Source: Gemmatimonadota bacterium
Lineage (GTDB): Bacteria; Gemmatimonadota; Gemmatimonadetes; Longimicrobiales; Gaopeijiaceae
DNA: 64,000 nt
Direction: 5' to 3'
Assembly: GCA_039589315.1 (NCBI GenBank)
Contig: JBDHHQ010000010.1
Location: 26,939 to 90,938 of the forward strand
Shown: positions 1 to 64,000 of the stretch, one piece after another
Position numbering within the stretch: position 1 is the first letter of the stretch
How the letters are laid out: each line of letters opens with the position of its first letter
Notes under the pieces: model-generated
Told to the model about the DNA's origin: nothing
Databases searched by the model: none
Seen by the model: the letters and a program-made list of their open reading frames with translations, nothing else
Position numbers and translations under genes: made by a program

Positions 1-2
1 TG

Positions 3-2912
3 CTCTGCATCGGTCTCGGCAAGGACCGGGACGATCCGCAGCGTATGAAGTACGACGATGGCCTGTACTTCAAGAGTGCCGGTGAGATCGCCGAGCGTTT
101 CCCGGACCGACCCGACGTCATCGAGAACACGCTGGCCATCGCCGACCAGGTCGATCTCGGCTTCGAGCGCACGTATCACCTCCCGGCATTCCCGCTGCCC
201 GCGGGGGAAGCCGACGAGAACGACTACCTGGTCAAGCTGGCCACGACGGGGGCCGAAGAGCGCTTCGGCTCTCCCCTTCCCGACGAGGTGCGGGAGCGCC
301 TCGACTACGAGCTGGGCGTGATCCTCGAGACCGGATACGCCGGGTATTTCCTCATCACGGGCGACTTCATCCGTTGGGCCAAGGAGCACGACATTCCGGT
401 CGGGCCAGGACGGGGGTCGGCCGGTGGCTCTCTCGTAGCTTACGCCCTCGGCATCACGAACATCGACCCCATCGCCTTCGACCTGGTGTTCGAGAGGTTC
501 CTGAACCCCGAGCGGATCTCGATGCCGGACATCGACATCGACTTCTGCTTCGAGCGCCGTGGCGAAGTGATCGACTACGTGCGCCAGAAGTACGGCCACG
601 ACGCGGTGGGCCAGATCATCACCTTCGGCACCATGAAGAGCCGCGCCGTGATCAGGGACGTGGGCCGCACGCTCGGATTCGAGCCGTCGGAGACGGACAG
701 GATCGCCAAGCTGATCCCCAACCAACCCGGGTCAGCCTACACCGTGGAGGAGGCGACCAAGAAGATCCCCGACGTGAAGGCCATGTACGAGTCGGGGGAG
801 CGGTATCGGCAGCTCTTCGACTACTCCATGGTGCTGGAGGGGCTGAGCCGGCACGCGTCGGTGCACGCCGCGGGGGTGGTCATCGCCCCAGGCCCTCTGG
901 ACGACTACGTGCCGGTCTGTATTCAGCAGAAGGGCGGCAGGAACGGACGGTCCAACGGGAGCGACGAGAGCAAGGAGACCGCCGGACCCGAGATCGTGAC
1001 CCAGTACGACATGAACTGCCTCGAGGACGCCGGGATGCTGAAGATGGACTTCCTGGGCCTCAAGACGCTCACGGTGATCCATGACGCCGTGGATATGGTG
1101 AAGGCCCGGGTCGGGGAGCTTCGGCATCCCGGCACCGGTGAGTCCTACGAGACCATGGACGCGGTGCCCCTCGACGACGCCCAGGTCTACGCCATGCTGG
1201 CCCACGGCGGCACCCAGGGCATATTCCAGTTCGAGTCGAGCCTTGCCACGGACAAGCTCCGGGCCATGCGCGCCGACCGCTTCGAGGATCTCGTCGCCAC
1301 CAACGCCCTCATCCGCCCGGGTCCGCTGGATTCGGGCATGACCGACGTCTACATCCGCCGGAAGCTGGGGCAGGAGCCGGTCTCCTATCCTCATGCGGAC
1401 CTGAAGCAGACGCTGGAGTCCACCTACGGGATCATCGTCTATCAAGAACAGGTGATGCGGATCCCCAACGTCCTGGCGGGCTACTCCCTGGGACAAGCGG
1501 ACGTGCTCCGGAAAGCGGTGGGGAAGAAGATCCCCGAGCTCATCAAGGCGGAGCTCGGCAAGTTCGTCAACGCAGCTCAGGAAGCGGGTGTCGACAAGCG
1601 CACCGCGGCGGATCTGGCCGAGCAAATCGAGACCTTCGGACGGTATGGGTTCAATCGCAGCCACTCCGCCGCATACTCGCTTCTCTCGTATCAGACGGCG
1701 TGGCTGAAGTGCCACTACCCGGCCGAGTACATGGCGGCGCTGCTTTCCTCGGTGCTGGACAAGACCGACGACGTGGTGAAGTACATCGGCGAGTGCCGGG
1801 ACATGGCCCGCTGGGTCCCGGACCTGGAGGACCCTCTCGTGGTCCTACCGCCCGAGGTCAACGAGTCCGGCTGGAAGTTCACCGTCACCGGCCCCACACA
1901 GATGCGCTTCGGCCTGGGGGCCGTCCGAGGCGTGGGTTCGGCGGCCGTGCGATCGGTCATCGACGCGCGCAACGATGGGGGTCCCTTCGAGTCCCTCTTC
2001 GACTTCGTGAGCCGAGTCGACATCCGGGCATTGAACAAGCGTGCCGCCGAGGCGCTGATCGCCGCGGGAGCCTTGGACTCCTTCGGCCATCGCTCCCAGC
2101 TCCTCGCCGGGCTGGATACCGCCTACGGCGAAGCCCAACGACGACAGGACGACGCCGCGGCTGGCCAGGGCTCCCTGTTCGGCGCCGAGTCCGCATTGCC
2201 CCAGGAGGAGCCGCCGCTTCCCACGGTGCCCGAGTGGACGGAGGCCGATCGGCTCGCCCGCGAGAAGGATGCCCTGGGCTTCTTCATCTCCGGGCACCCG
2301 CTGGAGCGCTTCCAGGACATCGTGCGCGCCTACGAACCGGTCTCGACGACGAATCTCGGCCAGTTCCTCGGTCAGCCGGTGGAGCTTCCCTGTGTCGTCA
2401 TCGCGGTGACCCGCCAGATCTCGCGTCGCAACGGAGCCGAGTGGGGCAAGATCACGGTGGAAGACTTCATGGGAACGGCCTCCGTGTTGGCCTTCGGTGA
2501 CGCGTGGGACAACGTGAAGGACCTCCTGGAGCAGGACGCGGTGGTCCTGATCTCAGGCAAGGTCAGCGGCAGGGAGCGGGACGAGGAGGACCCGCCGATC
2601 TTCCTCGACGACGCACAGCCTCTGGAGGACGTGCCGGCAGGCGGAGGGCTGGCGGTTCAGCTGACCCTGGAGCCCGGCAGCGAGCTGACCGAGGAGGCCT
2701 TCGCACGTGCCAAGGCCGTCCTCTCCGCTCATCCGGGACCCGCGCCCGTGGAGGTCGTCGTAGGACAGGGGAACGGCGTGCCGGCCCCACGCCTGCGGTC
2801 TCGCAGCCTGCGTGTCGATCCCGGGACCGACACGTTGGCCGAGCTCAAGGAGGTCGTTGGAAGCAAGGTCGTGTCACTCGCCCGGGTCCGAGCGGCCGAG
2901 GACGGGACGTAG
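3..2912 (+). CDS. dnaE: DNA polymerase III alpha subunit (5'-truncated by window edge)
   Basis: GPGRGSAGGS, FERFLNPER, PDIDIDF, KMDFLGL and YGFNRSH motifs, C-terminal OB fold; frame is open upstream of the ATG at 45 to the window start. Confidence 0.98.
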   Translation, partial: LCIGLGKDRDDPQRMKYDDGLYFKSAGEIAERFPDRPDVIENTLAIADQVDLGFERTYHLPAFPLPAGEADENDYLVKLATTGAEERFGSPLPDEVRERLDYELGVILETGYAGYFLITGDFIRWAKEHDIPVGPGRGSAGGSLVAYALGITNIDPIAFDLVFERFLNPERISMPDIDIDFCFERRGEVIDYVRQKYGHDAVGQIITFGTMKSRAVIRDVGRTLGFEPSETDRIAKLIPNQPGSAYTVEEATKKIPDVKAMYESGERYRQLFDYSMVLEGLSRHASVHAAGVVIAPGPLDDYVPVCIQQKGGRNGRSNGSDESKETAGPEIVTQYDMNCLEDAGMLKMDFLGLKTLTVIHDAVDMVKARVGELRHPGTGESYETMDAVPLDDAQVYAMLAHGGTQGIFQFESSLATDKLRAMRADRFEDLVATNALIRPGPLDSGMTDVYIRRKLGQEPVSYPHADLKQTLESTYGIIVYQEQVMRIPNVLAGYSLGQADVLRKAVGKKIPELIKAELGKFVNAAQEAGVDKRTAADLAEQIETFGRYGFNRSHSAAYSLLSYQTAWLKCHYPAEYMAALLSSVLDKTDDVVKYIGECRDMARWVPDLEDPLVVLPPEVNESGWKFTVTGPTQMRFGLGAVRGVGSAAVRSVIDARNDGGPFESLFDFVSRVDIRALNKRAAEALIAAGALDSFGHRSQLLAGLDTAYGEAQRRQDDAAAGQGSLFGAESALPQEEPPLPTVPEWTEADRLAREKDALGFFISGHPLERFQDIVRAYEPVSTTNLGQFLGQPVELPCVVIAVTRQISRRNGAEWGKITVEDFMGTASVLAFGDAWDNVKDLLEQDAVVLISGKVSGRERDEEDPPIFLDDAQPLEDVPAGGGLAVQLTLEPGSELTEEAFARAKAVLSAHPGPAPVEVVVGQGNGVPAPRLRSRSLRVDPGTDTLAELKEVVGSKVVSLARVRAAEDGT

Positions 2913-2915
2913 CGC

Positions 2916-3917
2916 ATGCCTCGAGCCGAGTTCATCAGCACCGGATTCTTTGTTCCCGAACGCGTGGTGCCCAACGACGCGCTCACGGAATGGTGGGATA
3001 CGTCGGACGAGTGGATCCGGGAGCGGACCGGCATCGAAGAGCGGCATTGGGTCGAACGGGGAGGACAGACCGGGTCGGACCTGGCATTGGAGGCGGCAAA
3101 GGTGGCCCTCGAGCGGGCCGACATGGACGCCTCCGACCTGGACTGCATCGTCTACGCGACTCTCAGCCCCGAGCATTTCTTTCCCGGCGGTGGCGTGTTC
3201 CTCCAGAGGAAGCTCGGTGTTCCGGGCATCCCCGCCCTGGACGTGCGCAACCAGTGCACGGGCTTCCTCTACGGCCTCTCCATCGCCGATGCCTGGATCC
3301 GCACGGGCCAGTACCGCCGCGTGCTGCTGGTCGGGTCCGAGGTCCACTCTCCGGCGCTGGGGTTCTCGGACCCCGAAGGCCGGAACATCGGCGTCCTGTT
3401 CGGCGACGGCGCAGGGGCAGCGATCCTGGGGCCTACCGAGGACGAGGGACGCGGCGTGATCGGCACCAATCTCTCTGCCGACGGGCGGTACGCCGAGCTC
3501 CTGTGGGTGGAGGGGGCAGGGATCAGCGGCGACCCATGGATCTCACACGAGGACATCGACGGCACCACGCTCTTCCCGCGCATGGACGGCCGGGAGGTCT
3601 TCAAGCACGCGGTGAAGCGGATGCCCCAGTCCGTGACGGCCCTTCTGGCCGAGCACGGGCTCGAGACCGATGACGTCGACCTGCTGATCGCCCACCAGGC
3701 GAACCTGCGCATCAACGAGATGGTGGCCCGCCGGCTGGGCCTCGCAGACGACCGGGTCTACAACAACATCCAGCGCTACGGCAACACGACGGCCGCCACC
3801 ATTCCCATCTGCATCGACGAGTGCGTCCAGTCCGGGCGGCTGACCCGAGGCGACCTGCTGGTGCTGACCGCGTTCGGCAGCGGGTTCACGTGGGGGAGCG
3901 CGCTGATCCGCTGGTAG
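2916..3917 (+). CDS. fabH: 3-oxoacyl-ACP synthase III family
   Basis: DTSDEWI..RTGI, QCTGF catalytic Cys, FGDGAGA, HQAN, YGNT, FGSGFTWG. Confidence 0.93.
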   Translation: MPRAEFISTGFFVPERVVPNDALTEWWDTSDEWIRERTGIEERHWVERGGQTGSDLALEAAKVALERADMDASDLDCIVYATLSPEHFFPGGGVFLQRKLGVPGIPALDVRNQCTGFLYGLSIADAWIRTGQYRRVLLVGSEVHSPALGFSDPEGRNIGVLFGDGAGAAILGPTEDEGRGVIGTNLSADGRYAELLWVEGAGISGDPWISHEDIDGTTLFPRMDGREVFKHAVKRMPQSVTALLAEHGLETDDVDLLIAHQANLRINEMVARRLGLADDRVYNNIQRYGNTTAATIPICIDECVQSGRLTRGDLLVLTAFGSGFTWGSALIRW

Positions 3918-4518
3918 GACCGACGTCCAATACCGCGCCCCTGGGCCCCGCGTTCACCACCAGCGTCTCGCCGAGGCTCACCTGTTTGCCCCACGAAGCG
4001 TGGATGTGACCGCAAATCACCAGCTGCGTCCGAGCCCGCCGGGCGGCCGCCAGGACCGCCCGACTTCCCAGGTGTCTCCCTCCCGCGTCCCCGTCCGCTA
4101 GCCCGTAGGGCGGTGAGTGGGACACCAGCACCGCACCCTCCGGGCAACCCGCCAGGAGGTCGGCCGCGTCCGATTCGTCGAGGTCGAAGCTCCACGACCC
4201 GAACGGCGTGACCGGGACCGCTCCGCCTAGGCCCCAGAACGCGACCCCGCCGATCTCGACTCCACTGCCGTGGAGAACGTGGGCGGCGGTCCACTCGGTG
4301 CACGCTGCCTCCAACTCCAGGTCCGACTCGGAGTTACCCGGCACGACCACTGTGGGAGTCACGATGGAGCGAAGGACCTCCACCATGGCCTCGAGCCCCA
4401 CACGCTTCGTGGCCAGGTCTCCGGCGATCACGATTACGTCCGCCTCGTTGGCCCGTCGCACGACACCCTGCGCCGCGGCCTCGTCCCGGTGCAGATCGCT
4501 GAAGGCGAGGATCCTCAT
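3886..4518 (-). CDS. Calcineurin-like metallophosphoesterase
   Basis: SDLH, AGDL, PGNSE, HSPP, CGHIH motifs; start set at MRILAF; 3' end overlaps fabH convergently by 32 nt. Confidence 0.9.
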   Translation of the reverse strand: MRILAFSDLHRDEAAAQGVVRRANEADVIVIAGDLATKRVGLEAMVEVLRSIVTPTVVVPGNSESDLELEAACTEWTAAHVLHGSGVEIGGVAFWGLGGAVPVTPFGSWSFDLDESDAADLLAGCPEGAVLVSHSPPYGLADGDAGGRHLGSRAVLAAARRARTQLVICGHIHASWGKQVSLGETLVVNAGPRGAVLDVGPTSGSARSPT

Positions 4519-4605
4519 GGTGGCTTCCCGTTGCGAGTCGACGTCCCGCACCCGTAGGCAGAGCGGCGCTGTCGGGCAAGCCCTCCCGGGTAGTCCTTCT
4601 TGATC

Positions 4606-4642
4606 TGTCTGCAAAGCAGACTTATTGTCTACAAAGCAGACA
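4606..4642. promoter_or_regulatory. Tandem palindromes, candidate PadR operator
   Basis: TGTCTGCAAAGCAGAC (4606-4621) and TGTCTACAAAGCAGACA (4626-4642), 20-bp period, just upstream of padR. Confidence 0.7.
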
Positions 4643-4675
4643 CACCTCTCTCTCCATCGGCGGAGTGCGCGCGCC

Positions 4676-5014
4676 ATGCCCGACAAGAGCTTCCTCGGCG
4701 AATTCGAGCAGATGGTCCTGCTGGCCATCCTCCAACGTGCACCGGACGCCTACGGCCCGACGATCAGCGCCGAGCTGGAGTCGACGGCAGAACGGACCGT
4801 CTCGCGAGGGGCTCTCTACTCGTCGCTGGGCCGCCTGGAGAAGAAGGGTCTGCTCCGGTGGGAGCTGGAGGAGCCCACTGCCGAGCGTGGGGGACATCCG
4901 CGTCGCCGTTTCGAGGTGACCCACGCCGGTGTGGAGGCGCTCAAGGCGTCCAGAACGGCTCTGGTGAGCCTCTGGGCCGGTCTGGATCGCCATCTCGGGC
5001 CCGAGACAGGCTGA
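4676..5014 (+). CDS. PadR family transcriptional regulator
   Basis: LGEFEQMVLLAIL, AYG, GALYSSLGRLEKKG, RRRFEVT. Confidence 0.93.
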   Translation: MPDKSFLGEFEQMVLLAILQRAPDAYGPTISAELESTAERTVSRGALYSSLGRLEKKGLLRWELEEPTAERGGHPRRRFEVTHAGVEALKASRTALVSLWAGLDRHLGPETG

Positions 5015-5049
5015 GCCTTGCCACGCCTGGCATCGGAGGCCGTTGGAGA

Positions 5050-7776
5050 ATGAGCAGACGGAGGATCTACCCCCCGGCAATCCCCCGTTGGATCCTGGGA
5101 TGGACGCTGCCCAGGGACCCCGTGGGGGACAGCATCCGAGGAGACCTCCTGGAAGAGTTCGACTTGATCGCCCAGTCGCGATCGAGGGGTCGGGCGACGC
5201 GGTGGTACTGGCGGCATGCCTTCGGCGTCGCCGGCCGGAGCGTCCTGGATCGAGCCATGGAGCGGTTGCCAGGGAGTCGAGGCTCCCTGGTCTACGGGAG
5301 GAGGGAGAGGGATCCGATGATGAGCAAGCTCTGGCGGGACATCAGGTACGCGGTGCGGACGTTGCGGCGCACCCCGGGCTTCACGGTCGTGGCGGTGGCG
5401 ACGTTGGCAATCGGCATCGGCGCCAACGCGGCGATCTTCAGCGTCGTGAACGCGGTGCTGCTGGAGCCACTGCCCTTCCCGGACGCCGACCGACTGGTCG
5501 GCATCTGGCACACCGCGCCCGGGCTCGGCTACGACCAGATCCCCCTGTCGGGTGATACGTACGCCCAGATCAGGGAGTACAACAGCGTCTTCGAAGACGT
5601 GGCGGTCGTCAACGGCGGCACGGCGACGCTCACCGAAGACGGAGAGCCCGAGCGCGTCGATGCGCTGGGGGTGACCCATACGCTGCTCCCGGTCCTCGGC
5701 GTGGAGCCCGCGCTGGGCCGCAACTTCACCGCCGAGGAAGACATGCCGGAGGCGCCCGACGTGGCGCTCCTGAGCCACGGCCTCTGGCAGCGCCGCTATG
5801 GCGGCGATCCGGGTCTCGTCGGGCGGACCATCCAGGTCGACGGAAGCCCGGTCGAGGTGGTGGGCGTGCTCCCGGAGGGCTTCCAGTTCATGCAATCGGA
5901 TGCCGAGGTCTTCGTGCCCCTGGGCATCGACCCGGCCAATCCGCCGGTTGGATCGTTCAGCGTGAACGGCATAGGCCGGCTGGTGGAGGGGCGAACCGCC
6001 GAGGTGGCCGAAGCCAATCTGGCGCCGCTGGTCGACCGTCTGCTCGAGGCCAACCGGGAGTCGGAGAACTACGTCGCGTTCCTGGAGAACGGACAGTTCG
6101 GGACGCTCGTCAACCCTCTCAAGGAGGACGTGGTCGGTGAAGTGCGCCAGCCGCTGCTGATCCTTCTGGGCACGGTCGCTTTCGTTCTGCTCATCGCCTG
6201 CGCCAACGTCGCCAACCTGGTGATCGTGCGGTCGGACGCCCGCCGCAGGGAGATGGCCGTCCGGTCCGCCCTGGGAGCGGGCCGTGGCGTCCTGTCTCGG
6301 CAGTTCCTGGCCGAGAGCGCCGCGCTGGCCCTGGCCGGTGGAGTCATCGGCGTTGCCTTGGCTGCGGCGGCCGTTCCGGCCCTGCTCAGCGTAGCGCCGG
6401 ATGGCCTGCCGCGAGCCGCGGCGGTGGGCGTCGACGCTACGGTGCTGGCCTTCTCGGCAGGCCTCGTCCTCGTGTCCGTCGTGCTGTTCGGCGTGTTGCC
6501 CATGATCCGGAGCTTCTCGTCCACGGCCTTCGGTGCTCTCACGTCGGCCAGGGGCGCCACGGCCGGGCGAGACCGGCATCGGCTGCGCAATCTGCTGGTC
6601 GCCGGGCAGACCGCGCTGGCGCTGATCCTCCTGGTGGGTTCGGGCCTCATGCTCCGGAGCTTCGACGCGCTGCGGAGCGTCGATCCCGGTTTCGAGGCCG
6701 AGGGTTCTCTGGTGTTCCGGCTCTCGCTCCCCCCGACGACGTACGAGACCGCGCAGAGCGCCGCGTCCTTCCACCAGCAGTTGATGGAGCGGATCGCGAC
6801 GCTACCCGGCGTGGAGTCCGTCGGAGCCGTCGACTACGTGCCGCTCACCGGTAACGGGAGCGGCACCGCCCACCGAATCGAAGACAAGCCCGTGGGGCCG
6901 GGCGACCTCCCGCCCATGTTGTGGTACAAGTACGCTGCCCCGGGATACTTCGAGACCATGAGGATCGGGCTGGTGGCCGGCCGCACCCTGGAGCGTGCCG
7001 ATCACGAGCAGCAGCTCCCCAACGTCGTGGTGAGCAAGCACCTGGCCGAACGGATCTGGCCCGGTGAGGACGCCCTGGGCAAGAGGGTGTCGTTCGCCTC
7101 GTCCGACACCGTGCTGGCCTGGTACTCGGTCGTCGGAGTGGTGGACGACGTCCGTGACCAGGGCTTGAACGAGGACGTTCGGGACCTGGTCTACTACCCC
7201 ATGGTAGGCGCCAACGGCGACGAGGATTGGCGGTCCCTGGACATGACGTACGTGGTCCGGACAGCTGGACCACCCACGAGCCTCGCCGGGCCGCTGCGGG
7301 CACAGGTGTGGGAGATGGACCCGAACCTGCCGGTCGCGGACATGCGACCCATGGCTGACATCCTGGCCGAGTCGACCGCTCGGACGTCGTTCACGATGAT
7401 GGCCCTGGCCGTCGCCGCGCTCGTGGCCCTTCTGCTGGGAGCCATCGGTCTGTACGGCGTGGTCTCGTACGTGGTCAGCGAGCGTACCCGGGAGATCGGC
7501 GTGCGCATGGCCCTGGGAGCCGAGAAGAGCGAGGTGCAGCGGATGGTCGTGACCCAGGGCGTCAAGCTGGCGCTGATGGGGCTCGTCGTGGGCCTTGTGG
7601 CATCGCTCGCCCTCACGCGGCTGCTGGGCAGTCTGCTGTTCGGCACGAGCCCCACGGATCCTGTCACGTTCGCCACCACCTCCCTGGTGCTCTTGGCCGT
7701 GGGCACCTTGGCGAGCTACCTCCCGGCCCGGCGGGCGTCCACCATCGACCCTGTGGCGTCCCTTCGATCGGAATGA
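5050..7776 (+). CDS. Duplicated orphan ABC permease (ADOP, MacB/FtsX-like) with N-terminal prefix domain
   Basis: DIRYAVRTLRRTPGF, IGANAAIFS, LIACANVANL, RTREIGVRMALGA, PARRAS..DP; GDLLEEF prefix domain. Confidence 0.93.
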   Translation: MSRRRIYPPAIPRWILGWTLPRDPVGDSIRGDLLEEFDLIAQSRSRGRATRWYWRHAFGVAGRSVLDRAMERLPGSRGSLVYGRRERDPMMSKLWRDIRYAVRTLRRTPGFTVVAVATLAIGIGANAAIFSVVNAVLLEPLPFPDADRLVGIWHTAPGLGYDQIPLSGDTYAQIREYNSVFEDVAVVNGGTATLTEDGEPERVDALGVTHTLLPVLGVEPALGRNFTAEEDMPEAPDVALLSHGLWQRRYGGDPGLVGRTIQVDGSPVEVVGVLPEGFQFMQSDAEVFVPLGIDPANPPVGSFSVNGIGRLVEGRTAEVAEANLAPLVDRLLEANRESENYVAFLENGQFGTLVNPLKEDVVGEVRQPLLILLGTVAFVLLIACANVANLVIVRSDARRREMAVRSALGAGRGVLSRQFLAESAALALAGGVIGVALAAAAVPALLSVAPDGLPRAAAVGVDATVLAFSAGLVLVSVVLFGVLPMIRSFSSTAFGALTSARGATAGRDRHRLRNLLVAGQTALALILLVGSGLMLRSFDALRSVDPGFEAEGSLVFRLSLPPTTYETAQSAASFHQQLMERIATLPGVESVGAVDYVPLTGNGSGTAHRIEDKPVGPGDLPPMLWYKYAAPGYFETMRIGLVAGRTLERADHEQQLPNVVVSKHLAERIWPGEDALGKRVSFASSDTVLAWYSVVGVVDDVRDQGLNEDVRDLVYYPMVGANGDEDWRSLDMTYVVRTAGPPTSLAGPLRAQVWEMDPNLPVADMRPMADILAESTARTSFTMMALAVAALVALLLGAIGLYGVVSYVVSERTREIGVRMALGAEKSEVQRMVVTQGVKLALMGLVVGLVASLALTRLLGSLLFGTSPTDPVTFATTSLVLLAVGTLASYLPARRASTIDPVASLRSE

Positions 7777-7851
7777 TCGGTATGCTGGTGCGAAGCCGAG
7801 ATCCCAGGCCGGCCGGACCGGCGTGCGGACACGCGCCCGGCGTGGCGCCGC

Positions 7852-9381
7852 CTAGGGAATGCCGTGCCTGGACCGCTCCAGGAGCGTGCCGACGTCGGTC
7901 AGAGCGCCTTCGTCCGGTGCGAGGGCCCTGACCCGGTCGACCCGGGCTGGCACGGCCAGGCTCCGCAGCCCCCCCGTGTAGATGTTCAGCAACCTGCTCC
8001 CGGGACCGGCCATCCGCACGATGGGCTGATGGCTCGGCAGCACCGTGCTGTCGCCCTCGACTCCCGCCACAAGGCAGACCTGGCGGACGTCGAAACGTCT
8101 CGCCTCTGCCGGCTGGTCGGCGTAGGGCAGCTCGGCCGTGGCGAGGGTACGAACCGGTTGAGCGACGAATCGCCCCGGGTCGGACCGCAGCCGGCTCGCG
8201 AGCGTCCCCCAACCGTCCGTGCCCAACTCGTCGCCGAAGCGAACCGAATCGCCGTCGGCCCCCATCTGCCCCTTGAAGACGTACCGTTCCGGGGCCGCGC
8301 CCACCCGGGCGACGGCGTCCGTGTCCAGCCCACCTTCCCGGCCGATGAACACCGTAGTGGGAACCGAGGGGGCGAGAGGAGCGCGACCCGCCCCCTCGCG
8401 GATCACGTCGTCCACGAAGAGGGGCGTGAGCTTGCTCTTCATGAAGTTGGACGTTGGGTTGTTCACCCACACGAAGCCGCCGTCTTCGGCCTCACACCAG
8501 GCCCGGACCAGCCCCGGGACACCGGCCAGGCGAGCCACCCGGTTGAAGGAGTCGGCGCCACGTCGGACGTTGCGCTCCCACTGGGGCGTGTGCTCGGGGT
8601 CGATGCTCTCGACGTTGGCGATGGTCACCAGGACGTCGACTCGGTGGACGGCATCGCCCGGGCGTGGGTCTCGCACATAGACGACACCATCGTCGACGAA
8701 CAGCCGGCCTCTCTCGTCCACCAGGCTGAACCAGTCCACGCCGAGCTCCGCAGCCAGGGCCCGCAGGTGGTCCATGACCCGCTGAGGGGCGGGGTACGGA
8801 GGGGCGATGAGGTCGTCGCCGACCCGGATGGGATCTGCCGCTTCGGAGGCGTCATCCACGATCACCACCCGACCCTGCCTCTCGGGCCCCACCCGCTGCC
8901 GGGCCATGGTACGGAGGTAGCCCAGCCACACGTGAAACGGTGATCCGGACAGCTGGTTCGTGCCCCACTCGGGGTGTTCGTCGTACTGGCTGGCGAGGAG
9001 CGCTCCCCGCTTCGCGCCCACCACGTTGCCCCCGTTCTCCTCGCCCAGCTCGAAGCGGTACCCGCCAGCGCCATCCTCCAACCAGAAGAGGTCGGGACCG
9101 TAGAAGCGGGCGAACCAGCGGTCTCCCACACGGCCCACCAGCTCCGGCCAATATCCGCCGTGGCAGGCGAGCAGATCCCTCCAATGCGGGAAGCGATCGA
9201 GAAGGGACCGGGGGCCGTACAGATCGGAGAGCAGTCGTTGTCCGGCCCGCGCCCGCTCAGCCACCGCCGCTAGATACCCGTCGTGGTACGGGGCATACGG
9301 GAGACCGACGAACCGGGGGTACAGGGGCCGTCGACCCGTGGACACCGCAGACCGGGGTGGAAACGCCGATGTTTGCGTCAT
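7852..9381 (-). CDS. Divergent circularly permuted ATP-grasp (type 2)-like ligase
   Basis: C-terminal SVPT, YVFKGQMGADG, FVAQP, FDVR, RMA..GSRLLN..GG follow the CP-ATP-grasp motif order; start uncertain (MTQTS chosen). Confidence 0.7.
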   Translation of the reverse strand: MTQTSAFPPRSAVSTGRRPLYPRFVGLPYAPYHDGYLAAVAERARAGQRLLSDLYGPRSLLDRFPHWRDLLACHGGYWPELVGRVGDRWFARFYGPDLFWLEDGAGGYRFELGEENGGNVVGAKRGALLASQYDEHPEWGTNQLSGSPFHVWLGYLRTMARQRVGPERQGRVVIVDDASEAADPIRVGDDLIAPPYPAPQRVMDHLRALAAELGVDWFSLVDERGRLFVDDGVVYVRDPRPGDAVHRVDVLVTIANVESIDPEHTPQWERNVRRGADSFNRVARLAGVPGLVRAWCEAEDGGFVWVNNPTSNFMKSKLTPLFVDDVIREGAGRAPLAPSVPTTVFIGREGGLDTDAVARVGAAPERYVFKGQMGADGDSVRFGDELGTDGWGTLASRLRSDPGRFVAQPVRTLATAELPYADQPAEARRFDVRQVCLVAGVEGDSTVLPSHQPIVRMAGPGSRLLNIYTGGLRSLAVPARVDRVRALAPDEGALTDVGTLLERSRHGIP

Positions 9382-9598
9382 GTGTCCGGCTGCGCCCGTC
9401 CTGTCTGCTCGTTGGAGTCGCCGCGCGCCCGGGTGATCTTCCAGGAGGAAGAGCGGGCACGGCGGCCCCGACTCTTGCTCCAATGCGGGTTCGTGCCCCA
9501 AGAAGATATCGACGCGACGCCTGCGTCGCCCATCCCGTCGGCGCCTTCGGACCTCCACGGATGGTCCGGCTCGCTGCGAGACCGAGGAGTCACGAGAG

Positions 9599-11410
9599 GT
9601 GTCATCAGGGCTCATTGACGAGTTCGTCGTCCGCGTCTCCCCGCGCGGCGACCCGGACCTCGAAGCCTCCCGACGGCTTCAACTGGAAGAGCTCGCCAGG
9701 GGAAGGCGCACGGCCGAGGTTCGGACCTCCTCGTGGCAGATTCTTCTGGCCTTCCCCAGCGACAGCGACGTCTCGACGGATCCTGCAGGGCGGGTCACCG
9801 TGCTGCTGTTCGGGGAGCTGTTCAACGACGACATGCGCGAGGCGCGGGCGGTGGCGTCCGCCTACCGGGACCGGGGCGACGCCTTCGCTCGAGACCTGAA
9901 CGGGTCGTTCACGATCGTCCTCGTGGACCCGGACGAGGATCGGGTGGCCGTGGTATCGGATCGTGCAAACTTCCGCCGAGCCTTCCACGCAGTGACGGCG
10001 AACGAGCACTGGTTCGCATCCTCGCTCTGGGACCTGCCCACACACCGATTCGAGGTGGACGCGGTGGGCGTGGCGTGGTACGTCTCCAACGGCGTCATGC
10101 ATGCGGGGCGGACGCCCTACTCGGGCATCCGCGCTCTTCGCCGGGCCTCCGTGCACGACGTACGTCCGGGAGGCATCGAAACGCGGGGATACTGGGAATA
10201 CGGGTTCGTCGTCGGCGACCGCCCCGTGGCCGACGACGTGGCCCTGGACGAGCTGTGGGAGCGTCTGGTCGCTGGCGTCCGTCGCCGCTGCCCGGGCGAC
10301 GCGGCACCCTGGCTCTCCCTCAGCGGTGGCTACGACTCGACGGCCATCGCGTTGATCCTGTCACGTGAGGCCGGGGTGGACGATGTCCGCTGTCTGTCCT
10401 ACGCCCGGGAGGGCGCCCGCCCCGACTCGGACGCCCACGCCGCCGCCCGGTTGGCCCGGACGTTGGGATACCGGCATACGACCTACGAGAGCTACCGGGG
10501 GGACCTCCTGGCCCACATCCGGGACAACGCGAGGCTGGGTGAAGGAGTCGCCCACCGGTGTGACGAGGTCGACGCCTGGACCGAGGCGGGCGCCGAGGCG
10601 GGCGCCGTGGCGGGAGGGCCCGGGCTGCCGTCGCTCTTCGTGGGTGATCACCTCCTGGGAGACGCCCCTGAGCGCCGCGAGAGGAGCCGATCCCGGAAGC
10701 CACCCGGGGGGCTCTTGTCTTTCGACAGCGTGGGTTGGCTGAGATCGGCGCTTTCGGAGGCGCTACTGCGCACGTTCGCGGAGGGAATCCGGTCCGACAT
10801 CGAGGAGCTGCGGTCCAGGAGCGCGCACCTCGGCGACCGGGCCCGCGGCTTCTTCTACCTCGATCAGCGACTCGGAGACACCGTCTTCCCGTGGCGACAG
10901 CGCTTCGCGGGTCCCGCGTTCTCGGTGCGGTGGCCGCTCATGGACAACGACGTCCTTGACTTCATGTCGTCCCTGCCGAACTCGGTGCGGGCGACGCACC
11001 TCTACCACCGGACCCTCCGAAGGGCGTTCCCGGAGGTCTACGCCCGTCCGAGAGCCACCCAGCCAGGCTACTACCTGGATCTCCCCGGCGAGATCGTGGC
11101 TCATCACGACCGTTTGCGAGCCAGGCTCCAGGAGACCACCAGCCGGCTCGACGATCTGCTCGCACCAGAAATCGGCCTGACGCTTCTCGGACGGGTGCGA
11201 CGCGGACACGGGGCGATAGGCCGCCTGGCCGAACGGGGCAGCAGGGTCCGCCGCCGCATGGCCCGGGCGTACCGCGCCTGGCGAGCCAGGGAGGACGGGG
11301 GTGGTGCGAAGTCGTCCGTGCCCGAAACGCTGCGCCGCCTCATGATCCTTCGGGAGGCCCTGGGACCGTCGAGCGCGAGTCGTCATCAAGGGGTGGAGCC
11401 CTCGTCCTGA
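9599..11410 (+). CDS. Asparagine synthetase-related ATP-dependent amide ligase
   Basis: LNGSF, PP-loop LSGGYDS, RWPLMDNDVLDF; no N-terminal Cys; start uncertain. Confidence 0.8.
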   Translation: MSSGLIDEFVVRVSPRGDPDLEASRRLQLEELARGRRTAEVRTSSWQILLAFPSDSDVSTDPAGRVTVLLFGELFNDDMREARAVASAYRDRGDAFARDLNGSFTIVLVDPDEDRVAVVSDRANFRRAFHAVTANEHWFASSLWDLPTHRFEVDAVGVAWYVSNGVMHAGRTPYSGIRALRRASVHDVRPGGIETRGYWEYGFVVGDRPVADDVALDELWERLVAGVRRRCPGDAAPWLSLSGGYDSTAIALILSREAGVDDVRCLSYAREGARPDSDAHAAARLARTLGYRHTTYESYRGDLLAHIRDNARLGEGVAHRCDEVDAWTEAGAEAGAVAGGPGLPSLFVGDHLLGDAPERRERSRSRKPPGGLLSFDSVGWLRSALSEALLRTFAEGIRSDIEELRSRSAHLGDRARGFFYLDQRLGDTVFPWRQRFAGPAFSVRWPLMDNDVLDFMSSLPNSVRATHLYHRTLRRAFPEVYARPRATQPGYYLDLPGEIVAHHDRLRARLQETTSRLDDLLAPEIGLTLLGRVRRGHGAIGRLAERGSRVRRRMARAYRAWRAREDGGGAKSSVPETLRRLMILREALGPSSASRHQGVEPSS

Positions 11411-11535
11411 GCTCGGCGCTTCCATCAGGGTTGATCCGGGCACCGCGTCTGCCCCAACGTGGAAGGGACGACCGAGCCACCGAGTCGCCCGACACGGCTT
11501 CAGGCCACGAGGGTTGATCCGCAACCCCGGTCCCC

Positions 11536-13482
11536 ATGGCCATTCGAATACGAACGCTTGGGACACTCCAGATCTACCGCGACGGGGAGGAGCTGAGCGA
11601 GCTGCTCTCCCAGAAGCTCCGGTGTGCGCTGCTGCTCTGTCTGTCCCTGGACGGTCCGGTCACGCGCGACGAGCTTCTGCCGCTGCTATGGCCGGACCGG
11701 AGCGCGGACCGGGCGCGACATTCCCTGAGTCAGGCCCTTTACGGGCTGCGGCAGGATCTGGGGAGCGATTGGCTTCAGACTCGAGGAGACCACCTCTCCG
11801 TCTCCGGTGACGTCGTCGTCGACGTACTCGCCGTCCGCAACGCGATGGAGCGGGGAGCGTTCGACGAAGCGCTGCGACAATACGAAGGACCCTTCCTGGC
11901 CGGTGTTCATCTCGTCGGCGGCAACGAGTTCGAAACCTGGACGGACCGATGGCGGGACCGCCTCCGACGCTGGCACCGCCAGGCCCTCAGCGAGGCGGTC
12001 CGGTCTCACCGTGCCGCCCGCCGGCTGGAGGAGGCGCTGCTCATGGCTCGCCAGTGGGTCGAGCAGGAACCCCTGGACGACGAGGCGCAGCACATTCTCA
12101 TCGAGCTCCTGGGGGAGGCGGGCCGTCGCAGTGAGGCCCTCCGACAATACGAGCACTACGCGGATCTGCTCGCCTCGGAGCTCGATGTCGAGCCACTCGA
12201 GCAGACCCGTGCGCTGGTGGCGCGGATCCGTGAAGGCGTCACCGGGCAGCCCCCCGGCGATGAGGCGCCGGGTACACCGCCCACCCGGCCCGCAGGCTCT
12301 CCCGCGGGTCAGTGGACCGAGAAGCAGCTCGCACAGGAGCTGGCTCCACAGTTGGAGATCGTTCGGCTCCTGGGACGAGGGGCCATGGCCAGCGTGTTCC
12401 TGGCGCGAGAGCCCGCGCTGGGCAGGCTCGTGGCAGTCAAGGTCCTCCGGCCCGAGCTGTCCGAGGACACGACCTCCCGCCTCCGCTTCGAGCGGGAGGC
12501 GCGGTCGGCGGCACGAATCTCCCACCCCAACGTCGTCACGATCTACTATGCGGGAGCCCTTTCCTCAGGGGCACCCTACATCGTCATGGAGTACATCCAC
12601 GGACGGACCCTATCCGAGCACGCCGCCGCTACCGGTGGCCTCGAGGCCAGTGAGGTGCGACGCATCGTGGCGGAGGTCGCCTCCGGCCTCGCGGCCGCCC
12701 ACGAGAAGCACGTCGTCCACCGGGACGTGAGGCCCGCCAACGTGCTCATCGAGGAACGGTCCGGAAAGGCGTTCCTGACCGACTTCGGCGTTGCTGCCAT
12801 CCTGACCACCGGCGAGGACACGGGCCCCCGCCTCACCAAATCCGGGGAGATCGTGGGCAACCCCATGTATGTGAGTCCCGAGCAGTTCGCCGGTGCCCGG
12901 GGCACCGAGCAGGCGGACATCTACAGTCTGGGCATGCTCTCGTACGAGATCCTCGTGGGCGAGGGCGGGTCCAACCCGCTGGCGGTGGCACAGCTCCGAG
13001 GCGCGAACCAGCGGATCACCGACGTCCGCGGCGACGTGGACGAGGCCACCGACGCGCTGGTCGAGCGGTGCCTTTCGGGCCGGCCCGAGCTCCGTCCAAC
13101 GGCCCAGGACGTGGCCAACGAGCTCAGGAGCGATCCCACACCGAGAGTGGTCCCGCCGCCCCCTCCGGTGCCGGCTACCTACGGCGGTCTGCTGGGCGCC
13201 TTGCTGGAACGGAGGATCTTCCAGGCCGTCGGTGCCTATGTCGCCGCTTCCTGGCTGACCATCGAGGCGACGGACCTCCTCACCGAGCCGCCGATCCTCG
13301 AGGTCCCCTGGTTCCCGCTGGTCCTCGTCACCCTCTCCCTGGGTCTAGTGGGGGTGGCGGTGGTCGCGTGGTTTCACGGCCAGAAGGGCCCGCAATCCGT
13401 CCCCCGTCGGGAGGTGTGGATCCTGGGCTCGCTCACCGTGGTCTGGCTGATCACCAGCCTCGTGTTGCTGGCCCGCATCTGA
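11536..13482 (+). CDS. BTAD/SARP-like domain fused to Ser/Thr kinase and C-terminal membrane helices
   Basis: IRTLG, LLWP, YEGPFL, EPLDDEA (BTAD); GRGAMA, VAVK, HRDVRPANV, DFG (kinase); hydrophobic tail. Confidence 0.9.
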   Translation: MAIRIRTLGTLQIYRDGEELSELLSQKLRCALLLCLSLDGPVTRDELLPLLWPDRSADRARHSLSQALYGLRQDLGSDWLQTRGDHLSVSGDVVVDVLAVRNAMERGAFDEALRQYEGPFLAGVHLVGGNEFETWTDRWRDRLRRWHRQALSEAVRSHRAARRLEEALLMARQWVEQEPLDDEAQHILIELLGEAGRRSEALRQYEHYADLLASELDVEPLEQTRALVARIREGVTGQPPGDEAPGTPPTRPAGSPAGQWTEKQLAQELAPQLEIVRLLGRGAMASVFLAREPALGRLVAVKVLRPELSEDTTSRLRFEREARSAARISHPNVVTIYYAGALSSGAPYIVMEYIHGRTLSEHAAATGGLEASEVRRIVAEVASGLAAAHEKHVVHRDVRPANVLIEERSGKAFLTDFGVAAILTTGEDTGPRLTKSGEIVGNPMYVSPEQFAGARGTEQADIYSLGMLSYEILVGEGGSNPLAVAQLRGANQRITDVRGDVDEATDALVERCLSGRPELRPTAQDVANELRSDPTPRVVPPPPPVPATYGGLLGALLERRIFQAVGAYVAASWLTIEATDLLTEPPILEVPWFPLVLVTLSLGLVGVAVVAWFHGQKGPQSVPRREVWILGSLTVVWLITSLVLLARI

Positions 13483-13602
13483 GGCCGTCACGGCCCGGAG
13501 CTGTTTCCACGGATGGCGCCTGGCCGTAGTCTCTCACGGTGCCTCACCGGGGCCGGCGCTTGTCACGGGTCGTGACGGCGCTTCAGATTCGTAGGTTCGG
13601 GG

Positions 13603-14367
13603 GTGCCCGGGAGGCACCCCGGACCCGGATTCTCCTGGGAGAAGTTCGTGCTCCGAGCGATTATCGCCCTCGGCTTCCTCGTCGTCTCCACCCTGATGAT
13701 CTGGGGTGCGTTCATCGTGGGCGCCGACTCCGACGAGGGATCTCTGTTCATCAACCTGGGAACCGAGATCTTCGGGATTCTGATCACCGTCGCCCTGGTC
13801 GAGTGGCTTTTCGAGCGGAGGCGGCTCCAGGACCGGGGCCGCGAGCTGGCGTGGAATGTGTTCCACTCCCTGGAGCGCGCTGTCTGGGTCTGGCAGGGCG
13901 GTCCGATCCAAATGGGCACCGACTCCTTGCTCGGGCTGATCCACGGGATCGGCAAGACCGATCCCCTTCCCAGATTCACCCGCACCCTACTGGTCAACCT
14001 CGGAAGCCAGAGCCGCGAGGCCCTGGACAAGGAAGCTCCGGCGATCCGCCTCCTGCCGGGTATGGAGCCCGCCCTGGAGGATCTGACCAGCCTTCGCTCG
14101 CTTTCCGACGGGGATTCCGCGGTCTCGATCCGCATGGTGACCGAGGTCCTGGAATCGGCGACCACCGGGCTCGGTCAGGTCCTTCACCTGTCAACGCAGC
14201 CGATCCCGGCCGCCCTCATTCGGTACCGGGATTCGACGGAGCGAGCACAGGAGGAGCGCTACTACGCGGGGAAGAGCTGGACTCCCAAGGCCGAGGGCCG
14301 GGGCGAGTCGGGGGTCGCGGGCAGCCAGGCCCCCGCTCCGTCCTCGGATCGACCGAGCACCGCGTAG
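13603..14367 (+). CDS. Hypothetical membrane protein
   Basis: Two N-terminal hydrophobic helices then soluble domain; fills the gap with coding-like codon use; start uncertain. Confidence 0.75.
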   Translation: MPGRHPGPGFSWEKFVLRAIIALGFLVVSTLMIWGAFIVGADSDEGSLFINLGTEIFGILITVALVEWLFERRRLQDRGRELAWNVFHSLERAVWVWQGGPIQMGTDSLLGLIHGIGKTDPLPRFTRTLLVNLGSQSREALDKEAPAIRLLPGMEPALEDLTSLRSLSDGDSAVSIRMVTEVLESATTGLGQVLHLSTQPIPAALIRYRDSTERAQEERYYAGKSWTPKAEGRGESGVAGSQAPAPSSDRPSTA

Positions 14368-14387
14368 CCCGGCTCGACCGCCGCACC

Positions 14388-15368
14388 CTAGGCGGCTTCG
14401 AGCTCCCGCCCCCACGCGGCGAGCGCGCGCTCGAAGTATCCCGGATTGAAGAGGAACCACTCGCCCAGGTCGGCCGGAAGGCGGAACTCGTCCGCCGCTG
14501 CGGAGGAGGGTACGCCGCGCTCGAAGGCCCGCCGTGCGCTGGATTCCACGTGGTCGAGGACTGCGATGTACCTGTCGAGAGCATCCTGATCGGCCAGCGG
14601 CCCGTGGCCCGGCACGTAGACCGTGTTCCGCTCACGACGAAGACCTCGCACGGAGGCCGACAGGAGTGAGGGCACCGCGTCCACGTAGTTGGGGAACATC
14701 TCATTCCACACCAGGTCGCCGCAGAAGACGATGCTCGGATCCACCAGCTCCACGGTCACGTCGCTGGCGGTGTGGCCGGATCGGGGGATCACGCGAACCG
14801 CGCGCCCTCCCAGGTCCAGCGAGGTCTCCTGGCGGGGATCGAGTGGCTCCGCGCCGGCCAGGATATCGGCCCGAGCACGGGGGACACGACCTTCCCCGCG
14901 CGCGTCGGCAGCTCGAATCAGCCCGACGGTGACCTCGCTCAGGTGGAACCCGGGCCGCTCGTCCGCGTCCCCCCCCGAGCCCTCCAACCCGCCGGAGTGA
15001 TCTCCATGGTAGTGGGTGACGACCACATGGGTCGGCCACCTCCCGGCCAGCCGACGGGCCTGCTCGGCCATCCAGCGGGCACCCTGGTCGCTGGCGAAGC
15101 TCTCGATGACGAGAAGGCCGTCTTGCCCCGCGACGATGCCACCGTTGCACAGGGTCGTCCGGTCGTCGAGCGGGGTGGAGACCAGCGCCCAGATACCGTC
15201 GGCCAACCTTTCGAGTCGGCCCCAGGGCTCCTGCGCGACCAGGGTCCCCAGGGGCTGACGGGCGAAGAGACTCCTGGCGGCCTCTCGACGACCGGAGGCC
15301 ATCAGGCCCAGGTGAGCCAGGCAGGAGGCCCCCGTTGCGAGGAAGGCCCGGCGCCCCATAGTGAACAT
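14388..15368 (-). CDS. MBL-fold metallo-hydrolase with Tat-like signal
   Basis: GRRAFL, THYHGDHSGG, GHT, GDL, PGHG. Confidence 0.9.
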   Translation of the reverse strand: MFTMGRRAFLATGASCLAHLGLMASGRREAARSLFARQPLGTLVAQEPWGRLERLADGIWALVSTPLDDRTTLCNGGIVAGQDGLLVIESFASDQGARWMAEQARRLAGRWPTHVVVTHYHGDHSGGLEGSGGDADERPGFHLSEVTVGLIRAADARGEGRVPRARADILAGAEPLDPRQETSLDLGGRAVRVIPRSGHTASDVTVELVDPSIVFCGDLVWNEMFPNYVDAVPSLLSASVRGLRRERNTVYVPGHGPLADQDALDRYIAVLDHVESSARRAFERGVPSSAAADEFRLPADLGEWFLFNPGYFERALAAWGRELEAA

Positions 15369-15443
15369 GATGACCCTCCCGTGCGTACCGATTCTCGGAG
15401 CTGAGTCTCATCCGAGGAGCCACCGTAACGTTGGAGGAGCCAA

Positions 15444-15941
15444 ATGACCAACCGCGCCGGCTCGTCGCATGCGAGCGAAGGTCCCCGCTTCGCCGCGAAG
15501 CGTGACTGGTGGGTTTCTCTTCTGCTCTGGGTCGCCGTAGCGACGATGGTCGGGGCGAGCTGGATGGTGCTGGGGGACCCGGACGCGGACCCCGCCGCAC
15601 GGATCGGCATGTTGGCGACGTCGGTGGGAAGCGTGGCCTTCGTCCTCTGGCTCCTCTACGGGACCTACTACGGCTTTCGGGAGGGAGAGCTGTATGCCCG
15701 CGCCGGCCCCTTCCGCTGGCGCGTCCCGCTCCAATCCATCGACGAGGTGCGGCCCAGCCACAACCCCCTGTCCGCCCCGGCTCCCTCACTGGATCGGCTG
15801 GCGGTCCGGTACCGGAACGGACGCCGGCTCCTGCTCATCTCCCCAGCGGACAAAGCCGCTTTTCTGAGGGCCCTGGTCGCGAGGGCACCCCACCTGGGTA
15901 TCGAAGGCGACCGAGCCGTGAGGGTGGGGACGGACCCCTGA
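15444..15941 (+). CDS. Membrane protein with bacterial PH domain
   Basis: Two TM helices then SAPAPSLDRL..ISP motif. Confidence 0.8.
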   Translation: MTNRAGSSHASEGPRFAAKRDWWVSLLLWVAVATMVGASWMVLGDPDADPAARIGMLATSVGSVAFVLWLLYGTYYGFREGELYARAGPFRWRVPLQSIDEVRPSHNPLSAPAPSLDRLAVRYRNGRRLLLISPADKAAFLRALVARAPHLGIEGDRAVRVGTDP

Positions 15942-15992
15942 GCCCGGCCCCGCCCCGGAGCCTCGGGGCGGCCCCAAGTGCCCGGCGCATGG

Positions 15993-17948
15993 CTAGGCCC
16001 GGGGCACGGGGACCTCGACGCGAAAGCCCGGGAAGGGACCGCGAGGCGCGACCTCCACCCGAAGCGGTGTCTGGGGATCCAGCTCTTCGGGCAAGAGGAC
16101 GTCGATGCCCCACGCCCGCGTCGTGGGAATCAGCTCGATGCCGGGCCTGAACTCGCGGACGAGCACGTCGGGGTGTCGGTCGTCGAAGTCCCGGCCTTCT
16201 ACCTCGATGGCCCGCCACACGGCACCATCCTGTCGCGTCACGAGGGCGAAGAAGCTCTCCGCGAAGGTGAGGCGCACCGACGCTGGCATCCGCCACCGGA
16301 TCTCTACCCGCCGGTCCTTGCGCGTGACGGCGGGGTCCAGTGGCCCGAGCGCGGGACCGTCGGAGACATCCGTGAACGCCCGTATGCGAGCGCCCACGTC
16401 GAACTCCACGGCGGCTCCATGTCCGGGGTTCGGCACGGGGCCCGTGGCCAGGCGCAGAATCCGCGCCTCCAGGTGACGGGCCGAGTTCCTGCCGTATAAC
16501 GTCGATGACCCCTCGTAGTGCTGCAGCCAATACTCCTGCTCCGTCGCGAAGTAACCGCCGTAGCTGCCGGCGTATCCGAGGATCATGGCGGTGTCGGCGC
16601 CGGTGGCGTCCAGGAGGGCGCGTTCGATCCGGGACGCCGTGGTGGCGGTCGGCTCTCCGGGCACGGTGGCCAGGATGTGCCCACCCACGCGGAGCACGTG
16701 AAGCGGTAGCCGATCGCACGGTTGCAGGCCCACGAGAAAGCCCAGGAGCTCCTGGAGCACCCCCAGTGCCCGGACCTTGGGGTACTGCGGGTGGTCCTCT
16801 TCGAAATGGTCTCCAGGCATGCCTTCCCGGACGAGGCCCAGGTCATAGAAGAGCGTGCGGCTCTCCTCCGACCCGCCGATGGTGGGCGCGCCGTAATCCC
16901 AGTCCTTCGCCAGGACCGTGTCCGCTCGGCCGCCCACGGTCCGCTCGCGGACCGACCGATCCTCGAACCGCATCTCCAGGTCGAAGGGCTCGGAAGCATC
17001 CCTGGCCCGACCCACCGCCTCGGCTACCGCGTCGCCCACCCGCTCCCCGAGGCTACGTGCCAACTCCACGCCCCGCCCACCGGGTGAGAGGGTGTTGGCC
17101 GTCACGTCGCCCGCTCCCGAGAGGCCGACGGCCACGACGGGCTCCGCACCGTCCTGGGAGAGGGTCAGGCGGGCACTGCGCACGGCCCACCCCGGCCAGT
17201 CGGCGCAGAACACGTCCCCGCCCGGCCCCAGTGCGGTGCTGTGACAGCCGAACGTCGCGAGGACGCCGATGGTGCTGTCGTCGTCCGCGCTGAACGCCGC
17301 CAAGGCGGTGACTCGGGGATCGACGGCACGCTCTTGCGGAGATAGCCCATCCGGAGCACCCTGCCCCGGCCGATCCGGCAGCCACCAGGTCGAGGAGTCG
17401 CTGTTCGCGTGGAACGGCTCCAGACTCCGGTTGCGGGACACCTGCCAGAGCTCGGTCACTCCGACCCCGAGCTTGGCGGGTCGAGCCGCTGCGGCCGCAG
17501 CGCCGATGGCAGCCGCGAAACGCGACGAGACCCAGTTGGCGAATCCCTCGTCGAAGCCCTGAGCGACCTGCCCGGTCGTGTCGTAAAGGGTGTTGCCGTA
17601 GAAGTTGCCAGGGCCCGTATGGGTGTGCGTGCCGGCCAGGATCAGCCGATCCGTGGTGATCCCACAGGTGGTGGCGGTTTCGAGGGCGGTGCGCTCCAGA
17701 AGGAATCGGGACCCGGAGTGGAGGTCGGCCACCACGATGGCGGCCCGGTGACCCTGCGCGTCCTCGAGGAAGAGGACCCGTGCCCACAGGCGTCCCCTGT
17801 AGCCCCGGGCCCGCTTCCCCTCGGTGGAATAGCCCGCCATGGCCAGGTCCAGGGATGGCGTGATGTCGACCTCGGCCGCCCCCGCCCGGCACACTCCGGT
17901 GGGATCCGTGGAGCGCGGCGCTGGTCGGGTGAAGCGGATGATGGCCAT
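15993..17948 (-). CDS. Neutral/alkaline ceramidase family
   Basis: MAGY, GTHTHTGP, NRS, CHST, GDV, PGEPT, EYWLQHYEGSSTLYG. Confidence 0.9.
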   Translation of the reverse strand: MAIIRFTRPAPRSTDPTGVCRAGAAEVDITPSLDLAMAGYSTEGKRARGYRGRLWARVLFLEDAQGHRAAIVVADLHSGSRFLLERTALETATTCGITTDRLILAGTHTHTGPGNFYGNTLYDTTGQVAQGFDEGFANWVSSRFAAAIGAAAAAARPAKLGVGVTELWQVSRNRSLEPFHANSDSSTWWLPDRPGQGAPDGLSPQERAVDPRVTALAAFSADDDSTIGVLATFGCHSTALGPGGDVFCADWPGWAVRSARLTLSQDGAEPVVAVGLSGAGDVTANTLSPGGRGVELARSLGERVGDAVAEAVGRARDASEPFDLEMRFEDRSVRERTVGGRADTVLAKDWDYGAPTIGGSEESRTLFYDLGLVREGMPGDHFEEDHPQYPKVRALGVLQELLGFLVGLQPCDRLPLHVLRVGGHILATVPGEPTATTASRIERALLDATGADTAMILGYAGSYGGYFATEQEYWLQHYEGSSTLYGRNSARHLEARILRLATGPVPNPGHGAAVEFDVGARIRAFTDVSDGPALGPLDPAVTRKDRRVEIRWRMPASVRLTFAESFFALVTRQDGAVWRAIEVEGRDFDDRHPDVLVREFRPGIELIPTTRAWGIDVLLPEELDPQTPLRVEVAPRGPFPGFRVEVPVPRA

Positions 17949-18144
17949 GGAGACCCCCTGACAGTGCGGCGGCGAACGCGGGGCTCGAGGCGGGCTCGGC
18001 CTCGGGCGGGGGGGTGTCGCCAGACTACGAGGTCACGGCATCGCCGGCCAGCCCGCGTCACCTGTCGCGCGTCACCCCGGGACCGGGGGCACGGCGAGGG
18101 GGCACCCACCGCCCCCGGGTGGGTGCCCCACCACGCTGCTGTCC

Positions 18145-20829
18145 CTACTCCGCCTTGAGCACGCCCAGTGGATCCACGCGGGCGGCCCTGAGCGCCGGCA
18201 CGAGGCTGGACAGGAGAGACACCAGCAGGAAGACAGCCAGGGCGCCCCCCAGGGTGACGGGATCGAGGGGACTCACCCCGAACAGCAGCGACGCCATCAC
18301 CTGTCCCACCGCCACGGCCAGCACGAGCCCGATCCCCAGCCCCAGACCGGTGAGCTTGAGGCCCTCGCCCACGATCACACCGCGGATCTGTGGCCCGCTG
18401 GCACCGAGTGCCATCCGCAGGCCGATCTCCCGCTGGCGCCGTGCCACTGAATAGGAGATCACGCCATAGATCCCCAACGCGGCCAACAGCAGCGCCACGA
18501 GTCCGAAGACGCCCAGGAAGGCCGATCCGATGCTCCACTGGAACGTATTCTCCATGACCACCTCTCCCATGGGCCGGATGTCCAGCGGCAGGTTGGGATC
18601 GATGCGTGTGAGAGCCTCGCGCACCTGGGGAGCCAGCGCCGCGGGATCGCCCGCCGTATGGATGGTGAGGAAGCGGCGGCGGACGGGCGCCTGGGACAAG
18701 GACCGATACAGGTGGGGCCGGAGGTTGGTGGACACGCCGTCATGTTGGATGTCGCCGACCACCCCCACGACCACGGCCTCCCGGGGATCCCGGGGATCGC
18801 CGTAAAGCACGGTCTTGCCCAGGGGGCTCTCCTGCTGCCATTGGGCTTCGGCCAGGGAGCGGCTGACGACGACGACCCGCTCCCCCTCGGGGGCGTCGGC
18901 GGTCTCGAATCCTCGACCCGAGACCACCGGGATCCCCATGGACTCGAAGTAGCCCGGGCCCACCCGCCCATAGAGCACGGAAGGCCACTCTTCGGGTGTC
19001 GCCGGCTGTTTCGCGGGCAGGGCGACCCGCGTCGGCATGTTCTCGTGATTCAGCGGCAAGGGATAGACCGTGCCGACGCCCTCGACTCCTGGCAACGCCG
19101 AGGCCTCCCGTACCGCTCGCTCGAAGTACGCGGCTTGCTCCTCCACGGAGGGATAGTCGGACTCCGGCACCGTGACCTCGACTGTCAGGAGCCGCTCGCT
19201 ATGGAAGCCCAGGTCCACACGCTGCACCTCCATGAAGCTCCGCACCATGAGGCCCGTGCCGCTGATGAGGACCATGGCCATGACAACCTCGAGGACCACG
19301 AGCCCCCGTCTACCGCGCAGGGACGTGCGGCTCTCCCCGCCGCCGTGACTTCCCTCCTTGAGCGTAGCCGCAAGATCCGATCGCGTCGCGGCGAGAGCGG
19401 GTGCCAGGCCGAACACGATCGGCGTCAGGAGCGTGACCACGACCGTGAAGAGCAGGACGGTGCCGTCGACGTCGACGTCGCCGACCCGGAAGAGACCCTC
19501 GGGCACGGCCGGCCCGACGAGTCGCGTGGCCCCGAACGCCAACGCCACGCCCAACGAGCCGCCCAGCGCCGCCATCAGAAGGCTCTCGGTGAACATCTGG
19601 CGGACGATGCGCCCGCGCGACGCGCCGATGGCGGCCCGAACCGCGACCTCCCGTGTGCGCGTGCTCGCCCGAGCCAGCGTCAGGCTGGCCACGTTCACAC
19701 ACGCGATGAGAAGCACGAAGCTCACCGCACCGAGGAGGACCAGGAAGCTGACCCTCATGACGTCCCAGGCGAAGTTCAACGCGGCTCGGATGGGCTTGAC
19801 GCTGACGCCGGCGAAACGCCCTTCAGCGTTCGGGTATACCTCGCTGAGCTCGCGTTGGATCGCCAGCAGCTCCTGGCGGGCCCGCTCCCCGCTGGTCCCG
19901 TCGGCAAGCCTGCCCACCATGATCCAACTGAGATAGTCCCGGTCCATCCCCGCTGGGTCCGCCCGCTCGGGAATCCACATCTTCACTTCGCCGAACGGGA
20001 AGTTGAAGTCGCGTTTCATCACGCCCACGACGGTGAACGCCACGCCGTCCAACATGACCGTGCGCCCCAATACGCCCGGGTCCCCGGCATAGCGACGCTG
20101 CCAGAGCCCATGGCTCATCACGAGCACGTCCTCGCCGCCGGGACCGCCCTCCTCGTCCAGGAACGTGCGGCCCAGGGCGGGCTCGGCGTCCAGAACCTCG
20201 AACATGTTGGCCGAAAGCGCACTCGCCAGGATGCGCTCCGGACCTTCAGGTCCCGTTACGTTCCTGGTGGAGTACCGGTAGAATCCAGCGTCGTCGAAGG
20301 ACCGGGTGCGCTCGACCCAGTCGTGAAACATGGGCAGCGAGAAGCGTACGCCGTCCCACCCCTCCACCGGATCCACCTGACCCACCTGCACCAGCTCGTC
20401 AGCGTTCCCGTAGGGGAGGGCCCGGAAGAGGTACGGGTTCATCAGGCTGAAGATCGTAGTGTTCGCCGCGATCCCCAGCGCCAGCGTGACGATCACCACG
20501 GCCGCGAACCCACGGTTCTTCCCCAGCGTCCGCCACGCGTATCGCAGGTCCTGCCTGAGCTCTTCAAGTCGCATCGCTCTCCTCGCCCCCCTCTCCCGTT
20601 GTCTCGACAGATCGGTGCAGTACCGTCGGGTTTCGGCCAAATCGCCGAAGCGCCGCCGGGCCTCGGTCCGTGCTTCTTCCGGGTTCCACCCCTCGGCCAC
20701 CAGCTCCTCCACACAGAGCGCCAGGTGGAGGTCCAGCTCCTCGTCGACCGCGCGCCGCGCGTCGCTGCCGCCCCGGAACGGCAGCCTGAAGGACCGCCGC
20801 ACCGGCTTCTCGGGCTGATCCACGCTCAT
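18145..20829 (-). CDS. Duplicated orphan ABC permease (ADOP) with permease prefix domain
   Basis: DEELDLHL..ARRRFGD prefix, DLRYAWRTL, LIACVNVA, RQREIGLRMALGA. Confidence 0.94.
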   Translation of the reverse strand: MSVDQPEKPVRRSFRLPFRGGSDARRAVDEELDLHLALCVEELVAEGWNPEEARTEARRRFGDLAETRRYCTDLSRQRERGARRAMRLEELRQDLRYAWRTLGKNRGFAAVVIVTLALGIAANTTIFSLMNPYLFRALPYGNADELVQVGQVDPVEGWDGVRFSLPMFHDWVERTRSFDDAGFYRYSTRNVTGPEGPERILASALSANMFEVLDAEPALGRTFLDEEGGPGGEDVLVMSHGLWQRRYAGDPGVLGRTVMLDGVAFTVVGVMKRDFNFPFGEVKMWIPERADPAGMDRDYLSWIMVGRLADGTSGERARQELLAIQRELSEVYPNAEGRFAGVSVKPIRAALNFAWDVMRVSFLVLLGAVSFVLLIACVNVASLTLARASTRTREVAVRAAIGASRGRIVRQMFTESLLMAALGGSLGVALAFGATRLVGPAVPEGLFRVGDVDVDGTVLLFTVVVTLLTPIVFGLAPALAATRSDLAATLKEGSHGGGESRTSLRGRRGLVVLEVVMAMVLISGTGLMVRSFMEVQRVDLGFHSERLLTVEVTVPESDYPSVEEQAAYFERAVREASALPGVEGVGTVYPLPLNHENMPTRVALPAKQPATPEEWPSVLYGRVGPGYFESMGIPVVSGRGFETADAPEGERVVVVSRSLAEAQWQQESPLGKTVLYGDPRDPREAVVVGVVGDIQHDGVSTNLRPHLYRSLSQAPVRRRFLTIHTAGDPAALAPQVREALTRIDPNLPLDIRPMGEVVMENTFQWSIGSAFLGVFGLVALLLAALGIYGVISYSVARRQREIGLRMALGASGPQIRGVIVGEGLKLTGLGLGIGLVLAVAVGQVMASLLFGVSPLDPVTLGGALAVFLLVSLLSSLVPALRAARVDPLGVLKAE

Positions 20830-20880
20830 CTCCCCCGATTCCAGGTGCGCTGGCGCTGGTGCCTCCCGCTCACGGCCTCG

Positions 20881-21228
20881 CTACTCCCGCTCCGCCGCGG
20901 CTGGCTCGAGGATGCTGAAGATGGCCGCGGCGTACTCCCGCCAGGACCGGGCTTCAGCAGTGAGACGCTTCGTCCCCACGGCTGTCAGATCGTAGAACTT
21001 GGCGCGCCGGTTGTTCTCGCTCTGGCCCCACTCGGCGCTGATCCACCCCTTCTTCTCCATACGGTGGAGCGCCTGGTAGAGAGCGGCGTCCTGCAGCTCC
21101 AAGACGCCCTGGGAACGTGTGCGGATGCGCCGCGAGATGGCGAAGCCGTGCGCCGGACCCTCCGAGAGTGTCCGGAGAATCACCAGGTCCACGGTGCCGG
21201 GGAGCAGGGCTCGCTGTCGTTCGTTCAT
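20881..21228 (-). CDS. PadR family regulator (acidobacterial type)
   Basis: PGTVDLVIL, HGFAI, LYQALHRME, SENNRRAKFY; alternative GTG start at 21237. Confidence 0.94.
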   Translation of the reverse strand: MNERQRALLPGTVDLVILRTLSEGPAHGFAISRRIRTRSQGVLELQDAALYQALHRMEKKGWISAEWGQSENNRRAKFYDLTAVGTKRLTAEARSWREYAAAIFSILEPAAAERE

Positions 21229-21272
21229 GATCGTCACGGGGTTGGAAGTGGTCCTCCGTCCACTCCAGCCTA

Positions 21273-21324
21273 CTCACCTCATCTCGTGAGGGGAAGACCC
21301 TTCCCCATACGAAGTGAGGGGAAG
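21273..21324. promoter_or_regulatory. Tandem imperfect palindromes, candidate PadR operator
   Basis: GTGAGGGGAAG repeated at 21286 and 21314; CTTCCCC..GGGGAAG and CCTCA..TGAGG inverted arms. Confidence 0.65.
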
Positions 21325-21590
21325 AAGAGTTTCGGGCGGGCCAGGACCGGGTGAGAGGGTGCGTCCCGGGCACCCGAGGGCACATCGGGCCACCCATCCC
21401 ACGGCCCCCCAGGTCCGGTGTGGCGGGATGCCGGACGGGCCTACGTCACATGTCGGTGAGGAGCCGCTCCGTGGGGCCGGCGCCACGTTGGCGTAGGGCC
21501 CGGGGCGAATGGTATGTTGGGGACTGCGCCACTCGGTTTGCCGGAGTGGTCGCAACCCCGCTGGATGATCCGTCCTCGAGGAGGCCCACC

Positions 21591-22859
21591 ATGGTTCGCC
21601 GGACCGGACTCGTCGTATTCACAGCCGCCTTGCTTTCGATCCTGTTGCCAGCGGCAGCCGAGGCGCAGCTCGGCCGGATCACGGACCGAGCCAAGAGGGC
21701 GGCGGAAGACCAGATCTCCCGCGAGGTAGAGGAGCTCGTCCGTGACGCCGTGCGCTGCGCCTTCGACGACCTGGACTGCATCGAGAAGGCCGAGAGTGAC
21801 GGCAAGGACGTCGTTCTGACCAACAAGGACGGGGAGATCCTCACCGACGAGGACGGGAACCCGGTCACGGACCGGTCGCAGCTCCCGTCCTCGGGAGCCA
21901 CGACCTTCGACGCGGCCTCCTCGACCTTCGACTTCGAAGCCGGCGACCGATCCCTGTTCACCGAGGACTTCGCCTCGGACAACCTGGGCGACTTCCCCCG
22001 CAACCTCGAGTACATGCGGGGCACCATGGAGGTGGCGCAGAACGACGAAGGGAAGCGGTTCCTTCTGGCCACGGGCGGCAACAGCCAGTTCGCCATCGTG
22101 CTTCCCAGCACCCTCCCGGATCAGTTCACCATCGAGCTCGACATCCACGACCCGGCAACGGAGCAGGGCACCTGGATCTCGACGCAGGAGATGAGCCAGA
22201 ACGGCCGAGTGGACGCGAACGTGTTCAACTTCGGCAACTGGAGGGGAAGCGGGATCTGGAACCCGAAACCCGATCCGCTCGCGGTGATCCAGGACGAGAC
22301 CATGACCAAGGAGATCGTGACGGCCCGGATCATGGCGGATGGAGACCATGTGAAGGCGTATCTGAACGAGGTGCGGGTGGCCAACGTGCCCCGGGTCGAG
22401 TTCACCCGGGGCGACCGGATCTATTTCTCCATGGACGGCCGCCAGGATCGGCCCATCTATGTGGGTAACATCCGCATCGCCGCTGGAGGCCGGGACCTGT
22501 ACGACGCCCTCAGCACGGACGGCAGGGTCGAGGTCCACGACATCCTCTTCGACACCGACTCCGACGTGATCCGCCCAGAGTCGGCTTCGATCCTGCAAGA
22601 GATCGGCACCATGCTGCAGGAGCACTCGGAGCTGAGCCTGCTCATCGAAGGGCATACCGACAACGAGGGCGACTTCGACCACAACATGACCCTGTCGGGA
22701 GACCGTGCCACGTCGGTGAAGGCGTACCTCGTCCAGAACTTCGGCATCGAGGACGCACGGCTCAGGACCATGGGCCTCGGGCCGTCGAGGCCCGTGGACA
22801 CGAACGATACCGAAGCAGGACGTCAGCGGAACCGGCGGGTGGAGCTGGTCAGGATGTAA
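21591..22859 (+). CDS. OmpA-like C-terminal domain protein, secreted
   Basis: Signal peptide; LFDTDS, IEGHTD, LSGDRA, NRRVEL; GAGGAGG RBS. Confidence 0.9.
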   Translation: MVRRTGLVVFTAALLSILLPAAAEAQLGRITDRAKRAAEDQISREVEELVRDAVRCAFDDLDCIEKAESDGKDVVLTNKDGEILTDEDGNPVTDRSQLPSSGATTFDAASSTFDFEAGDRSLFTEDFASDNLGDFPRNLEYMRGTMEVAQNDEGKRFLLATGGNSQFAIVLPSTLPDQFTIELDIHDPATEQGTWISTQEMSQNGRVDANVFNFGNWRGSGIWNPKPDPLAVIQDETMTKEIVTARIMADGDHVKAYLNEVRVANVPRVEFTRGDRIYFSMDGRQDRPIYVGNIRIAAGGRDLYDALSTDGRVEVHDILFDTDSDVIRPESASILQEIGTMLQEHSELSLLIEGHTDNEGDFDHNMTLSGDRATSVKAYLVQNFGIEDARLRTMGLGPSRPVDTNDTEAGRQRNRRVELVRM

Positions 22860-22880
22860 TCAGCTCCGACGCCTTCGGCG

Positions 22881-22932
22881 CCGCAAGCTCACGGACACAT
22901 CCTCACTCGAGGGTGTGCCCGCCTTGCTGCGG
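22881..22932. terminator. Strong hairpin downstream of the OmpA-family gene (terminator or REP-like)
   Basis: CGGACACATCCTC/GAGGGTGTGCCCG arms enclosed by CCGCA/TGCGG; no U-tract. Confidence 0.35.
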
Positions 22933-23119
22933 GGTCCTCGCGGGAATCGGGCCATCCCCTCGGCCACGGAGCCCCCTCAACGGTGGAATCCGCCCGACTG
23001 CGGAGTCCGCTCAACAGAAACATCCGGCTCAGTGTCTCCTAATGCCGACGGTCGGATGTGGAGGTGTGGGGAGGACCAACCGTCGAATCCCAATAGCCGA
23101 CAACGGAACGACCGCATAA

Positions 23120-25423
23120 ATGCTCGCATCACTGGCCCTTCTCGCCGGGTTGCTCGGCCCAGGAGAGAACGACTTCTCCGGCGCCGAGCGGGAGCTGGAC
23201 GTCGCCCCACCGCGGGTGGAGGCCCCGGACATCGCCATAGACGGCCGCTTGGACGAAGCGGAGTGGTCGCTGGCAGCCCGGCTTACCGACTTCACCCAGT
23301 ACGAGCCCGTGGAGGGTCGCCCTGCCCAGGAGCGCACCGAGGTTCTGGTATTCTACTCCTCGGACGCCATCTACTTCGGCATTCAGGCGTTCGATTCCGA
23401 CCCCGACAACATCCAGGTGCACCTCGGCCAGCGGGACCGGAGCGTCTTCAATGACGACTGGATCCGGATCATGCTGGATACGTTCAACGACCAGCGGCAG
23501 GCGTACGTCTTCTACGTAAACCCCCTCGGGATCCAGACCGACGGCCTGTGGATCGAGGGCTTCCGCGGCCGCGGCCCCGTGCCCATCGACTTCAACCCGG
23601 ACTTCATCTGGGACTCCGACGCCCACGTGACCGACGACGGCTGGGTGGCCGAGATTCGCATCCCATACGTGTCCATCCGCTTCAAGGAAGTCCCCGTGCA
23701 GGACTGGGGCTTGAACGTCGCGCGGGAGACCCGGCGGAACGGCTTCAAGGACGCATGGGCGCCGCTGACCCAGGACGCATCCAGCACGCTGGCCCAGAGC
23801 GGGCGGCTCACCGGCCTGAAGGAGCTGCAGCCACGGCGGCTCGTCGAGATCACCCCCGTCGTCACTGGTAAGAGCGAGGGCCTGAGCACCGATGGCGTCT
23901 TCACCCGGCAGCGGGTCCAGCCCGAGGCAGGCGTGGACGTGCGCTACGGCATCACGCAGAATCTCGTGCTCGACGCCACCGTGAACCCGGATTTCTCACA
24001 GGTGGAGGCCGACGCCGACCAGCTCACGATCAACGAGCGCTTCGCCATATTCCTGCCCGAAGCACGGCCGTTCTTCCTGGACGGAGCCGAGACGTTCCGA
24101 ACCCCCTCGCAGCTCGTGTACACCCGCCGGATCGTGGACCCGTCGGCCGGGGCCAAGCTCACCGGCAAGGTAGGCTCGTTCGCCGTGGCATACATGGGAG
24201 CCGCCGACGAAAGCCCCAACTCGCTTCTCGGCGACGATGGCCGGGCCGTCTTCAACGTGGTCCGGGTGCGACGCGACGTGGGTACGGGCTCCAACGTCGG
24301 GGTCCTCTATACCGACCGGACGATGACGACGGGAGGCGTGTTCAACCGGGTCGCTGCCGGGGACGCCCGCATCCTCTTCGGCGGCCGCCACACGCTCACC
24401 GCCCAGTACGCGCATAGCTGGCAGGATGCAGCGAGTCCGTACGGGACGGGCAATCTGCTCACGGCTCAGCTTCAGCGCAGTGGCCGTAACCTCTCCTGGG
24501 ACCTCCAGTTCGAGGACATCGCACCGGGATTCAGGGCCGACGCCGGCTTCATCCGCCGCGCCGGAGACACACGGATGAAGGGGCAGGTGTCGCTGAACAG
24601 GTACGGGAAGCCCGGAGCATTGGTCGAGCGGGTCGGGCTGTCGCTGGATGCGGAGAGCTTCACCGATCACGACGAGTTCTGGCAAGGCGGCTCCTTCTAC
24701 GAGGGCGAGGTCCAGCTATGGCCGAGTATCTCATTCCGCGGTAGCTGGACCCTCCGGTTCATCGTCCGAAACGGCTACTTCCGCTTCCGCCAAGAGGACT
24801 ACGAGGGAGCTCAGGCGCCGGACGGCGGGGGAGGCCTTCAGCCGTTCCAGGTGCCGGCGCCCCTGGAGAACATGTGGGCGGTGGGCTTCATGCCGCGCCT
24901 GCGGTTGAGCGGCAGCGCCAACCTCAACGGCCGCATGTTCTACCGGGAGATCCCCATTTACGGCGAGGCGTCCCGCGGCATCGAGCTCCAGGTCGCGCCC
25001 GAGATCACTTTCCGCCCCACGGATCGCCTGGAAATCGGGGCGAACTACACGTACTCGCAGATCCGGCGGCAGAGCTCGGGAGCCGAGTTCTCGCGCACCA
25101 ATCTCTCCCGTCTGCGGCTCCAGTATCAGTTCACCAAGGCACTACGGGCCCGCACCATCGGTCAGTACAGCCTCGAGGAGCGGGATGCCCTGCGGGATCC
25201 CACCACCGGCGACGTCCTCTGGTATGACGACCAGCCCATCGGCAGCGTCGATCGAGGCACGTTCCAGGGCCAGTTCCTGCTCTCCTACGAGCCCTCCCCG
25301 GGCACGATCTTCTACGCTGGCTACAGTCGGATCATGGAAGGGGTGAGCACCTACGCTCTCGGCCGCATGGATCCCATGGCGGACGGCTTCTTCGTCAAGA
25401 TCAGCTACCGCTTCCGGATGTAG
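23120..25423 (+). CDS. CBM9-like / DUF5916 putative outer-membrane protein
   Basis: IDGRLDEAEW, DTFND, NPDFSQVEAD, PEARPFF, C-terminal FFVKISYRFRM. Confidence 0.88.
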   Translation: MLASLALLAGLLGPGENDFSGAERELDVAPPRVEAPDIAIDGRLDEAEWSLAARLTDFTQYEPVEGRPAQERTEVLVFYSSDAIYFGIQAFDSDPDNIQVHLGQRDRSVFNDDWIRIMLDTFNDQRQAYVFYVNPLGIQTDGLWIEGFRGRGPVPIDFNPDFIWDSDAHVTDDGWVAEIRIPYVSIRFKEVPVQDWGLNVARETRRNGFKDAWAPLTQDASSTLAQSGRLTGLKELQPRRLVEITPVVTGKSEGLSTDGVFTRQRVQPEAGVDVRYGITQNLVLDATVNPDFSQVEADADQLTINERFAIFLPEARPFFLDGAETFRTPSQLVYTRRIVDPSAGAKLTGKVGSFAVAYMGAADESPNSLLGDDGRAVFNVVRVRRDVGTGSNVGVLYTDRTMTTGGVFNRVAAGDARILFGGRHTLTAQYAHSWQDAASPYGTGNLLTAQLQRSGRNLSWDLQFEDIAPGFRADAGFIRRAGDTRMKGQVSLNRYGKPGALVERVGLSLDAESFTDHDEFWQGGSFYEGEVQLWPSISFRGSWTLRFIVRNGYFRFRQEDYEGAQAPDGGGGLQPFQVPAPLENMWAVGFMPRLRLSGSANLNGRMFYREIPIYGEASRGIELQVAPEITFRPTDRLEIGANYTYSQIRRQSSGAEFSRTNLSRLRLQYQFTKALRARTIGQYSLEERDALRDPTTGDVLWYDDQPIGSVDRGTFQGQFLLSYEPSPGTIFYAGYSRIMEGVSTYALGRMDPMADGFFVKISYRFRM

Positions 25424-25642
25424 ACTCCGGTGCGTTCCTTCGCGGCCTCGCGGCCACTCCAGAGCTCGCACGATGCGGCCGCGGAGTGCCGGGATCCCCC
25501 CCAGGCTTGCGGTAGCCGCAGCTTCCTTAGACCGTAGCAGCGGCGGTCGACGAGCGCGTAGGTCACGAGGCAAAGGCTCGCGTCCGACAACAGTAGGTGG
25601 ATCACGCTCGTCTCGCCTTCGCCCCGTCAGCGGAGTGTCGTC

Positions 25643-26782
25643 ATGAGAGTCGAACAATCACTTTGGTGCCCGGACGAGGGGCGGCCTCCCCAGCTCGAGG
25701 GTTGGCCAGAGCCGTCGCCGAGCCTCGTCTTCCTCTTTGGGAGCTCGGAGCTCCTGGCGGATGAAGCCTTGGACGAGGAGCTCCACGGCCTCTATCCGGG
25801 AGCGCCGTTCTTCGGCTGCAGCACGGCCGGGGAGATTCGGGGCACGGAGGTCCACGACGGGAAGCTGGTCGTGACGGCGGTGCGCTTCGACCATACGACG
25901 GTGGAGGGCGCCGTGGCTCACGTCTCGGACGCCAGTGAGAGCTTCGGGGCGGGCGAGCAGCTCGCCCAGGCGCTGTCGCGAGACGGGCTGGCACACATCA
26001 TCGTCCTCTCCGACGGCATCCACGTGAATGGCAGTGAGCTCGTCGCCGGCTTGACGCCGAACCTCCCAACCAACGTCACCGTCACGGGTGGGCTGTCGGG
26101 CGATGGCGATCGCTTCGAAGAGACGAAGGTCCTCTGGAACGACCGCCTGGAGAGCCACTCGATCGCCGCCGTGGGACTCTACGGCGACAGGCTCTCGGTC
26201 GGCTACGGATCCCTGGGTGGATGGGACGCGTTCGGACCGGAGCGGCTGGTCACCCGCTCCCAGGGCAACGTCCTCTACGAGCTGGACGGCCGCTCGGCCC
26301 TCCAACTCTACAAGGAGTACCTGGGAAAGCACGCCGAGGGCCTCCCGGCCACCGGAATGTTCTTCCCCCTGAGCATTCGTACCGAGGCGGACGCGACCCC
26401 CGTGGTGCGAGCCATCCTCTCCGTCGACGAGTCGGACCAGAGCCTGACATTTGCTGGTGACGTTCCCCAGGGCGCCTACAGCCGGCTGATGAAGGCGAAC
26501 TTCAACCGGCTCCTCGACGGGGCCGCCGGTGCGGCCGCAACGACTCGTCGGGCCCTGGGCGGTTTGGAGCCGGAGCTCGTCCTGCTGATAAGCTGCGTGG
26601 GTCGCAAACTGGTTCTCAAGCAACGCGTCGAGGAGGAAGTCGAGGCCGTTCGCGACGTCCTGGGCGAGCGGACCGTACTGACGGGCTTCTACTCGTACGG
26701 TGAGATATCGCCCTTCACGCCCCACGCCCGGTGTGAGCTCCACAACCAGACGATGACGATTACCGCACTGAGCGAAGGCTGA
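25643..26782 (+). CDS. FIST signal-transduction protein
   Basis: GCSTAGEI, SDG..VNG, YELDG, SCVGR, GFYSYGEI, HNQT. Confidence 0.95.
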   Translation: MRVEQSLWCPDEGRPPQLEGWPEPSPSLVFLFGSSELLADEALDEELHGLYPGAPFFGCSTAGEIRGTEVHDGKLVVTAVRFDHTTVEGAVAHVSDASESFGAGEQLAQALSRDGLAHIIVLSDGIHVNGSELVAGLTPNLPTNVTVTGGLSGDGDRFEETKVLWNDRLESHSIAAVGLYGDRLSVGYGSLGGWDAFGPERLVTRSQGNVLYELDGRSALQLYKEYLGKHAEGLPATGMFFPLSIRTEADATPVVRAILSVDESDQSLTFAGDVPQGAYSRLMKANFNRLLDGAAGAAATTRRALGGLEPELVLLISCVGRKLVLKQRVEEEVEAVRDVLGERTVLTGFYSYGEISPFTPHARCELHNQTMTITALSEG

Positions 26783-26790
26783 GCCACGAG

Positions 26791-29022
26791 ATGCACAGCC
26801 TTTTGAAACGCCAGCTTCGGAGACATCTGCATGGTGCCGAGATCCCGCCGGAGCTCACGGAGCTGCTGAGCTCCATCGACCAGGCGTACGAGGAGTTCGA
26901 CGACGACCGCCTGATGATGGAGCGCTCGCTGGAGCTGAGCTCCCGGGAGCTGCTTCAGGCCAACTCGGAGATGAGGGCCCTGTTTCAGGCGCTCCCAGAT
27001 CTCTTCTTCCGCTTGGATGCGAGCGGCCGCATTCTCGACTGCAAGGGTGGTCAGGCCGGCGAGTTCGCGATCGAGCCCGCTGAGCTGATCGGCCGCAGGA
27101 TCCAGGACATCCCGGTCGCCTCCGCGGCCGAGGCCCTCCAGGCTGGCATCGACCGGCTCCAAGCCACCGGCGAACCTCAAAGCGTGGAGTATGTGCTGCC
27201 CCTGGGTGAGCACGACGCGGTATTCGAGGCCCGGCTGGTTCTCACGCTCGGCGACGAGATCGTGGTGGTCGCGCGGAACATCACCGAGCGGAAGGAGGCT
27301 GAGGACCGCCTTCAGCGGCGAACCGAGCAGATCCTGAAGAAGCAGGCAGCGCTGCAGCAACTCGCCCTGTCGGCGAAGCCCAAACTACCCGCTGCCCTCG
27401 ACGAGATCACGACGGTGGCCGCGAAGACGCTGGGAGTCGAGCGTGTAGGCATCTGGGTCTACGCGGAGGAGCGGACGGCCATCGTCTGCGAGCACATGTG
27501 CGTCGGCGGTGGGACTGGGGACGGCAGGGGCGCCCGGTTGGAGGCTGCGCAATTCCCCGAGTACTTCTCGGCCCTGGAGACGAGCCGAGCCATCGTGGCC
27601 GACGATGCGTTGCAGGACTCTCGCACGAGGGAGCTCGGGTCCGACTACCTGTTGCCCAACCGTATCTCGTCGATTCTGAACGTGCCCATTTGGGTCGACG
27701 GACGAGTCGCAGGGATCATCTGTCACGAGCACACGGGCGAACCCCGTCACTGGTCAATCGAGGAGCAGGACGTTGCCACGTCCATCGCGGACTTCGTTTC
27801 GCTGGCTCTGCAAGCCGCCCGACGAACCCAGCTCGAGGCGCAGCTCAGGCAGTCTCAGAAGATGGAAGCCATCGGTCTCCTGGCGGGCGGCGTGGCCCAC
27901 GACTTCAACAACCTGTTGAACGTCATCCTGGGATACGCGGACCTGGCCCAGTCCAAGCTGCCCCCGGAGCACCGGGCGGTCGGTCACCTGGCGCGCATAC
28001 GAGAGGCGACCAGTCGAGCCGCGGACCTCACCAACAAGCTGCTGACCTTTTCCCGCAAGGACATTCTCAAGGTCGAGCCCGTCGACCTGAATCTGGTGCT
28101 CAGGGACTTCCAGAGGCTGCTGGACCGAATCGTCGGTGCAGACGTCGAGGTGGTTGTGCAGACGGCGCCGGAACCCCTCGTGGTCGACGCCGACCGTCCA
28201 CAGATCGACCAGCTTCTGCTCAACCTCTGCACGAATGCTCGGCAGGCCATGCCGGCAGGCGGACGCCTGAGCATCGGCTTGGGTCGAAGGCGCCTGGGCG
28301 CCGAGGAGGCCAAGAACCGGGGCCTCGCCGAGGGCGTCGAGTTCGCCGAGATCCTCGTGAGCGACACGGGGGTCGGCATGGACGAAGAGGTCATCGGCCG
28401 GCTCTGGGAGCCCTTCTTTTCGACCAAGGACTCCGGCACCGGGCTGGGCCTGGCCGTGGTGTACGGCGTCGTCGAGCGGCATCACGGCTTCATCACGGTC
28501 GACAGCGAGCTGGGACGGGGAAGCAACTTCCGGATCCACCTGCCCCCGTCCAGCAAGGTGACGTTCCAGGGCAGGGCAGCGGGCCAGACGCCCGACGTGA
28601 GGGGCGGGGAAACTCTGCTGGTGGCCGAGGACGAGGCGATGCTCCGCGAGCTGATCGTCCAGGCGCTGTCCGACCTGGGCTACCAGGTCCTCGCCGCAGA
28701 GAACGGTGACAAGGCGGTCCGGATGTTCGAAGAGAGGGAGGACGTCGACCTGGTGGTCCTGGACGTGGTCATGCCTGTCATGGGGGGACCGGAAGCCTTT
28801 GAGCTCATGCGGTCGAGGCGGCCCGACTTGAAGGCCGTCTTCGCCAGCGGTTATGCACCCGATGGGCCGGTTCTGACCAGTCTGCTCGAGAGCGAGCATG
28901 CCGCCTTCCTGCCCAAACCGTTCTTCATCGAGCAACTCGCGGCCAAGGTCCGGGCGCTCCTCGGGCGTAACGGTGGCGGGGGCCGAGCCTCCGTCGACTC
29001 CGGCACGAGCGAGGGTAACTAG
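26791..29022 (+). CDS. Hybrid sensor histidine kinase (PAS-GAF-HisKA-HATPase-REC)
   Basis: GVAHDFNNLL, NLCTNA, DTGVG, GTGLGL, receiver DVVMP and KP. Confidence 0.96.
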   Translation: MHSLLKRQLRRHLHGAEIPPELTELLSSIDQAYEEFDDDRLMMERSLELSSRELLQANSEMRALFQALPDLFFRLDASGRILDCKGGQAGEFAIEPAELIGRRIQDIPVASAAEALQAGIDRLQATGEPQSVEYVLPLGEHDAVFEARLVLTLGDEIVVVARNITERKEAEDRLQRRTEQILKKQAALQQLALSAKPKLPAALDEITTVAAKTLGVERVGIWVYAEERTAIVCEHMCVGGGTGDGRGARLEAAQFPEYFSALETSRAIVADDALQDSRTRELGSDYLLPNRISSILNVPIWVDGRVAGIICHEHTGEPRHWSIEEQDVATSIADFVSLALQAARRTQLEAQLRQSQKMEAIGLLAGGVAHDFNNLLNVILGYADLAQSKLPPEHRAVGHLARIREATSRAADLTNKLLTFSRKDILKVEPVDLNLVLRDFQRLLDRIVGADVEVVVQTAPEPLVVDADRPQIDQLLLNLCTNARQAMPAGGRLSIGLGRRRLGAEEAKNRGLAEGVEFAEILVSDTGVGMDEEVIGRLWEPFFSTKDSGTGLGLAVVYGVVERHHGFITVDSELGRGSNFRIHLPPSSKVTFQGRAAGQTPDVRGGETLLVAEDEAMLRELIVQALSDLGYQVLAAENGDKAVRMFEEREDVDLVVLDVVMPVMGGPEAFELMRSRRPDLKAVFASGYAPDGPVLTSLLESEHAAFLPKPFFIEQLAAKVRALLGRNGGGGRASVDSGTSEGN

Positions 29023-29180
29023 CCGGTTTCCCCCACCCCGGTCGGGGCGTAGCCGGTCCTCACCGCCAGGCACCCCACTTGTCAGAATCGCTCCGGGACT
29101 CCAGCCTATGGGGTTGGCAACGCGGCCCACCGCGTCGGGCAACGAACGCTCAACCGTCCCATTCCACAATGGAGTCCACG

Positions 29181-29702
29181 ATGACCAAGCGTGTCCTGAC
29201 TGTCGCCGTAGCACTGGTGATGTCGGCGCCCCTTGCCGTCAGCGCACAGGAGGGACCGGTGTCCTCCTCGCTCAAGGGTCTGCACGACGTCACGCAGGAG
29301 AACATCATGGCGACAGCGAAGATGCTCGACGAGGACCTCTACGCCTTCCGGCCCACCGAGGAGGTCCGCTCCATGGGCGAGCTGCTCGCTCACCTCGCCG
29401 GCGCCCAGTTCTTCTTCTGCTCCAGTGCGGCGGGTGAGGACAACCCCAACGCCGAGAACTACGAAGAGACCCGCACGACGAAGGCCGAGATCATCGAGGC
29501 TCTCGAGGCCGGATTCGGCTATTGCACGGAAGTCTACGGCAAGATGACCGACGCCATGGGCAGCGAGATCGTCAGCTTCTTCGGCGATGAGATGGCCACC
29601 TCCGGTGTCCTGGCCTTCAATTCGGCGCACAACTACGAGCACTACGGTAACCTCGTGACCTACATGCGTCTCAACGGAATCACACCGCCGTCGTCCATGT
29701 AG
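29181..29702 (+). CDS. DinB family protein with signal peptide
   Basis: FRPTEEVRS..ELLAH, HNYEHYGNL.TYMRLNGITPP. Confidence 0.9.
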   Translation: MTKRVLTVAVALVMSAPLAVSAQEGPVSSSLKGLHDVTQENIMATAKMLDEDLYAFRPTEEVRSMGELLAHLAGAQFFFCSSAAGEDNPNAENYEETRTTKAEIIEALEAGFGYCTEVYGKMTDAMGSEIVSFFGDEMATSGVLAFNSAHNYEHYGNLVTYMRLNGITPPSSM

Positions 29703-29794
29703 TCACGCACGAGGGACCGTAGACCGGTCCGATGCATGCGAGCGCGGAGGGCCGTCCCTGACCGGGGCGGCCTTCCCGCCCTCCGGGAGGCCTC

Positions 29795-31234
29795 CTGAGC
29801 CATCAGCCCCATCTGGCCCGCGTCATGGGCCTCCGGGATGTGGTCCTCTTCCACATCGTCGCCATCGTGGGGCTCCGTTGGCTCCTCACGGCGGCGAACC
29901 TGGGCCCTGCTTCGGTGGGGCTGTGGCTCGCCGCCGTCTTGCTCTTCTTCGTTCCGCAGGGAATGGCCGTCCTCGAGCTATCTGCGAGGATGCCCGAGGA
30001 GGGCGGGATCTACGTCTGGACGCGAGAGGCGTTCGGACCGCTGCACGGCTTCATCTGTGGATGGGCGTACTGGGTCAACAACCTCATCTACTACCCGTCG
30101 CTCATCGTCTTCATCGCCGGGAACGCGGTCCTGGCACTCGGCAGCGCCCAGGCGCCGGTCGCTGGGCTGGAAGTCGTCTTCGGCGACTTCGGCCAGACCA
30201 GCCCCTGGCTCTTCCAGGTGGGACTGTCCCTGACCGTCCTATGGATCGCGGTGGGGCTGAACATCGTGGGTCTCAAGAGCGGCCGATGGGTCCAGAACAC
30301 GGGCGGCGTCGCGACCTGGATCGCAGTGGGGGTGCTCGTGGCGCTGGCCGCGGCGGCGCTGCTGACAGGCCGGGCTGACAACCCGCTCACTGGCGTCAGT
30401 CTGATCCCGGACCTGAGCGGCGCCAACATCAACCTCTGGTCGAGCCTGTGCTTCGCTCTGGCCGGCCTGGAGCTGGCCTCGGTGATGGGAGGGGAGGTGA
30501 AGGAGCCGTCCCGGACGCTGCCCCGCTCGATTCTGATGGCAGCGCCCATGATCGCGGTCATCTACATCGTTGGGACGCTTGCCGTGCTCACGACGAGCGG
30601 ATCCGAGGAGGTGGATCTGATCCGGGGCATCGTCGACGCCATCAGCGAGACCGGTGCCCTGTTCGGCCTTCCGCTGACGCGTGTTGCCGCCGTCCTGATC
30701 CTGCTCACCGGCTTGGGAGGCCTCGGTGCCTGGCTGGCCGGGGCGGCGCGGATCCCCTTCGTCGTGGGGTTGGATCGCTACCTGCCCGCAGCGCTGGGCA
30801 AGGTCCACCCGAAATGGCAGACGCCGTACGTGGCCTTGTTGGTACAAGGCGTCGGCGCCACGGTGTTCCTCCTGTTCAGCGTGCTCGGATCCACGATCGA
30901 AGAGGCGTATCTGATCCTGGTGGACACGACGATCATCGTGTACTTCATCCCGTACGTATACTTGTTCCTGGCGGTGCCTGTGCTGCGAAGGCGAGCATCC
31001 GGCGCCGAACAGGTGTTCCGGATCCCCTGGGGAGGCCTGGGCCTCTGGCTCGTCGTGATCGCCGGGGTCGGGACGACGGTGGTGTCCATCGTTCTGGCGA
31101 CCTTACCGGGCCCGGAAGGTGGTAGGTGGTTCTTCCTGAAGGTGGGCGGCGGCGCTGTTGGGCTCATGGTAGTGGGCCTGGTCTTCTATGCCACGGCCGT
31201 TTGGCGGCAGGCGCGACAAGGAGCGAACGGATGA
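29795..31234 (+). CDS. APC-family amino acid permease
   Basis: ~12 TM helices, PEEGGIYVW, AGLEL..GGEVK, HPKWQTP; first ATG at 29825, possible CTG start at 29795. Confidence 0.9.
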   Translation: MSHQPHLARVMGLRDVVLFHIVAIVGLRWLLTAANLGPASVGLWLAAVLLFFVPQGMAVLELSARMPEEGGIYVWTREAFGPLHGFICGWAYWVNNLIYYPSLIVFIAGNAVLALGSAQAPVAGLEVVFGDFGQTSPWLFQVGLSLTVLWIAVGLNIVGLKSGRWVQNTGGVATWIAVGVLVALAAAALLTGRADNPLTGVSLIPDLSGANINLWSSLCFALAGLELASVMGGEVKEPSRTLPRSILMAAPMIAVIYIVGTLAVLTTSGSEEVDLIRGIVDAISETGALFGLPLTRVAAVLILLTGLGGLGAWLAGAARIPFVVGLDRYLPAALGKVHPKWQTPYVALLVQGVGATVFLLFSVLGSTIEEAYLILVDTTIIVYFIPYVYLFLAVPVLRRRASGAEQVFRIPWGGLGLWLVVIAGVGTTVVSIVLATLPGPEGGRWFFLKVGGGAVGLMVVGLVFYATAVWRQARQGANG

Positions 31235-32574
31235 CCAGAGGGACCCCTTTGGTGGCAGCTGTGCTCGTGGCCCTGCTCGTCCCCGCCGGAACCGACGCCC
31301 AGTCTCGGAGCAGCCGCGAGAGGGATCTCCGTGAGTGGGAGGTGAAGGCCGAGAAGATGCGCCGGCACCTGCTCCCCACCATGCGGGAGCACGGCGTCGA
31401 CATGTGGATCATCATGAGCCGCGAGAACAACCCGGATCCAGCCCTCGAGCTATTCGGTGGGTATGGGATCAGCGGTTGGTACGGGCACCGGAACGCCTAC
31501 GTCTTCTATGACGCCGGCGAGGCGGGGCTCGAGACGGCGGCCATCGGCACACACTTGAGCGGTCACCTGAGCCGGTTCTACGACCACGTGATGAGCTACC
31601 ACTCCAGCGACGACGGGCTCGCCCCCACGCTGCGGGAGTTCGTCCAGGAGCGCGACCCTCAGGTGATCGCCATCAACCAGTCCCGGACCATCTCCATGGC
31701 CGACGGCATCAGCGCCGAGCTCAAGGACTACCTCTTCGACGCCATCGGGCCCGAGTATGCTGCACGGGTCGTCATGTCGGAGCCCATGTTCATCGACTAC
31801 GTGAGCAAGAGAACCCCGGCCGAGCTGGAGATCGCCAAGGAGGCGGCCTACCGGACCTGGCACATCCTGCGCAGGGCGTTCTCGGCGGAGGTGATCACCC
31901 CGGGGCAAACCACGCTGATGGACGTGTACTGGTGGGTGAAGGACGAGTGGATGGCCCAGGACCTGGAGTTCAACTTCCCCGCGTCGTTCGACCTCTGGCG
32001 CGAGGGCCTGGAGGAACCCCTCACGGACGTGGATGACCCGGTCATCCAGCCCGGGGACCTGCTGCACGTGGACTTCGGGGTCCGGCTCTCCGGCTTGGTG
32101 ACCGACCAGCAGAAGATGGCGTACGTGCTGAAGCCGGGGGAGGCCGGACCACCCGAGGGGCTCCGCCACCTGTTCGATCAATCCATCCGGCAGGGGGAGA
32201 TCATCGCGGAGACGATCAAGCCCGGGGTGCTCGGCCGCGACATCGTCACGACCGCCGAGGAAAGGGGCCGGAGCGAAGGCATCGACAATCGTACCTACCC
32301 CCACGTCCAGGGGAATTGGGTGCATGGCGTAGGCGCCTGGGGCAGCCGGGACTGGCCGGAGCGGTACGGCATCCACCCCCGGCAGCCCGTGCGGCCCACC
32401 GAGTTCTGGTCCATCGAGTACAGCGTGTCAGGCCCGGTATCGGAGTGGGACGGCCAACGAGTGACCATGGCGCGGGAGGAGGATGCCTGGGTGGACGAGA
32501 ATGGCCAGGTACACTTCATGGTCGGCCCCCAGATGGAGCTCTGGCTCATCGGGCAGCCGGCCGTCATCTACTGA
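31231..32574 (+). CDS. M24 (Xaa-Pro type) metallopeptidase, secreted
   Basis: LHVDFG, TDQQ, HGVG, SIE, EED metal ligands; ATGA overlap with the permease. Confidence 0.88.
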   Translation: MTRGTPLVAAVLVALLVPAGTDAQSRSSRERDLREWEVKAEKMRRHLLPTMREHGVDMWIIMSRENNPDPALELFGGYGISGWYGHRNAYVFYDAGEAGLETAAIGTHLSGHLSRFYDHVMSYHSSDDGLAPTLREFVQERDPQVIAINQSRTISMADGISAELKDYLFDAIGPEYAARVVMSEPMFIDYVSKRTPAELEIAKEAAYRTWHILRRAFSAEVITPGQTTLMDVYWWVKDEWMAQDLEFNFPASFDLWREGLEEPLTDVDDPVIQPGDLLHVDFGVRLSGLVTDQQKMAYVLKPGEAGPPEGLRHLFDQSIRQGEIIAETIKPGVLGRDIVTTAEERGRSEGIDNRTYPHVQGNWVHGVGAWGSRDWPERYGIHPRQPVRPTEFWSIEYSVSGPVSEWDGQRVTMAREEDAWVDENGQVHFMVGPQMELWLIGQPAVIY

Positions 32575-32629
32575 TGGGGAGACTCCCTTGACCGGCGGAT
32601 ACGCCCGGGTCTGCGCATCTGCCGGCGCG

Positions 32630-33196
32630 ATGCTTCGGCCCGGCAGATGCGCGCACGCGACGGCCATTTGCCTCGCCCTCGTCGTCGTCGTCGGCTGGCC
32701 CGTCACCGCTCGGGGTCAGGACGCCCAAGGCGAGCCCTCCTTCCCCCCCCGCGTCGGCTACGTGAACGACCTGGCCGGCGTGGTCGACCCGGACTCCCGG
32801 AACACGATGGAGGACATCGCGTCCGAGGTCCGGCGCAAGTCCAGGGGCGACATCGTGGTGGTCACGCTCCCCACCTTGGAGGGAAGGTCGCTCGAGGATA
32901 TCGCGGGCGAGCTGACCGAGCTCTGGGACGTGGGCTACCGGGGCGCGCCGGACGACCCGGCCAATGACACCGGCGTCCTCATCGTGCTTTCGCTGGAGGA
33001 GCGGGAATTCAGCATCCAGGTCCAGGAGGGGGTCGAGGCCTTCTTCCCCAACGCGGCGATCCGGGATCTCGTCACGTCCAAGGTCGTGACTCCGTTTCGG
33101 GCGGGCGAGTACGGCACCGGCCTCCTGGAAGCGGTGCGAGGCATCGGTCAGGTGTTCGCCCAGAGGTTCCAATTCGTGCTGGAGAGCGGGGAGTAG
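32630..33196 (+). CDS. TPM domain protein
   Basis: YVNDLAGVV, IVVVT, W.VG, GVLI, FRAGEY..GL; start uncertain. Confidence 0.85.
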   Translation: MLRPGRCAHATAICLALVVVVGWPVTARGQDAQGEPSFPPRVGYVNDLAGVVDPDSRNTMEDIASEVRRKSRGDIVVVTLPTLEGRSLEDIAGELTELWDVGYRGAPDDPANDTGVLIVLSLEEREFSIQVQEGVEAFFPNAAIRDLVTSKVVTPFRAGEYGTGLLEAVRGIGQVFAQRFQFVLESGE

Positions 33197-33271
33197 CCGA
33201 GAGGCCGGGCCGCGGGCGATACGCTCCCCGGCCAGGAGCCGCGCAGGGCAGGAAGCCTCTGTCCATCGACC

Positions 33272-34900
33272 TCACCGCCGCTCCAGCAGTTCCAATGCCC
33301 GGCTCAGGAGCGTCGGGTAGTACTCGGCCGCATTCGCGCGGGTCAGGGGGACCCATTCGTCCACCGGGGCCGGATTGCCCTCGCTGATCTCGCCGTTCGG
33401 CCGGATGGTATGACCGATGGACCACATGAACTCCGCCACCGGCCGGTCGGTGCCGGGCATGATCAGCACCTCTTCCCACTCCCAGGTGTTGGAGTAGCCG
33501 CCGGCGGGCATCCCGACGATGGGGCCCAGGTCGTTGTCGGCCACGATGGCAGCGAACTGGTCCAGGTGAGAGCCGCCGTCGGGGCCGAGCAGCACTACCA
33601 GCCGGCCGGTGAAGTGAACGGGTGCAGGCTGGAGCACGCCGTCGGAGTCCCTCGGGGCGTGGGCCAGTTTGAACGGCACGTCGTCGGTATAGTCGCGTCC
33701 GTCGGCGATGGCCGCAGACACGTCGGTTTCCAGCCAGTCGAGCAGCCAGCGGCCGTTGTCGTCCGCCTCCTGGACGCCGCTGTCCAGCAACTGACCGGTC
33801 GCCTCTTTGGCCTGCTCGACGAACGAGACGCCCGCGTCGCTGAGTCGGAGGTTTCCGAACGTGGTCTTGAACGGCTTGGGCGACAGACGACGCACCGTAT
33901 AGGCCCCCCGCGAGCCACCGCCGCTTCGGGTGGCGTCGAAGATCACGTCGTGGTCCAAACGGCCCTGCTCCTCGGCCCAGGCCATCAGCCGGTCCACGTC
34001 CTCCACCATGTGCTCCCGAAAGCCCACCCACGAGATCAGCAGGACGGAGTGATCGTCCGACTCATAGAGCGTGTAGGTCGGAGTCTCGTAGACCTGCGTG
34101 AAGCCGGGGTAGCGGGGCTCGCCCCGGTTGCCCCAAACCAGGTCGGCCGCCGAGCGATAGGGCAAATCGAGAGCGTAGCGCTCGCCGCCCGTCCGCTCGA
34201 GCTCCACGGCCAGCCCCTCCTCATACATGGCCGGCGGGAGCACCGCGCTCCGTTGCGGGAGGAGTTGGGCGAGCTTCCAGCGCAGCCCCTCGTCAGTCGA
34301 GTGCCGCATGTATGGCGCCGCGGCCTGGTACCACGCCTCGGCGGAGCGGCCGTTAACGGCAACCAGCCTGTCGCCCACCGCGACGCCTGCATTCGAGACG
34401 CCGGCGTCTTCCGCCCAATCGATCAGGAAGAAGAACGGCTCGTTGGGGTTCTCGTAGTCGGGAGCGAACCGGACCGGTGCATGGGCGGGGTCGGGCGTGG
34501 CAGGAAGGCCGCCGGCCACCCGCAACCCGTCCTTGAAGGCTGGATCGAGGCCTCCTTCCACGAGCTGCACGCTCAGATGCCGGTCGCGCCTGGCGGCAGA
34601 CAGCTTGGCGAGAGCGTGGTACAGCGCCTGGTCGTCGTCCGCCGCCACCACCTCGTCGCGCACGGCCCGCATGGCGGCTACCACGTCCAGCCCGAGACGT
34701 TCGTTCTTCACGGGTGAGAACGCCTCGCGCCGTATCGTCCGCGCCAGGATCGTGTCGAACAGCGCCGCCCGCTGCTCGGGCGTGCTCGACGCCGCAATGC
34801 CGGAGTCGCTGGGGTCCGTTGCCCGCGGCGCACTGGCGCCACGGTCACAGGCCAGTGCGGCCAACAACAGCACGAGGCAGAAGCAGGTGGTGGGTCTCAT
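33272..34900 (-). CDS. S41-like peptidase lipoprotein with PDZ-like domain
   Basis: LAALAC lipobox, VGDRLVAVNG, IFDATRSGGG, GGSHLDQF. Confidence 0.7.
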   Translation of the reverse strand: MRPTTCFCLVLLLAALACDRGASAPRATDPSDSGIAASSTPEQRAALFDTILARTIRREAFSPVKNERLGLDVVAAMRAVRDEVVAADDDQALYHALAKLSAARRDRHLSVQLVEGGLDPAFKDGLRVAGGLPATPDPAHAPVRFAPDYENPNEPFFFLIDWAEDAGVSNAGVAVGDRLVAVNGRSAEAWYQAAAPYMRHSTDEGLRWKLAQLLPQRSAVLPPAMYEEGLAVELERTGGERYALDLPYRSAADLVWGNRGEPRYPGFTQVYETPTYTLYESDDHSVLLISWVGFREHMVEDVDRLMAWAEEQGRLDHDVIFDATRSGGGSRGAYTVRRLSPKPFKTTFGNLRLSDAGVSFVEQAKEATGQLLDSGVQEADDNGRWLLDWLETDVSAAIADGRDYTDDVPFKLAHAPRDSDGVLQPAPVHFTGRLVVLLGPDGGSHLDQFAAIVADNDLGPIVGMPAGGYSNTWEWEEVLIMPGTDRPVAEFMWSIGHTIRPNGEISEGNPAPVDEWVPLTRANAAEYYPTLLSRALELLERR

Positions 34901-34991
34901 GCTCGGTCTACGCGACGGCCGGTGTCGGGGAGCGCAACCCGGCATCTTGCCGTCCCGGTGGCAGAGGGTGCGGATCTGCGGCCGCCCCACC

Positions 34992-35552
34992 TCAGCCCGG
35001 CCACTGCCAGCCGAAGACTCCGGCCGTGAGGAGCGCGTACAGGAAGCCGTCACCCATGTGCTTCCACACGAAGGACCATGGACGCCCGAACCAGATGGCG
35101 TCCTGGACGACGCCCCAGCTGTACGCCACCCACGTCACGGTGCCCACGATGCGGAAGACTGCCAGATAGTCGGCGCCGGAATCCAGGGTGCGGGTGGCGA
35201 TGTACGCCGCCAGCCCACTCACCGCCAGATAGTAGACGAACGACTGGGCGAGCTTTCCGCCCATGGTCGGCACGCCGTTGGGCAGCACCGTCAGGAACGC
35301 CACCGGGCCGTTTTCGAACTTCCCCTTGACGTCCGGGTCTGCCAGTTCGGCCTGAGACGCGGCGTGGGGGATGTTGTACTGACCGGGAGCCAGGTTCTGG
35401 GGACGGAGCACACCGATGGCGGCGTCTTCGTCGGGTAGCTTCTGGAAGTCCGACTTGTGGTGGGGGAGCGCCATCCAGACCAGTGCGCTGGCGATGAACA
35501 CCAGAACGGCCGAGAGAACGATGGCTAGCCAGAGTGAGCCGATCGTAACCAT
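34992..35552 (-). CDS. Hypothetical membrane protein
   Basis: Several TM helices, WMALPHHKSD and IWFGRPW. Confidence 0.8.
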   Translation of the reverse strand: MVTIGSLWLAIVLSAVLVFIASALVWMALPHHKSDFQKLPDEDAAIGVLRPQNLAPGQYNIPHAASQAELADPDVKGKFENGPVAFLTVLPNGVPTMGGKLAQSFVYYLAVSGLAAYIATRTLDSGADYLAVFRIVGTVTWVAYSWGVVQDAIWFGRPWSFVWKHMGDGFLYALLTAGVFGWQWPG

Positions 35553-35634
35553 GGTCAACCTCGCTGCGTGAAGGGAACGTCAGCGGAACCGCGGCATCTG
35601 GACTCCGATGTCGGTCCGACAATGTGCACGCCGA

Positions 35635-38265
35635 TCAGCTCACGGGCACCCCCCTGTGGGTCGTGGCCCGCTGGATGGCGTTGAAGAGGAGCTTGTAGGT
35701 ACCCCGTGCCTGGCCGCGGTGCTGGGGCCGGAATCCGAACAGCACCACCCTCCCCTGGCCCAACCCGACATTCACCAGGGCGGGGCGGCCGGCCAGATGC
35801 CGCTCCTCGCCCATGGCCCAACCGCTCAGCAGGAGGTCGTCGTGAGCATAGGTGCTCACCACCTCCACCGGCGGCGCCTCGGCTTCGGGAATGTCCTCAC
35901 GCCCTCCCTCACCCGCCCGCGGCAAGCGTACCGGCTCGAAGGCCCTACCCTGAGAGAAGAACGCCGCCACCTGAGGCTGCATGCCGCCGCTCAGCGGATG
36001 ATCCGTGTCCACGTCCATGCGGATCAGGGATCCGGGAATGAAGAACTCCTCCGGGGGAAGATCGCCCAGAGAGTTCCGCACTGGCAGGCCGAAGTGCTCG
36101 ATGGGGAGGTCGGTGGAGGCGTCGAAGGCGATGAGCGTCCCCCCGTCCTCCACGAAGGCCTTGAGCCGTGCCGTGCCCTCTGCCCCGACGCCTCCCACGT
36201 ACGCCTCGGGCATGATCCCCGGCAGGTTGCCGAGAAAGATCTCGTCGCCGGGGTGATTGGGCAGGACGATGGCGTCGTAGCGCGACAGGTCGCCAGTGCG
36301 GATGTCGGCGTCGTGGAGGGTGTCCACGACGAAGTCCGCCTGCTCCAGCACCCAAAGAGTCCACCCCTGGTCGTCGACCCTGGAGTGCCACGCCTTGTAC
36401 AACCCCACGCGGGGCAGCCGCAGCTCTGCCGTCGGGACGCCGGGATCGGCCGCCAAGCCCGCGAACGCCACACCCAGGTCGCGAGCCAGGTCGGACACCG
36501 CCCCCTGCACCCCGCTGCCCGCATGCACGATGAACGTGCCGGCGGCCAGCGCTCCTGCCCCCGGCGCCGCGTCCGTGACCGAGACCGCGTGCCCGTCGGC
36601 CAGCAGTCGGTTCACCGCGGTAAACGCGGCGTTCGAGCCGGCGCCGAGAGCGTACCCGAAGCCGGGATCCCCGGACACCGACCCCGGATCCACTGTCGTC
36701 AGCCCGGCGATCTCCTCCATCGGGGTCTCGAAGGGAGCGTCGATCCGTTCGACGCGGACCCCCATCTGGAGGGGCAGCGTCCAACCCGCCAGATCGTACG
36801 GCGTCTCGGGCGGACCGCCGGGGTAGCGCTGCCGCTCCGGGTAGTTGCGGGGCTCCATCAGGTTGACCACGTGCGGCCGAAACGCCTGACCGGCGAGAAC
36901 GATGTACGACCCCTCCGGGTACTCGGCGCCGCCGGCGTCGAAGCGGTCCGTGGCCCGGTGCACCTCGACGCCGGAATGGCGGAACACGTTGACCAGGTTC
37001 ACCGCCTCGCTGGGATCCCACTGGTCGGGGGGGATCACGTACGCGTACGGTCCTCCCGCTTGGCCTTCCTCGATGGCGTCCCGGCCCATGCTGTAGATGC
37101 CGTAGAGGAAGCGCTCCCGGTAACGTGCCGCCAGGTCGAGGGTGGCGATGGTCGCCTCGATCATGTAGTCGAACGCGTCGCGGATGTGGGACTCGGTGCC
37201 GAACCACGGGTCCGGGTACGAGATGCTGGTGCTGTCGGTCCGGGGAGAGAGGCCGCGGCGAACGTTGATGACCTCGGGCCAATCGTCCGGGTCGTACGTG
37301 CGGGGCGTGGGCGTCCGATGGGCGGTCTCGGTGAGAATGCCGATTTGGTTGTGGAAGTAGGGCGTGAGCCTCATGCCTCCGTTCCACCACATGCTGTACA
37401 CCGATCGGGACATGTAGCCTGGCATGCTCTTGGCCGCGAAGCGGGCCGCCATGGCCGCGCCCACCATGTTCACGCCGGTGGTCACTCCTGCGGGAATGTC
37501 CGGGTTGACCGGATCCGCGAAGGGCGGGATGAAGATCCGGGCGTGAGGCGGCGAGGTCTGATGGTGGTTGTAGACGATCTGGGGATACCATTCGTGATAG
37601 AGGACCCGTGAGACGGCCCGGGTCTCCGGCATGTTGGCCATGAACCAGTCGCGGTTGTTGTCGGTCCCCGCCCACGGCTGGCCGAGCCGTGGGGGACGGG
37701 TGGTTTCGAACGGTGTGCCGCGGACCTCTCGGTACCAGGACACGTCGTTGGCCACTCCATCCGGGTTGAGGGCGGGCATGAGGAGGGTGACGACGTTGTC
37801 GCGGATGAACCGGATCTCGGGATCCTCGGACGTCACCAGCCGGTGGGCCAGCTCGGGGGTCATCTGGGCCGTGGCGAACTCCTGGTCGTCCATCCCTCCG
37901 TCGATCCAGACGACGGCCTTCCCGTTCGCGGACAATTCCCGGGCCTCGGCCTCGCCGATGCGGGCGCGGGACAGGCGCTCGCTGGTGGATCGCCAGCGCT
38001 CCAGCTGGCGCATGTTCTCCTCGCTCGAGATGAACAGGAGCAGCAGGGGCTGGTCGCGCGCGGTCCTCCCCACCTCCACCAGCTCGGCCCGAGGCGTGGA
38101 AGCTGCCAGATCCCGGAAGTAGGCCTGCATCTGCCCGTAGTCCGCCACCTCATAGTCCGCGCCCGGCGGAAAGCCGAACGCCTCTTCGGGCGACGGAACC
38201 TGGGAGGACAGGGACGGGGGCGACACCAGGCCGGCGGCGATCAAGAGCGCGAGGAGAAAGCGCAT
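35635..38265 (-). CDS. M14 zinc carboxypeptidase-like protein with C-terminal glutamine amidotransferase-like domain
   Basis: Signal peptide, NPDG, DNNRD, YNHHQ, ILTET, PYDLAGWTLP, LFGFRPQHR. Confidence 0.9.
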   Translation of the reverse strand: MRFLLALLIAAGLVSPPSLSSQVPSPEEAFGFPPGADYEVADYGQMQAYFRDLAASTPRAELVEVGRTARDQPLLLLFISSEENMRQLERWRSTSERLSRARIGEAEARELSANGKAVVWIDGGMDDQEFATAQMTPELAHRLVTSEDPEIRFIRDNVVTLLMPALNPDGVANDVSWYREVRGTPFETTRPPRLGQPWAGTDNNRDWFMANMPETRAVSRVLYHEWYPQIVYNHHQTSPPHARIFIPPFADPVNPDIPAGVTTGVNMVGAAMAARFAAKSMPGYMSRSVYSMWWNGGMRLTPYFHNQIGILTETAHRTPTPRTYDPDDWPEVINVRRGLSPRTDSTSISYPDPWFGTESHIRDAFDYMIEATIATLDLAARYRERFLYGIYSMGRDAIEEGQAGGPYAYVIPPDQWDPSEAVNLVNVFRHSGVEVHRATDRFDAGGAEYPEGSYIVLAGQAFRPHVVNLMEPRNYPERQRYPGGPPETPYDLAGWTLPLQMGVRVERIDAPFETPMEEIAGLTTVDPGSVSGDPGFGYALGAGSNAAFTAVNRLLADGHAVSVTDAAPGAGALAAGTFIVHAGSGVQGAVSDLARDLGVAFAGLAADPGVPTAELRLPRVGLYKAWHSRVDDQGWTLWVLEQADFVVDTLHDADIRTGDLSRYDAIVLPNHPGDEIFLGNLPGIMPEAYVGGVGAEGTARLKAFVEDGGTLIAFDASTDLPIEHFGLPVRNSLGDLPPEEFFIPGSLIRMDVDTDHPLSGGMQPQVAAFFSQGRAFEPVRLPRAGEGGREDIPEAEAPPVEVVSTYAHDDLLLSGWAMGEERHLAGRPALVNVGLGQGRVVLFGFRPQHRGQARGTYKLLFNAIQRATTHRGVPVS

Positions 38266-38407
38266 GGTCGGAACTCCGTTTTTCTGGGCGACTCGATCGC
38301 GGCGAGGTCGGGGTCTGAGGTACGATACTCGGGCCGCCCGGGGTGGTGGGCAAGCGGACGGATCGAGCGGCTCGTGTTCCCGTGTTGGGGCTGGGGGCGA
38401 CGGCGCC

Positions 38408-39853
38408 CTACCCCCCCGTCGGCGCCCGGATCGCCCGACCCGGGCGCGCGCCTGACACCAGCTCCCCGTCGCGCACGACCCTCACGCCGTTCAGCACGAC
38501 GTGGGGAATCCCCTGGGAGGGAGCCGTGGGATCGGTGTAGGTGGCGCGGTCCGTGACGGCCTCCGGGTCGAAGACCGTGATGTCTGCGTCGGCCCCCACC
38601 TGGATCCGGCCCTTCCGGGCCATCTGCGGCACCCGGGCCTGAAGCCGCCGCGCCGGCTCGATGGTCATGCGGCGAATCGCGTCGGGCAGCTCCACCAGAC
38701 CCTCGTCTCGGACGTACTGGCCAAGCACCTTGGCGTTGGTCCCGGAGGTACGAGGGTGACCCCTCCCGTCCATGACGCCCCCGTCGCTGGCGATCATGGT
38801 CAGCGGACTGCCGATGGCCGCCCGGGTCATCTCCTCGGTCCGGCCATGGATGATGACCGCCCCGCCCTGTTCCCGGTAGCGGCCGAACGATTCCCGGGTG
38901 AGGCGCTCCCCCGTCTCCACCCACTGGTGAATGCCGAACTGCTCGTCGTCCCACTCCTGCCAGTCGTCGAAGAGGGCCGACTCGATGGCGGTCATGCCGG
39001 CGCCGTACGGATACGCCTCGGTGGTGACGTCCTGGCCGGCCTGCTGGGCCTCGTGGATCATCGTCACGAAGTCGGCAGTATAGGCGCCGCCGCTCGAGTT
39101 CGCGTGGACCACGTGGAGCGGCGCTCCGGCGTCGGCAGCGGTCTCCAACGCCTCGATGAGCCCCTCCAGTCCCCCACGGACGTGGATGTGGGACGACGCG
39201 CCATGGGCAGCCGCCACGTCGAGCATGGCGCGAAACTCGGTCGTGGTGGCGGCGGGCGTGTACGCCAGCCCGAACCCCACCGCCACCGCACCCTGGTCCA
39301 GACCCTCCTCGATGCGCCGGGCGATCTCGGCCACCTGCTCCTCCGACGCCGGGGCGCTCCCGCCGGGACCGCTGGGCAGGAACGTGCCTTCGTCGCCCAT
39401 CACCGCCATGCGCACCGGTATGTGGCCGATGCTCACCCCGTAGTTGACGATCTGCCCGCCCTCGAGGCCTGCGTACCACCCCTCCACATCTGCCGTCCCC
39501 ACCTCGAGCTCGAACACGCTGGTGACGCCGTCCCGGGCCATCAGGCCGAAGGTCTCGTCGTTCTGGCGGTGGACGTGCAAGTCGATGAAGCCGGGCACCA
39601 CGACCAGGCCGGTGGCCGCGATGGTGTCGACCCCCTCGAGCCCGTCGGTGGTCACCGCTTCGATGCGGCCGCCCCGGATGCCCACGTTACGCACCTCGTC
39701 CAGGCCGGTCTCGGGGTCCAGGACGCGGCCGCCGGCGATCACGAGGTCGTAGGGACCGGCGGGTGCGGGCTCCTGGCAGGCCGTGAGCGCGGCGGCTACG
39801 GCGGTGGCCAACACCAGGCCGCTCCTCTGGGCGCGGATCGATCTGAACGTCAT
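38408..39853 (-). CDS. N-acyl-D-amino-acid deacylase-like amidohydrolase, lipoprotein
   Basis: LTAC lipobox, PGFIDLHVH, EAYPY, ASDG, HPR, GADADITVFD. Confidence 0.9.
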   Translation of the reverse strand: MTFRSIRAQRSGLVLATAVAAALTACQEPAPAGPYDLVIAGGRVLDPETGLDEVRNVGIRGGRIEAVTTDGLEGVDTIAATGLVVVPGFIDLHVHRQNDETFGLMARDGVTSVFELEVGTADVEGWYAGLEGGQIVNYGVSIGHIPVRMAVMGDEGTFLPSGPGGSAPASEEQVAEIARRIEEGLDQGAVAVGFGLAYTPAATTTEFRAMLDVAAAHGASSHIHVRGGLEGLIEALETAADAGAPLHVVHANSSGGAYTADFVTMIHEAQQAGQDVTTEAYPYGAGMTAIESALFDDWQEWDDEQFGIHQWVETGERLTRESFGRYREQGGAVIIHGRTEEMTRAAIGSPLTMIASDGGVMDGRGHPRTSGTNAKVLGQYVRDEGLVELPDAIRRMTIEPARRLQARVPQMARKGRIQVGADADITVFDPEAVTDRATYTDPTAPSQGIPHVVLNGVRVVRDGELVSGARPGRAIRAPTGG

Positions 39854-39875
39854 GCTCAGGGCCTCCAGGAGTGGG

Positions 39876-41120
39876 TCAACGGTCGGCTGCGTCGATGAGT
39901 GCGGTGAGAAACGGGCCCAGGATGTTGGTCTGGCCTGCGCCGAACAGGTTCCAGCTGTTCACCACGCCGATGAGCTCATGCTGGGGCAGGATCAGCAGGT
40001 ACTGACCCCCGAAGCCGAGACCCGCCCAAACCTGGACGTCGCCCCGGTCGAGCCGCCACCACTGGTAGCCGTAGCCGAATCCGGCGCTGTTCACCTCGGG
40101 TACGTGCTCCTCGGTCGCGCGGACCGACCACCCTGCGGGCAGGATCCTCTCTCCGTCCCAGACGCCCTCGTTCAGATACAGGTAACCGACCTTCGCGAGC
40201 TGCTCGGCCTCCAGGTACAGACCTCCCTCCGTGTCGGGGTAGCCCCCGGGCGTCTTCTTCCAGTGGTACGACCGGATTCCCAGTGGGCCGAACAGGTGGG
40301 CCTCGGCGTAGGCGTCGACGAACCGGCCCGTGGCCGCACGGATCACGCCGGACATCAGGTGACTGCCCCCGCTGTTGTATGCCCACTTCGTACCCGGCGC
40401 CGCGTCCATGGGTTGGTCCAGCGTGAACTGGATCCAGTCCTCCGACCATTCCAGTTGGATCGTGGTGTTGGTCTCGTCCAGGGGCCGGTCCTGCTCGTGC
40501 CATTCGATGCCGGACCGCATCGTGAGCAGGTCCTCCAGCGTCGCGTCGTGGAGTCGTGGGTCCACGCCGGAAAGGTCGTAGTCCTGGAAGAAGGACAGCA
40601 GCGGCGTGTCCAGCCCCGGGATGTCCCCCCGCTGGATCGCCACGCCGATCAGCGTCGCCGTGACCGACTTGGTCACGGACTGGAGGGAGTGGAGGTCCTG
40701 CCCCTGGTGATGGGGGTGGAAGTCGGGGTGCAGGTAGTTGTACTGGTGAACCTCCTCCTCGCGCTCACACGTTTCCCACCCACAGCCCAGGCCGCTTCTG
40801 GTCTCTCCCCTGCTGATCTGCCGGTAGTCGTTCTCGTAGCGGTGGCTCGTCACCAGCCGCCCGTTCCGCACCACGACCAGCCGATCGATCAGGCCGTAGG
40901 TACCCGCGCGCACCTCCCGGTGGATGGCCTCCAGCGGCGCCGGATCCAGGCTCTGGCTCGCGGGTGTGGCCAGGGCCCAGCCATCCGTGGGCCAGAGAGC
41001 TTCCTGCGCTGCGAGCGGTCCCGAGGTCGGCAGGCAGGGGCTCGTGGCCGGGACCGCACCGAGGCACGCGATCGCCCCACCGAGGCGGCCGGCCGTCAGC
41101 ACCGCGCGGCGACGCCTCAC
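39876..41120 (-). CDS. Serine hydrolase, beta-lactamase family
   Basis: SVTK (SxxK), LLTMRSG, WAYNS, YGYQWW, GFGGQ; GTG start overlaps the upstream stop. Confidence 0.9.
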   Translation of the reverse strand: MRRRRAVLTAGRLGGAIACLGAVPATSPCLPTSGPLAAQEALWPTDGWALATPASQSLDPAPLEAIHREVRAGTYGLIDRLVVVRNGRLVTSHRYENDYRQISRGETRSGLGCGWETCEREEEVHQYNYLHPDFHPHHQGQDLHSLQSVTKSVTATLIGVAIQRGDIPGLDTPLLSFFQDYDLSGVDPRLHDATLEDLLTMRSGIEWHEQDRPLDETNTTIQLEWSEDWIQFTLDQPMDAAPGTKWAYNSGGSHLMSGVIRAATGRFVDAYAEAHLFGPLGIRSYHWKKTPGGYPDTEGGLYLEAEQLAKVGYLYLNEGVWDGERILPAGWSVRATEEHVPEVNSAGFGYGYQWWRLDRGDVQVWAGLGFGGQYLLILPQHELIGVVNSWNLFGAGQTNILGPFLTALIDAADR

Positions 41121-41671
41121 CAGGCCCCCGTGCCCGGCTCGCCCTTGAACGGCCCTACGACGTCCGACGTGACCCATCCTCCGTAGAAGCTGCCCGGCTG
41201 AGGCCGGACGCGCTCGCCATCGACGTAGCACTCGACCGCATCGGGGTAGAAGGCGTAATAACCGGTGATCTCGACGAAAGCCGGGAAGGGATACTCGTAG
41301 GTCCACGCCACCTGCTCAAGCAGGCCCGACGGCAGCTGCACCGACTTGTAGGTAGCCGTCCCCTTCCACTCGCAGCGCGAACCCCCGGGGGCGTCTCTCA
41401 GGACGCCCCCGTGGACGTCCTCCGGCGGGATGTAGAACGTGGGCGGGCTCGCAGTCTCCAGAACCCGGATCGCGTTGCGCGTATCGGCGATCACCACATC
41501 TCCCGATCGCACCACGACATGCCGGCTGTCGGGAGCGCGGCGCGGCGGTCGAGGGTAATCCCAGACCGACTCCTGGCCCGGCCCCGGCTCGATGGCGAAC
41601 CTCGGCCGCTTCTTGCCGACCCAGCGCCACTGGCCTCGGGCTCGCGTAACCCACTTAGGTAGGGGCGTCAT
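41117..41671 (-). CDS. DUF427 domain protein
   Basis: ESVWDYPRPP, LET..PPTFY, CEWKG, QPGSFYGGW. Confidence 0.9.
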   Translation of the reverse strand: MTPLPKWVTRARGQWRWVGKKRPRFAIEPGPGQESVWDYPRPPRRAPDSRHVVVRSGDVVIADTRNAIRVLETASPPTFYIPPEDVHGGVLRDAPGGSRCEWKGTATYKSVQLPSGLLEQVAWTYEYPFPAFVEITGYYAFYPDAVECYVDGERVRPQPGSFYGGWVTSDVVGPFKGEPGTGAW

Positions 41672-41773
41672 CAAGGCCCTTCCTTCCACTGAACACATCG
41701 CTCGGTCACTCGTTCTCCTCGTCCGAGCTGGCGGCCCCGGCGATACCCCAAGACCCCCGAGGGAGTCGCGGGT

Positions 41774-42451
41774 TCACGGATCCGTGCTCCGTCGCACCAC
41801 CCAGACCAGCTCCGACAGTTGAACGGACGCCCATGCGCCGGTCTGGTCGGTGTCGATCATGAGACCGACCGACGTGATCTCGTCCGGCTCCTCGTCGAAC
41901 GCTTTCCGGTAATCCGCCACCACGTCCCGGACCTCCTGGAGCCAGGCCCCCGCCCGGTCGGCTGCATTCCGCACGACCACCACGGCCAGCCGGTCGGAGA
42001 CGTGGGAGAGGAACGCGTCCCCACGGGCCTCGGGCCCGCCCCAGGTGTAGAAGATCATGCGAGGCCGGGAGAAGAGACCCGGACGGCCGAAGGCCACGAA
42101 GACCCGACCGGGAGCGTCGTCCCGCTCGGGGTCGCGCAAATCCGCGCCCGGCACGTGTGCCGCGACGCGCCACCTCCACCGCAGCTCCCCACCCCTGGGC
42201 TCCAGCGGGTCCTCCAACTCCAACCAACTCTGGCCGGCGGCGCCGGCGGCTGTCAGCATCAGCGCCGGGCGGTCCGCATACCAGACCATTCCCGCGGCGG
42301 GCGGACGCGCGCCGTTCACGGCCCTGAGCTGCCACCCGTAAGGAACGGGTTCGCCGGGCAGCGTGCGGTCCAACCCATCCAGGCGCACCGTGTCACTGGG
42401 TGCCCCGAGCTGCGTCGATATCACGAACACGCCCAGCAGCGTCACGTTCAT
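41774..42451 (-). CDS. DUF3047 domain protein
   Basis: LRWRWRV, DDAPGRVFVAF, YTW, RDVVADY..AF, MIDTDQT. Confidence 0.85.
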   Translation of the reverse strand: MNVTLLGVFVISTQLGAPSDTVRLDGLDRTLPGEPVPYGWQLRAVNGARPPAAGMVWYADRPALMLTAAGAAGQSWLELEDPLEPRGGELRWRWRVAAHVPGADLRDPERDDAPGRVFVAFGRPGLFSRPRMIFYTWGGPEARGDAFLSHVSDRLAVVVVRNAADRAGAWLQEVRDVVADYRKAFDEEPDEITSVGLMIDTDQTGAWASVQLSELVWVVRRSTDP

Positions 42452-42541
42452 GCGCTCACCAACTCGACAGTCACGTCCCTCCGCACTAGTGTGCTCCCCC
42501 GTTTCCACGGCCCGCACCACGACACCAAGCTGGGGAGAAGC

Positions 42542-44146
42542 ATGCCGTACCGTCGAGTCCTCGCGCTCAGAACGATCCCTTCCATCATCCTCGTCTGGGC
42601 GTTGTGGGCCACTCCCTCGGGCGTGGTGGGTCAGACGTTCGCCACGGAAGACCACGTCCTTCACGGCATCTGGCAGGAAGGCATGGAGCGGTCCCGTCTG
42701 CATGAAATGGCCCAGGCCCTGATGGACTCCATCGGACCCAGGCTGACGGGCTCGCCGAGGCATGAGGCTGGAAACCGCTGGCTGCTGGAGAGATACGGTG
42801 CGTTCGGCATCGAAGCCCGGACCGAGAGCTACGGCACTTGGCTCCGTTGGCGCCGGGGACGCACGCACGTGGATCTGGTGGAGCCGCGAGTGCGGACGCT
42901 CGACGCAACGGCCCTGGCCTGGACGCCCGGTACGGACGCCGAGACGGTCCGGGGAGACGTCACGGTTCTCCCCCAGGTCCTGGGACCCGACGATTTCGAG
43001 GCCTGGCTCCCCTCCGTCGAGGGGAGGTTCGTGGCGATCTCCGCACCCGAGCCCACCTGTCGGCCGGACCCCTTCCTGCAAGCGTACGCCTCCCGGGCGT
43101 CGGCCGGAGAGGTGCAGTCGGCCCGGGCGCACGCACTACAGGATTGGACCGCCAACGTCCGCCGCATGGGCTTCGACGCCGACGAGTCCCGGCGGAGCCT
43201 CTGGCCGCTGGCACAACGGCTGGAGCAGGCGGGGGCCGTAGGTGTCCTCACGTCCGACTGGCCCCAGGGGTGGGGCGTCCACCGGGTCTTCAATGGCGGC
43301 ACCGAGGCCGTCCCCACACTGGGTCTCTCGTGCGAGGACTACGGCCTGGTTCACCGACTGGCGACGCGGGGCCAGGGCGCGGTGCTCGAGGTCATGTCCG
43401 AAAGCGAGTTCCTGGGCGAGGGACCGGTCTATAACGTCATCGCCGAGATTGCCGGCACGGAGCTGCCGGACGAATACGTCCTGCTCTCGGCCCACTTCGA
43501 CTCCTGGGACGGAGGCTCCGGGGCCACCGACAACGGGACCGGCACCGTGGTCATGCTGGAGGCGATGCGCATCCTGAGCACGGTGTACCCGAACCCGCGA
43601 CGGACCATTCTGGTGGGACACTGGAGCGGCGAGGAGCAGGGTCTCAACGGATCGCGTGGCTTCGCCCAGGATCACCCGGAGGTGGTGCAAGGTCTCCAGG
43701 CCATGTTCAACCAGGACAACGGCACCTTCCGGGTCACCGAAATGGGCCCCTCGGGACTCACGGCCGCGGCTGGCAGCCTGGCCCGCTGGCTGGCTCTGAT
43801 CCCGGAGGAGATCACCAGCCAGATCACCTTCGTCGCGCCCGGGGTCCCGGCAAGCGGAGGGAGCGATCACGCGGCCATGGTGTGCTACGGCGCGCCGGGG
43901 TTCCGACTGCAGTCGGACTACGGGGACTACCGCAACTACACCTGGCACACGAATCGGGATACCTTCGACAAGGTGGTGTTCCCCGAGGTCCGGAACAACG
44001 CCACCCTGACCGCCATGTTGGCGTATTTGGCCGCGGAAGATCCGGTCAAGACGCCGCGGGAACAGCGGACGGTGTTCGGAGACGATCTGGAGGGTTGGCC
44101 CGACTGTGAGCCTGCGGGGAGGAGCTATGACCAGCGGCGGCGCTAG
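42542..44146 (+). CDS. M28 family peptidase
   Basis: IGPRLTGS, SAHFDSWD, GATDNGTG, GEEQG, SDH, WHT. Confidence 0.93.
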   Translation: MPYRRVLALRTIPSIILVWALWATPSGVVGQTFATEDHVLHGIWQEGMERSRLHEMAQALMDSIGPRLTGSPRHEAGNRWLLERYGAFGIEARTESYGTWLRWRRGRTHVDLVEPRVRTLDATALAWTPGTDAETVRGDVTVLPQVLGPDDFEAWLPSVEGRFVAISAPEPTCRPDPFLQAYASRASAGEVQSARAHALQDWTANVRRMGFDADESRRSLWPLAQRLEQAGAVGVLTSDWPQGWGVHRVFNGGTEAVPTLGLSCEDYGLVHRLATRGQGAVLEVMSESEFLGEGPVYNVIAEIAGTELPDEYVLLSAHFDSWDGGSGATDNGTGTVVMLEAMRILSTVYPNPRRTILVGHWSGEEQGLNGSRGFAQDHPEVVQGLQAMFNQDNGTFRVTEMGPSGLTAAAGSLARWLALIPEEITSQITFVAPGVPASGGSDHAAMVCYGAPGFRLQSDYGDYRNYTWHTNRDTFDKVVFPEVRNNATLTAMLAYLAAEDPVKTPREQRTVFGDDLEGWPDCEPAGRSYDQRRR

Positions 44147-45038
44147 GGCGATCGCGGCGGGCCTGGTGGCGTGGGTCGCCGCCTGTGGCGAGGCGCCCGT
44201 GCCCAAGGTCCTGGTCGTCGGCATCGACGGTGTCCGACCGGACGTGTTGGCCGCGGTGCACACGCCCAACCTGGACGCGCTCGCGGCGGACGGGCTGTAC
44301 AGCGCCGAGGCCCAGACCGGCTCGCCTACCGTGTCGGGCCCCGGCTGGTCGAGCCTGCTGATCGGCGTGTGGCCCGACAAGCACGGCGTGACGAGCAACG
44401 ACTTCACCGCGAACGCCTACGACCGTCACCCCGACTTCCTGACCCGCCTCGAACAGACGGATTCGAGCTTCAGCACCCTGGCCGTCGTGGACTGGCGGCC
44501 CTTGGCGGACACCACCGACGGGGGCCCGTTGATCTCCCCCGCCGTCGATTCGTTGGTGCTGTTGGACGGCTACGAGGTCGGGTGGCTGGCGGCGGACTTC
44601 TTCCTCACGGACGTGGCAGGGGACCTCATCACGACTTCGGACGTGGACGCGGCGTTCGTGTATCTGGGAGCCCCCGACGAGGTCAGCCACGAAACCGGAG
44701 CGATCGGCGAGGACTACCAGCACGCGCTGGCCGCTTCCGACAACCTCGTGGGCAAGCTGGTGGAGGCCGTCCGGTCCCGTCCGACCTACGCCGATGAGGA
44801 CTGGCTCATCATCGTCAGCAGCGACCATGGGCGGCGGGATGACGGCGGCCACGGAGGCGAGTCTCCCGAGGAGAAAACGATCCCGTTCCTGCTGAGCGGA
44901 CCCTCCGTTCAGGGCCAGCTGCTGGAGGCGCCTCGCATCGTCGACGTCGCCGTCACCGCTCTGGCTCATATGGGCGTTACGCCGGAACCGGCCTGGGAGC
45001 TGGACGGACGTGCCATAGGCATCTCACCCGTCCGGTGA
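44127..45038 (+). CDS. Alkaline phosphatase superfamily / type I phosphodiesterase lipoprotein
   Basis: VAAC lipobox, GIDGVR, TVSGPGWS, D..SH, SDHG. Confidence 0.88.
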   Translation: MTSGGARAIAAGLVAWVAACGEAPVPKVLVVGIDGVRPDVLAAVHTPNLDALAADGLYSAEAQTGSPTVSGPGWSSLLIGVWPDKHGVTSNDFTANAYDRHPDFLTRLEQTDSSFSTLAVVDWRPLADTTDGGPLISPAVDSLVLLDGYEVGWLAADFFLTDVAGDLITTSDVDAAFVYLGAPDEVSHETGAIGEDYQHALAASDNLVGKLVEAVRSRPTYADEDWLIIVSSDHGRRDDGGHGGESPEEKTIPFLLSGPSVQGQLLEAPRIVDVAVTALAHMGVTPEPAWELDGRAIGISPVR

Positions 45039-45099
45039 CCAGGTGGCCGACGGGGTGGCGGCACCTCACCGCAATTCGTCCCCACCGGTAGGCGCCCCC

Positions 45100-45915
45100 A
45101 TGCCCAGCGGTCCGCCCCGCCCCGACAGTCCCGAGTTCTTCCGGGAGCGCTATGGCCGCCCGCGCCTGGAGGGAGCCCGGCAGGTGGACCGGTCGGTGCT
45201 GGGTCACGACGCCGGCCTCAACGGCTACACCACGGTGGACGAAGCCGATACCCTGGCCGAGCATCTCGAGCTGGGGCCGGATCGACATCTGCTCGATCTG
45301 GGCGCCGGCCGGGGATGGCCGGGCTCCTATCTGGCCCTGCGGAGCGGATGCCGCGTCGTGATGACCGACATTCCCCTTGAGGCCCTCCGGCAGGCTTTGA
45401 CGTACGCCGAAAGCCGCGAGGTGGCAGGGCATGCGTGGGCCATCGCCGCCGAGGGTAGCGCACTTCCCTTTCGATGCCGGCGCTTCGATGCCGTCACCCA
45501 CGCGGACGTCTTCTGCTGACTGCCCAACAAGCTCTCCGTGATGAGAGAATGCAGACGGATTCTGAAGCCCGGTGGACGTGTCGCCGGATACCTGATCCAT
45601 ACGCCCCCCGGCCTCGCCGATCGGGCATACGAGCGCGCGAGCGAGCTGGGGCCGGCGGAAGCCGTGACCCCCGAGCCCCTTACGGAGCTCGTCGCTGCCG
45701 CCGGTCTGAATCTCGTCGCCCTTCAGGACGTCACCAACGATTTCAGGCAGACATGCCGCGCCATCCTCGATGCCCGCCGTGATCACGAGACGGCCCTCCG
45801 CGCCGAGGAGGGCGACGAGGTGTTCGAGGACGGACAGGCGCAGAAGGACGCGGTGCTCGCCGGAATCGACGAAGGACTGCTTCTGCGCTCGCTGCTCGTA
45901 GCCGAACGGCGGTAG
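45100..45915 (+). CDS. Class I SAM-dependent methyltransferase with in-frame TGA (probable selenocysteine, C139-U140)
   Basis: Two same-frame ORFs join across TGA 45517-45519 into LLDLGAGRG...FDAVTHADVFC*LPNKLSVMRECRRILKPGG; hairpin directly downstream. Confidence 0.8.
45520..45554 (+). promoter_or_regulatory. Candidate bacterial SECIS element
   Basis: CTGC..CTCTC-CGTGAT-GAGAG..GCAG; apical loop begins 17 nt after TGA with G at loop position 2 followed by U. Confidence 0.65.
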
Positions 45916-45953
45916 CCCGCCCCTCTACACCGCCGCGTTGGGCGTCTCGCCCC

Positions 45954-47534
45954 TCAGCGTGCCATCAGGACCAGGTCGGCGGCCTTCTCGGCGATCATGA
46001 TCACGGGCCAGTGGGGGTGTCCCCGGATCGTGTGTGGCATCACGGACGCATCCACGACGCGAAGACCATCCACGCCCCGGACCTCCAGAGATGGGGTCAG
46101 TACCGCATCGGGTCCGTCGCCCATCCCGCACGTGCCCACCGGGTGGTAGATGGTCTCGGCCCGCTCCCGCACGAACGCGGCGATCTCCTCGTCACTGCGG
46201 ACCCCCTCGTCGGGCATGAGGGGTTTCCCCACGTAGCGCGCCAGCGGCTCGGTAGAGAAGATCCGGCGCACCAGCTTGATCGATTCCACCAGCACGCGCA
46301 GATCCTCACCCTCGCGGTCCGACAGGTAGTTCGGGTCGATCTTCGGGGCCGCCATGGGGTCGGGGGAGCCCAGGCGAATCGCTCCCCGGCTTCGGGGCTG
46401 GAGGAGAATCCCGCCTGCGGAGAGGTATTCCCCGGGGACTCGGGTCAAGCCGTGGTCCACGAAAGCCACCGGGGCCCAGATGAGCTCCAGGTCCGGCAGC
46501 TCCAACTCGGGGCGGGTGCGGACGAACCCGCACGCTTCGGCCACGTTGGAGGTGACCGGGCCTCGCTTGGACAGGAACCACCGGAGCAGGGCCGGCAGCC
46601 TCTCGGCCCGGGCCAAGCTGGGCGTCCCCACCGCCTCCATCACGACGCCGCAGACCAGGTGGTCCTGGAGGTTGGCGCCCACGGCCGGGCGATCGACGGC
46701 CACTTGGATCCCGTGTTCCTGAAGGGCCTGACCGGGGCCGATGCCCGAGAGCATGAGCAGTTGCGGCGAGAACACGGCACCGGCCGCCAGGATGACCTCG
46801 CGACGAGCCCGAACCCGACCCACGCCCTTCTTGCCCCGATACTCCACGCCGCTGGCCCGACCCTCGTGCAGGATGACCCTCGTGACCCGGGTGTCCTGCC
46901 GCACTTCCAGGTTCGGCCGGTGCACGGCGGGGCGCAGGTACGCGTCCACCACGCTGAACCGGCTTCCGCTTCGTTGGTTCACCTGGGTCTGCTCGACCCC
47001 ATCCGGATCCGGCCCGTTGAGGTCCGAGCACCGGGGGATGCCCAGGTTGGCGGCGGACTCCAGGAAGGCCTCGGTCGTGGGGGTGGGATCGCGTAGCTCC
47101 CCCACGGGCAGCGGTCCGCCCGAGCCTCGCCACTCCGACGGGCCCCGTGCCGAGTCCTCGGAGCGGCGGAAGTACGGCAGCACGTCGTCGAAGCCCCAGC
47201 CGGCGCACCCCGCCCGAACCCACTCGTCGTAGTCCCGCGGATGCCCCCGCACGACTATCATCGCGTTGATGGACGAGCAACCACCGAGCATGCGCCCGCC
47301 CGGCCAGTAGATCCGGCGTCCGTCCAGTCGTTCCTGGGGCTCGGTAGACAGATTCCAGTCCCGCCGGGTCTTGAACAGTCGGGAGAACGCCGCTGGCGCC
47401 CGCACCATGACGCTCCGGTCGTTCGTACCGGCCTCGAGGAGCAGCACCGACGCGGTCGGATCCTCGGACAGCCGCGCCGCGAGGACGGAGCCCGCCGTGC
47501 CGCCTCCAACGATGATGTAGTCGAACTCGGCCAT
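45954..47534 (-). CDS. GMC oxidoreductase (choline dehydrogenase-like)
   Basis: GGGTAG, GGCSSIN, GANLQDH, YHPVGTC, RVVDAS, IAEKAAD. Confidence 0.94.
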   Translation of the reverse strand: MAEFDYIIVGGGTAGSVLAARLSEDPTASVLLLEAGTNDRSVMVRAPAAFSRLFKTRRDWNLSTEPQERLDGRRIYWPGGRMLGGCSSINAMIVVRGHPRDYDEWVRAGCAGWGFDDVLPYFRRSEDSARGPSEWRGSGGPLPVGELRDPTPTTEAFLESAANLGIPRCSDLNGPDPDGVEQTQVNQRSGSRFSVVDAYLRPAVHRPNLEVRQDTRVTRVILHEGRASGVEYRGKKGVGRVRARREVILAAGAVFSPQLLMLSGIGPGQALQEHGIQVAVDRPAVGANLQDHLVCGVVMEAVGTPSLARAERLPALLRWFLSKRGPVTSNVAEACGFVRTRPELELPDLELIWAPVAFVDHGLTRVPGEYLSAGGILLQPRSRGAIRLGSPDPMAAPKIDPNYLSDREGEDLRVLVESIKLVRRIFSTEPLARYVGKPLMPDEGVRSDEEIAAFVRERAETIYHPVGTCGMGDGPDAVLTPSLEVRGVDGLRVVDASVMPHTIRGHPHWPVIMIAEKAADLVLMAR

Positions 47535-47867
47535 GCCCTGTCCGCTCGGTCGGGTGTGGGGTTCGGCGAGCACCCCCCACGCGTCACGCTCGGCCGAGGT
47601 CGTCCGCCGCTTCGGACTCCCAAGATTGGTCGGGACGCCGTTCACGCAAGCAGATGAGCCCGTCGCCAACGATCCGAAGACCCATCGGGAGCGCGACTCG
47701 GGGTGAGCCCGGTCTCGCACCGGACGAGCGGCAGGGCTCGGACGGCGCCCGGAAAGAGGGCCCACCGCCCCCTTGCCGGCACGCTCTTCTTGCCATCCTG
47801 ATCGGGCCGGCTGAACTTGAGATTCCCCCCTGTGCCCACCGCACCACCCCCGACTCCAGGAGTCTCC

Positions 47868-50800
47868 ATGTCTTCACTTCGGGTCTACGGCAGAAGGGAC
47901 GACCAGCTCGAGCACCGATCGGTAGGGACGGGCACCTTCCTGGACCACGTCGACGTCCAGGACGCCATCAGCCTCTCGGCCGACCGGAGCGGCGACGCCG
48001 AGACCATCGACATCCCCGATCTGCAGGACGATGACGTCCTGGAGATCTCCCTCGAGGACGGGCTGAAGATCTGGACCCGGTGGGATGACCTGCAGAGCGA
48101 CATGGCCGGTCAGATCGTTCGTGGAGAGGGCGACGAGCTGGTCCTACCGAGCTCCGTCCGACTGGGAGACCAGACGCGGGGCGCCGGCGATTGGGCGCTG
48201 ACCGCACTCCGGAGAGTCGGGTTCGACCTCCCAGGAGCCACGGGCGAGGCCATCGCCCAGGCCTTGGAGAGCCGCCTCGAGCAGGAGCCCGGGCTATACC
48301 GGTGGTCGCTGGCGGACGGCATGCAGGTTGTGGACGGCGCCAGCGTCGCCACCGATCGACCGTCACTGTTGTTCATTCATGGCACCATGTCTTCCACGGT
48401 GGGGAGCTTCGGCGGGCTCCTGGAAGAGGAAGTGTGGCAGCGCTTCACGCGGGAGTACGGAGACCAGATCTACGCGTTGGAGCACCGCACGTTGAGCCTG
48501 AACCCGATCCAGAACGCCCTCGAGCTGCTCGAGGTCCTGCCGGAGGCCGCCCAGCTCCATCTCGTGACCCACTCTCGCGGCGGGCTCGTCGGCGAGCTCC
48601 TATGCCGGGGGATGCGGATCGGCGGCGATCCCGTCGACGAGCTCGACGTCACCGTATTCCAGGAGCGGCACGGACCGGGCGCCGCGGATCTCGAACGCCT
48701 CGAGAGGCTCGGGGCCCTCTTGGCCGAGCGCAGGCCCGCCGTCGAGCGCTTCGTGCGCGTCGGATGCCCGGCTGCCGGCACCACGCTGGCTTCGGGCCGG
48801 CTGGACCGGTACCTGAGCGTGCTGCGCAACGTGATCGGTGCCATCCCGGCCTTGAAGGCGAGTCAGTTCTACGAGTTCGTCACCGCGTTCCTCCTTGCGG
48901 TGGTCAAGCAGCGGACAGACCCCGAGCGGATCCCGGGGCTCGAAGCCCAGATGCCGGAATCGCCCCTCGTGGCCATGGTGAACCGACCGGACGTCAGCCT
49001 GGAAGGCGACCTGTCGGTCATCGCGGGCGACATCGTGCCGTCGGGCGTCTTCGCGCGTCTGGGGGTTCTGGCGCTGGACGCCTTCTTCCTCGCCGATCAC
49101 GACCTGGTGGTCAACACAGCGGCCATGCTGGGCGGGGCACCTCGGCGGTCCGGCGGCCGCGCGATGCTCACGAAAGGCACGCAGGTCAACCACTTCCACT
49201 ACTTCAAGAACGACGACACGGTACGGGCGATCAGCTCCGCCCTGAAGGACGGGTCGGACGCTGCCCTCGCGGACGGGCCTTTCATGACGCTGGACCAGGC
49301 CCGAGGACGCCACCGCGAGCGGCGGTTCACGGGCCGCGGGAGCACGGTTCCCAGGCCCACGGTCTTCGTCGTTCCCGGTCTCATGGGTAGCCACCTGGAA
49401 GTGGCGGGCAACCGCGTCTGGCTGGACATCGCCGACCTGGCCCGGGGACGAATGGACCGCCTGCGCCACGATGCGCCCGGGGTTCAGCCCGTCGAACCCA
49501 TCGACCGGGTCTACGGCGAGCTGTCGGAGTATTTGAGCGACAGCCACGACGTCCGCCAGTTCCCGTACGACTGGCGGCGATCGGTGATGGAGTGGGGGGA
49601 CCGTCTCGGCGAGGAGGTGAAGCGCGCCCTGACGCGGTCCGATCTCCCCGTGCGCGTCATCGCTCACTCCATGGGCGGCCTGATCACACAGGCCATGATC
49701 CACGAGCACCCGGCCGTGTGGGAGGAAGTCACCCGCCGTGGGGGACACCGGGTGGTCCTGATGGGGACACCGATCAACGGCTCGTTCACGATCCCCCTGG
49801 TGCTCCTGGGGAGAGAGTCGACCCTCAAGAAGCTCGCCATGTTGGACCTCCGGAACTCACGGGAGGCGATTCTCGAGATCGTGGCTGGCTACCAGGGCCT
49901 GCTGGACCTGCTTCCAGGCATCGAGCATCAAGCCATGTTCGAGCGGGAGTTCTGGAATCGTCTCCATGAGCTCCACGGGGGTTGGACGCGCCCGGAGCGA
50001 GATCTTCTGGCTGCGGCCAAGCGCGCGCGCGCGGCCCTCGCTGAAACCTCGTTCGGAGCCGAGCCGGTCCGCTACGTGGCGGGCCAGGCTCCGGTGACCC
50101 CCAACGGCTACCGCCTGGACCCGGGCGCCCGTGGCGCCCGCCGAATCCAATTCCTGGGCACGGCAAGAGGAGACGGTCGTGTGCCGTGGGACTCGGGTCC
50201 GCCACCGGGTGCCGAGGTCTACTACCTGGAGGGGGTGTCCCACGGAGACCTGCCCGCCCACCGAGCGGCGTTCGGCGCCTATCTGGAGCTGCTCGAAGCA
50301 GGAGACACCCGGCTGTTGAGCCGGACGCCTCCCTCCACGCGCGGAGCCCCGGACGAGTTCGAGCTGCCGGATATCCCGGTGGATCTCTTCCCGGACGAGG
50401 AGGACCTGGAAACCTCGGTCGTCGGTGGCACCCGGTCCGTGAAGATCGAGGCCCGCGCGCCCGAGCTCCGTGTCAGGGTGGCCCACGGCAACCTGGCGTT
50501 CGCCAGCCACCCGGTGGTGGTGGGCCACTACCGGGACGATCTGATCGTGAGCGCCGAGAAGGCCCTCGACCACCACCTCGGCGGGCTGCTGAGACAGAGA
50601 CACGCCGCGTCCGTGTACCCCGGTGACCTGAGGACCGCGGCCGTCGTCTTCAACCCGGTCGAAGGGCGCCGGCCCAAGGGCGCCATCGTGGTGGGGCTGG
50701 GTGAGGTGGGACGCCTGAGCCCCGGGGCACTCGCGTCCACCATCGCACACGGGATGAAGGAATACGCGTCCCGCCGCATGGAGCTCGAGCATGAGCTGGC

Positions 50801-53258
50801 GGCCCAGGGCGACGGCCGGCTGAGGGTAAGCCTCCTCCTGATCGGCACCGGTGAGGGGGGGTTGGGCCTGAGAAACGCCCTGGCTTCGATCCTCGAGGGG
50901 ATCCGGGAAGCCAACGTCTCCCTGGCGAAGACCCAAGGGGCCGAGGCGGTCAGGGTTGACGAAGTCGAGTTCATCGAGCTCTACGAGGATCGGGCCGTCG
51001 AGGCGTTGGACGCTCTGCGTAGGATGGCGTGTGAAGCCCGGGCGGGCCTGTGGGTCGAGCCCGAGCTGAAGGCCCTGCGCGGTGGTCGACGCCGCATGTA
51101 TGAAGAAGGCGACGAGGCGTGGTGGCACCGCATCGAGGTGCTGGGGGGCATGGAGGCCGGCGAGGATCCCTTCACGCCTCTTCGGTTCAAGGCGCTCACG
51201 GATCGCGCACGAGTCCACCAGGAGCTGGTTCCGGCCCAGCGCGCGTTGATCGACAAGATGGTGGAGGAGTCCATCACCAGAACCTCCTGGGACCCCGAGT
51301 TGGCGCGGACCCTCTTCGAGCTGCTGTTGCCCAACTCGTTCAAGAACGCAGCCCGCGACCGACGAAGCGTGGAGCTGGTCCTGGACGAGGAGGCCGCCAG
51401 CTATCCGTGGGAGCTCCTGGTCAATCCACAGGGCGACGGAGAACCCGCCTCCATTCGGGCCGGCATGGTGCGAAGGCTCATCACGCCAGCCTCCCTTTCC
51501 CCCAACGAAACGTCGGCCAGCGACTTCGCCCTCGTCGTGGGCAACCCGCCCAGCGACATGCCGGATCTGCCCGGGGCTTCCGCCGAGGCCCGAGCGGTGG
51601 CCGACACGCTCGACGCCCGGGGCTTCAAGGTCACGGCCTCCATAGAAGAGAAGGGCACTCAGGTGCTCAAGGCCATGTTCGGGAAGGAGGGCTCCGGGGC
51701 CCGGGGATATCGGATCCTGCATCTAGCAGGACACGGCGTCTACCGTGGACTGGGCAGCCGGGATTCGGGGATGGTCCTGGGAACCGGAGAGCTCTTCACG
51801 CCCTCGGAGGTGGAGCGCATGAGGTTCATTCCCGAGCTGGTCTTCATCAACTGTTGCCACCTCGGGCGGGTAGAGGGCGGTCGGGAGCCCGGCACGAGAC
51901 ACCTCAACCGTCTCGCGGCCAACCTCGGCACACAGTTCATCCGCTGCGGCGTCAAGGCCGTCGTCACGGCTGGCTGGGCCGTGAACGACAGCGCCGCCGA
52001 GCTGTTTGCCACGACCTTCTACGAACAGATGCTCGACCAGCGCGAGACGTTTGGCGATGCGGTGCGGGCCGCCCGCGAGCGGGTCAAGGAGGATTTCGCG
52101 GCCAACAATACCTGGGCAGCATACCAATGCTACGGGGATCACTCGTTCGTGCTCCGCGCTGGGGCCGGCTCGAGGGCTCCGAGGAGCGCGTGCGACGCGG
52201 CCAGGGCGTTCTCCGCGCCGGCCCATGCGATCGTGGAGCTCGACAACATCGCAGGCCAGGCAGAAACCGCTTCGACTCACGGCCACGCGTGGCTGGAGGG
52301 GCAGCTGACCGAGGTGGTCTCCAGGATTCCCGATCGGTGGATGAAGAGCCGGGCCGATGTCCAGGCGGCTCTGGGCAAGGCATGGGGTCAGCTGGGTGAC
52401 TTCGACCGGGCACAAGACCACCTGGGCGCCGCCCTCGGTATGGAGGGCTCGCACTTCCCGGTCCGAAGCATCGAAGCGTACGCGAACGTCACGGTGCGCG
52501 CGGCCTTCAGACGGTGGAGCGTGGCACATCCGGCGGCCCCGGGGGGGAACACCAATGCTCGGTCCGACCGGAGCGAGACCTCCGATGGAAGGAGCACCGA
52601 TCCCGAGGCCGCAACGCTGCCCTGCAAAGAACGCATCCACGCGGCTCAGGACCTCATCGTGAACCTCATGGCCATCGGCGAGATCCGGACTGGCACGCCC
52701 CGCAGAGCGATGCCACGGGAGTTGCCCGGGGCGACGTCGGAGAGGCTTTCCCTCCTCGGCAGCGCCCACAAGCGGCGCGCAGCGATGGGAGGCCCTGGAA
52801 GCGGGGACGAGCTCCTGCGATGCCGCGACCGGTACGCCGACGCGGTCGCGCTCGCCGAGGGCGACCGTCTCTCTTACCCGCTCCTCAATTGGCTCTATGT
52901 GGTGGCATTGCGGAAGGCCCGGGGAGCAGCGGAACGCCCCGCGCCCTTCCTGGACCGCCTCGAGCAAGCCACCACCGAGGCCGCCCGGAAGGACGGGGAG
53001 GACCCGAACTTCTTCAACCATGTGCTGACCGCCGAGGTCAAGTTGATCGCGGGCCTCTGGGAAGGAGCGTTCGACCCTGACGAGATCATGAGCATCTACA
53101 GCTCGGCGTGGATCCGTGGCGGGTCCTACCGATCGTATCGCTCCATCGATGAGCACTTGGATTGCATGGTGCGTTTGGTCCGGCGCCGGCGGTCCCTCGC
53201 AGAAGCTCTGCACGATCTCCGAACGGGATTCAGACGCCTGGTATCGGAGGATGTCTAG
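47868..53258 (+). CDS. Large multidomain protein: two alpha/beta-hydrolase (lipase-like) domains, CHAT protease, helical TPR-like C-terminus
   Basis: FIHG/THSRGG; PGLMGS/YDWR/AHSMGG/GDGRVP; YPWELL, HLAGHG, FINCCH, WAV.D, W..Y.CYGD. Confidence 0.9.
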   Translation: MSSLRVYGRRDDQLEHRSVGTGTFLDHVDVQDAISLSADRSGDAETIDIPDLQDDDVLEISLEDGLKIWTRWDDLQSDMAGQIVRGEGDELVLPSSVRLGDQTRGAGDWALTALRRVGFDLPGATGEAIAQALESRLEQEPGLYRWSLADGMQVVDGASVATDRPSLLFIHGTMSSTVGSFGGLLEEEVWQRFTREYGDQIYALEHRTLSLNPIQNALELLEVLPEAAQLHLVTHSRGGLVGELLCRGMRIGGDPVDELDVTVFQERHGPGAADLERLERLGALLAERRPAVERFVRVGCPAAGTTLASGRLDRYLSVLRNVIGAIPALKASQFYEFVTAFLLAVVKQRTDPERIPGLEAQMPESPLVAMVNRPDVSLEGDLSVIAGDIVPSGVFARLGVLALDAFFLADHDLVVNTAAMLGGAPRRSGGRAMLTKGTQVNHFHYFKNDDTVRAISSALKDGSDAALADGPFMTLDQARGRHRERRFTGRGSTVPRPTVFVVPGLMGSHLEVAGNRVWLDIADLARGRMDRLRHDAPGVQPVEPIDRVYGELSEYLSDSHDVRQFPYDWRRSVMEWGDRLGEEVKRALTRSDLPVRVIAHSMGGLITQAMIHEHPAVWEEVTRRGGHRVVLMGTPINGSFTIPLVLLGRESTLKKLAMLDLRNSREAILEIVAGYQGLLDLLPGIEHQAMFEREFWNRLHELHGGWTRPERDLLAAAKRARAALAETSFGAEPVRYVAGQAPVTPNGYRLDPGARGARRIQFLGTARGDGRVPWDSGPPPGAEVYYLEGVSHGDLPAHRAAFGAYLELLEAGDTRLLSRTPPSTRGAPDEFELPDIPVDLFPDEEDLETSVVGGTRSVKIEARAPELRVRVAHGNLAFASHPVVVGHYRDDLIVSAEKALDHHLGGLLRQRHAASVYPGDLRTAAVVFNPVEGRRPKGAIVVGLGEVGRLSPGALASTIAHGMKEYASRRMELEHELAAQGDGRLRVSLLLIGTGEGGLGLRNALASILEGIREANVSLAKTQGAEAVRVDEVEFIELYEDRAVEALDALRRMACEARAGLWVEPELKALRGGRRRMYEEGDEAWWHRIEVLGGMEAGEDPFTPLRFKALTDRARVHQELVPAQRALIDKMVEESITRTSWDPELARTLFELLLPNSFKNAARDRRSVELVLDEEAASYPWELLVNPQGDGEPASIRAGMVRRLITPASLSPNETSASDFALVVGNPPSDMPDLPGASAEARAVADTLDARGFKVTASIEEKGTQVLKAMFGKEGSGARGYRILHLAGHGVYRGLGSRDSGMVLGTGELFTPSEVERMRFIPELVFINCCHLGRVEGGREPGTRHLNRLAANLGTQFIRCGVKAVVTAGWAVNDSAAELFATTFYEQMLDQRETFGDAVRAARERVKEDFAANNTWAAYQCYGDHSFVLRAGAGSRAPRSACDAARAFSAPAHAIVELDNIAGQAETASTHGHAWLEGQLTEVVSRIPDRWMKSRADVQAALGKAWGQLGDFDRAQDHLGAALGMEGSHFPVRSIEAYANVTVRAAFRRWSVAHPAAPGGNTNARSDRSETSDGRSTDPEAATLPCKERIHAAQDLIVNLMAIGEIRTGTPRRAMPRELPGATSERLSLLGSAHKRRAAMGGPGSGDELLRCRDRYADAVALAEGDRLSYPLLNWLYVVALRKARGAAERPAPFLDRLEQATTEAARKDGEDPNFFNHVLTAEVKLIAGLWEGAFDPDEIMSIYSSAWIRGGSYRSYRSIDEHLDCMVRLVRRRRSLAEALHDLRTGFRRLVSEDV

Positions 53259-53306
53259 GGGTGGAGACTGACCTTTGCGACGACCGAATCTCTCGATGGA
53301 GGAGCC

Positions 53307-54236
53307 ATGCCTGCGCCACGTGACCACCACGACCTCGCCACCCGATTCGCTCCCCGGCTGCACCTGCACCCCAAGGAAGAGTTCTTGCCCATGGACCCGG
53401 AGGCGTTCATCGAGAAGTCCCGCCTGGTTCTGCTGCAGGACCGACCTGGAGGCTTCGAGCCTGTAGCGGTGTTCGACCTCGAGCAACGACAGTGGGATAC
53501 GGACCCACCGGACTGGAAGCACTTCGGCCTCTCCACGGGCCTCGTGGGCGGTTGGGAGCAGCTACAGGTCGTCCCGGAAGACGCAGGGTGGAGCCGGCGC
53601 CCCCACGACTCCAGCCTGGCCCCCGACGGCCACCTCTTCGCTCTCGAGCATCAGACGAAGGAGCCGTCCGACGCCTTCGACCCCGCGGACCCTCCGCCCT
53701 GCTTCTACTTCGTCGAAGAGCGGCAGAACGCCACTTGGATCAGCTATTGGTTCTTCTACGGATTCAGCCGATTCCTCGGCAAGTTCGCTCATCAGGGTGA
53801 CTGGGAGCATCTGCGGATCCGCATCCAGGATGACACGATGGACGAAGCCTTGTTCGCGGTGCACGAGGACGTCTACCGGGTGCGGCGGCACCTGTTGAGC
53901 TTCAATGGCGACGCGCTGAACGCCTACTCGGCCAGAAGCCGCCACGCCACGTGGTGGAAGACCGGGAGCTTCGTGCCGTTACCGCTCTTCAAGGACACCA
54001 CCCCCGCGGAGGAGGTGTTGAGCCGGGAGGAGCGTGCGCTCCTGAGTGACGAAACCTCCGAGGAGGGCGCGGTATGGCAGACGCGGCTGAACCTGCAGCC
54101 GTTGGAGGAGCAGCCCTGGCGGCTCTTCGCCGGAGCTTGGGGGAAGGCTGGTGGGGCCGCCCATGGGACCGGCCCTCTGGGGCCCTGGCAGAAGCGCTTT
54201 CTGGCCCCGGATCGGAAGATCATCGAGGAGGACTGA
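53307..54236 (+). CDS. Vps62/NPP1-like protein
   Basis: FAPRLHLHPKE.FLP, YWFFY, HQGDWEH, F.GAWG, GP.GP. Confidence 0.75.
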   Translation: MPAPRDHHDLATRFAPRLHLHPKEEFLPMDPEAFIEKSRLVLLQDRPGGFEPVAVFDLEQRQWDTDPPDWKHFGLSTGLVGGWEQLQVVPEDAGWSRRPHDSSLAPDGHLFALEHQTKEPSDAFDPADPPPCFYFVEERQNATWISYWFFYGFSRFLGKFAHQGDWEHLRIRIQDDTMDEALFAVHEDVYRVRRHLLSFNGDALNAYSARSRHATWWKTGSFVPLPLFKDTTPAEEVLSREERALLSDETSEEGAVWQTRLNLQPLEEQPWRLFAGAWGKAGGAAHGTGPLGPWQKRFLAPDRKIIEED

Positions 54237-54239
54237 GGC

Positions 54240-55154
54240 TCACGCAGCCGGCGTCCGCCCGAGTCCCCGTCGAGTCCGGAAGGAGGAGACGGAGCGTGCC
54301 AACCGGTCCCAGCGCCTCCTGAGCCACCGCTTCTCGCGCGCCACGATCTCGGGCGGATCCGACGGTCCGGCCGTCGGACCACGCTCAGCACCGGGCAGGA
54401 AGGGCCAGAAATCCAGTACGTGGTCATGGCACCGGAACTGGCAGGGATCGTCGAGGGCCGTGGGTAACCGTCGGTCGCAGTCCGCATGGGCCACGTAGCG
54501 CCTCCGGTTCAGCCACGTGAGCTCCATCACGTCGGGCACCTTAAAGCCCCCTATGACGTGGATGCTCGCATAGTTGTTCGCATGCGGGTGCCAGCAGTAA
54601 AAGTGATGGTTGAGCTTCCGTAGGACGGCGACCTTCTGCTCGAGGGGCACGAGGGGATAGGCCGTGCTCCTCCCGAGGCCCGACAGGTCGTGGACTTCCA
54701 GGACGAGCTGGTCGCAGCGCGCCAGCACCGCGTCGGGCATGTTCCGGAGGACGTCCCACTCCGCCCCCTCCACGTCCATCTTCAGAACGAATCGCCGATC
54801 CTGGTCCCCGTTCTTCTCGAGATGACTTTGCAGGGTGTCCTTCCCGGGCGTGGCTGCCGCAGCGATACCTTCCGCCCAGAAGCTGAACCCGTCTCGTTCC
54901 GGAGGAGGGGCCACGGTGTGGTCGTATTGCCGCACCGGGCCGCTGAACCTCCGGTGGAAGTGGCGGTCGAAGCTGTCGTTGTCGCCGATGCCGTACGAGT
55001 AGAGGGCGAGGCCCTCGAGCCTCTCATCCCCGAGGATGACGTATCCGCCGTCACCCCGGTCGCCAAGCCGCATCGGCTCGCCCCCGACGACCCGGCGCGG
55101 TGCCAGCTCCGCCAGCAGATCGGCGATCACGGCTGAACCGTTCGATTCCGGCAT
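54240..55154 (-). CDS. FkbM/Methyltransf_22-like methyltransferase
   Basis: RLG..GDGGY, YSYGI, LKMDVEGAEW, QLVLEVH, HANN. Confidence 0.85.
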   Translation of the reverse strand: MPESNGSAVIADLLAELAPRRVVGGEPMRLGDRGDGGYVILGDERLEGLALYSYGIGDNDSFDRHFHRRFSGPVRQYDHTVAPPPERDGFSFWAEGIAAAATPGKDTLQSHLEKNGDQDRRFVLKMDVEGAEWDVLRNMPDAVLARCDQLVLEVHDLSGLGRSTAYPLVPLEQKVAVLRKLNHHFYCWHPHANNYASIHVIGGFKVPDVMELTWLNRRRYVAHADCDRRLPTALDDPCQFRCHDHVLDFWPFLPGAERGPTAGPSDPPEIVAREKRWLRRRWDRLARSVSSFRTRRGLGRTPAA

Positions 55155-55192
55155 CTTCGGGGCGGGGGCGGAGGTGGCCAGGGAGGGTGCGG

Positions 55193-56131
55193 TCAGGGGT
55201 CTAGGACGGAATCTGCGGCTGCTGTGACCGGCTGCACGCCCGGCAGCGAGAGATCGAGCCCCACCCGCGTGATGACGGCCGCCAGCTCGGAGCGGGTGTA
55301 GTCGTCGATCTGCAGGCCCGGCGGACGGATGAAGGCGGAGTCGATGATGCCGCGCTTCTGGTAGACGAACTTCCGATAGGCCAGACCGATCTTCGGCTGG
55401 AATTCGTAGCGGATCAGGGGCACGTACCGGTCGAAGAGGGCCGCGGCCTCCACGACGTCGCCGGCCCTGAATGCCGTATACACGGCGAGGAGCACCTCGG
55501 GAAACGCGAATCCGGTCATGATGCCCCGGGAGCCGCGCTGCAGCTCTTCGAAGAAGTAGACGCCTCCGAGGCCACCGAAGATCCCGAAGGCATCGGGCGC
55601 CAGCTTCTGGATGCGGCTCATCTTCGCGAGGACGGGGTGCTCCTCGAGCTTGATGTAGCGCACTCCGTCGATCTCATTGGCCATGCGGGCGATGAGGTCG
55701 GCCGAAAGGATCGTTCGGAAGGACTCCGGGAAGTCGTGGATCGCCACGGGGATCTCGATCGCGTCGGCCACAGACGCGTAGTAGTCGAAGATCGCCTGGT
55801 CGTTCTGGACGCCGATGGGGGCCACGAAGACGCCTTCCGCACCGAGCTCCTGTGCCTCGCGCGCCTGCTCGATGGCGCCGGCGGCCCCGAAGGCGAGAAC
55901 TCCGACCCAGGTGGGAAACCTGCCCCCGGCCTGGTCGACCACCGTCCCGACCACCCGGCGCCGCTCCGCGTTCGACAGCCGATGGGCCTCGCCCATGAAC
56001 CCGAGCACGCTCACGCCATGCACGCCGACCTCGTTCTCGAAGTCGATGAGACGCCGCATACTCGTCTCGTCGACGGCCCCGCCGTCGGTGAAGGGCGTGG
56101 GGAGGATGGGAAGTACGCCGTGTAGCTGCAT
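55193..56131 (-). CDS. Dihydrodipicolinate synthase/N-acetylneuraminate lyase family aldolase
   Basis: GVLPILPTPF, LGFMGE, Schiff-base Lys in YIKLE, MTG. Confidence 0.9.
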   Translation of the reverse strand: MQLHGVLPILPTPFTDGGAVDETSMRRLIDFENEVGVHGVSVLGFMGEAHRLSNAERRRVVGTVVDQAGGRFPTWVGVLAFGAAGAIEQAREAQELGAEGVFVAPIGVQNDQAIFDYYASVADAIEIPVAIHDFPESFRTILSADLIARMANEIDGVRYIKLEEHPVLAKMSRIQKLAPDAFGIFGGLGGVYFFEELQRGSRGIMTGFAFPEVLLAVYTAFRAGDVVEAAALFDRYVPLIRYEFQPKIGLAYRKFVYQKRGIIDSAFIRPPGLQIDDYTRSELAAVITRVGLDLSLPGVQPVTAAADSVLDP

Positions 56132-56156
56132 GAGGCTCGACCGTGTGAAGGTGGGA

Positions 56157-57515
56157 CTATGACGGGCGTATGAAGCGGCCGGTCCCAGGCTCGGCCCGGA
56201 GCTCACCATTCTCGTAGACGCGGCGGCCGCGCAGCCACGTCGAAACGACCCGGCCGCGCACCCGACGTCCCTGGTACGGGCTCCACCCAACCGCGTAGTG
56301 CATCTCGCTCTCGTCCAACGTCCATTCCGCGGCGGGGTCGAAGACGACGAAGTCGGCGTCGGCCCCTGCCTCGAGGCGACCCTTCTTCCCGAGGCTGAAC
56401 ACCGCCGCCGGCCCCGACGACAACACCTCCACGAATCGCGCCAGCGAGATGCGGCCCTTCGCCACGCCTTCGCTGTACAGGAGCGTCCCCAGCGTCTCGG
56501 CTCCCGGCAGGCCGGCGTAAGCCGCGAATATGTCGCCGGTCTCCTTCCGATGAAGAGGATACGGCGAGTGGTCCGACGTGACGATGTCGATGAGTCCTGC
56601 CCCCAACTGCTCCCAGAGACCGTCGACGTCCTCCTGTGAGCGGAGGGGCGGGTTGCATTTGGCCCGACCTCCCTGCTCGCGGAGGGCGTCCATGGTGAGG
56701 ACCAGGTACTGGACACACGTCTCTCCGGTGGCTTGGACGCCCTGCGTGCGATTCCACGCGATCAGGTCGAACGTCCGCGGCAAGGTGCCGTGGACCATGT
56801 GCAGACGTGCCCCCGTCCAGTAGGCCAGCTCGAGCAGGCGGCCTGCGGCCTCGGCCTCGGCCACCGGAGGTCGGCTGAGGGCGTGATCGACGGGACTCAC
56901 ATCACCGCGGGCCCGGTAGGCCGCAGCCTGCGCCAACACGATCTCCTGGTTCTCCTGATGCGCAGCCACGGGAAGGCCGATGCGGGCGATCTCCTGAAAG
57001 GCCTCGTACAGACGCCCATCCGGGATGCGGGGGAAGCGGAGTGGATCCACCTCGATGGTCGATACCTTGAAGCCCGCGGCGCCGGCCGCGGCCATCTCCT
57101 CGATGATCGCCAGGTCACCTTCGGGAGGGAAGGTGGCGTAGAGGCCCACGTCGATGACGGCCTCGTTGGCCGCGTCGGCGATCTTGTCCGCGAGTCTCGC
57201 ACGCGTGTTGACGGGCCGAGACGGCTTGTCGAACGGCATGTCGATGATCGTCGTCGTCCCGCCGGCTGCCGCGGCGCCGGTCGTGGCGGTGATACCTTCG
57301 TCTACGCACGAGCGGGTGTGTACGTGTGCGTCGACGAATCCCGGGAGGACGAGGCAGCCGGAAGCGTCGATGACCTCGGACGCGGTGAGCGGGGCTTGTG
57401 CCACCTTCGTGATCAGCCCGTCGTCGACGCCCAGCCACCCGGCCTTCAGGACGCTTCCGTCCGGAAGGGCGATGTCGCCGTGCACGACCAGGTCGTGCTC
57501 TCGCGTGTCGCTCAT
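56157..57515 (-). CDS. Allantoinase/dihydroorotase-family cyclic amidohydrolase
   Basis: PGFVDAHVH, GGTTTIIDMP, KCNPPLR, SDHSP, GADADFVVFD. Confidence 0.9.
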   Translation of the reverse strand: MSDTREHDLVVHGDIALPDGSVLKAGWLGVDDGLITKVAQAPLTASEVIDASGCLVLPGFVDAHVHTRSCVDEGITATTGAAAAGGTTTIIDMPFDKPSRPVNTRARLADKIADAANEAVIDVGLYATFPPEGDLAIIEEMAAAGAAGFKVSTIEVDPLRFPRIPDGRLYEAFQEIARIGLPVAAHQENQEIVLAQAAAYRARGDVSPVDHALSRPPVAEAEAAGRLLELAYWTGARLHMVHGTLPRTFDLIAWNRTQGVQATGETCVQYLVLTMDALREQGGRAKCNPPLRSQEDVDGLWEQLGAGLIDIVTSDHSPYPLHRKETGDIFAAYAGLPGAETLGTLLYSEGVAKGRISLARFVEVLSSGPAAVFSLGKKGRLEAGADADFVVFDPAAEWTLDESEMHYAVGWSPYQGRRVRGRVVSTWLRGRRVYENGELRAEPGTGRFIRPS

Positions 57516-57699
57516 CGATCCCGCGTCGACGCTTTCGGTGTGGTCTGGCAGGGGTCCATGGCTCAGTGCCCGTGATGCTTCCGTGGCGCGCCGACGGCTG
57601 CGAAAGACAGTTCGAGGAGCACGTACGGGGCCCCAACGTAATGACCGCGTCGGCGGCCGAACACACTTTGGGCCTTCATTGGACCCACGGCCTCGAACG

Positions 57700-57785
57700 A
57701 TGTCAGGACCGTCGCCCTTCCGGCCCGAGGACGAGCCGCTTCGAGAGGACGTGCGACTCCTCGGCGCCCCTGTGGGCCGTGTGAC
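57700..57785 (+). pseudogene. ppc: N-terminal remnant resembling phosphoenolpyruvate carboxylase
   Basis: MSGPSPFRPEDEPLREDVRLLG..VGRV resembles the Ppc N-terminal helix; ends at the stop of the convergent permease. Confidence 0.55.
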
Positions 57786-58589
57786 CTACTGGACGTCGAT
57801 CCCTACGTCGGTTTCATGGCGGAGGCGATGATCCGACGTGAACAGGCGGGCGTAGGCGAGCATCGTGACGCCGAAGGTCGCGGTGGCAACCGTGGCCGCG
57901 ATCATGAACATGATCATGATCTGGTAGCGCACGGCGTCGGCCGGGGCAGCACCGGCGAGGATCTGTCCGGTCATCATCCCGGGCAGGCTCACGATCCCCA
58001 TGACGAGCATGGAGTTCACCGTCGGGATCAAGCCGACTCGTAGAGCCTCTCTGATCTCTCCCCGAGCCGCCTCCCAGCGGGTGGCACCGAGGGCCAGGAA
58101 GCCCTCGACCCGGGTTCGATCGCGGAGTACGGAGGTGAGGAAGCGATCCAGGCCGAGCGAAATGCCCGTCAGCGCGTTTCCCAGAAGCATGCCGAGTAGG
58201 GGGATCAGGTACTGAGGGTCCCACCAGGGGCTGGGTCGAAGGATGCCGAGGACGGATACGCCCGTGACCAGAAACGCGGTCGTGACGATGACGACGACCG
58301 CATCCAGGTAGGCGGCGGGAAAGCGAATGGACGTGCGTCGCGCCGCCGTCACGCCCGCCACGACGCCCATGGTCAAGCCCATGCCGAGAACCACGGCCCC
58401 GTTGGCGGACTCGAACACCCATTCCAATACCAGGCCCAGCAGAGCTAATTGGACGACCATGCGTACGCCAGCCACCAGCAGCCGGCGCCCCATGCCCAAC
58501 CGAAGCACCCAGGACAGCGCCAGGTTCACGACCAGCAGTGCTGCGGCGAGAATGAGGTCCGTCCAGCCGACGTCGATGTAGGTGCTCAT
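57786..58589 (-). CDS. fetB: FetB/YbbM-family ABC permease
   Basis: RMVVQL, PQYLIPLLGM, LGATRWEA, GIVSLPGMMTGQIL, AVRYQI. Confidence 0.88.
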   Translation of the reverse strand: MSTYIDVGWTDLILAAALLVVNLALSWVLRLGMGRRLLVAGVRMVVQLALLGLVLEWVFESANGAVVLGMGLTMGVVAGVTAARRTSIRFPAAYLDAVVVIVTTAFLVTGVSVLGILRPSPWWDPQYLIPLLGMLLGNALTGISLGLDRFLTSVLRDRTRVEGFLALGATRWEAARGEIREALRVGLIPTVNSMLVMGIVSLPGMMTGQILAGAAPADAVRYQIMIMFMIAATVATATFGVTMLAYARLFTSDHRLRHETDVGIDVQ

Positions 58590-59248
58590 CGGGCCTCCGG
58601 AAGCTCGATGAGGGGGCCGGCGAGCACTCGCTCGACCTGGACAGGATCGTGGCTGGTCCAGAGGACGGCCCGGCTCCCGGCATCGGTCCATGCATGGATC
58701 AGATCCTCCACCCGGCTCGTGGTCTTCGAGTCCAGGTGCGCCGTGGGCTCATCCAGCAGGAGCACGCTCGGCTCCAGCACGAGCGCTCGGACCAGCCCCA
58801 CCAGTTGTGCCTCTCCACCCGACAGCCGGGAAGCGCGCTGAGCCAGGAAGTCAGCCGGCTTGTCGAGGGCCGAGAACAGGTCCGCAGCCCGTTCCGCGAG
58901 GTGTTCCGCGCCCGCATGAGCCCCGAACTCACCGGGTAGCTCGACGTTGTCAGAGACGCTGCCAGGGATCAGCGCAGGGGACTGCTGCACGTACAGCACC
59001 CGGCTCCTGAATGTTGGGACCTCCCGTGCCTTCACCGCTCGGCCCGCGAACAGCACCTGTCCCTCGTCCGGACGGTCCAGGGCACAAAGACAGCGCAGAA
59101 GGAGTGACTTGCCGGTGCCCGACGCACCCACGAGCATGCCCCGGTTGCCCGCGGAAAGCTCCAGATCGACGCCGCGCCAGATCCAGCGATCGCCGAGCCG
59201 GCGACCGAGACGGCGCGCTGACAATACGGGTACGCTCACGGGCGTCAT
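58586..59248 (-). CDS. fetA: ABC ATP-binding protein (FetA-like)
   Basis: GASGTGKS, LSGGE, LLLDEPT; ATGA overlap with the permease. Confidence 0.85.
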   Translation of the reverse strand: MTPVSVPVLSARRLGRRLGDRWIWRGVDLELSAGNRGMLVGASGTGKSLLLRCLCALDRPDEGQVLFAGRAVKAREVPTFRSRVLYVQQSPALIPGSVSDNVELPGEFGAHAGAEHLAERAADLFSALDKPADFLAQRASRLSGGEAQLVGLVRALVLEPSVLLLDEPTAHLDSKTTSRVEDLIHAWTDAGSRAVLWTSHDPVQVERVLAGPLIELPEAR

Positions 59249-59387
59249 CCATCCGAGTCCGCGTGATCCGTCACGCGGCGGAAACAAAGGCGTCGGAACC
59301 CTGACCGGTCACGCCGCTGAAGCAACGCGACGGTCACTCGCGTAGGATTAGTCGGGTTCCGATCCGATCGCGCAAGGAGGAGTCGAC

Positions 59388-59960
59388 ATGGAGCTGGCGC
59401 TGTCCATCCTGGTCGGGCTCGGGTTGAGCGCCGCCTGCGGATTCCGGGTCTTCGTGCCGCTCCTCGGTATGAGCCTGGCCGCCCAGACCGGTCATCTGGA
59501 GCTCGCGTCGGGGTTCGCCTGGATCGGTAGCCCGGTGGCCACAGGCGCCTTCGGCGTGGCCACGCTCCTCGAAGTCGGAGCCTACTTCGTTCCTTGGCTC
59601 GACAACGCCCTCGACATGCTGACGGCGCCGGCCGCCGTGGTCGCCGGGACCATCGCCATGGCGTCCGCCCTAGCGGACGTCTCGCCATTTCTGCAGTGGA
59701 CGCTTGGCGTGATCGCCGGGGGCGGAGCCGCCGGCGGAGTCCAGGCTCTGACGGTAGCGACGCGGGGCGCATCGACGGTCACGACCGCGGGGTTCGCCAA
59801 CCCGCTGATCGCCCTGGTCGAGTTGGTGGCGTCGCTGGTCACGACCCTGTTGGCCGTCGTGGCGCCAGTCCTCGCCGTGCTCGGGCTCGGCGTGCTGGCC
59901 GTCTTCGTCTTCCGGTGGATTCGGAGCGGCGGCGGTCCGGAAGCTCGAGCAGTCATGTAG
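59388..59960 (+). CDS. DUF4126 membrane protein
   Basis: GLSAACGFRVFVPLL, PWLDNALD, TTAGFANP; AGGAGG RBS. Confidence 0.88.
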   Translation: MELALSILVGLGLSAACGFRVFVPLLGMSLAAQTGHLELASGFAWIGSPVATGAFGVATLLEVGAYFVPWLDNALDMLTAPAAVVAGTIAMASALADVSPFLQWTLGVIAGGGAAGGVQALTVATRGASTVTTAGFANPLIALVELVASLVTTLLAVVAPVLAVLGLGVLAVFVFRWIRSGGGPEARAVM

Positions 59961-60091
59961 CATCCAGGCGACGAGCAGCGACAACGAGGAGGAGCGCTCC
60001 GTCAGCAGAGCTGGTGCACGAGCACTCCATCTGGCAGGTCCCCCCCGGCAGTCTTCTTGCGCCGCTGTGGTTTGACGCCGGATTATGCGGT

Positions 60092-62782
60092 ATGGCTCCG
60101 GACTCAGCAGCCCGCCTGCACGATGCCCTCGAAGGCCGTTACGTCGTCGAACGTGAGCTTGGCGAAGGCGGCATGGCGACCGTGTACCTAGCGGAGGATC
60201 TCAGGCACAGGCGGAAAGTCGCCCTCAAGGTCCTGAAGCCCGAGCTGGCGGCGGTGGTGGGAGCCGAGCGCTTCCTGACCGAGATCGAGACCACGGCCAA
60301 CCTGCAGCATCCCCACATTCTCCCGCTGCACGACTCGGGCGAGGCCGACGGCTTCCTCTACTACGTGATGCCCTACATCGAGGGCGAGTCGTTGCGGGAT
60401 CGCCTGGACCGCGAGCGCCAACTGCCCGTCCTGGAAGCGATCAAGATCACCACGGACCTGGCCGAGGCTCTCGACTACGCGCACCGGCAGGGCGTCATCC
60501 ATCGAGACATCAAGCCGGCCAACATCCTGATGCACGAGGGCCGGCCCCTCATCGCCGACTTCGGGATCGCGCTGGCGGTGGGCGCAGCTGGCGGAGCCCG
60601 GCTCACCGAGACGGGTTTGAGCGTCGGGACGCCGTTCTACATGAGCCCCGAGCAGGCTACCGGTGACTCGGTCGTTGGCCCCCAGAGCGACATCTACGCC
60701 CTTGCGTGCGTGCTCTTCGAGATGCTCACGGGCGATCCCCCCTACCCCGGCTCCACGGCGCAGGCCGTGCTGGGGAAGATCATCGCGGGCGAGCCGGTCT
60801 CGGCCACCAAGATCCGCCGGACGGTGCCGGCACATGTGGACGCGGCGATCCGCATGGCGCTAGAGAAGCTCGCGGCGGATCGGTTCACGAGCGCGCGGGC
60901 GTTCGCGGGCGCGCTGGGAGACCGGGGGTTCCGGCATGGGAAAGCCGCGGGCGTGGGCGCGGGTTCGACGGACGCAGGCCTCTGGAAGCCCGTCGCGATC
61001 GGACTGGGGATGCTCGCTGTAGGCGCACTCGCGGGGGTGGCCTACATGGCGACTCGACCAGAGCCCGCGGCTCCCGTGGTCCGTTATGCGCTGACGTTTC
61101 CAGAGGATGAGAGCCCTGCCTTCACCGGGCAGGCCGCGTTCGGCGTCTCCACCGCTCTCTCCGCTGACGGGTCTCGCCTCGTCTACGTCGCCGGCGGCAC
61201 CGACTTCTGGCTCATGCTTCGTGAGCGGAGCGCGCTGGAGGCCGTTCCGATCCCTGGCGGCGAGGGTGGCTTCCAGCCCTTCTTCTCCCCCGACGGCACC
61301 CGGGTCGGGTTCCTCGTCGACGGTACCCGTGAGATCAAGGTCGTGTCCCTGGGCGGTGAACCCCCGTTGACGGTGGTCGATGGTGGGGTGTTCCGGTTGG
61401 GTGCCGCATGGGGTCCCGACGACTACCTCTACTTCGTCGAGCAGCCGAGAGCCGGCATCTCGAGGGCGCCCGTGGGCGGCGGCGTGATCGAGCCACTCTC
61501 GACGCCGGACGCAACCCAGCGGGAGGCCCGTCACGGTTGGCCCTCGGTCCTACCGAACGGCAAAGGCGTCCTGGTCACCGTGCTCCGTGGGGTCAACGAG
61601 TACGATCCCGAGGACGACGTCGGCGTTCTCGACTTGGCAACCGGCGAGCTCGAGATCCTCTTCCGGGGCACGCTGGCCCGCTACGTGCCAACCGGCCACC
61701 TCCTGATCGTCACACACGAGGGGGACCTCGTGACAGCACCCTTCGACCAGGACCGGCTCGAGGTCACTGGACCCTCGGTACCGCTGCTGTCGGGACTTCA
61801 GTCCGCCACTCGAGGCCCGGACGTGGCCGTGTCCTCGTCCGGTCGGCTGCTCTACTCGCCCGGCACGCAGGCTACGGGGTTCGAGGTGGTCTGGGTGGAT
61901 CGCGCGGGTCGCGCGGTGCCGGTGGAGCCGGGGTGGAGCATCGATCGGTCGCCTGGGAGCGGGATGGCACTCTCGCCGGACGGGCGCAGCATCGCCTTGG
62001 CCGTGAGGGGGCAGGGCAGTCCGGAGGTTTGGATCAAGCAGCTGGAGGGACCGTTCACCCGCTTCGGCTTCGGCAACGGATGGGCGTTCAATCCGGCCTG
62101 GTCACCGGACGGCCGCGCCGTGCTCTACGTAGGCGGCCCGGGAGGTGATGACTTCGATCTCTACGTGAGACGGGCCGACGGTAGCACTCCGCCTGAAGTG
62201 TTCATGGACCTCGACGTGCCCCTCGCTCGAGCCGAGTGGTCGAGCGCCGGCGATTGGGTGGTCACGCATACGGGGCCGAGCCCGACCCGCGACATTCTGG
62301 CCTGGAGGCCGGGCGTGGACAGTGTCCCGGCTCCCCTGATCGCCACCGAGTTCGAGGAGTCCGCACCAGCGGTGTCCCCCCATGGTCGCTACCTGGCGTA
62401 CTCGTCGAACGAGTCCGGGCAACCGGAGATCCACGTACGCCCCTTCCCCAACGTGGACGACTGGCGGGTGGTCGTCTCGAGCGACGGCGGTCGGGAACCG
62501 GCGTGGTCGCCCGACGGGCAGGAGCTGTTCTACAAGAACGAGGAGCGGCGGCTCATCGCAGTGCGTGTATCCACCGATGAAGGCTTCGAGATCGTGGATC
62601 GCCTACCCCTGTTCGACCTCCTGCCGGGGGACTCCTACAGCCCCGGGGGCGCGACGTACGCGGTGAGCCGGGATGGCGAATTCCTGATGGTCGTGGCTCC
62701 CGGTGCCGACGAGGAGGCTCCAGGCGGGTTCATAGTCGTCGAGAACTTCCTGGAAGAGCTGCTGGAAAAGGTGGGCGGATAA
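60092..62782 (+). CDS. Ser/Thr protein kinase with TM helix and TolB-like/PD40 beta-propeller
   Basis: GEGGMA, VALK, HRDIKPAN, DFG, YMSPEQ; repeated SPDG/WSPDG. Confidence 0.95.
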   Translation: MAPDSAARLHDALEGRYVVERELGEGGMATVYLAEDLRHRRKVALKVLKPELAAVVGAERFLTEIETTANLQHPHILPLHDSGEADGFLYYVMPYIEGESLRDRLDRERQLPVLEAIKITTDLAEALDYAHRQGVIHRDIKPANILMHEGRPLIADFGIALAVGAAGGARLTETGLSVGTPFYMSPEQATGDSVVGPQSDIYALACVLFEMLTGDPPYPGSTAQAVLGKIIAGEPVSATKIRRTVPAHVDAAIRMALEKLAADRFTSARAFAGALGDRGFRHGKAAGVGAGSTDAGLWKPVAIGLGMLAVGALAGVAYMATRPEPAAPVVRYALTFPEDESPAFTGQAAFGVSTALSADGSRLVYVAGGTDFWLMLRERSALEAVPIPGGEGGFQPFFSPDGTRVGFLVDGTREIKVVSLGGEPPLTVVDGGVFRLGAAWGPDDYLYFVEQPRAGISRAPVGGGVIEPLSTPDATQREARHGWPSVLPNGKGVLVTVLRGVNEYDPEDDVGVLDLATGELEILFRGTLARYVPTGHLLIVTHEGDLVTAPFDQDRLEVTGPSVPLLSGLQSATRGPDVAVSSSGRLLYSPGTQATGFEVVWVDRAGRAVPVEPGWSIDRSPGSGMALSPDGRSIALAVRGQGSPEVWIKQLEGPFTRFGFGNGWAFNPAWSPDGRAVLYVGGPGGDDFDLYVRRADGSTPPEVFMDLDVPLARAEWSSAGDWVVTHTGPSPTRDILAWRPGVDSVPAPLIATEFEESAPAVSPHGRYLAYSSNESGQPEIHVRPFPNVDDWRVVVSSDGGREPAWSPDGQELFYKNEERRLIAVRVSTDEGFEIVDRLPLFDLLPGDSYSPGGATYAVSRDGEFLMVVAPGADEEAPGGFIVVENFLEELLEKVGG

Positions 62783-62935
62783 GCGGCTGACCGTTTCCCG
62801 ACTCCCGCCGCCCAGCCGGCGCTTCCGCTGAAACGTCCGTACCGCTCCACTCGAATGCACCGCCCAATCACACGTTTCCGCGGAGACGTTCGGCCCTTGG
62901 CCCTACGCAGCCCCGACACGAGTTCCTTGCCCATG

Positions 62936-62984
62936 CTATAGTGCCAACTATAGTTTGGATCAATACAGTAGTCGGTAAACTACT
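62936..62984. promoter_or_regulatory. AT-rich tandem palindromes, candidate PadR operator
   Basis: CTATAGT-GCCA-ACTATAG (62936-62953) and AGTAGT-CGGTAA-ACTACT (62967-62984). Confidence 0.7.
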
Positions 62985-63005
62985 CAGTTGCTGCCGAGGC
63001 ACCCC

Positions 63006-63362
63006 ATGAACGCGACCCGCGAGCCCGAGAGCTTTCTCCCTCTGGGCCATCTGGCCTTCCACATCCTCCTTGCCCTGGGCGAAGGACCGGCTCACGGCTA
63101 CGCCATCGGCAAGGAAGCGGAGGAGCGGACGCGAGGGAAGCTCAAACCCACGACGGGGGGACTCTACCAGGCGCTCCGACGCCTCAAAGAGGACGAACTG
63201 GTGGCGACCTCCCCCCAGGCGACCGCGGAATCGTCCGATTCACGGCGCCAGTACTTCGAGCTGACGCCTTTGGGCCGGCGGGTGCTCCGTGCCGAGCTCA
63301 GGCGACTGAAGGCCATCATCGCTGAGGCGGAAGCGAGTGATCTGCTACCGCGGTCGGTCTGA
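63006..63362 (+). CDS. PadR family regulator
   Basis: FHILLAL, HGYAI, GGLYQALRRL, RRQYFELT..G. Confidence 0.93.
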   Translation: MNATREPESFLPLGHLAFHILLALGEGPAHGYAIGKEAEERTRGKLKPTTGGLYQALRRLKEDELVATSPQATAESSDSRRQYFELTPLGRRVLRAELRRLKAIIAEAEASDLLPRSV

Positions 63363-63446
63363 CCGTGCACGGATGCTCGAGGTGACGGCACTCACGCGCA
63401 CCGCCAGATGCGCCTCTCCCGGTTTCGGCGGGCCGGGCCGCGCAGG

Positions 63447-64000
63447 ATGAGCACGCCCGAAGGGCCGGATCTGCGGATCTTCCGCGCGTTGCTGCGCCTC
63501 TACCCGGCCGATTACCGGCAGGCGTTCGGGCCGGACATGGTGGAGACGTACCTGTACCGGTCCGAGGACGCCGGCCGGTACGGCTGGTTCCGGCGAGTAT
63601 GGTTCGTGATCCGCGAGCTCGCGGGGCTGTCGCTGGGTGCGGTCGATGAGCGGCGGCACCGCCGCCGAGTGGCGCGGCAGGAGCTCCGCCGGTTGCGAGA
63701 GGTGGGTGGGAGGGCCGTTCGGGCCCGACGGGGTGGACTCCAGACGGTGGAGGACCTGGTGCAGGACATCAAGTACGGACTCCGGATCATCTTCAAGAGC
63801 CCGCTGTTCAGCGGGATCGCGGTGCTCACGCTGGCGTTGGGCATCGGCGCCGTCACGGCCATCTACAGCGTCGTGGACGCTGTCCTCATGGAGCCGCTCC
63901 CCTTCGAGGAGCCCGACGAGATCGTGCTCCTGTGGACGCAGAACCGTGACGAAGGACAGGAGCGCTACTTCGTCTCGCCCATGGACTTCGGCGACTGGCG
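63447..64000 (+). CDS. Orphan ABC permease (ADOP-type), 3'-truncated by window edge
   Basis: Not in the ORF track; MSTPEG..LLRLYPADYRQAFG prefix, then QDIKYGLR, LALGIGA..AIYSVVDAVL.EPLPF. Confidence 0.92.
   Translation, partial: MSTPEGPDLRIFRALLRLYPADYRQAFGPDMVETYLYRSEDAGRYGWFRRVWFVIRELAGLSLGAVDERRHRRRVARQELRRLREVGGRAVRARRGGLQTVEDLVQDIKYGLRIIFKSPLFSGIAVLTLALGIGAVTAIYSVVDAVLMEPLPFEEPDEIVLLWTQNRDEGQERYFVSPMDFGDW

Follow-up and report, generated by a model that had tools for sequence, protein, structure and literature searches.

An apparently uncatalogued family of class I methyltransferases with a predicted cysteine-selenocysteine pair in the methyl-transfer site

Based on analyses of the reading frame, of its homologs and of a structural model, we propose that a class I SAM-dependent methyltransferase gene in the window, i.e. 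the whole 64,000-nucleotide stretch of Gemmatimonadota DNA that was analysed, is a real selenoprotein gene of a widespread and apparently uncatalogued family, in which an internal UGA almost certainly specifies selenocysteine (Sec). The Sec directly follows a cysteine, and the Cys139-Sec140 pair is predicted to lie where related enzymes keep a catalytic histidine, in the methyl-transfer channel. We give an even chance to the combined proposal that this is an unpublished selenoenzyme family in which the catalytic His of PMT/RebM-type enzymes was exchanged for Cys-Cys and then Cys-Sec, that it provides a second route of metalloid or chalcogen methylation, independent of ArsM, and that Sec-Sec sites arose within it at least twice, served by a single SECIS. 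Gene callers split these genes, and a common environmental selenoprotein family is thereby hidden as fragments.

Read with the TGA as U, the gene forms one uninterrupted frame from ATG to TAG (Table 1), with the peptide FDAVTHADVFC-U-LPNKLSVMRECRRILKPGG around the site, whereas the plain list of open reading frames has two separate pieces, 45043-45519 (158 aa) and 45538-45915 (125 aa). Three claims of a preliminary description of this DNA, made from the letters alone, hold up here: the two pieces share a frame and are separated only by the TGA; together they encode an intact class I methyltransferase, as the Pfam Methyltransf_11 match (PF08241, 57.7 bits versus a cut-off of 21.2) covers residues 65-161 and spans the TGA, in agreement with the model fold; and both halves are undecayed. 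The ortholog from the same genus shares the start Met and has 73% identity over 270 residues, with 91/125 and 89/125 identical residues in the two halves, each of which has 66 third-position changes and only 20-25 at positions 1 and 2. Equal purifying selection is thus acting on both halves. The host genome holds no paralog beyond one weak, unrelated match.

Table 1. Coordinates of the gene and its elements within the window.
Feature	Position	Strand	Remarks
Class I SAM-dependent methyltransferase gene, 271 aa	45100..45915	+	ATG at 45100 to TAG at 45915; one in-frame TGA read through
SAM-binding motif I, LDLGAGRGWP, residues 65-74	45292..45321	+	Conservation in 76 family sequences
Putative active-site motif H-x-D-x-x-C-U (H134, D136, C139, U140)	45499..45519	+	Conservation; PfPMT register
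Cys139 codon, TGC	45514..45516	+	Directly before the TGA
In-frame TGA, predicted selenocysteine 140	45517..45519	+	TGA kept in relatives; Cys in protein homologs; gene calls stop here
Outer (lower) stem, CTGC/GCAG	45520..45554	+	Folds in the window gene; not conserved
SECIS-like hairpin	45532..45547	+	5-bp stem CTCTC (45532-45536)/GAGAG (45543-45547); 6-nt loop CGTGAT

Among 76 family sequences the SAM-binding residues are intact: D66, G68, G70, G72 and D90 are conserved at 99-100%, corresponding to motif I (GxGxG) and the acidic residue ending strand 2, with G68, G70, G72 and also W73 at 100%. The latter is family-specific (Gly in 92% of the outgroup), as are E30, P185 and H134, which is conserved at 100% and replaced by Ser or Cys in the outgroup. 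Y18 and D136 (both 99%) are shared with the His-containing outgroup, D136 being invariant there. The Cys139 column is Cys or Sec in 76/76 sequences.

The TGA is kept at the same place in more than 100 relatives. In a search of 60 genomes, the five closest relatives, at 73-35% identity, all have Cys-TGA in the column, and weaker matches have His or other residues. Because dozens of genomes, with protein identities of 35-73%, carry the same TGA, sequencing error is no explanation. Among sequencing runs no RNA source is listed, and the single DNA run holding a small share contains no piece across the gene, which speaks for neither side. A profile built from 27 sequences matched 30 of 401 genomes of the host's phylum and 481 metagenome relatives, of which the best 80 were used; the loci scoring at least 180 bits, 93 after three duplicates had been dropped, are treated here as the family. 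All 93 carry TGA at codon 139 or 140 (86 Cys-TGA, 4 TGA-TGA and 3 TGA-TGC), and the next-scoring tier, from 161 down to 104 bits, has His in the column and lacks the hairpin. His occupies the column in 26/26 outgroup sequences. In the host's order (401-genome sample) the TGA is internal in 34/34 matches, and 22 of 23 new loci checked have Cys-TGA at the column, one falling outside the search pattern. A second phylum, that of a genome labelled Acidobacteria, matches in 5/401 genomes, with three Cys-TGA loci, one TGA-TGA and one Cys-Cys.

Protein databases contain the complementary forms. Among the 120 matches listed, 23 are full-length Cys-Cys and 2 Cys-Trp proteins, 32 end exactly at Cys139 and 4 end one residue earlier; of the 150 top-ranked cluster representatives, 132 extend to the site, and the resulting 134 aligned rows comprise 97 Cys-Cys, 2 Cys-Trp, 27 that stop at Cys139 and 8 other. 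The Cys-Cys form also exists as a genomic locus, in G756, with TGT-TGT/TGC-type codons, and the Cys-Cys proteins with a named source belong to Dehalococcoidia, Frankiaceae, Rhodobacteraceae and Gammaproteobacteria. Ranking on the window protein biases DNA searches towards Sec forms, protein searches are biased towards Cys forms, and the true Sec/Cys proportions follow from neither. No relative was found in viral contigs, nor any relative of a Cys-Cys homolog in plasmids; in the orders of G549 and G756 the centre genome alone matched (1/127 and 1/201), and a single-protein scan of genome contigs gave just one partial locus. Close relatives thus keep TGA or Cys at the column and His is confined to the outgroup. 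The earlier assignment as a CU-motif selenoenzyme stands for Sec, through the conserved TGA, the Cys homologs and the host machinery, and is too narrow for the motif, as the family comprises CU, UU, UC and CC forms.

The available text of PMC1088965 describes the bacterial SECIS as having, shortly after the UGA, a small apical loop that contains a G, and a stem-loop with a loop G directly 3' of the UGA agrees with that description. The loop of the hairpin begins 18 nt past the UGA and has an invariant G-T at positions 2-3 (columns G25 and T26). Across 66 non-redundant homologs the CTCTC/GAGAG stem is 97.9% paired, compared to 38-75% for slid registers, and the motif occurs once in the host genome. 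Codon usage in 66 loci, each <90% identical, points in the same direction: synonymous choice is almost frozen at codons +5 to +9 (Leu as CTC in 65/65, Ser as TCC in 62/66, Val as GTG in 65/66), and the hairpin Arg codon is AGA in 59/65, against 92 of 1871 Arg codons (5%) elsewhere in the same genes. The frozen codons coincide with the bases of the stem and the loop G-T, which argues for selection on the RNA. The Cys-Cys gene of G756 has neither the hairpin motif nor the synonymous freeze, though this genome encodes selA and selB. Compensatory changes in the stem were absent among the 66 sequences, and RNAalifold chose another helix, a weak one of 3 bp, so that the exact pairing rests on conservation. 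Folding energy was no better than chance (z -1.12, with 27/200 shuffles as good; further values of -0.66 and 0.05 likewise not significant), and Rfam gave no match at E<=1 in window positions 44000-47000. Of the two-tier stem-loop described initially, the fold is as described and the upper stem is conserved, whereas the lower CTGC/GCAG stem was rejected as a conserved element, being 48.5% paired across the 66 homologs.

The host genome (6.67 Mb, 67.5% GC, 95% complete) encodes the machinery for Sec insertion that the preliminary description had proposed to look for: selA (531 bits), selB (335 bits) and selD (370 bits), all above family cut-offs, and a tRNA-Sec on contig C139. Both tRNA-Trp(CCA) and tRNA-Sec(TCA) are present, and TGA serves as an ordinary stop elsewhere, ending both genes that flank the methyltransferase. 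Related TGA carriers have selA in 11/12 and 25/25 cases, and selB was found in 4/4 carriers of the second phylum. As selA is present in 32/38 non-carriers of the host's family too, co-occurrence shows compatibility and not enrichment, discriminates little, and was set aside as a proof of Sec. The host selD (G000:C5:69192-70112, L004) is itself a selenoprotein gene, with one in-frame TGA in G-U-A-C-K, followed by a strong hairpin that differs in sequence from that of the methyltransferase.

The AlphaFold model (pLDDT 91.5) is closest to the solved fold of AtPMT2 (Z 27.2, rmsd 2.8, 246 aligned), followed by sarcosine/dimethylglycine methyltransferase (Z 27.0), Plasmodium PMT (Z 26.6) and RebM (Z 26.0, rmsd 2.5, 229 aligned), compared to Z 17.8 for ArsM (rmsd 2.8, 181 aligned). 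Foldseek matches agree with this ranking, and SpnF, a cyclase on the same fold, is among the structural matches. In the alignments U140 falls on His360 of AtPMT2, and C139-U140 on His140-His141 of RebM, which we take to be its catalytic pair. A profile starting at residue 126 matches PfPMT residue 119 at its position 2, which places D136 on Asp128 and U140 on His132, assuming no gap over the next 13 positions; the PfPMT H132A entry scores below wild type (22.6 versus 26.2 bits). Tyr19 and His132 form the catalytic dyad of PfPMT according to the accessible part of PMC6705855. By this register Sec140 maps to the catalytic His132 of Plasmodium PMT, and not to any ArsM cysteine. The replacement of His by Sec in a methyl-transfer site is a placement absent from the lists for selenoprotein methyltransferases.

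Known selenoprotein methyltransferases differ from the window protein, and in the HMM comparison suggested earlier none of their models reached its cut-off: scores were 21.5 against 263 bits for ArsM (NF008823), 20.7/380 for MduS (NF045649), 34.9/460 for MTase/UXPK-star (NF047649), and 27.6/575 and 36.7/510 for the ArsM fusions (NF041536 and NF041537). No model of NCBIfam release 20 reaches its cut-off with this protein, the best match being NF045667 (DVU_1556 family methyltransferase; 59.3 bits versus 155). Sec-containing ArsM (NF008823, UxxG) and its fusions likewise combine a class I SAM fold with Sec insertion through UGA and SECIS, and possibly similar chemistry. However, the UxxG of ArsM lies ~50 residues later, whereas the Sec of the window protein comes right after strand 4 as part of a vicinal pair, and in an alignment to the ArsM-named homolog P0114 the cysteine column of the ArsM SN(C/G)V motif corresponds to D136. 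CmArsM has conserved cysteines 72, 174 and 224 (PMC5552862); the window protein has no equivalents of these, no UxxG and no lid cysteine. MduS is also a selenoprotein with a Methyltransf_25-type domain, but with two Sec and a CxxU motif as given in Table 1 of PMC13188914, in contrast to the single vicinal CU found here; likewise, MTase/UXPK-star, MduS and the ArsM fusions have two or three Sec in CxxU or UxxG motifs. The group of PMT, RebM, AtmM, MitM and sarcosine/dimethylglycine methyltransferase provides the closest folds, including the lid and C-terminal helices, and the Asp128 equivalent is kept. Unlike in this group, for which identity is 14-22% and no selenoprotein is listed, Sec or Cys occupies the His column, preceded by Cys or Sec. 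Vicinal Cys-Sec motifs are shared by HgcA, SaoL, SaoC, MbdU and KCU-star (PMC13188914, Table 1), selenoproteins of organometallic biochemistry whose folds are unrelated and none of which is a class I SAM methyltransferase; several CU-motif selenoproteins are linked to the handling of heavy metals or metalloids in the available text of that source.

The 2026 inventory in Table 1 of PMC13188914 comprises 119 prokaryotic selenoprotein families, with methyltransferase rows for ArsM, two ArsM fusions, MTase/UXPK-star, MduS and a DNA-repair methyltransferase; its 119 rows contain no vicinal CU in a class I methyltransferase fold and no UU motif. The word methyltransferase is absent from the main texts of deep-Sep (PMC12013277) and BSepDB (PMC13326102), as far as these are accessible, and the available portions of SelCysML (PMC13745706) and a 2022 review (PMC9312934) contribute nothing further. 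As far as the NCBIfam models, the 2026 inventory and these texts go, the family is apparently unpublished.

When the two site columns are masked, the tree has Cys-Cys forms at its base and a single subclade of Sec forms, in which Cys-Cys reversions are nested. An initial tree that lacked the wider Cys-Cys sample had pointed to Sec as the ancestral state; in the larger one (119 of the 176 sequences, after reduction at 75% identity; weak support for deep branches) Cys-Cys is basal. Seven metagenome sequences with Sec139 (49-66% mutual identity) cluster with a Dehalococcoidia Cys-Cys protein, and the TGA-TGA gene of G549, a genome that encodes selA and selB, is placed among the relatives of the window protein, apart from the seven. 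Joining all Sec139 forms in one clade was rejected (p-AU 4e-6, 39 rows), and Sec at position 139 thus appears, judging from the sequences, to have arisen at least twice, giving adjacent Sec-Sec. All eight Sec139 members share the same single hairpin. Five are TGA-TGA, predicted Sec-Sec, members: L057, L077, L084 and L085 from metagenomes, and G549:C12:32142-32930 (L168). The first described case of consecutive Sec codons is algal PDI_e (GUGUU), according to the available text of PMC7539508; like these five members it has two consecutive Sec codons, but it is a eukaryotic thioredoxin-fold protein, whereas UU here would belong to a bacterial methyltransferase with one in-frame hairpin. The UU variants offer a test of whether two Sec insertions in a row can be driven by a single bacterial SECIS, and with the natural CC/CU/UC/UU series on one scaffold the advantage of Sec over Cys in a non-redox enzyme can be tested at each position. 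An extra N-terminal lid cysteine is found in 20/23 basal and 15/21 nested Cys-Cys sequences, compared to 3/8 Sec139, 3/47 CU and 0/15 His forms (5 sequences skipped; the counts share ancestry and are not phylogenetically independent), a pattern as if the sulfur forms might need a further thiol.

Several variants were observed in addition. Nine database proteins stop one residue short of Cys139 and may be further TGA-TGA cases. The TGA-TGC (UC) loci L090, L098 and L104 have the hairpin at the CU spacing, hence 3 nt further from the UGA. UU or UC genes are followed by cupin genes in 4 loci and preceded by purE in 2. Some members are decayed with the TGA and hairpin intact: L010 (G004:C14) by an insertion-sequence-like interruption, L009 (G008:C146) by a frameshift, and L076, L078 and L095 by extra TAA or TAG stops. 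The Cys-Trp database proteins P0002, P0014 and P0125 still contain KLSVLR, the peptide encoded by the SECIS; P0014 and the TGA locus L065 share 97.7% identity, with the TGA probably read as Trp by the gene caller. P0169 (Candidatus Omnitrophota) and P0251 are distant relatives of the His/Tyr type with tandem methyltransferase domains.

The genes next to the window methyltransferase (peptidase M28, phosphodiesterase-like, GMC oxidoreductase) are uninformative on metals. Across the family, an ArsM-like gene lies within the 562 kb of flanking sequence in 11/93 loci, in seven arrangements, compared to ~0.13 expected, a rough estimate based on how dense ArsM genes are in 34 genomes of other taxa; 82/93 loci have no ArsM-like neighbour, 26 of which have less than 2 kb of flank. 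Of these 11 neighbours, 10 carry their own TGA at UxxG, the five that were scored reach 189-227 bits, below the ArsM cut-off, and all 11 loci lie outside the clade of the window. Other recurrent neighbours are MFS transporters (7), VOC proteins (6), rhodanese (5, one clade) and ArsR-rhodanese (3), as well as ArsR, MerR, HMA, sulfurtransferase, DsrE and DinB. Three ArsM-family genes are encoded elsewhere in the host genome, and no ArsM match was found in 5/12 TGA carriers. In genera g25 and g65 of the host's family, with small genomes of 1.7-2.7 Mb, the Sec gene is present in 5/5 and 7/7 genomes, and none of the four tested has an ArsM match. As a separate observation, ArsM-like neighbour genes (L041, L047, L049, L058, L073, L082, L083, L086, L087 and L103) and the host gene G000:C53:46597-47160 (L151) represent a type of short ArsM-like selenoprotein with W-x-(G/S)-U-(I/V)-x-G, and SNGV replacing SNCV, that scores below the NF008823 cut-off and would be truncated by gene callers too.

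We propose the following mechanism, tentatively, since as a whole, including the class of substrate, it has somewhat less than an even chance of being right, although it is the likeliest of the readings considered. SelB would, almost beyond doubt in view of established biology, bind the hairpin and deliver Sec-tRNA. Cys139 and Sec140 may then act as a bidentate soft ligand, not as a general base, so that a thiophilic metalloid (As(III), Sb(III) or Se/Te species) would be bound through S and Se beside SAM, methylated by SAM and released, in conjunction with which the vicinal pair probably cycles through a selenenyl sulfide and is re-reduced. The overall process would amount to ArsM-like chemistry re-invented on a PMT/RebM-type scaffold. 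That either or both positions accept S or Se (CU, UC, UU, CC) suggests joint, bidentate use of the pair, and the lid cysteines of the Cys-Cys forms, the ArsM-like neighbours in 11/93 loci and the recurrent ArsR, MerR, HMA and MFS genes make the metalloid reading plausible. The substrate guess of the preliminary description, a thiophilic metalloid or a thiol, is plausible with indirect support. Against it, the window neighbours are uninformative, the ArsM-adjacent loci belong to other clades, and the modelled fold is closer to N- and O-methyltransferases than to ArsM and lacks the ArsM cysteines; in addition, plain arsenite methylation would be redundant in a host with three ArsM-family genes. 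Should the substrate be a metalloid or chalcogen, the family would represent a route by which As, Se or S is methylated in the environment and which has gone unrecognised.

The rhodanese, sulfurtransferase, DsrE and flavin disulfide reductase neighbours suit sulfur or selenium substrates equally well. A Sec enzyme with sulfane sulfur, sulfide or selenide as acceptor is a possible but doubtful alternative, and so is its detailed form, in which a rhodanese or DsrE protein would load a persulfide or perselenide onto Cys-Sec, to be methylated and to leave as methanethiol or methaneselenol. A tandem rhodanese lies directly upstream in five related loci, with a Pyr_redox_2 flavoprotein downstream in 4/5, although these loci form one tight clade; a sulfurtransferase is found upstream in L029, in G756 DsrE directly precedes the Cys-Cys gene, L183 has a class V aminotransferase downstream, and ArsR-rhodanese fusions are present in 3 loci. 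However, a persulfide relay needs one thiol, and leaves two invariant chalcogens and the lid cysteines of the Cys-Cys forms unexplained.

Methylation of an organic metabolite at N or O, with the selenolate as a base or transient methyl carrier (Se-methyl) or with C-U as a redox switch, is unlikely, even though the modelled fold most resembles those of PMT, sarcosine/dimethylglycine methyltransferase and RebM, Y18 (99%) and D136 are shared with the His outgroup, and the gene persists in genomes of 1.7-2.7 Mb beside metabolic genes, e.g. for a CoA-transferase. On chemical grounds, a selenolate would be a poor general base and be trapped by methylation, and neither the ArsM-like neighbours nor the lid cysteines find an explanation. 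In homocysteine methyltransferases, vicinal cysteines in a Zn site activate a thiol, and H134, D136, C139 and U140 could similarly form a Zn site for S-methylation of an organic thiol. We regard this as unlikely too: the H-x-D-x-x-C-C spacing offers four potential ligands, H134 (100%, family-specific) and D136 (99%) are conserved and VOC and DinB neighbours recur, but D136 is invariant in the His outgroup as well, and a gain from Sec, or from Sec-Sec, is less expected at a stable Zn site. It is very improbable that the TGA is a true stop of a pseudogene or split gene, a sequencing error or a Trp codon, for which two Cys-Trp database proteins and a few homologs decayed by other lesions (L009, L010, L076, L078 and L095) might be cited, since the same TGA occurs at 35-73% identity with both halves equally constrained, the homologous column is Cys and not Trp, neighbouring genes end in TGA, the host has separate tRNAs for Trp and Sec, and the 97.7% identity of one Cys-Trp protein to a TGA locus fits a gene-caller reading or a single variant.

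Two further features of the host were observed. Downstream in the window, positions 47817-53258 (+) encode an 1813-aa protein that combines DUF7379, lipase-like, CHAT/caspase and TPR-S domains; a Vps62-like gene (53307-54236) comes next, and the arrangement is syntenic in the same-genus genome. Elsewhere in the genome, G000:C68:16206-18887 holds 18 tRNA genes within 2.7 kb on one strand, several of which duplicate tRNAs encoded at other sites.
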